IMG/VR virus record: IMGVR_UViG_2660238061_000004
Strand: one strand, 5' to 3'
From: a virus
Lineage: Duplodnaviria > Heunggongvirae > Uroviricota > Caudoviricetes
Length of the DNA: 26,702 nt
Shown: positions 1 to 26,702 of the stretch, one piece after another
Position numbering within the stretch: the first letter of the stretch is position 1
Layout: each line of letters begins with the position of its first letter
Notes under the pieces: generated by a model
The model's database searches: none
What the model was told of the DNA's origin: nothing
The model's input: the letters and a program-made list of their open reading frames with translations, nothing else
Program-made: the position numbers and the translations under genes

Positions 1-108
1 TTACTTCCGCTTGTTCAGCCAGTTCACGATCATACTGGCAAGAATACCAGCAATGACCGGAGCCGCTAAATCATGCCAGAAGGCCATGCCCAGTTCTGCG
101 AGCGTCAT
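1..108 (-). CDS. short ORF fragment with a hydrophobic segment, function unknown
   Basis: Minus-strand reading of 1..108 gives MTLAELGMAFWHDLAAPVIAGILASMIVNWLNKRK then TAA at the window edge. The Met codon abuts the N-run, so the true N-terminus and even contiguity with the rest are uncertain. Confidence 0.2.
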   Translation of the reverse strand: MTLAELGMAFWHDLAAPVIAGILASMIVNWLNKRK

Positions 109-118
109 NNNNNNNNNN
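109..118. other. run of 10 N (assembly gap or masked bases)
   Basis: Literal n characters in the sequence; they interrupt the 3' end of the capsid ORF. Confidence 0.95.
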
Positions 119-1007
119 GGCCCAGGCGGCCGTAGTAGGTTGTCAGCTGATACAGGCCGCGGTATTCCAGCGGGGTATTCAGCAGCGGCACCAGCGGGAA
201 GCGAATGAATTTCTCATCCTGGGTGTACGCTACAACGCGGTGTGCACCAGCCGCGCCGCGTTTGGATGCCCATTTCATGGACACGATTTCCAGCGGTTCG
301 CCGTTTTCCTGGAACGCGATACAGTTAACTTTCACGTACTCCAGCACGGAGATATTGCCCGCATCAGAAACCTTCTTGCTTGCCAGCAGGCCGAATAACT
401 CCGGCGCCAGGCCGACTTTTTTCGGGCAAATTGCGTAACCTGAAGTCACCCATGCCTGGGAGAGGATGAGGTTAAAGTCCTGTACGATTTCGTCAGGGCT
501 GGCGGTGGCCCACGCTTTGGCTGCGCTGATCGGCGTTACCTGGGAAAGGTTCAACAGGCCGGTGATACCCATGTCGCTGTCGCCGATATAAACCTGCTCA
601 TCGATGTCCATGTTCCATTTCAGCTGCATGGCATCATACTTTTGGCTGTCGATTGGGCGTCCAACCTGCTGCGCTGAAGCCAGTTCCGGCAAGGTCCAGC
701 CCAGCTCCATACCCCACAGGCTAAGCGGCTGTGCGGTCTTCTCGATATAGAGATTGGTCTGCGGAAGCGCGGTGGAGTTTTTGCCTATCCAGTTTTTACC
801 GTTCGGGTTTACACCACCAGCGGCTGCCAGATCGGTGTTGGTGAAAGATGACTGCTCGTCGGCGATAGAAACATCGCTACGCAGAGGCATATCGCGCGAC
901 CACTTATAGCTAACCAGCGGCAGGTTGAGCGTCTGGTCGAGGCGTTCAAGTTCGCCGACCAGGAATACGCCAGCAGCGTCTACGGTGGCCTTATCAATGG
1001 TAATCAT
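119..1007 (-). CDS. phage major capsid protein, C-terminus truncated by the N-run
   Basis: 300-aa ORF in the track; last gene of a terminase-portal-scaffold-capsid order; translation looks like a DUF2184-type major capsid protein from memory; ATG at 1005..1007. Confidence 0.7.
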
Positions 1008-1018
1008 TCATCGTTCCT

Positions 1019-1537
1019 TTAGATGTTGTAGGCGATTTCAACGTTGCCGTGGGTGGTGGTGGCGCTGCTGTCCCCCGGCCCCATCACTTTGGCGATGGTC
1101 AGCTCCGGGGTGTTTTCTGCGGTAGCGTCTGGCTTGAGCACCACTGAACCAAGAGGACTGGAGGCAGTAGGCTCAGCAACGCGGATATAAACCTTGTCGC
1201 CCTTCTTGGCGGTACCGGCCTGTGCTGCTGGCACCGCTACGGCGATATAACCGCGCTTGAGGGCATCGCCGGTATAACCGCTCGTGATGCCCAGCGCGCG
1301 AGCGTCGGTCGGGTTGGTGGTCGGGTATGGGCGAATGAAGATACCGTCAACATCGTCGATATCATCACCAGCTTCCAGCGGCACAAATTTACCGTTGAGG
1401 TTTTTGCCAGCCAGACCATACGAAGGGAATGGCTTAGCGGCATCGAGAATCACCGGCTCTGCGGTGAGGTCCTGCGGGCGAGTTACGGCACCAGGGAAGC
1501 CCAGCCCCATGCGAGTTAGATAAGCTTTACCAGCCAT
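1019..1537 (-). CDS. capsid-associated structural protein (decoration or DUF2190-like)
   Basis: 172-aa ORF immediately upstream of the capsid gene on the same strand, Gly/Pro/Ala-rich; assignment is positional. Confidence 0.45.
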   Translation of the reverse strand: MAGKAYLTRMGLGFPGAVTRPQDLTAEPVILDAAKPFPSYGLAGKNLNGKFVPLEAGDDIDDVDGIFIRPYPTTNPTDARALGITSGYTGDALKRGYIAVAVPAAQAGTAKKGDKVYIRVAEPTASSPLGSVVLKPDATAENTPELTIAKVMGPGDSSATTTHGNVEIAYNI

Positions 1538-1548
1538 TGTTGGTTACC

Positions 1549-2802
1549 TTATTTGTTACGTTTCCAGAATTCGGCGTTGATTTTGTTCAACTCAGCCGGG
1601 GACATTGGGCCGCGGGCGCGGTCGCCAGTTGGTTTGCCTGAAGGCGGGGTGATGCGGTTCTTTGCCTTACTGATCTCGACTGCAGCCTTAAACACCGCAT
1701 CGACAGTGGCCTTCGGCGCTTTGGCGAAGTCGGAAATGCCAAACGCCTTCAGGCTGTCGCCTGTGCGCAGCGCCTGGTTGAGTACCTGACGCTTCAGGCC
1801 TTTGTCGCCGGCAGGCTGGAAGCCCGGGCAGATGATCTCTGCGTCGCCGATGATGTTGCGCTTATAGGCCGCATCGCCGGTTACCTTCGCATCCTCTTTC
1901 GCGTCTTCGTCACCGGTTTTGGTTTCGTCGTCCAGATCAGCATCGCCAGTTTTGCCTTCCAGCTTATCGAGTCGAGCAATCAGAGCCTGCGCCCAGGCGG
2001 GCGCCTCTTCATCACCGGTTTTCTTTTCCGGATCGGTATCTTCATCGACCGTGGTCTTCTGGTCTGCTGGCAGCGCGGTAGCCTGTGAAGGCACGTTCAT
2101 GTTGATGGTTACGCCGGGGATGGAACCCATGCCGTCAGATGGCATGTCCGGCGCTTCATCGATGAGCTTCGTCAGCGCGTCCTCATCTTTCGTCTTAATG
2201 GCCTGAGCCAGTTTTTTCAGCCATGACATTGCAGGCTTCTCCTTTGGTTTTGATGGGGCCGAATCCCCGATTGCACAGCGGGAGCCCGCCCGGCCCTTAT
2301 CAACGATGGCCAGATGGTTTCCTGTGATTTCTGTTTGCTTGCCCTTGCCCGGGCCGATTTGCACGTACTGGGCGTCGTAGCCACAGCTGACCTGGTTTTT
2401 ACCAGCGTTGACCGCATCGATGCCTTCCTGCCGCTTCACCAGCACATCAGCGATCAACAGGTCGGTTTTATCGCCGGTGCCGCGGCGGACGTTCTGGATA
2501 TGGCCATGGGCCAGCTCCGCGAAGTTCGCCGGGTTAACGAAAACGATGTTGCCTTCGCCGTCTTCCGGGTGATCCAGCGTTACCGCCATGCCCTCGAAGC
2601 TCGCCATAGTCTCTGGAGAGAAAACCTCGTCCTCGGTGCGATAGATGACCACCAGCCCATCTGCGCCAGGCTCAAGGCCGATTTCTTCGGGAAGATAGGT
2701 TTGCGTGCCGGTGCGGGCGATCGGGACGTCTTTGCACAGCAGGGAGCCGTCCGCCAGCTGGTAGCGCGTTTCGCCAAGGCGGGTAATGAAGAAGTATTTC
2801 AT
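1549..2802 (-). CDS. head scaffolding / prohead maturation protein (DUF2213-like)
   Basis: 417-aa ORF between the head morphogenesis gene and the capsid-associated gene; long acidic, low-complexity middle (TGDEDAKEDAK...) typical of scaffolds. Confidence 0.5.
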   Translation of the reverse strand: MKYFFITRLGETRYQLADGSLLCKDVPIARTGTQTYLPEEIGLEPGADGLVVIYRTEDEVFSPETMASFEGMAVTLDHPEDGEGNIVFVNPANFAELAHGHIQNVRRGTGDKTDLLIADVLVKRQEGIDAVNAGKNQVSCGYDAQYVQIGPGKGKQTEITGNHLAIVDKGRAGSRCAIGDSAPSKPKEKPAMSWLKKLAQAIKTKDEDALTKLIDEAPDMPSDGMGSIPGVTINMNVPSQATALPADQKTTVDEDTDPEKKTGDEEAPAWAQALIARLDKLEGKTGDADLDDETKTGDEDAKEDAKVTGDAAYKRNIIGDAEIICPGFQPAGDKGLKRQVLNQALRTGDSLKAFGISDFAKAPKATVDAVFKAAVEISKAKNRITPPSGKPTGDRARGPMSPAELNKINAEFWKRNK

Positions 2803-2904
2803 GGGTTACCTGCTGAATTGCGGGCAGTAAAAAGGCCGCGCAGTAGCGGCCACTGGGGTTTATCTAATGCTTTAGCACGAGCTCTTCACCACTAATTTTC
2901 GGCC

Positions 2905-2933
2905 TTGACACTCTAAATTCGATAGTGAAAACA
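2905..2933 (+). promoter_or_regulatory. putative sigma70 promoter for the plus-strand moron
   Basis: Exact TTGACA at 2905..2910; the downstream -10 is poor (AAAACA / TAGTGA region), so this is weak. Confidence 0.25.
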
Positions 2934-2969
2934 TGAACATTGATTCCCACCACCAAAAGGAGTTTTGAA

Positions 2970-3167
2970 ATGAGCACTAAAGCAGAATTGTTAGCGAAGA
3001 TGGATCGCATGGCAGATGAGTGGTCACGCACCACTGGCCTCAACAATGACTATGTTGAGGGCGAGCGTTACACCAAAATCAAAGACCAACTTGCAGCGCT
3101 CGGGGTGAACGCTCGCATTGATGCCGTAGAGGGTAATTCAGCTCAATTCAGGGTTTATGTAGATTGA
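2970..3167 (+). CDS. small hypothetical protein (moron inside the head module, opposite strand)
   Basis: ATG at 2970 preceded by AAAGGAG seven nt upstream; 65 aa (MSTKAELLAKMDRMADEW...); stop TGA 3165..3167; followed by a hairpin plus T-run. Confidence 0.55.
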   Translation: MSTKAELLAKMDRMADEWSRTTGLNNDYVEGERYTKIKDQLAALGVNARIDAVEGNSAQFRVYVD

Positions 3168-3182
3168 GAAAGCCTCCCTCCC

Positions 3183-3210
3183 AGCCATCCTTGTGATGGC
3201 TTTTTTATTT
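3183..3210 (+). terminator. rho-independent terminator after the moron
   Basis: agccatc-cttgt-gatggct stem-loop followed by TTTTT; no T-run on the opposite strand. Confidence 0.5.
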
Positions 3211-3962
3211 CCTGGGATTTGGCACCTGCACTTCCGGCCAGCATTTGCAGTTCGGCAGGCACCCGGCGTGCCCGGTCATACCGTCCAGCGTCGGCGGGTT
3301 ATCCCAGCGCACAAACTTATCTTTCATCCAGCGATGTGAATCGCGCGTTCCGGCCCCTTCGATGCGCCACCAGTAGCCCTCAGAGCCAATCGACTCAGCG
3401 CGCGCCTGGGTGAGCGCTGTCGTGGCCCGGCCGATTTCGGTGCGGGCGATCATCTTCGCGCGGCTCTCTGCCACGTCGCCGGACTCCATAATCATCCGAT
3501 AGAGCGCGTCGGGGCGCTCACCGTTTATGACGGCTTCCATTGCGCGCTCCTGGATGTCACGAACGCGGTCGGCAGCTTCCAGCGGAAGAGATTTAATCAG
3601 CTGCACCTGCGGGATACGATGTCCTGAGCCACGAACCCCACCGGCGTATTGCCGACAACATCCCGCAGCCCCTCAGAGATTTCCTGCGACACAGAGCGCC
3701 ACTGGTTCCACTCCTCCTGCTCAACCTGCAGGAACATGCGTTTGGCTACCCGGTCGGCCCAGTCGTCAATCAGCAGCGAGTAATCTATCAGCCGGGCGCT
3801 AACCTGCTCGGCGCTCGCTTCCGAACCATCGTAGGAGCCAGTTACTATCGCGCCGCACTGACGCGCTATCTCCTGTAGACTTTTCTGATACTGGCGCTCC
3901 GATTTGCGGCGGAGGTTCGGTTTCAGATTCAGCCTCCTCCCATTCTGCTTTGGCATCTTCAA
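3205..3962 (-). pseudogene. phage head morphogenesis protein (Mu F / SPP1 gp7-like) split by a frameshift near 3600
   Basis: Track ORFs 3597..3962 (121 aa) and 3205..3606 (133 aa) are adjacent in different frames and together give a full-length protein; the downstream frame stays open upstream of its first start. May be a sequencing error rather than a true pseudogene. Confidence 0.55.
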
Positions 3963-5277
3963 TATCCTTGTCGGTGATAGAGCCGCCGATACCGATGATG
4001 TCGGACAGGTTGCGCAGGTCGTTCAGCGCGGCATGCTGCGGCATACCGATGTCGCGCACGGCAGTCGCCAGGGCGGTGGCCACGTTGCTGGCCATTGTCG
4101 CCCGGTCAGTGTCCGACATCTCCCAGAGCTTGTTGAACTCGAAGGTGAAGTCTTCCGGCAGGGGCTGTCCGAACAGGGAGCGCCAGGAGATATCCAGCAG
4201 CCAGCGGATGTGTCGGCGCAGGCGGCGCTCCTGCAGCGAGTTAACGCGGCTGTAGTAGTTCTCCAGATCCCCGTCGCCGGTGCTGAATCCGGATGGTGAC
4301 TGCCCGAACAGGCGCACCAGCGGGATCCCAGTTGCGCCGGATACCTGCTCAGCAAAGCGCAGGATGACATCAGCGATCCCGGCGAACGAGTAACTGTGGG
4401 TCTGGAACTCGTCCGACTTATCCATGATGGTCATGCCTTCTATGGTCTGGAACTCACGGATCATGTCCATGTGCTTCATCAGACCATCTTCCAGCGTGCC
4501 GCCAGTGGCCAGAATCTTACGCAATCCGTCAATGCTGTAGGTACGCAGGTGCGCCTTGTGAATCAGCTGTGTAGTGCCGACGGTTGCGGTATCGAACGCC
4601 TGAATGCGCTCGTAGATACGCTCGACTACCGACATTCCCCAGCCGTTCTCGGTCTGCGCCTGCTGGAATGGCAGTGTGTCACCTTCCATGCGGATAATGC
4701 GGCTGTGGTGAATCTTCCACGGGGGGATCCCCTGCTGGTTGGTCACCACCTTGTAGTACTTCGGCTTGCCGAACTCCGGGCCGTAATCGGTCACCAGGTC
4801 GTAATAGCTCGGGGTTACCTGCCAGCGGTCGAGGCACATCACCCCCTTGAACTGACCCTCTTTGATGCGGTCGAGCTTCAGCGGAGTGGACATGTCCTGC
4901 CCTTCCAGCAGCACCACCAGCAGCGCGCCGCCGTACAGCCGGGACCACTTCAGGGTGTCGTTCAGTCCGTCCCAGATGGCAATGTCATCCCAGAACATCT
5001 CAAATTTACCCTTCTGTCCGGGCTCGAGCTTGGAACTGATGTTTATGCCCTTGCGGGTCATATCATCGGCCATAGCGTCTACACCGGCGCCCACCAAAAA
5101 CGATGAACGATACGCAAATTCCAGCTGTACGCGGTTACGCGAGATATAGCCAGGCTGATAGCTCCCACCGCTCTGGATGTTGGATGTATAGCCGCCGAGC
5201 TTAGCCGCGAAGTTGTTGTACCCGTCACCAGTCCGGACGGGCTTTTGTGCGCCGCTCTGGCGTTTCTTTCGGGACAT
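3799..5277 (-). CDS. phage portal protein
   Basis: 492-aa ORF directly after terminase large; ATG 5275..5277 with GAGGGG upstream; acidic C-terminal tail. The 3' end overlaps the next gene by about 160 nt, so the true stop may be earlier. Confidence 0.75.
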   Translation of the reverse strand: MSRKKRQSGAQKPVRTGDGYNNFAAKLGGYTSNIQSGGSYQPGYISRNRVQLEFAYRSSFLVGAGVDAMADDMTRKGINISSKLEPGQKGKFEMFWDDIAIWDGLNDTLKWSRLYGGALLVVLLEGQDMSTPLKLDRIKEGQFKGVMCLDRWQVTPSYYDLVTDYGPEFGKPKYYKVVTNQQGIPPWKIHHSRIIRMEGDTLPFQQAQTENGWGMSVVERIYERIQAFDTATVGTTQLIHKAHLRTYSIDGLRKILATGGTLEDGLMKHMDMIREFQTIEGMTIMDKSDEFQTHSYSFAGIADVILRFAEQVSGATGIPLVRLFGQSPSGFSTGDGDLENYYSRVNSLQERRLRRHIRWLLDISWRSLFGQPLPEDFTFEFNKLWEMSDTDRATMASNVATALATAVRDIGMPQHAALNDLRNLSDIIGIGGSITDKDIEDAKAEWEEAESETEPPPQIGAPVSEKSTGDSASVRRDSNWLLRWFGSERRAG

Positions 5278-5289
5278 ATCCCCTCACTA

Positions 5290-6495
5290 TTATTGTTTGC
5301 CCAGGGCGGCCCAGACACCGAGATCGCCAACGCTTGTGATGTATCCATCCAGCGAGTAGCGCACGGCATCCCACAGGTGGTTATGCTTATCCACGACAAC
5401 CGGCAGCACTTCGCCGGTCATGCGGTCGGTTTTGTAGGAGTAAAGGCGCGCCTCATCGACCATGTGCTTACAGCGCTCATGGATGATGATTTCTTCGAAC
5501 CCTTTCAGGTAGGTAATGCCGTCCTCAACGCTCCCCGGCCATTTGGTAGCGCCGTCGATGATGAAGCCCTGACGCGAAAGATAACTGATGGTCTCCGGCC
5601 GGCTGCAGTCGCCGTGAATGGGCCATTTTCTGGATTCCGGGATGGAGTCATAGAACTGCGCCATTTCGTCCAGCTCGACGCCGACGCCGTAGGCTTCGTA
5701 CTCGATGTACAATCGGGTGCCGATAATGAAGCAACGGACCAGAGTGGATGGGTCGTTGGCGAAACCGAAGTCAGCCCCATAAAACAGGCGATCGGCTTCT
5801 TTCCACAGGTCGTCAGAGAATGCCTCAACCCGGTACTTGCCGGAGAAGATAACGGCCTCACTGAGCGCCTTCGGCAGCCCCAGCCAGATATGCTCGTAAG
5901 CCTCGAAGTCGATACGCTTGCAGTATTCCATCTCGTGCCTGAGCACGTCAGGGAAGAATGCGTTATCGCAGTAGTTGACGCAGGTAATAATCGCTCCGCC
6001 ATCAGGGGGATCGGCGCGGTGCCGCTCCATCATGGCGTAGGTCGGGTCGGTAGCTTCGCGCGGGTTGAACGACACCCACACTTCGGATTTATTGGCGCGA
6101 ACGGTCGGACCGAGGATGTCCCAGCTATCCTGCGATACGGTTTGCGCTTCCTCTACCCAGCATATTTTGATGCCGTGCATCGACTTAATGCTCTGGATGT
6201 TGTTGCGCAGACCTTTGAAGGTAAACCGCGTGCCGTTGCTGCCCTCTATCTCGTTGTTCTTGACCTTGTAGAAGTGCGCCAGGCCAAGCGAGTGGATTTC
6301 AGCGTCCAGCAGTGCCAGTACCGAATCGTTGATAGAGTTCTGGAACTCACGAGCGCACAGGATGATCATTGGCTCGATAGCGCCCAACAATACCAGCGCG
6401 CGGGCAATCTCTACCGATTTGCCGCCACCACGACCGCCATACGTCCAGCGCCAGCGGACAGAGCCTATCGGTGCGTCGTACAGCGTCCCGAGCAC
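5290..6495 (-). CDS. terminase large subunit
   Basis: 401 aa with Walker A GGRGGGKS near the N-terminus and nuclease-like C-terminal half; GTG start without a clear SD, so the start is uncertain. Confidence 0.85.
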
Positions 6496-6530
6496 CCAGT
6501 CGCTACTGAATGAGTACAGGACACCATCGA

Positions 6531-7238
6531 TTATTGTTGGGCTGTCTGCTTTCCCTCGCGCAGCTTATCCATGTGCGCTGCCCACGCTTCAGGCGGGCAG
6601 TTCGACGGCGTGACGATGCAGACCTTTCCGTAACTCAGGCCAGCCAGATCGACATTCACTTCCGTTTTGTTGCTCATGTCGATGCCGGTGAGCTGCGCGG
6701 CGTTTTTGATGTTCGGGGCTACCTGCCCAAACTTCTCAGCGTCCAGCGCGGCTTTCGCCGATTTGTAGGAGAGTTCAGCCAGGTCTTTCGCGTCGAATGA
6801 TACGAGCAGAGCGGCATCCTGACGCAGCTCTCTGATGCGCCTGCGCACATCCGGGCGTTTGAAAAGTATCGATGCCTGGGAATCAGCGCGTGAAGGCGAA
6901 TAGCCCGCGCATATCGCCGCCTCTTTCTGCGGCATGCCCCGCGCGATGTTCTGCGCAAACTGCTCATGCTGTGGTTTAAGGATGCCTGCGTTTTCCTGCG
7001 CAGTATCGCCCTCAACTGGCGTAGAGGCTTCAACCACTACTACATGCGGCATCTGGCTTTGCGCAGTTTTGCGCACATCCTTTTGCGCAGTTTTTTGCGC
7101 AGCAGGCTTTTTGATGTACCTGCGCGCAGATGTATAATTCAGTCCCTGCGCTTCGCACCATTCTTTCGGCGATATACCTGTTTTGGCATGCTCGGCGAGG
7201 AACCGTCTTTGGAGGCTTCCCCAGTCCGGTTTTGCCAT
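6531..7238 (-). CDS. terminase small subunit
   Basis: 235-aa ORF directly upstream of terminase large; N-terminal HTH-like segment ([23 protein letters not shown]); ATG at 7236..7238. Confidence 0.65.
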
Positions 7239-7374
7239 AAAACTCTCTGGAATATTCCAATAAACGAGGCGATAGTAACCATTGAAAATGACGAAGTATT
7301 AGCGGCAAAAATTATTTTGCTTCTATACAAGTGTCATGTTTCAACCCTAAGAACTTTGATGCAAAGGAACGACT

Positions 7375-7635
7375 ATGTCAGATGTAGAAAAAAGAATTGC
7401 CCATCTTGAGGATTTGGTTGAAGAGTTACAGTTACACAGCCACGCTTCTCGTGTTGCTATTGCTGTATTATCAACGGCTTTAAACGGAGTTGTGGGGAAA
7501 GAAACTCACCTCGGAGATGTTTATTTAGAAGGGGTTTCTAAGGCCGACCCCATCGAATTCGACATTCCCGCTAAAGATGGATACCTAGAAAAATTAAACG
7601 AGAGAGTCGCTGCTCTACTAGGCAGAGCACAATAA
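7375..7635 (+). CDS. small coiled-coil protein, AT-rich moron in the lambda bor position
   Basis: ATG 7375 with AAAGGAAC upstream; 86 aa (MSDVEKRIAHLEDLVEELQ...) with a hydrophobic stretch VAIAVLSTALNGVV; opposite strand to the flanking late genes; not Bor-like (no lipoprotein signal). Confidence 0.5.
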   Translation: MSDVEKRIAHLEDLVEELQLHSHASRVAIAVLSTALNGVVGKETHLGDVYLEGVSKADPIEFDIPAKDGYLEKLNERVAALLGRAQ

Positions 7636-7671
7636 GCATTTTTCAAAATCATTTTTCTTAAGCCTTTTACG

Positions 7672-7689
7672 CATCCCCTCCGGGGGATG
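7672..7689 (+). other. GC-rich hairpin after the 7375 gene, no T-run
   Basis: catcccc-tccg-ggggatg perfect 7-bp stem. Confidence 0.25.
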
Positions 7690-7726
7690 TAGCCATAAAG
7701 ATGAGTTTGTCCATAGCGTTGACACT

Positions 7727-7750
7727 AAAAAACCGCCCGTAGGCGGTTTG
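7727..7750 (-). terminator. rho-independent terminator for minus-strand (late) transcripts
   Basis: aaccgcc-cgta-ggcggtt perfect stem preceded by an A-run on plus, which is a T-run on the minus strand. Confidence 0.45.
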
Positions 7751-8134
7751 TAGGTGAAAGGAAGGCCAAGCTAATGCGAATTACTACAAGGTTCAGTTAT
7801 CCCTAATGACGCGACGGACATTTCGGGGCCAAACCAAGCAGCGTCACCTGAGCCCCTTGGCTTTTCATGAATTGACCCAACAGCGTGACCTGAAAGGCGG
7901 GAGACTCCAACGTCCCAGACGCGGGTGGTAAAAATCTCAAGATGGTCATCCATCTCGGAATTCTCCCTTCGCACTATCCTCTCGATTTCTGTTACCCCTG
8001 GCTCAGGAACCCTGACGTCACGATCAACGGTTGCTTAAGGGGAAGTCCAAAAACTGGGTCAAAAAGACCTCCTTGAACTTTCCGTGGGTTAACATTTTTT
8101 ATGATAGCGAAACGGGTAACTTTCGCAAATATTG

Positions 8135-8398
8135 TTATTTAAAATGAGATGTGCGTGAAAGTTCAACCTTCCATATATCAGCCTTATCCCGATTGCATTG
8201 CCCCAGCGCCGATAGCAGACTGACATTCAGATCCAGACTGTCCCCGTAGGTCAGCGGCTCGGGAATGGCAGGCTGTGGTGTTTCAGCTGTCAGGTTCGCC
8301 GGCAGGGGCACCACCGGCGCCTGCACGTAAACTGTCCGCGTATTCCCGCAGCCGGTTAGCAGCTGCAGCAGGCACAGGCCGACGAGCGCAATCATCAT
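8135..8398 (-). CDS. Rz1-like outer-membrane spanin lipoprotein
   Basis: Out-of-frame ORF starting inside Rz; lipobox LLTGC after a hydrophobic leader; proline-rich mature part; start taken at the internal MM (track ORF is 8135..8464). Confidence 0.55.
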   Translation of the reverse strand: MMIALVGLCLLQLLTGCGNTRTVYVQAPVVPLPANLTAETPQPAIPEPLTYGDSLDLNVSLLSALGQCNRDKADIWKVELSRTSHFK

Positions 8399-8675
8399 CC
8401 GCAACAGCCACTTTGATATCTGCCTGGGCTCTCTGTGACTCCAGTGCGATCTTGTTCTTTGCATTCTGGTTCGCCTCTGAAATGGCGTTGATGATACTCA
8501 CGGCCCGAATCACGTTCGCGGTGACAGCATTCGCGGTCTCAGCCTGCTGTTCTGCGCTATCGGCCCGCTCCTTTTCGCTACTGGCTTTGTCGCTGTAATA
8601 CCATGCCGACCAGCACGCCCCGCCGAACAGGCAAAGGAGGAATATGGCAATCGCAATGATGTGACGAGCTTTCAT
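8283..8675 (-). CDS. Rz-like inner-membrane spanin
   Basis: 130 aa with an N-terminal transmembrane segment and a coiled-coil/charged periplasmic part; start overlaps the endolysin stop. Confidence 0.65.
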   Translation of the reverse strand: MKARHIIAIAIFLLCLFGGACWSAWYYSDKASSEKERADSAEQQAETANAVTANVIRAVSIINAISEANQNAKNKIALESQRAQADIKVAVADDDCARRPVPAAAANRLREYADSLRAGAGGAPAGEPDS

Positions 8676-9208
8676 TTATCGAGCCCCCAGCATGCCAACG
8701 CGCTTTCTTGGTCGCGGCGTTCCACCTGACCGAAGCATCCGTTCTTCTGCCCCTTGGTTAGCCGGCAATCCCGGCCGCCATCTTTTATCCACCAGCGGAT
8801 CGCTTCGCATGCCCCTTTACGGTCACCGGCATTGATGCGCTTATAGAACGTCGAGGGGAAGCACTTACCGGGCCCGATGTTATACGGGCAGAAAGAAGCT
8901 ATTCCGGCCTTTTGCGGTTCGGTCAGCGGCACCCTGATATTGCGTTCAACCCAGGCCAGCGCTTTATTTCGCTCAACGGCATTCACCTGGTCACATTTGG
9001 CCTGCGTCAGCTTCATGCCCTGGCGAACTGGTTTACCATCTACCAGCGTGGCGCCGCGGCAAATAGTCCAGACGCCGCCACCGTCCTGATAAGCAATCAG
9101 GCTGTTGCCTTCCTTCTCATTCAGGAACTGATCGAGAATAACGGGCGCTGACGCACCGGCGAGGATAAGACCTAATACCGCAGCGCTAAGCTTTGATCTG
9201 TCAGCCAC
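8672..9208 (-). CDS. SAR endolysin (phage 21 R-like lysozyme)
   Basis: Lysozyme E...D...T catalytic region (EGNSLIAYQDGGGVWT) after a weakly hydrophobic signal-anchor-release segment (LSAAVLGLILAGASAPVIL); GTG start at 9206..9208 overlapping the holin stop (TAGTG) with GGGGGG upstream. Confidence 0.85.
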   Translation of the reverse strand: MADRSKLSAAVLGLILAGASAPVILDQFLNEKEGNSLIAYQDGGGVWTICRGATLVDGKPVRQGMKLTQAKCDQVNAVERNKALAWVERNIRVPLTEPQKAGIASFCPYNIGPGKCFPSTFYKRINAGDRKGACEAIRWWIKDGGRDCRLTKGQKNGCFGQVERRDQESALACWGLDK

Positions 9209-9423
9209 TATTCCCCCCTGGCGGCTTTGCGCCGGTCCTCTTTGATTTTGAAATACAGGTTTGTCAGATACGTCAGCAGCCCGAACACCAGGCTGCCAAG
9301 CACACCAATGGCTGCCCACTGCGATGGTGACACCTGGTCAAGCAACTGCAGGCTCCAGTAACCAGCGTTAGTCGCTGATGCACCATAGGCGATGCCAGTG
9401 GTTAGTTTTTCCATGCGTAACAT
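9208..9423 (-). CDS. class II holin, S21-type pinholin with dual-start motif
   Basis: 71 aa [23 protein letters not shown]...; two TMDs, charged C-terminus, Met1 and Met4 separated by a basic residue as in phage 21 S. Confidence 0.85.
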
Positions 9424-9521
9424 GCTCTCACCTCCGATTATTTCGGGGTGCTATGTGTAATGGGGATCAGGCTCTCGGGCTGCATTAACAACAAGGCTTG
9501 TTGAGGAGGTTTCCCGGAGCC

Positions 9522-9550
9522 TGAAAAAGAAAAGGCCCGCGTATGCGAGC
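9522..9550 (-). terminator. candidate terminator in the late leader upstream of the lysis genes (tR-prime-like)
   Basis: Imperfect GC-rich stem ggcccgcgtatgcgagcc with a T-rich tract on the minus strand, about 100 bp upstream of the holin start. Confidence 0.3.
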
Positions 9551-9806
9551 CTCTATAAATTCTTTGCCACTTCCCGGAGTGGCCACGCTCATGCCCTTGA
9601 GCTGCTGTCGCATCATCGCCGCTTATCACCGGTGCGCGTCTGGCTTTCGCGCTGCTTTACCGGAGCTATTTTTAATCTATGAACCCTGACCCGTCACTAC
9701 ACAGGCTCGCTCAATGGCGACTCGGGGCAGCATCATGACTGCTGCATTGCCTTTCGGCTACGGTGTGTCCGTTCTACTCTACATTTTCATACCCTCCAGA
9801 AACGGC

Positions 9807-9837
9807 AAAGCCCCGCGGGGTTAACCGCAGGGCTTTA
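9807..9837 (-). other. near-perfect 12-bp inverted repeat between the Q-position gene and the holin
   Basis: aaagccccgcgg-ggttaa-ccgcagggcttt; weak T-run on the minus strand; could be a terminator or a protein-binding site. Confidence 0.3.
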
Positions 9838-9931
9838 AACGAAGGCAGTAACCCATCGTTGGAGAGAAATTAACACAGATTCGGGAAAAGTAAATAGCTC
9901 ACGATAAAATCGACAGCGATTAATTGGTGCT

Positions 9932-10762
9932 TTATCGAGTTATTGCTCGCAGTTGCGATTCGGCCCACGCTTCTTCCATGTCGAATTTGGTGATCAGCCG
10001 GTCGTAAAACGGCTTCACTGACTTTTTCCAGGTGTCCAGAGTAATGGCGTCGGTAATAAGGCAAACAGCCGCATATGCCTCAGTCGAGGGGATCCGCTCA
10101 TACCCGCGCCCGCCGCAGCGCTTGCAGTCGGCCATCACCGGCGCGCCCTGCTTTTCTGTCAGCGTCTTGCTGACAGCTTTTCCGCGCCCCTGGCAGTCAT
10201 TACATGCGCAGCTGACGACCTTCTTCCCTTTGCAGGCCGAGCACAGCACCCGGGCCACCTCTTTCACCTCACGCCGATTCTGATGCTGCGAAGGGATAAC
10301 CTTCAGCCCCCATTTTTTTGATTTTTGAATGATGTCTTTTGCGCAGCCAGAGATGCTGGTTTTCATACTAAAAACGTCAGCCTCAATGAACCCCTGCCCT
10401 GCGCAACATTCGCACCTCTTGACGCTGGCGGCGCTGCGGGAATAGTCCTCAAAAGCGAAGGTAGCAAGCTGGCGCATCACCAGCGGTTTAACCCCAGCGT
10501 CCAGTTTGCGCAGGGCAGCCACGCTATCGCATTTTGTCAGCGCATACTGGGCCAGCAGCTCGATCGCTCTCTCCCGATCGTTGTTGCTGATGCCCATCTT
10601 TCCGAGAAAGGCACTGTAGCCCATGGCGGCGCGTTCCTGGGTCATGCCCATGGCTGCCATGATGTCCGTTCCGGTCAGCGAGTCGGAGGCCGTAGCGCGC
10701 GGAGAGTCGCTAATCAGCGTCGATTTGGCGAAGTGGTATTTCACGGTGTTTTCGAGGTTCAT
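9932..10762 (-). CDS. late-gene antiterminator Q candidate with CxxCxGxG zinc-finger repeats
   Basis: 276-aa ORF between rusA and the holin, the position Q occupies in DLP12/lambda; four CxxCxGx(G) motifs. Assignment is mainly positional. Confidence 0.55.
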   Translation of the reverse strand: MNLENTVKYHFAKSTLISDSPRATASDSLTGTDIMAAMGMTQERAAMGYSAFLGKMGISNNDRERAIELLAQYALTKCDSVAALRKLDAGVKPLVMRQLATFAFEDYSRSAASVKRCECCAGQGFIEADVFSMKTSISGCAKDIIQKSKKWGLKVIPSQHQNRREVKEVARVLCSACKGKKVVSCACNDCQGRGKAVSKTLTEKQGAPVMADCKRCGGRGYERIPSTEAYAAVCLITDAITLDTWKKSVKPFYDRLITKFDMEEAWAESQLRAITR

Positions 10763-10895
10763 GCAGCAGCTCCTGCCAACTGGTTAATGCGAATAAAATT
10801 GCGAAGAATGCGGTAGTCCACCAGCACCGAACCCGGGCGGCGATAAATGCGGAGGCGTGTCCAGCGCATGCGGATTACCTCAATCAGTTCTGATG

Positions 10896-11258
10896 TCATA
10901 AGTCCCCCAGTTCGGTGATGGTCAGCTCCAGCCTGCCGCCCCTGACGACGGGCATCCGTATAACGCGGTAGTCGTCCACCAGCTGATCGTCCTGCCAGAA
11001 TCCGGCCTTAGTAAGCGCGTCGAACGCGGCCTTCTGCAGGTTGTCCAGGTCACGGCGGCGGCGGGCAGGCATATGGCACTCGATGCGAATCTTCACCGGG
11101 CCGGAGATGCCGATATCCAGCAGCTGGTCTTTGATGATTTGGGCCACGCGGTCGCGGTAAGCCTGCCCTTCCGTGCTGATGTGCGTACGCCCGCGATTGT
11201 GTCGGTAATAGCGGTTATTACTCGGTGGCCACGGCAATGTGATTTTGTACTCGCTCAC
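10896..11258 (-). CDS. rusA: Holliday junction resolvase RusA
   Basis: 120 aa from GTG ([26 protein letters not shown]...), matching DLP12 RusA as I recall it; track ORF is 10896..11387, start moved to the internal GTG that overlaps the upstream stop. Confidence 0.85.
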
Positions 11259-11545
11259 GCTTTCACCTTCCCCTCTTTCAGCCAGATAACCTGCGTGCGG
11301 GCCATGCCCTCCAGCGCGCACTCCTTTGCATAATCCGCGTCGACCAGGCGAGTGCGGCGGTCGATTTCGTCGTGACAGCTGCTGCATGCAATGGTGGCAA
11401 TCAGATCAGGCGGCTTAATTCCGGTACCGCACAGCCCGGCCAGGCGAATATGCGCCAGCACGCTTGTGTCTGGGTTGCCGTTGCACACGCCGGGGATCCG
11501 AACCTGACATTCGCGACCGCGCGCAGCTTTGCGTAAATCCGCCAT
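11255..11545 (-). CDS. ybcO: YbcO-like protein (DUF1364 family)
   Basis: 96 aa from the internal Met ([25 protein letters not shown]...[13 protein letters not shown]), Cys-rich, closely resembling DLP12 YbcO from memory; sits immediately upstream of rusA as in DLP12. Confidence 0.75.
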
Positions 11546-11547
11546 GC

Positions 11548-11754
11548 TCACCCCCAGACCTTCTGACGGAGTGACCGCGGCGTACGTTCCTGCCGGTGCG
11601 CCTCCGGCAGCCGGGCGCTGACGGTCCAGGTGACGTAATCGGGATTCAGGCTTCGCTCTACCTTCACGCCGCGGCGCCGGTATTCCGCCATGAGCTCGTC
11701 GGCCTGCTGCGTGGTGCACTCGGTGTGCTGGAACCATGTTTCTTTCATCGGCAT
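11548..11754 (-). CDS. hypothetical nin-region protein
   Basis: 68-69 aa ORF (MPMKETWFQHTECTTQQADELMAEYRRRG...) tightly packed between the DUF1367-like gene and the ybcO-like gene. Confidence 0.45.
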   Translation of the reverse strand: MPMKETWFQHTECTTQQADELMAEYRRRGVKVERSLNPDYVTWTVSARLPEAHRQERTPRSLRQKVWG

Positions 11755-12353
11755 CACCCCACGAAGCTCATGAGCTGCGCAGCGGCATTATCCGCGTCGC
11801 TACGGCTCTTGAATGCCCTGGACAGGATCCAACGCCACAGAACATCGAGTGCGGCCCTGTAGAGTTGCTGGAACTCGGTTTCGTCCATATTGGCGAAGGC
11901 GATGCTGCGGGGGTGTTTGCGGAGGGTGCCGTCAGGCAGCTGTATCGCGTCGTAGTGGCCGGATTCGATGGTTACCCAGGCGCGGTAGGCGTCGAATGAC
12001 TTGCAGGCGCTGATGCTGCCCGTGCGCTTATCAGCGATGCGCTCGAGATATTGCTCAGCGGCATCCAGCAGCGCCCCTTCGTTCCCGCCGTAGGAGGCCA
12101 GAAATCTGGCATAGCCGGTCACCAGCTTGCGTTCGTTGGAAGAGATCGCCCCGCCGGTTGGCTCCCAGTATTCGAACCCGAGGTTTAAAAGCGCGAAGAA
12201 GCGGCGGTGGAAAGCCGGATTGCGGACCTGTTTGAAGTCGGCTACCAGCACGGCGCCGAGTTTGATTTTTGATTGCAGAATATCGCTGGTCTCCGGCGTC
12301 GCGGGGATCAGGATTCCTGATGACTGCTTGATGAGTTGTAGTTCGTGCGCCAT
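11754..12353 (-). CDS. conserved phage protein, DUF1367-like
   Basis: 199-aa ORF (MAHELQLIKQSSGILIPATPETSDILQ...); size and position match the roughly 200-aa DUF1367 proteins of lambdoid nin regions, from memory. Confidence 0.5.
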   Translation of the reverse strand: MAHELQLIKQSSGILIPATPETSDILQSKIKLGAVLVADFKQVRNPAFHRRFFALLNLGFEYWEPTGGAISSNERKLVTGYARFLASYGGNEGALLDAAEQYLERIADKRTGSISACKSFDAYRAWVTIESGHYDAIQLPDGTLRKHPRSIAFANMDETEFQQLYRAALDVLWRWILSRAFKSRSDADNAAAQLMSFVG

Positions 12354-12387
12354 GGTTTCTCTCCGTGGCGCAGTAGGTTACGGTTGT

Positions 12388-12636
12388 TCAGACCGTTGAT
12401 TTCATATTATCAGAAGGTTGGGTTACCCGGTAGCCGAGACGGTTAATAAACTGCATAAAACCATTAGGAGTAAAGACCTCTTCATCATCCAGCAAAGGCC
12501 GCATAGAAACCATGCCATTGACGCGATAAATTAGATGCCTGCCCGATGAAGGAAAGCTAAACACCACGCAGCCGTCAGACCTTCTTACAATGTCATACCA
12601 GTTGTCTTCTGACGTTTGCAAAGCTGAATCACTCAC
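12388..12636 (-). CDS. small hypothetical protein downstream of the dinI-like gene
   Basis: 82-aa ORF (MSDSALQTSEDNWYDIVRRSDGCVVF...); same strand as and 117 bp after the dinI-like gene with no obvious terminator between them. Confidence 0.45.
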   Translation of the reverse strand: MSDSALQTSEDNWYDIVRRSDGCVVFSFPSSGRHLIYRVNGMVSMRPLLDDEEVFTPNGFMQFINRLGYRVTQPSDNMKSTV

Positions 12637-12753
12637 ATTTATGTTCTCCCTTCGAGCGACTAACAGACGCGATTAAAGATTGTCGGCAGCAGCATCAGAG
12701 GGTTACGCAAATTGCGGTATTCTGAAAAATGCGCGCCAGCCTTAAGCGCAATT

Positions 12754-12987
12754 CTAATAAAACCAGTCGTCAGCGCTTTCCCAGGTATCCTGGAGGATTG
12801 ATTCAATTTTCTTTTTATCGTCCTTGTCACCACCAAAAACACTTAACCCATCGGCCCCGGCACGGCGGATTGTGAGCCTGCAATTGTCATAGTGATCATT
12901 CAGGCGCTTAAGCAGTTCTTTCTCCAGTGCTGGTACTGCGCCTTTAGGAAGTTCTTTCATGCGATCAATGGTTAATTCAACTTTCAT
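12754..12987 (-). CDS. dinI: DinI-family protein
   Basis: 77 aa from the internal ATG (MKVELTIDRMKELPKGAVPALEKEL...ILQDTWESADDWFY) with the DinI C-terminal signature; GGGGG SD upstream; LexA box about 20 bp upstream. Confidence 0.8.
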   Translation of the reverse strand: MKVELTIDRMKELPKGAVPALEKELLKRLNDHYDNCRLTIRRAGADGLSVFGGDKDDKKKIESILQDTWESADDWFY

Positions 12988-13005
12988 AATGGCCCCCATT
13001 GCATG

Positions 13006-13050
13006 TACTGTGTTTTTATACAGTATACCTATGCGCGGAAATGATCAACG
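13006..13050 (-). promoter_or_regulatory. SOS box (LexA operator) overlapping the -10 of the dinI-like promoter
   Basis: TACTGTGTTTTTATACAGTA at 13006..13025 fits CTGT-N8-ACAG; on the minus strand TATACT overlaps the box and TTGATC lies about 15-16 bp upstream. Confidence 0.65.
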
Positions 13051-13094
13051 TTTTAAGAGCACAAATTGTTAATTTTCTGTCAGTTGTAAAAAAA

Positions 13095-13117
13095 GAAAAC
13101 CCGCCGTAGCGGGTTGA
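13095..13117 (-). terminator. rho-independent terminator for minus-strand transcription, left boundary of the AT-rich island
   Basis: aacccgc-cgta-gcgggtt perfect stem preceded by an A-run on plus (T-run on minus). Confidence 0.5.
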
Positions 13118-13478
13118 ATTAGCAGTGTTATATTAAGCGGCAATTTCTTTCTGCCGGCACAATCCCGAGAGATTCGCCCTCTGTATCGCATCATCAATGA
13201 GCACCTGTATGACCATGAGGCAAAGCGTTATCCAACTTGCATTCATCTTTTTCAATCAGCAAAGGAGTGGTTAGTGCTGTGAGTGGGCTTTGTTCACTTC
13301 ATGGTAGATAAATCAGCTATGGATAAGTGATAAGAGGTGAAATCAATCCGAATTAACAACCTGAAGCACATTAATCGGAACACAGATATTAAAATCCTAA
13401 AGTCTAGTAACAAATAGCCGATATGAGATATTGCTTATCAGTTTAAAAATCATCTATTGAAAAAATGGGGGGGAGGCG

Positions 13479-14042
13479 TTGAAGCGAGTAGAGCGCGATT
13501 TTATCTGTCTGTTTAATTGTGTGTGGTATCAAGATTTCCCTGTGTTCAAAGGTGAATATATCAACCGTTCCAACTGGACCATTCATGTTGGCCTGGTCAT
13601 GCGCGAGTGTGCAAAGTTAATGGGCGCAAGAACATTTTTTGAACAAGGCGGGCGTACCGATGCGGTCCTACAATATCCAGACAATCAAATTTTAACCTAT
13701 GTTGAGTGGGAGTATAATCAGGCAGACAGAGATAGCGTTAACGAGTTAGACAAACTGCTTGAAAAAAACGACAAGTGCTATTTCTCCACATTCATCTCAT
13801 ATTGTCAGCATGAAAACATCAATATTGTTATTGAAAAAGCAAGTAGAATATGGAGTGAAGCAAGCAGGCCTTTGATTTTTTTTCTTATCACCTATGAGCC
13901 TCAAACGAAAAAACGCCGCCATTTTTTAGAACTCAGAACTTATTTTTTCTCAAACGGCAAAAGAAAACTAGTTCGCAAACAACCTGCGCTTCCATGGGAT
14001 ATTGAGCAACGAAAATACAATGTCGAAGAAGATGCAGGATAG
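13479..14042 (+). CDS. orphan 187-aa protein, AT-rich, function unknown
   Basis: TTG start with strong GGGGGGAGG SD 3-4 nt upstream; roughly 40 percent GC by eye versus a GC-richer backbone; opposite strand to the surrounding phage genes. Confidence 0.5.
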   Translation: MKRVERDFICLFNCVWYQDFPVFKGEYINRSNWTIHVGLVMRECAKLMGARTFFEQGGRTDAVLQYPDNQILTYVEWEYNQADRDSVNELDKLLEKNDKCYFSTFISYCQHENINIVIEKASRIWSEASRPLIFFLITYEPQTKKRRHFLELRTYFFSNGKRKLVRKQPALPWDIEQRKYNVEEDAG

Positions 14043-14081
14043 AAGAGACATAAGGTTTTCACGACAGTCTCGTTCCGAGCC

Positions 14082-14463
14082 CTAACTAAAATATTCTGTT
14101 CGGAGCAACCAAATAGCTCTGGCTTTGCTGTGACCATGTTCGCGGTACCAACGCCTCTCTAGGTCCGCTTCTCGCTCATGGTGGACCAAAATCAAATCTA
14201 AAATGACGTGGCTAAGCGGGAGTACATAGTGAATGACAGGATGCTCCGGGCAGCACCATACTAATTCAGTTCCCGTCAGAGGTAGGCGTTGCTTCATGAT
14301 GGGATGAGCGCTCCCTCCAGACAATCCATGCGACAGCCGCCTCCCATGATATATATCCATTACCGCCATTTTTCGCTCTGCGGAGATTAACTGCATCACC
14401 AAACCTTTCAATGATGAATTTTTCAAATTCTATGCGTTTTTCTTCGTCGATTGTTGAATCCAT
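14082..14463 (-). CDS. pair of overlapping small ORFs (65 aa and about 71 aa) or one frameshifted gene
   Basis: Upstream frame MDSTIDEEKRIEFEKFIIERFGDAV... ends at 14266; second frame has a GGAGGGAG-ATG start near 14303 and runs to 14082 (MKQRLPLTGTELVWCCPEHPVIHYV...). Confidence 0.35.
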
Positions 14464-14530
14464 ACCTTCCCCAGAAGAGTCCTACGAATCGCTCTTATTG
14501 CATAAAAAATAGCATATACAATAGAGAGTG

Positions 14531-14550
14531 AAAAACCGACGTAGCGGGTT
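14531..14550 (-). repeat. degenerate second copy of the 13095 hairpin element
   Basis: aaaaaccgacgtagcgggtt versus aaaacccgccgtagcgggtt at 13097..13115; same orientation; stem is imperfect in this copy. Confidence 0.35.
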
Positions 14551-14742
14551 AACTTTATGTTACTCATGAGTCTTGTCTCGCTGCGACTTAAAAGCGGAAC
14601 ATTCTCGCGCAAGTTGCGTTGCTAAAGCTACGGGGTTGAATGGCTCTCCATGCCCATTTAAGAAGGCATGCGGTGTGTAGTTGAACGTTATTTAAAACAC
14701 AGATAGAATCAAGAAAAATCCTAAATAAATGGAATATTGTTT

Positions 14743-15123
14743 ATGGCTAAGAAAATCGCATTACTGGGCTTTTCTGCTCTTTTTGTTGCAAGTGTTGCTT
14801 TTGCTGAAACGACAAGTAACTGGGTTGAGGTTACTACAGCTGATGATGGCATTTTTTCAGCAAAAAAAGGCACATTTAGAAATGTAAAAGGTGATTCATC
14901 TGCCTTGTTCATGTATCAAACAAAAAATAAAAAAGTAGAGTACTACAAAGTTAGTATTAAAGATGCCGACTGTGATAGTGGATATGGGGAGATAAGATTC
15001 TTCTATATGGATGGGAAATTAGCTTTCAAAGGTGATTATGTTGCTGATGGGAACAGTGTTGGCGCAGGTATTGGTGATTTTATGTGTGGAGTCAGAATTG
15101 GACTTAACACACAAAAAAGTTAA
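14743..15123 (+). CDS. small secreted/periplasmic protein, function unknown
   Basis: MAKKIALLGFSALFVASVAFA signal peptide (AFA-E cleavage motif), about 105-aa mature domain with two Cys; AT-rich; no strong SD. Confidence 0.55.
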   Translation: MAKKIALLGFSALFVASVAFAETTSNWVEVTTADDGIFSAKKGTFRNVKGDSSALFMYQTKNKKVEYYKVSIKDADCDSGYGEIRFFYMDGKLAFKGDYVADGNSVGAGIGDFMCGVRIGLNTQKS

Positions 15124-15163
15124 ATGAGGGGCATTTGTTAAAAAACAATAGCCCCACATTAGA

Positions 15164-15365
15164 TCAATATTGGCTCCGGCATTTCTGGATAAAAGCTTCT
15201 ATGCTACGGCGCTCATAGCGAACAATCTTAGCGCTGAACTTTACACGGGGCCAATGTAGACCGGTGTCGGTGTTCTGTATTCCATTTACATAATGTTTTT
15301 TGCGTAATTCCCAGCTTCTGGCATACCTCGCCCGGAGTGAGGAGATCATCAGGTTGCTCAGTCAT
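15164..15365 (-). pseudogene. AlpA-family HTH regulator remnant, frameshifted
   Basis: ATG 15363..15365 with GAGG upstream gives MTEQPDDLLTPGEVCQKLGITQKTLCKW...; the track ORF 15164..15349 in another frame continues with GLHWPRVKFSAKIVRYERRSIEAFIQK, which fits the C-terminal half of an AlpA-type protein. Confidence 0.4.
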
Positions 15366-15537
15366 GTTATGCCTCGCTGTTATCTGGGGTGATGATTAGC
15401 AGCTTCCAGATGGCTGAGACATACATAGCCTGATGTTTCGCATCGACTAGGGCATTATGCATGTCACCTTCAAACGGCATGTCCCGAGTTCTCCCTTTTC
15501 GCCGCTTTCGCGTCGCATATTCTCCAAACGGTATTTA

Positions 15538-16095
15538 TCAATCATTACTGTTATCCTCGCAGTAGTAGTGCCGTCCCTCTGGGTCAGTAGATACATGTCC
15601 GCAGATATCGCATTCAATTCCAGGAAGCACCGATTCTGACTGCGCTTTGATATGCAGTCGCGGTTCACCGTCTTTCGGCTCTGGCCACTGGCGGTTTTTG
15701 TTAACCGCCAGCTTTTCTACCATCGCCAGGGTAATCTGCTTATCACTGATACCGGCACGACGTTGCGCATCCCATAACAGGAATTGCATGTCAGCCCATT
15801 CGCTCATCTCGTCTGGTTCCGCAGCAGCCTCGATAGCTTCTTTGGAAAGGTGCTTCAGCGGACCAACTGGACCGACATCGCCGAATGTTTCATCTGACCA
15901 TGCTGCATGTTCACAGCGTACCTGCTCACGGGCTATCGACTCCAGAACCCCATCAATCACCTTCACTGCATCAGCCATTGCGTAGCCGAGATTACCGCCG
16001 TCGCTTTGTGCTGCTGCTTTGCTGAGTATTTCGCGTATCTGGTGCAAGCGATCAAGTGATACAGGACCGTGCGCCGGGTGGTTGTTAGTTGTCAT
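15538..16095 (-). CDS. phage protein with MazG-like NTP pyrophosphohydrolase-type region (DUF550-like) and C-terminal Cys cluster
   Basis: 185 aa; segment EMSEWADMQFLLWDAQRRAGISDKQITLAMVEKLAVNKNRQW resembles MazG/DUF550 proteins from memory; CDICGH...YYCEDN at the C-terminus. Confidence 0.45.
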   Translation of the reverse strand: MTTNNHPAHGPVSLDRLHQIREILSKAAAQSDGGNLGYAMADAVKVIDGVLESIAREQVRCEHAAWSDETFGDVGPVGPLKHLSKEAIEAAAEPDEMSEWADMQFLLWDAQRRAGISDKQITLAMVEKLAVNKNRQWPEPKDGEPRLHIKAQSESVLPGIECDICGHVSTDPEGRHYYCEDNSND

Positions 16096-16098
16096 GGG

Positions 16099-16299
16099 TT
16101 AGTCCTCTACCTTGTTTCCGCAATGCGGGCAGTAATTGAACTTATGGGCGAATCCAGGATGCGGAACGGCAAAGCGTTTGGTTTTCTCGTTCCAGTCAGC
16201 AATTACGATTTCAAAATTTACGACCGCATTAGCCCAGTCACTGGAAAGAACTGGCTGCGACCCAATCAGGCCGACTATACAGCGATTACATTTTTCCAC
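16099..16299 (-). CDS. small zinc-ribbon protein
   Basis: 66 aa with CxxC at each end (CNRC ... CPHC); tightly packed in the operon. Confidence 0.45.
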   Translation of the reverse strand: MEKCNRCIVGLIGSQPVLSSDWANAVVNFEIVIADWNEKTKRFAVPHPGFAHKFNYCPHCGNKVED

Positions 16300-16303
16300 T
16301 GAC

Positions 16304-16498
16304 TCACACCCCCTTCACGCCAATGCCAGCAGTAAATCGCGACGGTGACCAATCGCAATATGTGTTCGACTCCGTGTGTCCAAAAATTGCTTTACAACGA
16401 TGGATATGGTGGCAATTACCACATGTTATGCCAGCCGGTAATCGCATCTTGTCGGGATCGGCTGGGTCATAATTCAACGCCAGTTTTTCGGTTGTCAT
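16304..16498 (-). CDS. small Cys/His-rich hypothetical protein
   Basis: 64-aa ORF (…GITCGNCHHIHRCKAIFGH…) with 4-nt overlaps to its neighbours. Confidence 0.4.
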   Translation of the reverse strand: MTTEKLALNYDPADPDKMRLPAGITCGNCHHIHRCKAIFGHTESNTYCDWSPSRFTAGIGVKGV

Positions 16499-16833
16499 GC
16501 TGGCATCCTCCCCACGATATCTATAACCCGACGCATAACCGCACTTCCCCGAAAATCTGCTGGTAACTCAATCAGAGGCTTACTCGAACCGTATGAGAAT
16601 CGTTGGAGATCGAAATCAATTACAGCCTTTGGGTCCCTGAACAAATCTAGACGACCGTAACGAATGAGTTCGCCGCGTTCGGCTGCTACGCGGAAATACT
16701 TCTCAGCAGTCTGACGATGCAGCGACAACATCTGTGATGCCTCGCTAACGGTTAAGCGTCCACGGATTTTCACCTCTTCGATGATCACCCGGATAAGTGC
16801 CGCCTGCTCTTCTGGTGTATTTGGTCTTGGCAT
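16495..16833 (-). CDS. hypothetical protein with putative HTH, immediately downstream of O
   Basis: 112-aa ORF; LTVSEASQMLSLHRQTAEKYF looks HTH-like; sits where P or a helicase loader would be but is too small for one. Confidence 0.45.
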   Translation of the reverse strand: MPRPNTPEEQAALIRVIIEEVKIRGRLTVSEASQMLSLHRQTAEKYFRVAAERGELIRYGRLDLFRDPKAVIDFDLQRFSYGSSKPLIELPADFRGSAVMRRVIDIVGRMPA

Positions 16834-16835
16834 GC

Positions 16836-17747
16836 TTACCCCCTGAATCCGGGTGGGATTGTTTTGTCTGGCTCAGAAATGCGGTTCACATCCCTGCCCG
16901 TTTTGCGAGCGTTGAGAGCGAACTTCGGTTTAAACAGTCCCTGGTACCCGTTGGCGATACTGGTGTTGATCACATCAACGGGGTCATGCCCAGCGTCCAG
17001 GCAAGCCTTGAGCAACTTGAATGCTTTGGTGACCGTCATTTCGGTCTTGATGGCTTTGCCAGACTGTTGGCGGTAGGCCACCCACTCACTCCAGGACACA
17101 GAATCAAGCCACTCAGGAACGGGAATCGTCAGCGGGTCAAACTTACCCTTCCCCTTTGGGGGATTAGAGGGGGTTAGATCTGTATTTATATTTGTATTTG
17201 GAAGAATGTCTTTGGTGTTCCCTGTTTTCAGGGATACCTCTCCCTGTTTTTGGGGATGGTTATCCCCGTTTTCAGGGATGATTGAAGGGGTAAAATTGCT
17301 ATCCCTGAATTCAGGGATGGTAATAACCCATGTGACAACTTCAGCAGCAGGAAACACCGCTGGACACTTCATGCAATTTGGCTTGGTATACGCCCATTTA
17401 TCCAGGCTGGTATTAATCCCTATGTATCTGGTTTGCCCAATGCGGCGCAGGATGATGATGTTCCGATAGGCAAGGCTCAACACGGCTTCAGAGACGTGTT
17501 TCACCTTCAGCGTCGTTTTATCTGCAATGAGGCTATTGGCGATGCGGTCAGAACTCTTAGACCAGCCATAGGTCAGACGAACGATAGCATTCAGCACCCG
17601 GAACTCGCGCCCGGATAGTTCGACGATACACAGGGCATCCTGAATCTGGTTGGCCAGGCGCAAATAGCCTTTCTCCAGTTCAGCCATGCTGCTCTCCTGT
17701 TTCCCCTGCTGTGTGGGGAATTTGAATATTTCAGCGGTATTTGACAT
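16836..17747 (-). CDS. replication initiation protein O-like
   Basis: N-terminal region (MSNTAEIFKFP...REFRVLNAIVRLTYGWSK...) resembles lambda O from memory; iterons lie inside the gene; start taken at the internal Met (track ORF runs to 17780). Confidence 0.8.
   Translation of the reverse strand: MSNTAEIFKFPTQQGKQESSMAELEKGYLRLANQIQDALCIVELSGREFRVLNAIVRLTYGWSKSSDRIANSLIADKTTLKVKHVSEAVLSLAYRNIIILRRIGQTRYIGINTSLDKWAYTKPNCMKCPAVFPAAEVVTWVITIPEFRDSNFTPSIIPENGDNHPQKQGEVSLKTGNTKDILPNTNINTDLTPSNPPKGKGKFDPLTIPVPEWLDSVSWSEWVAYRQQSGKAIKTEMTVTKAFKLLKACLDAGHDPVDVINTSIANGYQGLFKPKFALNARKTGRDVNRISEPDKTIPPGFRG
17178..17212. other. AT-rich tract next to the iterons (candidate unwinding element)
   Basis: gatctgtatttatatttgtatttggaagaatg immediately beside the iteron array, on the side expected for the direction of O transcription. 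Confidence 0.45.
17219..17317. repeat. origin iterons: four 16-bp palindromic repeats
   Basis: tccctgttttcaggga (17219), tccctgtttttgggga (17241), tccccgttttcaggga (17263), tccctgaattcaggga (17302); spacing 22, 22 and 39 bp; resemble lambda ori iterons. Confidence 0.7.
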
Positions 17748-17831
17748 ACTGTTCTCCGCAATTACGCACAGTTTTTGCACCTGAAAGCCGTTGGTGTTCG
17801 AGCACCGCGGCTTTCGCCATTTCTGAGCCCG

Positions 17832-18389
17832 TCATAGCGCACCACCCAGCATCGTTGTAACCATCGCCATAATGGGCGCCACAGAATCAGGTCCGTCCAG
17901 GTAGAGCTTGGCTACGATGCTCTCGCTGATTTCCTTCATCCGTTCGTGTCTGGGGGCTTTGAGGACGACAGCCTGTATCGCCTCAGCGTCTTCTTTCACC
18001 GACCTGGCGACACGAACCGCAAAGCAGTCGTGCTTAATCACGCGATCCCGGTACGCCAGCGGCAGAACCGAAATTATTACCGGCGCCAGCTGCTCGACGT
18101 TCGCCCGGTAGGCCGGTGATTTCTCGTGGTTGTCCAGCCAGCGAAACAGCTTCACGTTCCACACATCGGCGCTGCCGGTCATGTCAATGCTGTCAAGCTC
18201 GGCCTGTTCGGCAGCCTCTTTAATCGCCAGAGCGACCGCCACGCGGCCCTCTGCCGCCGCCCAGGCGCGGACGGCAGAACAGATAGCCCGGTGATCGACC
18301 GGCTGGCCTTCAGCCTCACTGTGTTGATACTGGAATTTCAGGTGCTCTGATGGCGCTCTGTTATTCTGTTGAAAAGAAAGTGTTTGCAT
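17832..18389 (-). CDS. hypothetical early-region protein in the cII position
   Basis: 185-aa ORF between the cro-like gene and O; no family recognised. Confidence 0.4.
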   Translation of the reverse strand: MQTLSFQQNNRAPSEHLKFQYQHSEAEGQPVDHRAICSAVRAWAAAEGRVAVALAIKEAAEQAELDSIDMTGSADVWNVKLFRWLDNHEKSPAYRANVEQLAPVIISVLPLAYRDRVIKHDCFAVRVARSVKEDAEAIQAVVLKAPRHERMKEISESIVAKLYLDGPDSVAPIMAMVTTMLGGAL

Positions 18390-18400
18390 TGTCAGTGCTC

Positions 18401-18619
18401 CTACTTTGGTAATCCGTCAGTGGGATTTGGATAGAGATCAGGGCGCAGCTCGTGGGGGGTTACGCCTGTCATTTTGAAAATCGGGAAGATATAGCTTGGC
18501 GGGACGATCCCTTGGTCACGATTCTTCCAATGACTTACAGACATACTCGTCACACCAAGCGCGATGCTGAGCTTTCTGGCAGAGCCAGCGGCTTTAATTG
18601 CTTTATCGAGTGCGGACAT
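18401..18619 (-). CDS. Cro-like HTH regulator
   Basis: 72 aa; HTH SARKLSIALGVTSMSVSHWKNR; AGGAGA SD; divergent from the repressor gene. Confidence 0.7.
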   Translation of the reverse strand: MSALDKAIKAAGSARKLSIALGVTSMSVSHWKNRDQGIVPPSYIFPIFKMTGVTPHELRPDLYPNPTDGLPK

Positions 18620-18648
18620 GTGCTTCTCCTGCTTATTGATAGCAGAAG

Positions 18649-18711
18649 TAAACCACAGATTTATACTTCATGCAAACTTTGGATTTATTGCGTGCATAAA
18701 CCAAATATTTA
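18649..18711. promoter_or_regulatory. right operator region: three related operator sites about 24 bp apart, overlapping divergent promoters
   Basis: TAAACCACAGATTTA (18649), AAACTTTGGATTTA (18673), TAAACCAAATATTTA (18697); TTGCGT-16 nt-TACAAT precedes the repressor ATG by about 6 nt, implying a near-leaderless transcript. Confidence 0.5.
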
Positions 18712-18721
18712 CAATGACCAT

Positions 18722-19111
18722 ATGAGAAAAGAAGAACCCAACCTCGTTCTGGTGGAGCGCCTTACTGAGATCACTGATCGCGGCGTTACCAAAGCAGACA
18801 TGGCAAGAATAGCTGGAGTCACCCCTCAGGCCGTAAACGGCTGGTTCAAAAAAGGCGTGATTAGTAAGAAATCGGCACTGGCCATAGCCGACGCTGTTGG
18901 TATTTCTGTCGCCTGGCTACTCGGTGAAGACGTTGGGGAGAAAGACGGTCTCAAACCGGACGAACAGCGTTTGCTCGAGCTCTACCGCCAGTTACCGGAA
19001 GAAGAGCAGCAGAACATGCTCCGCATTTTTGCGCTTCGCCTGAAAGAGTTAGATGAGCTGTACGAGAAGTACATGAAGGGTCGGATTCGATCGCAAGGTG
19101 AGCAAACCTAA
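18722..19111 (+). CDS. CI-like phage repressor (XRE HTH) without a peptidase domain
   Basis: 129 aa from ATG 18722; HTH MARIAGVTPQAVNGWFKKG; short C-terminal helical region; track ORF 18452..19111 has a spurious N-terminal extension overlapping cro. Confidence 0.65.
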   Translation: MRKEEPNLVLVERLTEITDRGVTKADMARIAGVTPQAVNGWFKKGVISKKSALAIADAVGISVAWLLGEDVGEKDGLKPDEQRLLELYRQLPEEEQQNMLRIFALRLKELDELYEKYMKGRIRSQGEQT

Positions 19112-19175
19112 ACCAGTAGTATCTAATTCCATGTAATAAAAATATTTCAAGATTTAATATCTTCTGGAGGATTCG

Positions 19176-19457
19176 GTGTCTAAAGAAACAACCGTCGAAC
19201 TTATGCATCTTAATGATGTAATCGAAGCGAAAAATTTCATCGAGACCAATGCTGACGGTGTCGTAACAATCGGCACACAAAATGCCGGTTACGAAGTTTA
19301 CAATTTTGTGTTCCTGAATAGCAGCCCGATCATCGGTACGGATAATGCGGATATAGTCGTCAAGGGCATGCAGCGAACCAAAGTTGTGTCTGTGACTTTA
19401 AGCAAACAAAAGGCTTATGATTTTTATCAATCCTTAAAAAGTATGTTTGAGGAATAA
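19176..19457 (+). CDS. orphan 93-aa protein, first gene of the rex-position pair
   Basis: GTG start with GGAGGA SD; AT-rich; immediately downstream of the repressor on the same strand. Confidence 0.5.
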   Translation: MSKETTVELMHLNDVIEAKNFIETNADGVVTIGTQNAGYEVYNFVFLNSSPIIGTDNADIVVKGMQRTKVVSVTLSKQKAYDFYQSLKSMFEE

Positions 19458-19463
19458 TAATTG

Positions 19464-19985
19464 ATGGATGCGGCTCAATCATCTCTTGGTGAAGGGAAGT
19501 TATTGATTGCATATTCAGACCATAGCGGAGCTACAGTAGGCTTAGAGTTTTCATCAGTAGCTTCGAGCCAAGCAACCTTCCTTATGGGTGCTTGTAGTTT
19601 TGCCGCTTCGGATAAACAAAAACGGATTGTCACATCAGTTGCTATGGATGATACTGAAATCATTCATACGTCAACTGAAGATGGAGGTGACGACATGGAA
19701 AAGAGATTGGCTATTCTTGAGGTTGAAGTTGCCCACATCAAGAAAGATGTTGCCGAGATAAAAAACACAGTTTCAAAAGTTGATACGACAGTGAATTCAC
19801 TGGACAAAAATATGGCTGTAGTTTTGGAGAGGCTGTCTAGTATCAAAGAGTCTGTAGACAAAAAGCCCTCATCAGACACAGTGGACAAGAAAATCTCTGA
19901 TGCTAAATTGGCGATTCTCTTAGGTGTCCCTGCGATTATCGCCATTGGTACAGGGCTGTACAAAGCTTTTATGCACTTCTTTTAG
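19464..19985 (+). CDS. orphan 173-aa protein with coiled-coil and C-terminal membrane anchor, second gene of the pair
   Basis: ATG 19464 with GAGGAA SD; heptad-like middle (MEKRLAILEVEVAHIKKDVAEIKNTV...); hydrophobic C-terminus LAILLGVPAIIAIGTGLYKAF. Confidence 0.55.
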   Translation: MDAAQSSLGEGKLLIAYSDHSGATVGLEFSSVASSQATFLMGACSFAASDKQKRIVTSVAMDDTEIIHTSTEDGGDDMEKRLAILEVEVAHIKKDVAEIKNTVSKVDTTVNSLDKNMAVVLERLSSIKESVDKKPSSDTVDKKISDAKLAILLGVPAIIAIGTGLYKAFMHFF

Positions 19986-20058
19986 TCAGATTTGGTCAAT
20001 ACGCCTGAGTTATAAGGCTCTCAGCTACTAACTCTGTCGCCTTCCCCGAACCTTCTCA

Positions 20059-20085
20059 TCCCGACCACGCGTCGGGATTTTTTTT
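20059..20085 (+). terminator. rho-independent terminator ending the repressor operon
   Basis: tcccgac-cacgc-gtcggga perfect stem followed by eight T. Confidence 0.65.
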
Positions 20086-20124
20086 GCCTGCGATTCTGCA
20101 GACGTGTCACAAAACCCAGCCACA

Positions 20125-20188
20125 TAAACCTCAGATTTACAATTAACACTAACCTTAAGTTGACACATATATAAACCAGTGATTTAAT
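20125..20188 (+). promoter_or_regulatory. pL-like early promoter with operator repeats
   Basis: TTGACA (20160..20165), 17-nt spacer, TTTAAT (20183..20188); operator-like TAAACCTCAGATTTA (20125) and TAAACCAGTGATTTA (20172) match the right-operator sites. Confidence 0.55.
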
Positions 20189-20440
20189 CTAACTCACCAA
20201 GACGCACCACGAACCACCCAGGCATGGAGCCCACGAAGTAGCCGTCCGGGGCATACGAAAACCGGAATGAGGTGGTGATATTAACGCGCAGTAGGTTTGA
20301 AACGTTCCGCCAGCCTGGCGACAAGGGCAAACACAGAAGTGAGCTTCGCGGTGGTGAATTGCAGAGTTAAAACGCTCAACTGTGAAGATCAGCGTCACGG
20401 CACCACCAGCGAAGTTCACTCAGCAATAGTGGAGAACATC

Positions 20441-20647
20441 ATGGTTCATCAGCACTACGGTACACAGACAGTAAACCGCGGCGCAGTTCAGCCGGGGATG
20501 CTTGTAAAACACAAAGACTCAACCTGGACCGCATCTGCTAACGCACGCGGTCGCCTGTATCTTCACCGTGGCATCGAACGTACCTACACCAAAGATTTGC
20601 TGGTTGAGGTTTATCTAAACGGTTTAGGACATGGCCTTAGCCATTAA
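20441..20647 (+). CDS. small hypothetical protein, first gene of the early-left operon
   Basis: ATG 20441 with GGAGAA SD; 68 aa; the track ORF 20297..20647 starts at an unlikely TTG. Confidence 0.4.
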   Translation: MVHQHYGTQTVNRGAVQPGMLVKHKDSTWTASANARGRLYLHRGIERTYTKDLLVEVYLNGLGHGLSH

Positions 20648-20658
20648 CGGAGTGAGTT

Positions 20659-20820
20659 ATGCAGGAGAAAAAATGCGCGTACTGCCGCAAGCCGATCAAG
20701 CAAGGGAAGGAAGTTAAAAACGAACTGCTCTTTATCCACGGCACGCAGTTGAAACGCGAGCAACGTGATTACTGTTCAGTACGTTGCGCTTCGTTCGACC
20801 AGATGGCCCACGAAGCATAA
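20659..20820 (+). CDS. small zinc-finger-like protein, 53 aa (below the ORF-track size cut-off)
   Basis: ATG 20659 with GGAG SD; MQEKKCAYCRKPIKQGKEV...DYCSVRCASFDQMAHEA; paired Cys motifs; TAA at 20818..20820. Confidence 0.4.
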   Translation: MQEKKCAYCRKPIKQGKEVKNELLFIHGTQLKREQRDYCSVRCASFDQMAHEA

Positions 20821-20958
20821 CGAAAACCCCGCGCAAGGCGAGATTCACGTCCGGTGCCACCGACCAAAGTTACACCGGAATTTATACCAAACCAAAAAAC
20901 ATCCAATGGGCGCTATCTCTGGCCCGGGGATTCTAACACTCAAAAAAGAGGATCTCAC

Positions 20959-23868
20959 ATGGAATTTTTCCATCTGATAAAAGCCAGTCAGAAGTCTGGC
21001 AAGAAAGATGCAGTGATTTGGTTCACTGCGAAAAGTGTAGCGCGCGCCAATCTCCAACTCGATGTGGCACTGGAAGAAGCCGGAATTGAAGAAACTGGCC
21101 GCGGTAAAGATTATGCCAAACCAATCCGCACCGATTTCCCGGTATATGACGACCTGCCGGAAGAAGGCGCAGTGGATTACACCTGGTGCAAACGCTACGA
21201 ACTGCAGAACGATGACCGCACCTGGATGCCAAAAGTCACAGCTGAAAACTCTGACGAGAAAACGGCTCAGACCGTTGATAGTCACATAACTACTGAGTCA
21301 ACGCTGCCAGAAACCGCTGGCATCACGCTGGACGAACACGACGACGACTCAACCCTCTACCCGGTAGTGCAGATGCCGTTTCGTAAGCAACTGCTTTCCC
21401 AGTTCACCGCCGACGAACTGCGCCACCACGTAACCCGCGAAGAGTACGAAGCTATCGGCGCGCTGGAGATGGACACTGATAACAGTTACGTCCAGAACTT
21501 GCTGTTAGCTGCTGAGAACTGCCCGGACGTGAAGGGTTACGACACCAAAGACCTGTGGCGCTACACCGATGCCATTCGCAAAGTGTTCAGCCAGGACAAG
21601 CGTCACGAACTCGCGCTGGTACTCCGTTTCACCAGAATGTGGGCGGCGACTGATTACATTGACCGTGGCATCCTGGCGCGTGAATGGGCTGCCGGTAATC
21701 ACATCAGTAGTGTTCAGCGTACTGATTCCGGAACCAATGCCAACGGCGGTTACGTCACTGACCGTGGACCTGATGCATACCATACCCTTGACACTCTCGA
21801 TTTAGAGATTGCATGTGCCCTTCTGCCTATGGACTTCAACCACTTCGAGATCCCGGGCAGCATTCTTCGTCGCGCTAAAGAAATCGTGACCAAAAAAGAA
21901 GAACCGTGGAAATCATGGAGCAGCATTCTGCGCAATCAACCCGGCGTTCTTGGCGTTAACCGCACAGCTATTTTTAACCTGATACGTATCGCGCCGGAAA
22001 ATATTCATCTAACTCCTGTCGCTCACCTGGAGTTTGTTAACCGGACCATGACTGCTGCGTTTAATGCTGCTGTTGAGTTATTGCCATTGCATGAAGCTGA
22101 GCCCGCAACACAGGAAATTCCCCAACCTGAAAGTAAGGAGTCTCCACGCAAACCCTTCTGCACTCACGAAGAGAACCTGCAACGCGTACGTGAAGAAGAA
22201 GCACGCCGCCGCGCAGAGGAAGCGACAGCACAACCACATAAAGCCGAACAAGAACTGGTTAAAAATGTCGGCAACGGAATATTCGATGTTACGGCTTTAC
22301 TGCAGAACTCAGCAACTCATGGCACGAAACAGGCTACGGAAACCACCAGCAATGTGCAGGTTCAAGAAACTGTCAGTGATGAAAAAAATGTTGGTAATGA
22401 AATGCAGTCAGGCGAAAGCAGTCTGGAAACTGGTGAAGAGTCACATCCCGGCCAGCAGGCCGATGTAAACCAAAATACGGAATCTGTCGCTCAAAATAGC
22501 GATTCTGTAAACCAGACTGAACCAGTTTTGGCACACGTCGAGCCAGAGGCGCAATCTGACGAACAAGCTGTTTTTTACCCCGATTACTTCGAGCCTGGGC
22601 GCTATGAAGGTCTGCCGAACGAGGTTTACCACGCTGCCAACGGCATCAGTTCCACCCAGGTAAAAGATGCGCGCGTTTCGCTGATGTACTTCAATGCGCG
22701 CCACGTTGAGAAAACCATCGTCAAAGAGCGCTCCTCAGTGCTGGACATGGGAAACCTGGTACATGCGCTGGCGTTGCAGCCAGAACAGCTCGATGAAGAA
22801 TTTAGCGTTGAACCCGTAATTCCGGAAGGTGCATTTACCACCACGGCAACGATCCGCGCGTTTATTGATGAGTACAACGCCAGCCTGCCAGCGCAACTGA
22901 GCGCAGACGATATCAAAGCTTTGCTGGATGAATACAACGCCACCCTGCCAGCGCTGGTGCCGCTGGGCGCTAGCCTGGATGAAACGGCGCAGAACTATAT
23001 GGCGCTGCCAGCTGAATTCCAACGTATCGATGCAGATCAGAAGAAGACAGCAACAGCAATGAAGGCGTGCATCAAAGAGTACAACGCCACCCTGCCAGCG
23101 CAGATTAAAACCAGCGGCAGCCGCGACGCACTACTCGAACAACTTGCGATTATCAATCCTGACCTGGTCGCGCAGGAAGCTCAGAAGCTGCAACCGCTGA
23201 AAGTCTCTGGCACGAAGGCCGATCTGATTCAGGCCGTGAAGGCAGTCAAACCAGATGCAGTGTTCGCCGACGAGCTGCTCGATGCGTGGCGCAACAACCC
23301 GGAAGGGAAAGTGCTGGTTACCCACCAGCAACTTGCCACCGCGCAGGCAATTCAGTCAGCACTGCTCTCGCACCCGACCGCAGGCATGCTGCTAACCCAC
23401 CCGAGCCGCGCCGTTGAGGTGAGCTACTTTGGCTTTGACGAGGAGACGGGACTGGAAGTTCGTGTGCGCCCTGACCTTGAGATCGACCTAGACGGCGTGC
23501 GTATCGGTGCTGACCTGAAAACCATCAGCATGTGGAATGTTAAGCAGGAAAGCCTGCGCGCCAGGCTACACCGGGAAATTATTGAACGTGATTATCACCT
23601 GAGCGCGGCTATGTACTGCGAAACCGCAGCGCTGGATCAGTTCTTCTGGATTTTCGTCAACAAAGACGAGAACTACCACTGGATCGCCATCATCGAGGCA
23701 TCCGCTGAACTACTGGAGCTGGGTATGCTCGAGTACCGCAAAGCGATGCGCAATATCGCAACCGGATTCGACACAGGTGAATGGCCAGCGCCAATCACTG
23801 CTGACTACACCGACGAACTGAACGACTTCGACCTGCGCCGCCTTGAAGCGCTGCGTACTCAGGCATAA
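20959..23868 (+). CDS. recE: exodeoxyribonuclease VIII (RecE-like)
   Basis: 969 aa from ATG 20959 (AGAGGA SD); N-terminal region matches Rac RecE as I recall it (...DFPVYDDLPEEGAVDYTWCKRYELQNDDRTW...); large acidic linker; C-terminal nuclease-like domain; followed by recT. Confidence 0.8.
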   Translation: MEFFHLIKASQKSGKKDAVIWFTAKSVARANLQLDVALEEAGIEETGRGKDYAKPIRTDFPVYDDLPEEGAVDYTWCKRYELQNDDRTWMPKVTAENSDEKTAQTVDSHITTESTLPETAGITLDEHDDDSTLYPVVQMPFRKQLLSQFTADELRHHVTREEYEAIGALEMDTDNSYVQNLLLAAENCPDVKGYDTKDLWRYTDAIRKVFSQDKRHELALVLRFTRMWAATDYIDRGILAREWAAGNHISSVQRTDSGTNANGGYVTDRGPDAYHTLDTLDLEIACALLPMDFNHFEIPGSILRRAKEIVTKKEEPWKSWSSILRNQPGVLGVNRTAIFNLIRIAPENIHLTPVAHLEFVNRTMTAAFNAAVELLPLHEAEPATQEIPQPESKESPRKPFCTHEENLQRVREEEARRRAEEATAQPHKAEQELVKNVGNGIFDVTALLQNSATHGTKQATETTSNVQVQETVSDEKNVGNEMQSGESSLETGEESHPGQQADVNQNTESVAQNSDSVNQTEPVLAHVEPEAQSDEQAVFYPDYFEPGRYEGLPNEVYHAANGISSTQVKDARVSLMYFNARHVEKTIVKERSSVLDMGNLVHALALQPEQLDEEFSVEPVIPEGAFTTTATIRAFIDEYNASLPAQLSADDIKALLDEYNATLPALVPLGASLDETAQNYMALPAEFQRIDADQKKTATAMKACIKEYNATLPAQIKTSGSRDALLEQLAIINPDLVAQEAQKLQPLKVSGTKADLIQAVKAVKPDAVFADELLDAWRNNPEGKVLVTHQQLATAQAIQSALLSHPTAGMLLTHPSRAVEVSYFGFDEETGLEVRVRPDLEIDLDGVRIGADLKTISMWNVKQESLRARLHREIIERDYHLSAAMYCETAALDQFFWIFVNKDENYHWIAIIEASAELLELGMLEYRKAMRNIATGFDTGEWPAPITADYTDELNDFDLRRLEALRTQA

Positions 23869-23873
23869 GGGGA

Positions 23874-24992
23874 ATGATGATGGAAAACACGAATATCGTA
23901 ACCGCTGAACAGCAGACTCCAAACACGATCTCAGCCAGCAATGCCATTTTCAACGTGCAGGCTTTAACCCAGCTTCAGTCTGTCGCCGGGTTGATGGCAC
24001 AGGCAGCCGTAACGGTGCCTGAGCACCTCCGCGGCAATCCGGCAGACTGCATGGCCATCATCATGCAGGCGATGCAGTGGGGTATGAACCCTTACGCCGT
24101 GGCGCAAAAGACGCACCTGGTTAACGGTGTCCTGGGATACGAAGCGCAACTGGTTAATGCGGTGATCTCCAGCTCAAACGCCATCGTTGGCCGCTTTCAC
24201 TATGAGTACGAGGGCGACTGGTCGAAATGTGCCAGCAGCCGCGAGATAACCGTTAAAAAGCCTGCGAAAGGTGGCGGGACGTACGACAAGAAAGAAATGG
24301 TACGCGGTTGGGAAAGTGCTGATGAACAAGGACTGTCGGTACGGGTAGGTGCCGTTATTCGCGGTGAAAGTGATATCACCTGGGGAGAGCCTGTTTTCCT
24401 CTCCAGCGTAATCACACGTAATTCTCCACTTTGGGTATCAAACCCGAAACAGCAGATCGCTTATCTGGCACTCAAATACTGGGCGCGCCTGTATTGCCCT
24501 GCAGTTGTTCTTGGTGTGTACACCCCTGATGAGATTGAACAGCGCACAGAAAAAGAGATCAACCCAACGCCGCAACGCGTTAGCCTGGCTGATATCTCAG
24601 GTGACACCGTCACAACCACGCAAAGCGCACAGGAATCGTCGGTAAATGTCGACTCTCTTGCCGATGATTTCCGCGAACGCATCGAATCTGCTCAGGACGT
24701 GGATAGCGCCAAATCGCTGCGTGCCGACATTGAAACGGCGAAAGCTACGCTGGGATCCGCACTATTCACCGAGCTGAAAAACAAAGCCGTAAAGCGTTAT
24801 TACCTAGTGGATGCACGCAACAAGGTTGAGGAGGCTATTAAATCCCTGCCCCAGCCCGACGAGCCGCATGCATCCGAACGGTTCGCTGAAGCCGAGCGCA
24901 TGCTTGCATCTTCAAAGCGTCACTTAGGCGATGAACTGCACGATCAATTCAGCATCACCCTGGCGGATATGAAACCGGAATACGTGGCCTGA
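23874..24992 (+). CDS. recT: RecT-family single-strand annealing protein
   Basis: 372 aa immediately downstream of recE; RecT-like core (...PLWVSNPKQQIAYLALKYWARLY...); start could be any of three consecutive ATGs. Confidence 0.8.
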   Translation: MMMENTNIVTAEQQTPNTISASNAIFNVQALTQLQSVAGLMAQAAVTVPEHLRGNPADCMAIIMQAMQWGMNPYAVAQKTHLVNGVLGYEAQLVNAVISSSNAIVGRFHYEYEGDWSKCASSREITVKKPAKGGGTYDKKEMVRGWESADEQGLSVRVGAVIRGESDITWGEPVFLSSVITRNSPLWVSNPKQQIAYLALKYWARLYCPAVVLGVYTPDEIEQRTEKEINPTPQRVSLADISGDTVTTTQSAQESSVNVDSLADDFRERIESAQDVDSAKSLRADIETAKATLGSALFTELKNKAVKRYYLVDARNKVEEAIKSLPQPDEPHASERFAEAERMLASSKRHLGDELHDQFSITLADMKPEYVA

Positions 24993-25030
24993 CGAGACCG
25001 GGAGGGGTAACCCTCCCTCAAGGAGATTAT

Positions 25031-25273
25031 ATGCGACTGATCAATCGAGGAAGTAAGCAATCACCTTTAGCTCGCCAAGCATGCGACATCGCGCTGGCAG
25101 CTCACTTGCAAACATATGGCGACTATGGGCGAAGCAAGATGAAAGAGACTTATACGGTGAAGGTTGAAGGCGTGAAAGTCTGGGTGGAGGTGGTGAACCG
25201 AAAGGCGAGCTACGTGGCCACAGCGATGACCGGCATGCGCCGTCTCCGCTCCCTGCCCGGGCAGGTTGGTTGA
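25031..25273 (+). CDS. hypothetical protein
   Basis: 80-aa ORF with AAGGAG SD; no family recognised. Confidence 0.45.
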   Translation: MRLINRGSKQSPLARQACDIALAAHLQTYGDYGRSKMKETYTVKVEGVKVWVEVVNRKASYVATAMTGMRRLRSLPGQVG

Positions 25274-25314
25274 AAAAGATTTTGAATGGCCCGAACGGGC
25301 AACTGGAGAGAGCT

Positions 25315-25512
25315 ATGGATGATATTTTGGTAACGTCAGACCTGACCAGTCGCTACAAAATTTCACGCAAAACCCTTTGGTCATGGCAAAGTGCAGACAC
25401 AATGCCTCGGGGCTTCGTATGCCCGTTCCCACCCCCTGACTGGCCCGGCAACCCTAACCGCTGGCGCTCTGAGTCAATCAAAGAGTGGGAGGATAAAAAG
25501 AAGATAAATTAA
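25315..25512 (+). CDS. AlpA-family DNA-binding protein (excisionase-like regulator)
   Basis: 65 aa from the internal ATG with GGAGAGAG SD; [20 protein letters not shown]...FPPP...[10 protein letters not shown] fits the AlpA pattern; convergent with the integrase. Confidence 0.6.
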
Positions 25513-26702
25513 CTGAAGGGCTCTCCGATGATCTCTTCAAGATGGCTCTGCCAAACGCGGAGCCAGTGTTTCTGATCATCGATATAGTCATGAAGGTTGT
25601 AATGCGCCATAACCCCCACCATCTGATGCCCGAGCAGCTTTTCAATTACGTGCGGCGGGCAACCTAACTCAGAGAGATTTGTGGCTATCGTCCGCCTCAT
25701 ATCATGAAGCGACCACTCTGCCATACCTGTTCCATTCCAAATAGAACGGGCGTAATTGGATGCCACAGGTGAATGAACGGGCGAATCTTTGATCCCGCCA
25801 TCAATTTTACGTTGTGAAGTCACCAGGTGATTGGTGTTTATTTTCTTGAGGTGATTTCTGACCAGGTTAACGGCGGCGTCTGAGAGTCCCCTTCTAATAT
25901 GTACCCGAGTTTTATAACTGCCCGCAGGCACGACCCACTCATTATCATCCAATCGAAACCATGATCTCTCACTAAGTCGAATCTCAGCCGTACGGCATCC
26001 GGTAAGCATAATAAATTTCACCAGGAAAACGGACTCTATCGACATATGGCTTTTCAACCACTGATAGATTTTGCGCAGATCGTCATCGTCCATCCTGCGA
26101 GTTCTCTTTTTAGGCTTTTGCCCGACATCAGATGGCAGTAATCCCTCGAGTGGGTTTGAGGCGATCACACTTCTGTTAACGCAGAACCTAAAGGCCCGTT
26201 TGCACAGCGAAAGCATGTAATGAGCCATCACCCTGCTTTCTATAGAATCGAAGACGTTGATCCAGTGCATTTTCGCTGTGTTATCGACTTTGACATTCTT
26301 CATCGGTTCGGCGATATGTTTCTCAAACACCTGGCGATAGTAATCGACTTTAACTAGCCCGTTAGCGATACAGTGCCTTTCAATCCAGTAATTGAACGCT
26401 TCGGCAACGGACATCGCTTCCTGTCGGGTCTGCTTATCCAGCTTCACCTGCTCTCGCGGATCCAGTCCCTCAGTTAACCAGTTTCTGAATTGTTGGCGAC
26501 GCTCTCTTGCCTGGGTGATACTCATTGCAGGATAATCACCAACATTGAGTTTTACCGCTTTACCGGCCCAGCGATACCGATAGAAAAATGATATTTTTCC
26601 GGCCTGGCTGATTCTGGCGTTGAGCCCGTGCGAATCAGAAATAATCTCGATATCATCTCTTTTCTTGCCGAGCGCCTTCCTGAGCTTTGTGTCGGTGATC
26701 AT
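25509..26702 (-). CDS. int: tyrosine integrase, P4-like
   Basis: 397 aa; C-terminal catalytic region with ...HDMRRT...LLGH...AHY...; ATG falls exactly on the last three bases of the window. Confidence 0.9.

Follow-up and report, generated by a model that had tools for sequence, protein, structure and literature searches.

Three described prophage systems, architectural relatives of the immunity region considered here, supply experimental precedent. In the Rac prophage, RacR footprints three 6-n3-6 inverted repeats in the racR/ydaS intergenic region (PMC9638921). In CP-933P, PaaR2 and YdaS both footprint OR and regulate a PL promoter bearing OL1-3, and the paaR2 mRNA has been established experimentally to be leaderless (PMC8630535). 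The third system is that of the Salmonella phages Gifsy-1 and Gifsy-3; their repressors are not cleaved and are stripped off the DNA by LexA-controlled antirepressors encoded after dinI (Lemire et al. 2011, PMC3121763). A parA gene downstream of the repressor gene has been described for both gfoR and gfhR of Salmonella.

The window analysed here is the whole 26,702-nucleotide stretch of phage DNA. With its head, lysis and terminase genes the element appears to be an intact prophage, whereas Rac and CP-933P are cryptic. We conclude, with a probability of roughly 0.85, that five 15-bp sites predicted from the DNA serve as operators in the immunity switch of an E. coli prophage of lambdoid, Gifsy-1/Rac-like type. 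The repeated sites are very probably operators for both the repressor and Cro, arranged as in lambda to give a switch of the textbook type. The features are listed in Table 1, where operators are named after their lambda equivalents.

Table 1. Coordinates of predicted operators, promoters and genes of the immunity region and of the SOS-linked operon
Feature	Coordinates	Strand	Sequence or elements	Remarks
dinI homologue + 82-aa ORF	12388-12987	-		dinI 12987-12754, then ORF 12636-12388
LexA box	13006-13025	-	TACTGTATAAAAACACAGTA	overlaps -10 upstream of dinI homologue
CII-like (YdaT family) regulator gene	17832-18389	-		185 aa; PF06254 1.5e-17; phrog_163 CII-like
cro-equivalent gene	18401-18619	-		72 aa; YdaS family, PF15943 1.4e-13
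Inferred PR for cro-ydaT-O	18647-18675	-	-35 TTGCAT (18675-18670), 17-bp spacer, extended -10 TGgTTTACT	
OR1-equivalent operator	18649-18663		TAAACCACAGATTTA	exact consensus; 25.0 bits
OR2-equivalent weak operator	18673-18687		CAAACTTTGGATTTA	9.4 bits, rank 12
Inferred PRM-like promoter	18688-18715	+	weak -35 TTGCGT (18688-18693), 16-bp spacer, -10 TACAAT (18710-18715)	
OR3-equivalent operator	18697-18711		TAAACCAAATATTTA	25.0 bits; conserved in relatives
Repressor gene	18722-19111	+		129 aa; 5-helix HTH_3 domain + helical C-terminal domain
Two cargo genes	19176-19985	+		93 aa and 174 aa, no assigned function; slot of lambda rexAB; co-oriented with repressor
Intrinsic terminator	20058-20085	+		closes repressor operon; just upstream of OL
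OL3-equivalent operator	20125-20139		TAAACCTCAGATTTA	22.7 bits; conserved in relatives; upstream of PL -35
Doubtful OL2 candidate	20149-20163		CTAACCTTAAGTTGA	5/12 mismatches; -3.0 bits, rank 356; overlaps PL -35
PL-equivalent promoter	20160-20188	+	-35 TTGACA, 17-bp spacer, extended -10 TGaTTTAAT	
OL1-equivalent operator	20172-20186		TAAACCAGTGATTTA	22.2 bits; identical in all homoimmune relatives

The sites follow the 6-N3-6 pattern TAAACC-N3-GATTTA. The earlier note had given the motif an N4 spacer, one base longer, and that formula fails: its best matches carry three mismatches and are all frame-shifted. Matching with N3 at the 12 fixed positions nevertheless recovered each site at the position the note had assigned it (18649, 18673, 18697, 20125 and 20172), with spacings of 24 and 24 bp at the right and 47 bp at the left. 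OR1, OL3 and OL1 match exactly, OR3 has a single mismatch and OR2 has two, giving four strong sites and one weak site in the middle of the right operator. We propose TAAA(C/T)C as the repressor half-site and predict TAAA(C/T)C-N3-G/TATTTA as the operator of this immunity group.

Scored with a weight matrix, the four strong sites reach 22-25 bits, and the next match in the window reaches 14.6 bits. At up to one mismatch, the whole window holds four matches against 0.06 expected for a motif that was picked after the fact. All of them are confined to the two regulatory intergenic regions. An unbiased scan for repeat families found four copies at up to one mismatch to be unexceptional, with shuffled sequences reaching four to five. 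We replaced this non-discriminating copy-number test by a statistic combining exact copies and proximity, and found three exact copies, including a pair within 60 bp, in only 1 of 300 shuffles. The near-matches at 20585, 18834, 3143 and 16568 lie inside coding regions, score at most 15 bits and are taken as chance, and the 41.9-kb NCTC11023 locus contains no additional site at up to one mismatch.

The middle sites are a different matter. The score of OR2 falls in the range of chance matches, so that its support comes mainly from its exact 24-bp register; its sequence varies among relatives, yet one good half-site is always retained. A weaker candidate had also been placed between the OL sites, and this one is by sequence indistinguishable from background. 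What speaks for it is its register and a better counterpart in PHB10, TAATCCTTTGATTGA; the middle site is thus doubtful and a true OL triplet unproven.

The right-hand triplet occupies the 102-bp gap between the divergent cro and repressor genes, with the YdaT/CII gene and the replication gene O behind cro. OR1 overlaps the spacer and the first four nucleotides of the inferred PR -10 hexamer (18652-18647; hexamer-scan score 10), and both PR hexamers are invariant in the alignment of relatives (A1). OR2 shares three nucleotides with the PR -35 and directly adjoins the -35 of the predicted repressor promoter; OR3 overlaps the spacer and the first two nucleotides of the -10 of the latter. The left-hand pair brackets PL, which in our own hexamer scan is the best sigma-70 match of the whole window, is invariant in alignment A2 and points into kil, ydaE, recE and recT. 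OL1 sits in the PL spacer and -10, at the same position as OR1 in PR. The promoter-like hexamers overlapped by the sites are conserved in relatives. That the sites overlap promoter elements, as the earlier note had it, holds under the relaxed hexamer rules on which these promoter assignments rest; a stricter generic scan, which applies a rule to position 2 of the -10 that they fail, called none of PR, PRM and PL. The PL leader RNA matches no Rfam family and does not resemble the HK022 put region, and a literature search on 'KilS' found nothing.

The repressor ATG lies six nucleotides past the -10 and is not preceded by a Shine-Dalgarno sequence, which makes a leaderless repressor mRNA probable. 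A -10-like hexamer stands six nucleotides ahead of the repressor ATG in eight of nine relatives. The RefSeq annotation, made by the PGAP pipeline, begins the gene at GTG 18692 in the OR3 region, which is probably an over-extension.

Comparison with lambda supports the OR/OL architecture proposed in the note, through the divergent genes, the OR sites 24 bp apart and the second cluster at PL. In both phages, three sites at 24-bp spacing lie over PR and the repressor promoter (both predicted here) between divergent repressor and cro genes, and the middle site is centred about 42 bp upstream of a leaderless repressor start (here probably so; the distance from the centre of OR2 to the ATG is 42 bp). 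In both, moreover, the second cluster is found at PL behind an accessory-gene slot, held by rexAB in lambda, and OL and OR are about 1.5 kb apart. The order of terminator and then PL behind the repressor operon fits a lambdoid immunity region. The differences are nevertheless clear. The lambda operators are 17 bp long rather than 15 bp, and they rank OR1>OR2>OR3, whereas the sequences here imply a strong-weak-strong series. The Cro here belongs to the all-helical YdaS type and CII to the YdaT type, an N gene is absent behind PL, and the 129-aa repressor lacks an S24 autocleavage domain.

A cleavable repressor of the lambda CI or LexA type, marked by Ala-Gly cleavage and a Ser/Lys dyad in a C-terminal Peptidase_S24 domain, was rejected on the last of these grounds: the only Pfam matches are to helix-turn-helix families, with none to Peptidase_S24, and the structural model ends in two C-terminal helices. 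The N-terminal domain of the model superposes on the DNA-binding domains of the P22 c2 and 434 repressors with an rmsd of about 2 Å over 60-64 residues. Those repressors bind short pseudo-palindromic operators as dimers, as is predicted here, but they share only 22-25% sequence identity with this protein and carry an S24 peptidase-type domain in place of the two C-terminal helices. A search of solved structures with the repressor sequence returned only spurious polyubiquitin matches. The cro-equivalent protein is similar to the Cro of PDB entry 3bd1; the YdaT-like protein gave no match in the solved-structure search. For the two cargo proteins, PADLOC produced only weak coiled-coil-type matches. 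A cluster look-up yielded no informative names.

With Rac and CP-933P the locus shares a YdaS-family Cro and a YdaT-family CII downstream of PR, and an intergenic region, about 100 bp long, that contains three inverted repeats; those of Rac also have the 6-n3-6 geometry (PMC9638921, PMC8630535). CP-933P has in addition a PL with OL1-3 and a leaderless repressor gene, to which the predicted PL with its OL sites and the probably leaderless repressor gene correspond here. The operator sequences differ, that of RacR being TTAGGC-n3-GCCTAA and the CP-933P repeats being of the GTTTAGTAA type. The element was rejected as a Rac orthologue, since it has no DNA similarity to K-12 Rac and its proteins resemble those of Rac only at the level of the helix-turn-helix. 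Its repressor was likewise rejected as an orthologue of RacR or PaaR2: the RacR match extends over just 27 aa of the helix-turn-helix (E = 7e-6), and the protein has no solved-structure relative by sequence.

The likeness to Gifsy-1 and Gifsy-3 (repressors GfoR/GfhR, antirepressors GfoA/GfhA; PMC3121763) includes a short repressor that would not be cleaved and a LexA box ahead of dinI and a small ORF, all lying away from the immunity region. It extends to a repressor C-terminal half that is conserved across heteroimmune members, which fits the antirepressor cross-reactivity reported there. The left operon also contains recE/recT in both cases; the two differ in cargo genes and in host, which here is E. 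coli. The repressor is 90-91% identical to those of Salmonella prophages with parA downstream. The same operators occur in the parA-bearing Salmonella prophage with the 90%-identical repressor, a very common, Gifsy-1-like element listed in over 3000 assembly-index blocks. Its context, namely the downstream parA and a nearby gene for a GogA-like protease, suggests that this homologue may be GfoR.

The strongest evidence for the operator reading is comparative, drawn from aligned sequences. OR1, OR3, OL3 and OL1 are kept in AR_0118 (hicAB cargo), strain 210205630 (DUF6932 cargo), PHB10 and the Salmonella prophage with parA cargo, and OR1 is unchanged or has one central change among the homoimmune relatives. 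The cargo slot behind the repressor thus holds different genes in different relatives, and those with the same recognition helices retain the motif across unrelated cargo. The heteroimmune relatives, mEp237, SEN34/SW-37 and Klebsiella phages, have another helix-turn-helix and another 15-bp motif at the same offsets; the mEp237 homologue is 73% identical, and its annotation points to similarity with a regulator from S. Typhimurium strain 14028S. Among the nine relatives the motif takes the forms TAAACC..GATTTA, TAAGCC..GRCTTA, TAAAGC..ATTTA and TAAACA..TGTTTA, with an intermediate form in Kp4865-4, and these variants group by helix-turn-helix sequence. Each motif stands at -73 and -25 from its repressor ATG and appears twice more, roughly 47 bp apart, at the PL of the same phage. 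The helix-turn-helix regions of the repressor and Cro change in step with it, while the C-terminal half of the repressor is nearly invariant. The comparison with heteroimmune relatives that the earlier note had called for therefore speaks for its proposal that the motif would define immunity specificity.

What has been observed is the presence of the sites, their placement among genes and promoter-like hexamers, their retention in relatives and their covariation with the helix-turn-helix sequences; from this we infer the following scheme of binding, promoter activity, transcription starts, activation and antirepression. A dimer of the 129-aa repressor, through its P22 c2/434-like DNA-binding domain, would occupy each 15-bp pseudo-palindrome. 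Bound at OR1 (and OR2), it would block PR and with it the cro-CII-O operon; bound at OL1 (and OL3), it would block PL and the kil-ydaE-recE-recT operon. Occupation of OR3 would limit its own leaderless transcript, and OR2, placed like its lambda namesake, would stimulate the repressor promoter. The YdaS-type Cro would probably act on the same sites for the opposite decision.

Because the repressor lacks an autocleavage domain, induction is most likely to proceed through a small antirepressor. The LexA box, which is the sole exact CTGT-N8-ACAG in the window, may be the SOS input to the switch. The 82-aa ORF that follows dinI corresponds to gfoA in the dinI-gfoA pair of the Gifsy phages and on this analogy is a candidate antirepressor gene; all 12 phage records matching its product lie among the 23 that match the repressor. 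The LexA-controlled dinI operon (12388-13025) would then express a small antirepressor, as in the Salmonella Gifsy phages.

One element of this scheme sits uneasily with the lambda model. OR3 is as near to the consensus as OR1, which does not fit the lambda order of affinities and makes positive autoregulation uncertain. The outer sites are separated by 48 bp at OR and by 47 bp at OL, with a degenerate site in the middle, and this layout is conserved across several heteroimmune operator types. It is possible, though on balance we think it unlikely, that the strong-weak-strong series marks a non-lambda logic in which PR and the repressor's own promoter are occupied at similar affinity. Were this so, negative autoregulation would be tight and positive autoregulation slight or absent, and the repressor might bridge the outer sites, or OL and OR across 1.5 kb, by means of its invariant helical C-terminal domain. 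The same domain would then be the target of cross-reacting antirepressors.

We considered whether only the YdaS-type Cro or the YdaT/CII-like protein might bind the sites, with the 129-aa protein recognising something else. The Cro helix-turn-helix does covary with the motif, and CP-933P has two overlapping repeat types, of which the PaaR2 and YdaS sequences are left unresolved in that work (PMC8630535). The repressor helix-turn-helix, however, covaries with the motif too. A prophage repressor has to act on PR as well as on PL, and only this motif occurs at the two promoters: no other repeated motif is common to OR and OL, and a second direct repeat in OR, TTATTGATAGCAGAA / TTATTGCGTGCATAA (TTATTG...), was dropped as it is not conserved in relatives. 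Moreover, the YdaT target of CP-933P given in PMC9986795, TTGATT-N6-AATCAA, is unlike the pattern here. We therefore regard this explanation as improbable and retain the assignment of the sites to the repressor together with Cro.

Still less probable is a duplicated promoter sequence, in which PR and PL share the ancestry of their spacer and -10, and the remaining copies are fortuitous AT-rich matches that bind no protein. Such an origin would account for the equal placement of OR1 and OL1 in promoters sharing the extended -10 TGnTTTA, and a four-copy family at up to one mismatch can occur by chance in a window of this size. It does not account for OR3 and OL3, which match the consensus equally well without being promoter-equivalent in position, nor for the pseudo-palindromic form of the sites. 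OR1 and OL1 are, besides, opposite relative to transcription, as for a symmetric binding site, and all copies co-change in heteroimmune relatives in step with the repressor and Cro helices. Binding by a host nucleoid or architectural protein (IHF, Fis or H-NS) can be set aside as the least probable of all: the AT-rich motif does lie in AT-rich intergenic DNA, against a balanced composition of the window overall, but it differs between heteroimmune relatives in the same host species, tracks the phage helices, and forms a fixed 15-bp dyad with an invariant TAAA...TTTA frame unlike the IHF or Fis consensus.

Overall, the operator reading leaves our understanding of lambdoid switches unchanged, describing the ordinary switch of one immunity type. 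It departs from lambda in three respects: there is no autocleavage domain in the repressor, induction through an antirepressor is suggested by the LexA-boxed operon of dinI plus a small ORF, and the operators are laid out strong-weak-strong. What it provides is a concrete predicted operator sequence for one Gifsy/Rac-like immunity group, which takes in E. coli prophages, PHB10 and a very common Salmonella prophage. The heteroimmune set constitutes a natural series in which helix-turn-helix changes are paired with operator changes, and this series could help both in predicting which prophages are homoimmune and in studying recognition by this repressor family.

The element repeated at the two immunity loci of the window is a 15-mer, TAAACC-N3-GATTTA. 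The earlier note had described operator triplets of the form TAAACC-N4-GATTTA at the divergent immunity promoters and at the early-left promoter; a search with the N4 spacer gives just frame-shifted matches with three mismatches. Once the spacer is corrected the observation is real, and the site coordinates and the 24-bp and 47-bp spacings are confirmed in the window. The third left-operator site is unsupported: the weaker candidate between the left sites scores at background level (see table). On a weight matrix derived from homoimmune sites (those of relatives sharing the operator motif), the four strong sites in the window score 22–25 bits and the following match 14.6 bits; the middle right-operator site at 18673 scores 9.4 bits and ranks 12th.

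We consider it very likely (probability about 0.85), from the sequence comparisons described here, that the five sites are the operators of an immunity switch. Repressor dimers would bind the 15-bp dyads, shutting PR, the inferred promoter of the cro operon, through 18649 with or without 18673, and PL, that of the kil–ydaE–recE–recT operon, through 20172 and 20125; they would autoregulate the leaderless repressor promoter (PRM-like) through 18697, and Cro would probably bind the same sites. The lambda OR/OL reading in the earlier note has strong comparative support, and the window switch would work as that of lambda does. It differs in its strong–weak–strong site layout, a real difference that is kept in 9/9 relatives. 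The exact operator sequence of this immunity group was not found in the literature searched; the architecture is already well known, and close protein homologues are abundant and partly characterised.

Probable operators, inferred promoters and associated features, with coordinates in the window unless stated (L002, L003 and L008 are loci of other relatives; promoters from relaxed hexamer scoring)
Feature	Coordinates	Strand	Sequence or remark
Right-operator site 1	18649-18663		TAAACCACAGATTTA; 0 mismatches to N3 motif
Right-operator middle site	18673-18687		CAAACTTTGGATTTA; 2 mismatches
Right-operator site 3	18697-18711		TAAACCAAATATTTA; 1 mismatch
Left-operator site	20125-20139		TAAACCTCAGATTTA; 0 mismatches
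Left-operator site	20172-20186		TAAACCAGTGATTTA; 0 mismatches
Proposed middle left-operator site	20149		CTAACCTTAAGTTGA; -3.0 bits, rank 356
PL	20160-20188	+	TTGACA-17-TGaTTTAAT; best sigma-70 match of whole window
PR, for cro	18675-18647	-	TTGCAT-17-TGgTTTACT
PRM-like repressor promoter	18688-18715	+	TTGCGT-16-TACAAT
Intrinsic terminator	20058-20085		between two small genes and left-hand sites
Repressor-to-OL cargo slot	19176-19985; L002 4746-6573; L003 4850-6252; L008 4557-5666	+ (window)	
LexA box	13025-13006	-	TACTGTATAAAAACACAGTA; perfect, sole perfect one in window
dinI homologue	12987-12754	-	
82-aa ORF	12636-12388	-	after dinI homologue
Conserved leader	about 20206-20340	+	directly downstream of PL

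With at most one mismatch the N3 motif occurs four times in the window against 0.06 expected, all four inside two intergenic stretches, and the 41.9-kb homologous locus of NCTC11023 holds no further such site. Because the motif was picked after looking, unbiased tests were also run. A 15-mer family with four copies at ≤1 mismatch is not unusual within 26.7 kb, shuffles giving 4–5; three exact copies including a pair ≤60 bp apart arose in 1 of 300 shuffles, and one further family of this sort exists in the window, an in-frame coding repeat in recE. This threefold repeat (22875–23098, plus strand; copies at 22875, 22935 and 23082) encodes the peptide motif (D/K)EYNA(S/T)LPA, which falls in the linker of the RecE-like protein. 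Apart from it and the immunity sites, no window family has a 6-N3-6 pattern in at least three exact copies.

This E. coli prophage is 99.9% identical to the NCTC11023 locus adjoining kch. Of 5426 complete E. coli genomes, 13 contain the whole immunity region. On the minus strand, left of the right-hand triplet, lie genes for a 72-aa Cro-like protein (YdaS family, PF15943, 1.4e-13) resembling the Cro protein of PDB entry 3bd1, a 185-aa YdaT/CII-like protein and a lambda-O-type replication protein. To the right, on the plus strand, is the gene for a 129-aa HTH_3 protein, the repressor, followed by two small genes, the terminator, the left-hand sites, kil, ydaE, recE, recT and int. In the repressor model (pLDDT 85) a domain of five helices can be superposed, at ~2 Å rmsd, on the DNA-binding domains of the P22 c2 and 434 repressors; a short helix and then one of 35 residues follow. 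In the window recE is one continuous 969-aa ORF (20959–23868, plus strand). Its NCTC11023 counterpart (locus L001, 22580–25489) carries a pair of CDS annotations, one for a RecE family exonuclease and one for a PD-(D/E)XK protein; this implies that the two prophages, 99.9% identical otherwise, differ here by a frameshift or a stop. Ten consecutive Ns, masked or unknown bases, occupy 109–118 near the left end.

None of the PR, PL and PRM-like promoters was called by a generic promoter scan; they were assigned by relaxed hexamer scoring, and every named hexamer stays unchanged when four homoimmune relatives are aligned. Site 20172 covers the spacer and first four −10 bases of PL, and 18649 is placed identically in PR in the opposite orientation, as expected of a dyad site. 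The PRM-like −10 ends 6 nt upstream of the repressor ATG at 18722 and a Shine–Dalgarno sequence is absent, implying a leaderless mRNA. With +1 at 18722 the site centres fall at −66, −42 and −18, presumably matching lambda OR1–OR3 relative to PRM. The RefSeq (PGAP) start, GTG 18692, lies inside the third operator and is probably an over-extension; RefSeq and other annotations start the gene at least 10 codons upstream of ATG 18722 (18692–18721), giving products of 137–161 aa. The onset of protein conservation and the −10-N6-ATG arrangement, found in 8/9 relatives, suggest ATG 18722 as the true, leaderless start. A leaderless transcript has been demonstrated experimentally for paaR2 of CP-933P (PMC8630535).

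The homoimmune set comprised E. coli AR_0118, E. coli 210205630, phage PHB10 (repressor 97% identical) and a Salmonella prophage (90%); the assembly index lists the repressor of the latter in >3000 blocks. Every homoimmune relative examined keeps the outer sites at the right and the left locus, and in PHB10 a middle left-operator site, TAATCCTTTGATTGA, is credible as well. The genes between repressor and PL are unrelated among them: hicAB, DUF6932, parA or the window's two ORFs. This slot is a cargo hot spot, with rexAB as its lambda counterpart; relatives with identical operators carry a helix-turn-helix gene with hicAB, a DUF6932 pair or parA, and the window a 93-aa ORF and a 174-aa ORF with a coiled coil and hydrophobic C-terminus, for which PADLOC gave weak matches at most.

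Heteroimmune phages, with repressors of the same family at 62–80% identity, carry different motifs at the same repressor-ATG offsets, −73 and −25: TAAGCC..GRCTTA in SEN34/SW-37, TAAAGC..ATTTA in mEp237 and Klebsiella phage ST846phi9.2, and TAAACA..TGTTTA in Klebsiella phage ST974phi18.2. Each recurs as a pair ~47 bp apart directly upstream of the phage's own left operon. The repressor helix-turn-helix varies with the motif (GVTPQAVNGWFKKG in the window, ITPQSVNGWFKKGA in SEN34/SW-37, VSKQAVSSWFKTGR in mEp237, VSSQSVNNWFVRGA in ST974phi18.2), as do the Cro proteins, and the repressor C-terminal halves are almost invariant. Such covariation is expected of operators that set immunity specificity, as had been claimed for these sites, and is hard to square with the sites being mere promoter homology, host-factor sites or chance matches.

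Rac and CP-933P are similar in architecture: in footprints RacR covers three repeats of 6-n3-6 form, TTAGGC-n3-GCCTAA (PMC9638921), and CP-933P has OR1-3, OL1-3 and PL (PMC8630535). We rejected a RacR orthologue, the match being a 27-aa helix-turn-helix alone with no DNA similarity. A lambda-CI-type cleavable repressor was likewise rejected; the 129-aa repressor has no S24 peptidase domain, so that autocleavage is an unlikely route of induction. The Gifsy-1/-3 immunity class is closest in parts. In the Gifsy prophages, non-cleavable repressors are removed from DNA by small antirepressors whose genes follow dinI, and these cross-react between the heteroimmune GfoR and GfhR (PMC3121763); the same arrangement of LexA box, dinI homologue and small ORF occurs in the window, where the box overlaps the −10 upstream of the dinI homologue operon. 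The 82-aa protein matches 12 phage records, all among the 23 carrying this repressor family, and by analogy with the Gifsy phages its ORF is likely to be an SOS-controlled antirepressor. The putatively LexA-controlled operon would supply it to remove the non-cleavable repressor, and the reported cross-reactivity would fit the invariant C-terminal half.

The leader downstream of PL, an apparently structured RNA, is 75–96% identical in 10/10 relatives, irrespective of their immunity type and of the genes that follow; SfV, SfII, ST64B, phiNP and other phages also share its 5′ half. Its consensus fold, as predicted by RNAalifold, is an outer helix around a hairpin with loop GGCATACGAA; compensatory changes occur at six pairs, with 99% of cells paired, and slid-partner controls collapse. 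No Rfam family matches it, and it resembles neither the HK022 put region nor Rac kilS in sequence. Since no N-like gene follows PL, the leader may be a cis-acting antitermination or processing/processivity element; it may be of more interest than the operators.

Follow-up and report, generated by a model that had tools for sequence, protein, structure and literature searches.

A short, probably leaderless repressor of the Gifsy type and its putative LexA-controlled antirepressor in a lambda-like Escherichia coli prophage

The gene at positions 18722 to 19111 probably encodes the repressor that maintains lysogeny in a lambda-like prophage of E. coli. It is predicted to be a short, non-cleavable repressor of the GfoR type, to be translated from a leaderless mRNA, and to be released by a GfoA homologue under LexA control. 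A probability of about 0.82 is assigned to this reading. Judged by its sequence, the protein is an uncharacterised member of the Gifsy-type non-cleavable repressors. The original prediction made from this DNA is correct, but what it describes is ordinary, as such repressors, their induction by antirepressors and the leaderless layout have all been described before. The window, i.e., the whole stretch of DNA that was analysed, is 26,702 nucleotides long. Its immunity region recurs with 100% identity in chromosomal prophages of 13 or more complete E. coli genomes. One of these is ECCWS199, in which the prophage adjoins kch; E. coli KL53 also has an identical immunity region. The ECCWS199 prophage is identical at the immunity region and differs elsewhere, for example in carrying tRNA genes, of which the window has none; its coordinates were used only within 18300-19500. 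The gene under study is the following.

18722..19111, plus strand: repressor gene, GfoR-type, 129 aa, XRE HTH and two-helix C-terminal domain (ORF list, Pfam, AlphaFold2, identity to GfoR)

The repressor ORF runs from an ATG at 18722 to a TAA at 19109-19111. Pfam finds HTH_3 at residues 20-66, together with weaker HTH families and nothing else, and Peptidase_S24 has no match in the protein at E<=0.1. The AlphaFold2 model (mean pLDDT 84) is all-helical and contains no beta strands. The HTH domain is formed by helices 8-19, 24-31, 35-44, 49-59, and 63-67, and is followed by a linker (residues 68-78, GEDVGEKDGLK) and two further helices, 79-89 and 93-126. A Foldseek search of the PDB with this model returned only HTH domains, e.g., those of P22 c2, the 434 repressor, the TP901-1 CI N-terminal domain, and SinR, and no peptidase fold was among the matches. 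The linker lacks an Ala-Gly or Cys-Gly cleavage site, and the sole Ala-Gly of the protein (A31-G32) lies within the HTH. An S24 Ser/Lys dyad domain is likewise absent, S124 being the only Ser beyond residue 68. The ORF, Pfam, and AlphaFold2 therefore agree with the earlier description of a 129-aa CI-like protein that has an XRE HTH, a short helical C-terminus, and no room for an S24 or LexA-like domain. The domain search that had been proposed, and the search of the C-terminus for a peptidase fold or an Ala-Gly/Ser-Lys motif, found neither. The features of a self-cleaving repressor of the lambda CI/LexA (S24) type are absent from this protein. Since there is no peptidase domain, DNA damage would act on the repressor indirectly.

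Among the matches listed from a library of 1.8 billion representatives, full-length relatives of the repressor have approximately 120-146 aa, and most of the longer proteins (approximately 200 aa and over) align mainly via the HTH, some of them in several stretches. The HTH is the only Pfam domain in all of the best 120 close homologues. A PDB sequence search and Foldseek found no solved structure that covers the C-terminal domain. The polyubiquitin matches in the PDB sequence search were rejected as spurious, being summed sub-threshold repeats of one short motif (GLKPDEQRL vs GIPPDQQRL). PADLOC gave nothing credible for the repressor.

Three small repressors, GfoR, GftR, and GfhR, are encoded by the Gifsy prophages of Salmonella; induction leaves them uncleaved, and small antirepressors inactivate them (Lemire, Figueroa-Bossi & Bossi 2011, PMC3121763). 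The sequences of GfoR and GfoA were obtained by using the published primers (table of Lemire et al.) as exact DNA patterns, which led to Gifsy-1-type loci in IMG/VR. GfoR (131 aa) and the window repressor are 62% identical over 117 aa (E 2e-54), and the primer-derived C-terminus of GfoR, EKYMKGRIR, matches the window at 19064-19090. Both proteins, of about 130 aa, have an HTH and a helical C-terminus without an S24 domain; in both genes, a -10 hexamer and 6 nt precede the ATG. The DNA-binding domains of the two proteins are 49% identical and their C-terminal domains 69%. Across immunity groups, the mean pairwise identity is also higher in the C-terminal domain (63%) than in the DNA-binding domain (56%). 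The operators differ as well, being TAAACC-N3-GATTTA in the window and TAAACA-N3-TGTTTA-like in Gifsy-1. The diverged DNA-binding domain and the differing operators suggest that the window repressor forms an immunity group separate from Gifsy-1. In addition, the host of the window prophage is E. coli rather than Salmonella. The primer-derived terminal peptides of GftA, FsoA, and GftR have no match in the window, which narrows the module down to the GfoR/GfoA type.

In the Gifsy prophages, the antirepressor is the second gene of a LexA-controlled dinI-antirepressor-irsA operon at a great distance from the immunity region; a terminator stands before the operon in all three of these prophages (PMC3121763). 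The window contains the following features, in the order in which they would be transcribed.

13098..13115, minus strand: terminator hairpin just upstream of the SOS operon (terminator search)
13006..13025, minus strand: LexA box TACTGTATAAAAACACAGTA, 17/20 to the consensus TACTGT(AT)4ACAGTA (pattern search)
12754..12987, minus strand: dinI homologue, first gene of the SOS operon (Pfam DinI 4e-26)
12388..12636, minus strand: candidate GfoA-type antirepressor gene, 82 aa, GTG start, GGGAGAA Shine-Dalgarno sequence (identity to GfoA)
11754..12353, minus strand: irsA homologue (DUF1367 / NinB-like), third gene of the operon (Pfam DUF1367 6e-93)

The only exact CTGT-N8-ACAG in the 26.7-kb window (13008-13023) lies inside this LexA box. 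The 82-aa ORF is identical to GfoA, also of 82 aa, at 75 positions (91%). Primer-derived peptides place the rest of the operon: the two termini of GfoA match at 12636-12616 and 12441-12409, the N-terminus of irsA (MAHELQLIKQS) is 100% identical at 12353-12321, and the C-terminus of the Gifsy dinI product matches at 12795-12757. By gene content and order, the set of terminator, LexA box, dinI, antirepressor, and irsA matches the published Gifsy operon, with the same layout as in Gifsy-1. The 82-aa protein belongs to no Pfam family, falls in phrog_340 ("unknown function") in PHROGs, and has no credible match in PADLOC. A tblastn search of 50,697 phage genomes found its homologues in 17 records. 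Most of these phages also carry a homologue of the repressor, namely mEp237, SEN34, SW-37, PHB10, three Klebsiella phages, Chris1, SPN3UB, FSL SP-016, and pAEv1818. Every computationally testable feature of a GfoR/GfoA module was found in the window element. The expectation that induction needs a separate factor is supported by the homology to GfoR and by the presence of this antirepressor homologue behind a LexA box.

It is unlikely that the repressor escapes control by the GfoA homologue. The prophage would then be either non-inducible, i.e., cryptic like CP-933P, or its repressor would be removed by a host or ImmA/IrrE-type protease, or by the antirepressor of another prophage acting in trans. 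PaaR2, a repressor with the same architecture, is indeed found in a cryptic prophage reported to be unresponsive to mitomycin C (PMC8630535), and antirepressors can act across prophages (Lemire et al., PMC3121763). However, the terminator, the LexA box, and all three genes of the operon are intact in the window, its antirepressor is nearly identical to a characterised one, and homologues of the two proteins co-occur in phage genomes. No ImmA/M78-type protease gene adjoins the repressor gene, and the peptides of the other Gifsy antirepressors are absent, as noted above. The prophage also carries replication, lysis, packaging, and integrase genes, and an identical repressor is present on 40-kb IMG/VR contigs. 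Control by the GfoA homologue is preferred, in which cognate recognition is assumed, since the N-terminal domain of the repressor is only 49% identical to that of GfoR. Lemire et al. (PMC3121763) observed cross-reactivity between heteroimmune Gifsy repressors, and a better-conserved C-terminal domain combined with a near-identical antirepressor fits the cross-immunity action that they reported.

The second part of the main reading concerns the transcript. A TTGCGT-16-TACAAT promoter had been said to end about 6 nt before the repressor ATG, and the distance is exactly 6 nt (GACCAT).

18688..18715, plus strand: PRM-like promoter, -35 TTGCGT (18688-18693), 16-nt spacer, -10 TACAAT (18710-18715) (sequence and conservation)

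This promoter agrees with the consensus at 8/12 positions. The threshold of the promoter scan is 9/12, and candidates without A at position 2 of the hexamer also go unreported. The scan reported nothing at PRM, PR, PL, or the dinI operon, so every promoter assignment given here is based on comparison and position. At 8/12, the repressor promoter is not significant by itself, and it is conservation that lifts it above chance.

The comparison set consisted of 400 IMG/VR loci (five queries) and seven phage genomes, and an ATG stood at the aligned start in 396 cases. These 396 loci gave 224 unique upstream sequences in six clusters of the N-terminal domain, which correspond to six immunity groups that differ in their operator half-sites. 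All 224 sequences have their best -10-like hexamer 5-8 nt upstream of the ATG, most often with a gap of 6 nt (164 sequences), followed by 8 nt (33), 7 nt (25), and 5 nt (2). In 223 of the 224, there is no Shine-Dalgarno core. Fifty other genes of the prophage and the host neighbourhood served as controls, in which a -10-like hexamer at that distance occurred in 2/50 and a Shine-Dalgarno core in 41/50. In the immunity type of the window (66 unique sequences), the ATG and the TTG of the -35 hexamer are invariant; 63 sequences have TACAAT as their -10 hexamer and the other 3 have TAGAAT. Between this hexamer and the ATG, the gap is always 6 nt long in these 66 relatives and takes 25 different sequences. 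A gap of fixed length and variable sequence behaves as a promoter discriminator, not as coding sequence. The same spacing of -10, 6 nt, and ATG is found in gfoR (TAGAAT), lambda cI (TAGATT), and paaR2 (GATAAT).

For paaR2 of CP-933P, 5' RACE maps the 5' end of the mRNA to the start codon, and protein sequencing together with mass spectrometry confirmed the N-terminus (Jurenas et al. 2021, PMC8630535). The promoter of gfhR was placed between two in-frame AUGs (Lemire et al., PMC3121763). In the literature on the Gifsy repressors, no mapped 5' end and no description as "leaderless" was found. Taken with the geometry shared with lambda cI and paaR2, the comparison supports the near-leaderless transcript that had been proposed by analogy with lambda pRM/cI. 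From the position and conservation of the -10 hexamer, transcription of the repressor gene very probably starts on the A at 18722 or no more than 1-2 nt from it. An mRNA that starts at its own AUG would be translated without a Shine-Dalgarno sequence. The -10 hexamer overlaps an operator, so part of the conservation of the promoter could reflect binding of the repressor rather than of RNA polymerase. The comparison shows an apparently leaderless PRM layout that is kept across at least six immunity groups of such repressors.

The annotated start is different. RefSeq (PGAP) calls a 139-aa repressor from GTG 18692, a codon inside the -35 hexamer, and relatives of the repressor are called at 127, 137, or 161 aa in databases. 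The frame is open upstream to 18452, with GTG codons at 18692 and 18620. An N-terminally extended form, GfhR*, was also seen in Gifsy-3 after mitomycin C (Lemire et al., PMC3121763). On this basis, the repressor could start at GTG 18692 or further upstream, on a leadered transcript from a promoter nearer the Cro-like gene, and TTGCGT/TACAAT would be coincidental or would serve only as an operator. This reading is unlikely. In 11 of the 66 relatives of the same type, a non-start codon stands in the place of the GTG, and 20 of the 66 have an in-frame stop within 34 codons upstream. In the other immunity groups, a stop lies 1 codon upstream, or the extension contains no start codon. GTG 18692 is not preceded by a Shine-Dalgarno sequence, the upstream variation follows the pattern of operators and promoters (conserved blocks and a variable 6-mer) and not that of codons, and uninduced lysogens make the short form (Lemire et al., PMC3121763). 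The non-start codons and upstream stops in relatives indicate that the 129-aa form is the conserved product, and the GTG start in RefSeq is probably wrong. As an unlikely addition, the extension might serve a PRE-type transcript activated by CII/YdaT, which would give a second, N-terminally extended isoform of the repressor like the unexplained GfhR*. If true, this isoform would have a function of its own, either while lysogeny is established or during recovery from an aborted induction.

With the short, leaderless form preferred, the surroundings of the gene resemble those of lambda cI. The gene order is an O-like replication gene, the CII-like gene, the Cro-like gene, a 102-bp gap, and the repressor gene on the opposite strand.

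17832..18389, minus strand: CII-like gene, YdaT family, 185 aa (Pfam YdaT_toxin 1.5e-17; phrog_163, CII-like activator, 3e-40)
18401..18619, minus strand: Cro-like gene, YdaS family, 72 aa, AGGAGAA Shine-Dalgarno sequence (Pfam YdaS_toxin 1.4e-13; phrog_35)
18647..18675, minus strand: PR-like promoter of the Cro-like gene, -35 TTGCAT (18675-18670), 17-nt spacer, TGgTTTACT (hexamer 18652-18647) (by eye, unreported by the scan)
18649..18663, no strand assigned: predicted operator O1, TAAACCACAGATTTA, centre -66 from the ATG, overlapping the -10 region of the Cro-side promoter (repeat family D1, pattern search)
18673..18687, no strand assigned: predicted operator O2, CAAACTTTGGATTTA, weaker, centre -42, abutting the repressor -35 (by eye, in 24-bp register with O1 and O3)
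18697..18711, no strand assigned: predicted operator O3, TAAACCAAATATTTA, centre -18, overlapping the spacer and -10 of the repressor promoter (repeat and pattern search)
19176..19985, plus strand: two ORFs, one of 93 aa and one of 174 aa with a coiled coil and a hydrophobic C-terminus (phrog_12039 and phrog_12602, function unknown in both)
20058..20088, plus strand: intrinsic terminator closing the repressor operon, 8-bp stem, 5 G-C pairs, T run (terminator search)
20125..20188, plus strand: OL/PL-like region, operators TAAACCTCAGATTTA (20125-20139) and TAAACCAGTGATTTA (20172-20186), TTGACA (20160-20165)-17-TGaTTTAAT (pattern search; promoter by eye)

O1 to O3 are three 15-bp sites with a spacing of 24 bp, all in the gap between the repressor and Cro-like genes. 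The O1 pattern, searched for throughout the window, has 9 matches where 1.5 were expected. The four with one mismatch or none are O1, O3, 20125-20139, and 20172-20186, all of them in OR or OL. In relatives, O1 is near-invariant and the outer positions of O2 are conserved. The operator centres at -66, -42, and -18 compare with -66, -42, and -19 from the cI start for the annotated OR1, OR2, and OR3 of lambda, and the position of the PR-like promoter relative to O1 and O2 matches that of lambda PR. The PL-like promoter, flanked by these last two sites just past the terminator of the repressor operon, reads into the ydaE-recE-recT operon; it was unreported by the scan, its hexamer lacking A at position 2. 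From its operator matches and position, the region 20125..20188 is taken as the OL/PL equivalent. The 93-aa and 174-aa ORFs are probably co-transcribed with the repressor and occupy the position of lambda rexAB; PADLOC found no credible match for either. Two neighbours carry toxin names (YdaS_toxin in Pfam, "toxin YdaT family protein" in RefSeq), but it is very improbable that the gene is part of an accessory regulatory or toxin-antitoxin-like module instead of being the immunity repressor, as YdaS and YdaT were shown to be counterparts of Cro and CII and not a toxin-antitoxin pair (Jurenas et al. 2021, PMC8630535), and the order repressor/Cro-like/CII-like/O/P, the operator layout, and the homology to GfoR put the gene in the cI position.

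Under the preferred reading of an immunity repressor controlled by the GfoA homologue, the switch would work as follows. The HTH of the repressor would bind O1 to O3 between its own gene and the Cro-like and CII-like genes, and probably also two or three similar sites at the downstream PL-like promoter. Occupation of O1 and O2 would shut off the Cro-side promoter. By analogy with lambda and PaaR2, repressor bound at O2, centred at -42, may activate the weak promoter of its own gene; low levels of PaaR2 activate PRM933P (Jurenas et al. 2021, PMC8630535). O3 would repress the repressor promoter at high repressor levels, as in lambda OR. In this way, the repressor would keep PR and PL off and sustain its own leaderless expression. 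Upon DNA damage, cleavage of host LexA stimulated by RecA would free the LexA box of the dinI-gfoA-irsA operon, 5.7 kb away. The GfoA homologue would then be made, presumably bind the repressor and take it off its operators, and lytic transcription would follow.

Several known systems share parts of this design. Lambda has a leaderless cI mRNA, three operators, a repressor gene divergent from Cro and CII, and downstream co-transcribed genes that are followed by OL/PL. In contrast, lambda CI has 237 aa and undergoes self-cleavage on RecA filaments by means of an S24-type C-terminal domain, whereas the window repressor lacks this domain and would need an antirepressor. The PaaR2/YdaS/YdaT region of CP-933P in E. 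coli O157:H7 (PMC8630535) is similar in its short (123 aa), peptidase-less repressor, whose gene diverges from ydaS-ydaT over a gap of about 100 bp, in operators that overlap PR and PRM, in the spacing before the ATG, and in its OL/PL-like sites. It differs in that the paaA2-parE2 toxin-antitoxin pair comes next and CP-933P is cryptic and not inducible by mitomycin C, whereas the window has an intact SOS-antirepressor operon instead. The two repressors are distant in sequence (pairwise BLASTP E 4e-4, 20% identity over 82 aa), and the match falls mostly in the LxxxExxLLxxYxxLPExEQ C-terminal helices.

DicA and Rem of prophage Qin (Ragunathan et al. 2023, PMC10448788) likewise pair a short or non-cleaved repressor with a small antirepressor that inactivates it. 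Against the DicA profile (NCBIfam NF007257), the window repressor scores 34.2 bits with a cut-off of 101, the match spanning 17-133 of 135 profile positions, which makes it a distant relative and not an orthologue. CI and Tum of phage 186 are also such a pair, in which Tum is a fusion of antirepressor and DinI and CI is unrelated in sequence to the window repressor. SinR of Bacillus subtilis (PDB 1b0n) combines an XRE HTH with a short helical C-terminal oligomerisation hook and is bound by a small antagonist, SinI. The likeness to SinR is a structural and functional analogy only, as the rmsd is 11.5 A at full length, no sequence homology was detected, and SinR is not a phage protein.

The practical value of the analysis lies in correcting the start codon of the repressor and in naming the antirepressor. 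Gene callers, including RefSeq, often add a spurious N-terminal extension to such repressors, which runs over their own promoter. The antirepressor family, without a Pfam entry or a function in PHROGs, is an annotation gap. The case confirms that induction by LexA and a small antirepressor, as in the Gifsy prophages, is common in lambdoid prophages of E. coli and other enterobacteria. Induction of this kind is reversible in principle and can act in trans, and therefore it bears on forecasts of how polylysogens will react to antibiotics that damage DNA.

RefSeq/PGAP and other gene callers choose an upstream GTG, TTG or ATG (18692-18721 in the window) as the start of the repressor gene, as seen among the best 120 close homologues (P0001-P0120). 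The annotated forms with an upstream start are 137-139 or 161 amino acids long. Their extra N-terminal residues, for example MHKPNIYNDH, are the predicted operator O3 and the -10 hexamer of the repressor promoter read as protein. Because relatives do not preserve an open frame through the N-terminal extension, the upstream starts probably represent a systematic start-codon error that affects many database entries.

Upstream of the ATG, the frame of the repressor gene continues without a stop through 90 codons (18452-18721), antisense to the Cro-like gene, and this open frame contains the following in-frame codons:

18620, plus strand, in-frame GTG upstream of the repressor ATG
18692, plus strand, in-frame GTG upstream of the repressor ATG

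An N-terminally extended repressor, GfhR*, was found in Gifsy-3 after mitomycin C treatment and was left unexplained (Lemire et al., PMC3121763), and the annotation of phage mEp237 includes a long repressor form of a comparable kind. With low probability, a PRE-like transcript that starts further upstream might also give rise to a minor extended isoform of the repressor.

The Cro-like and CII-like genes (17832-18619, minus strand) are currently named 'toxin YdaS' and 'toxin YdaT' in Pfam and RefSeq. These toxin names were argued to be wrong by Jurenas et al. 2021 (PMC8630535), and the YdaS- and YdaT-family genes of the window occupy the exact positions of cro and cII. On the other side of the repressor gene are two ORFs and an OL/PL-like region:

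19176-19985, plus strand, two ORFs directly 3' of the repressor, in the same position as lambda rexAB
20058-20188, OL/PL-like region, in which a pair of operator copies comes after a strong intrinsic terminator
20125-20139 and 20172-20186, the operator copies, bracketing a promoter-like sequence

The promoter-like sequence between the operator copies, TTGACA-17-TGaTTTAAT, is directed into the ydaE-recE-recT operon. One of the two ORFs encodes a 93-aa product, and the other a 174-aa product that contains a coiled coil and ends in a hydrophobic C-terminus. The two correspond to phrog_12039 and phrog_12602, both of 'unknown function', and PADLOC gave only faint coiled-coil matches for them. Both may be exclusion or conversion genes that are expressed in the lysogen.

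The predicted GfoA-type antirepressor (12388-12636, minus strand) belongs to phrog_340 in PHROGs, labelled 'unknown function', with phrog_1813 as a second match. Pfam has no family for it, and the corresponding gene of the RefSeq neighbour, E. coli ECCWS199, is named hypothetical protein. The family is an annotation gap, despite a function characterised by experiment. Two further features lie in and around the SOS operon:

12732-12750, minus strand, another terminator-like hairpin, weaker than the first, after the stop codon of dinI and before the start of the antirepressor gene
13479-14042, plus strand, a 187-aa ORF just upstream of the operon's terminator

The hairpin might reduce the transcription that continues past it into the antirepressor gene. 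The 187-aa ORF lies on the opposite strand to the late-early genes around it, gave no match in PHROGs and PADLOC searches, and is possibly a moron or an accessory gene.

The immunity region of the window matches that of ECCWS199 exactly, whereas colinearity elsewhere is incomplete. The coordinates are shifted by ~310 nt around dinI, and the nin region of ECCWS199 carries a tRNA-Thr and an odd 92-nt tRNA-Ile, whereas ARAGORN found no tRNA in the window. Such partial colinearity is the mosaicism that lambdoid prophages typically show.
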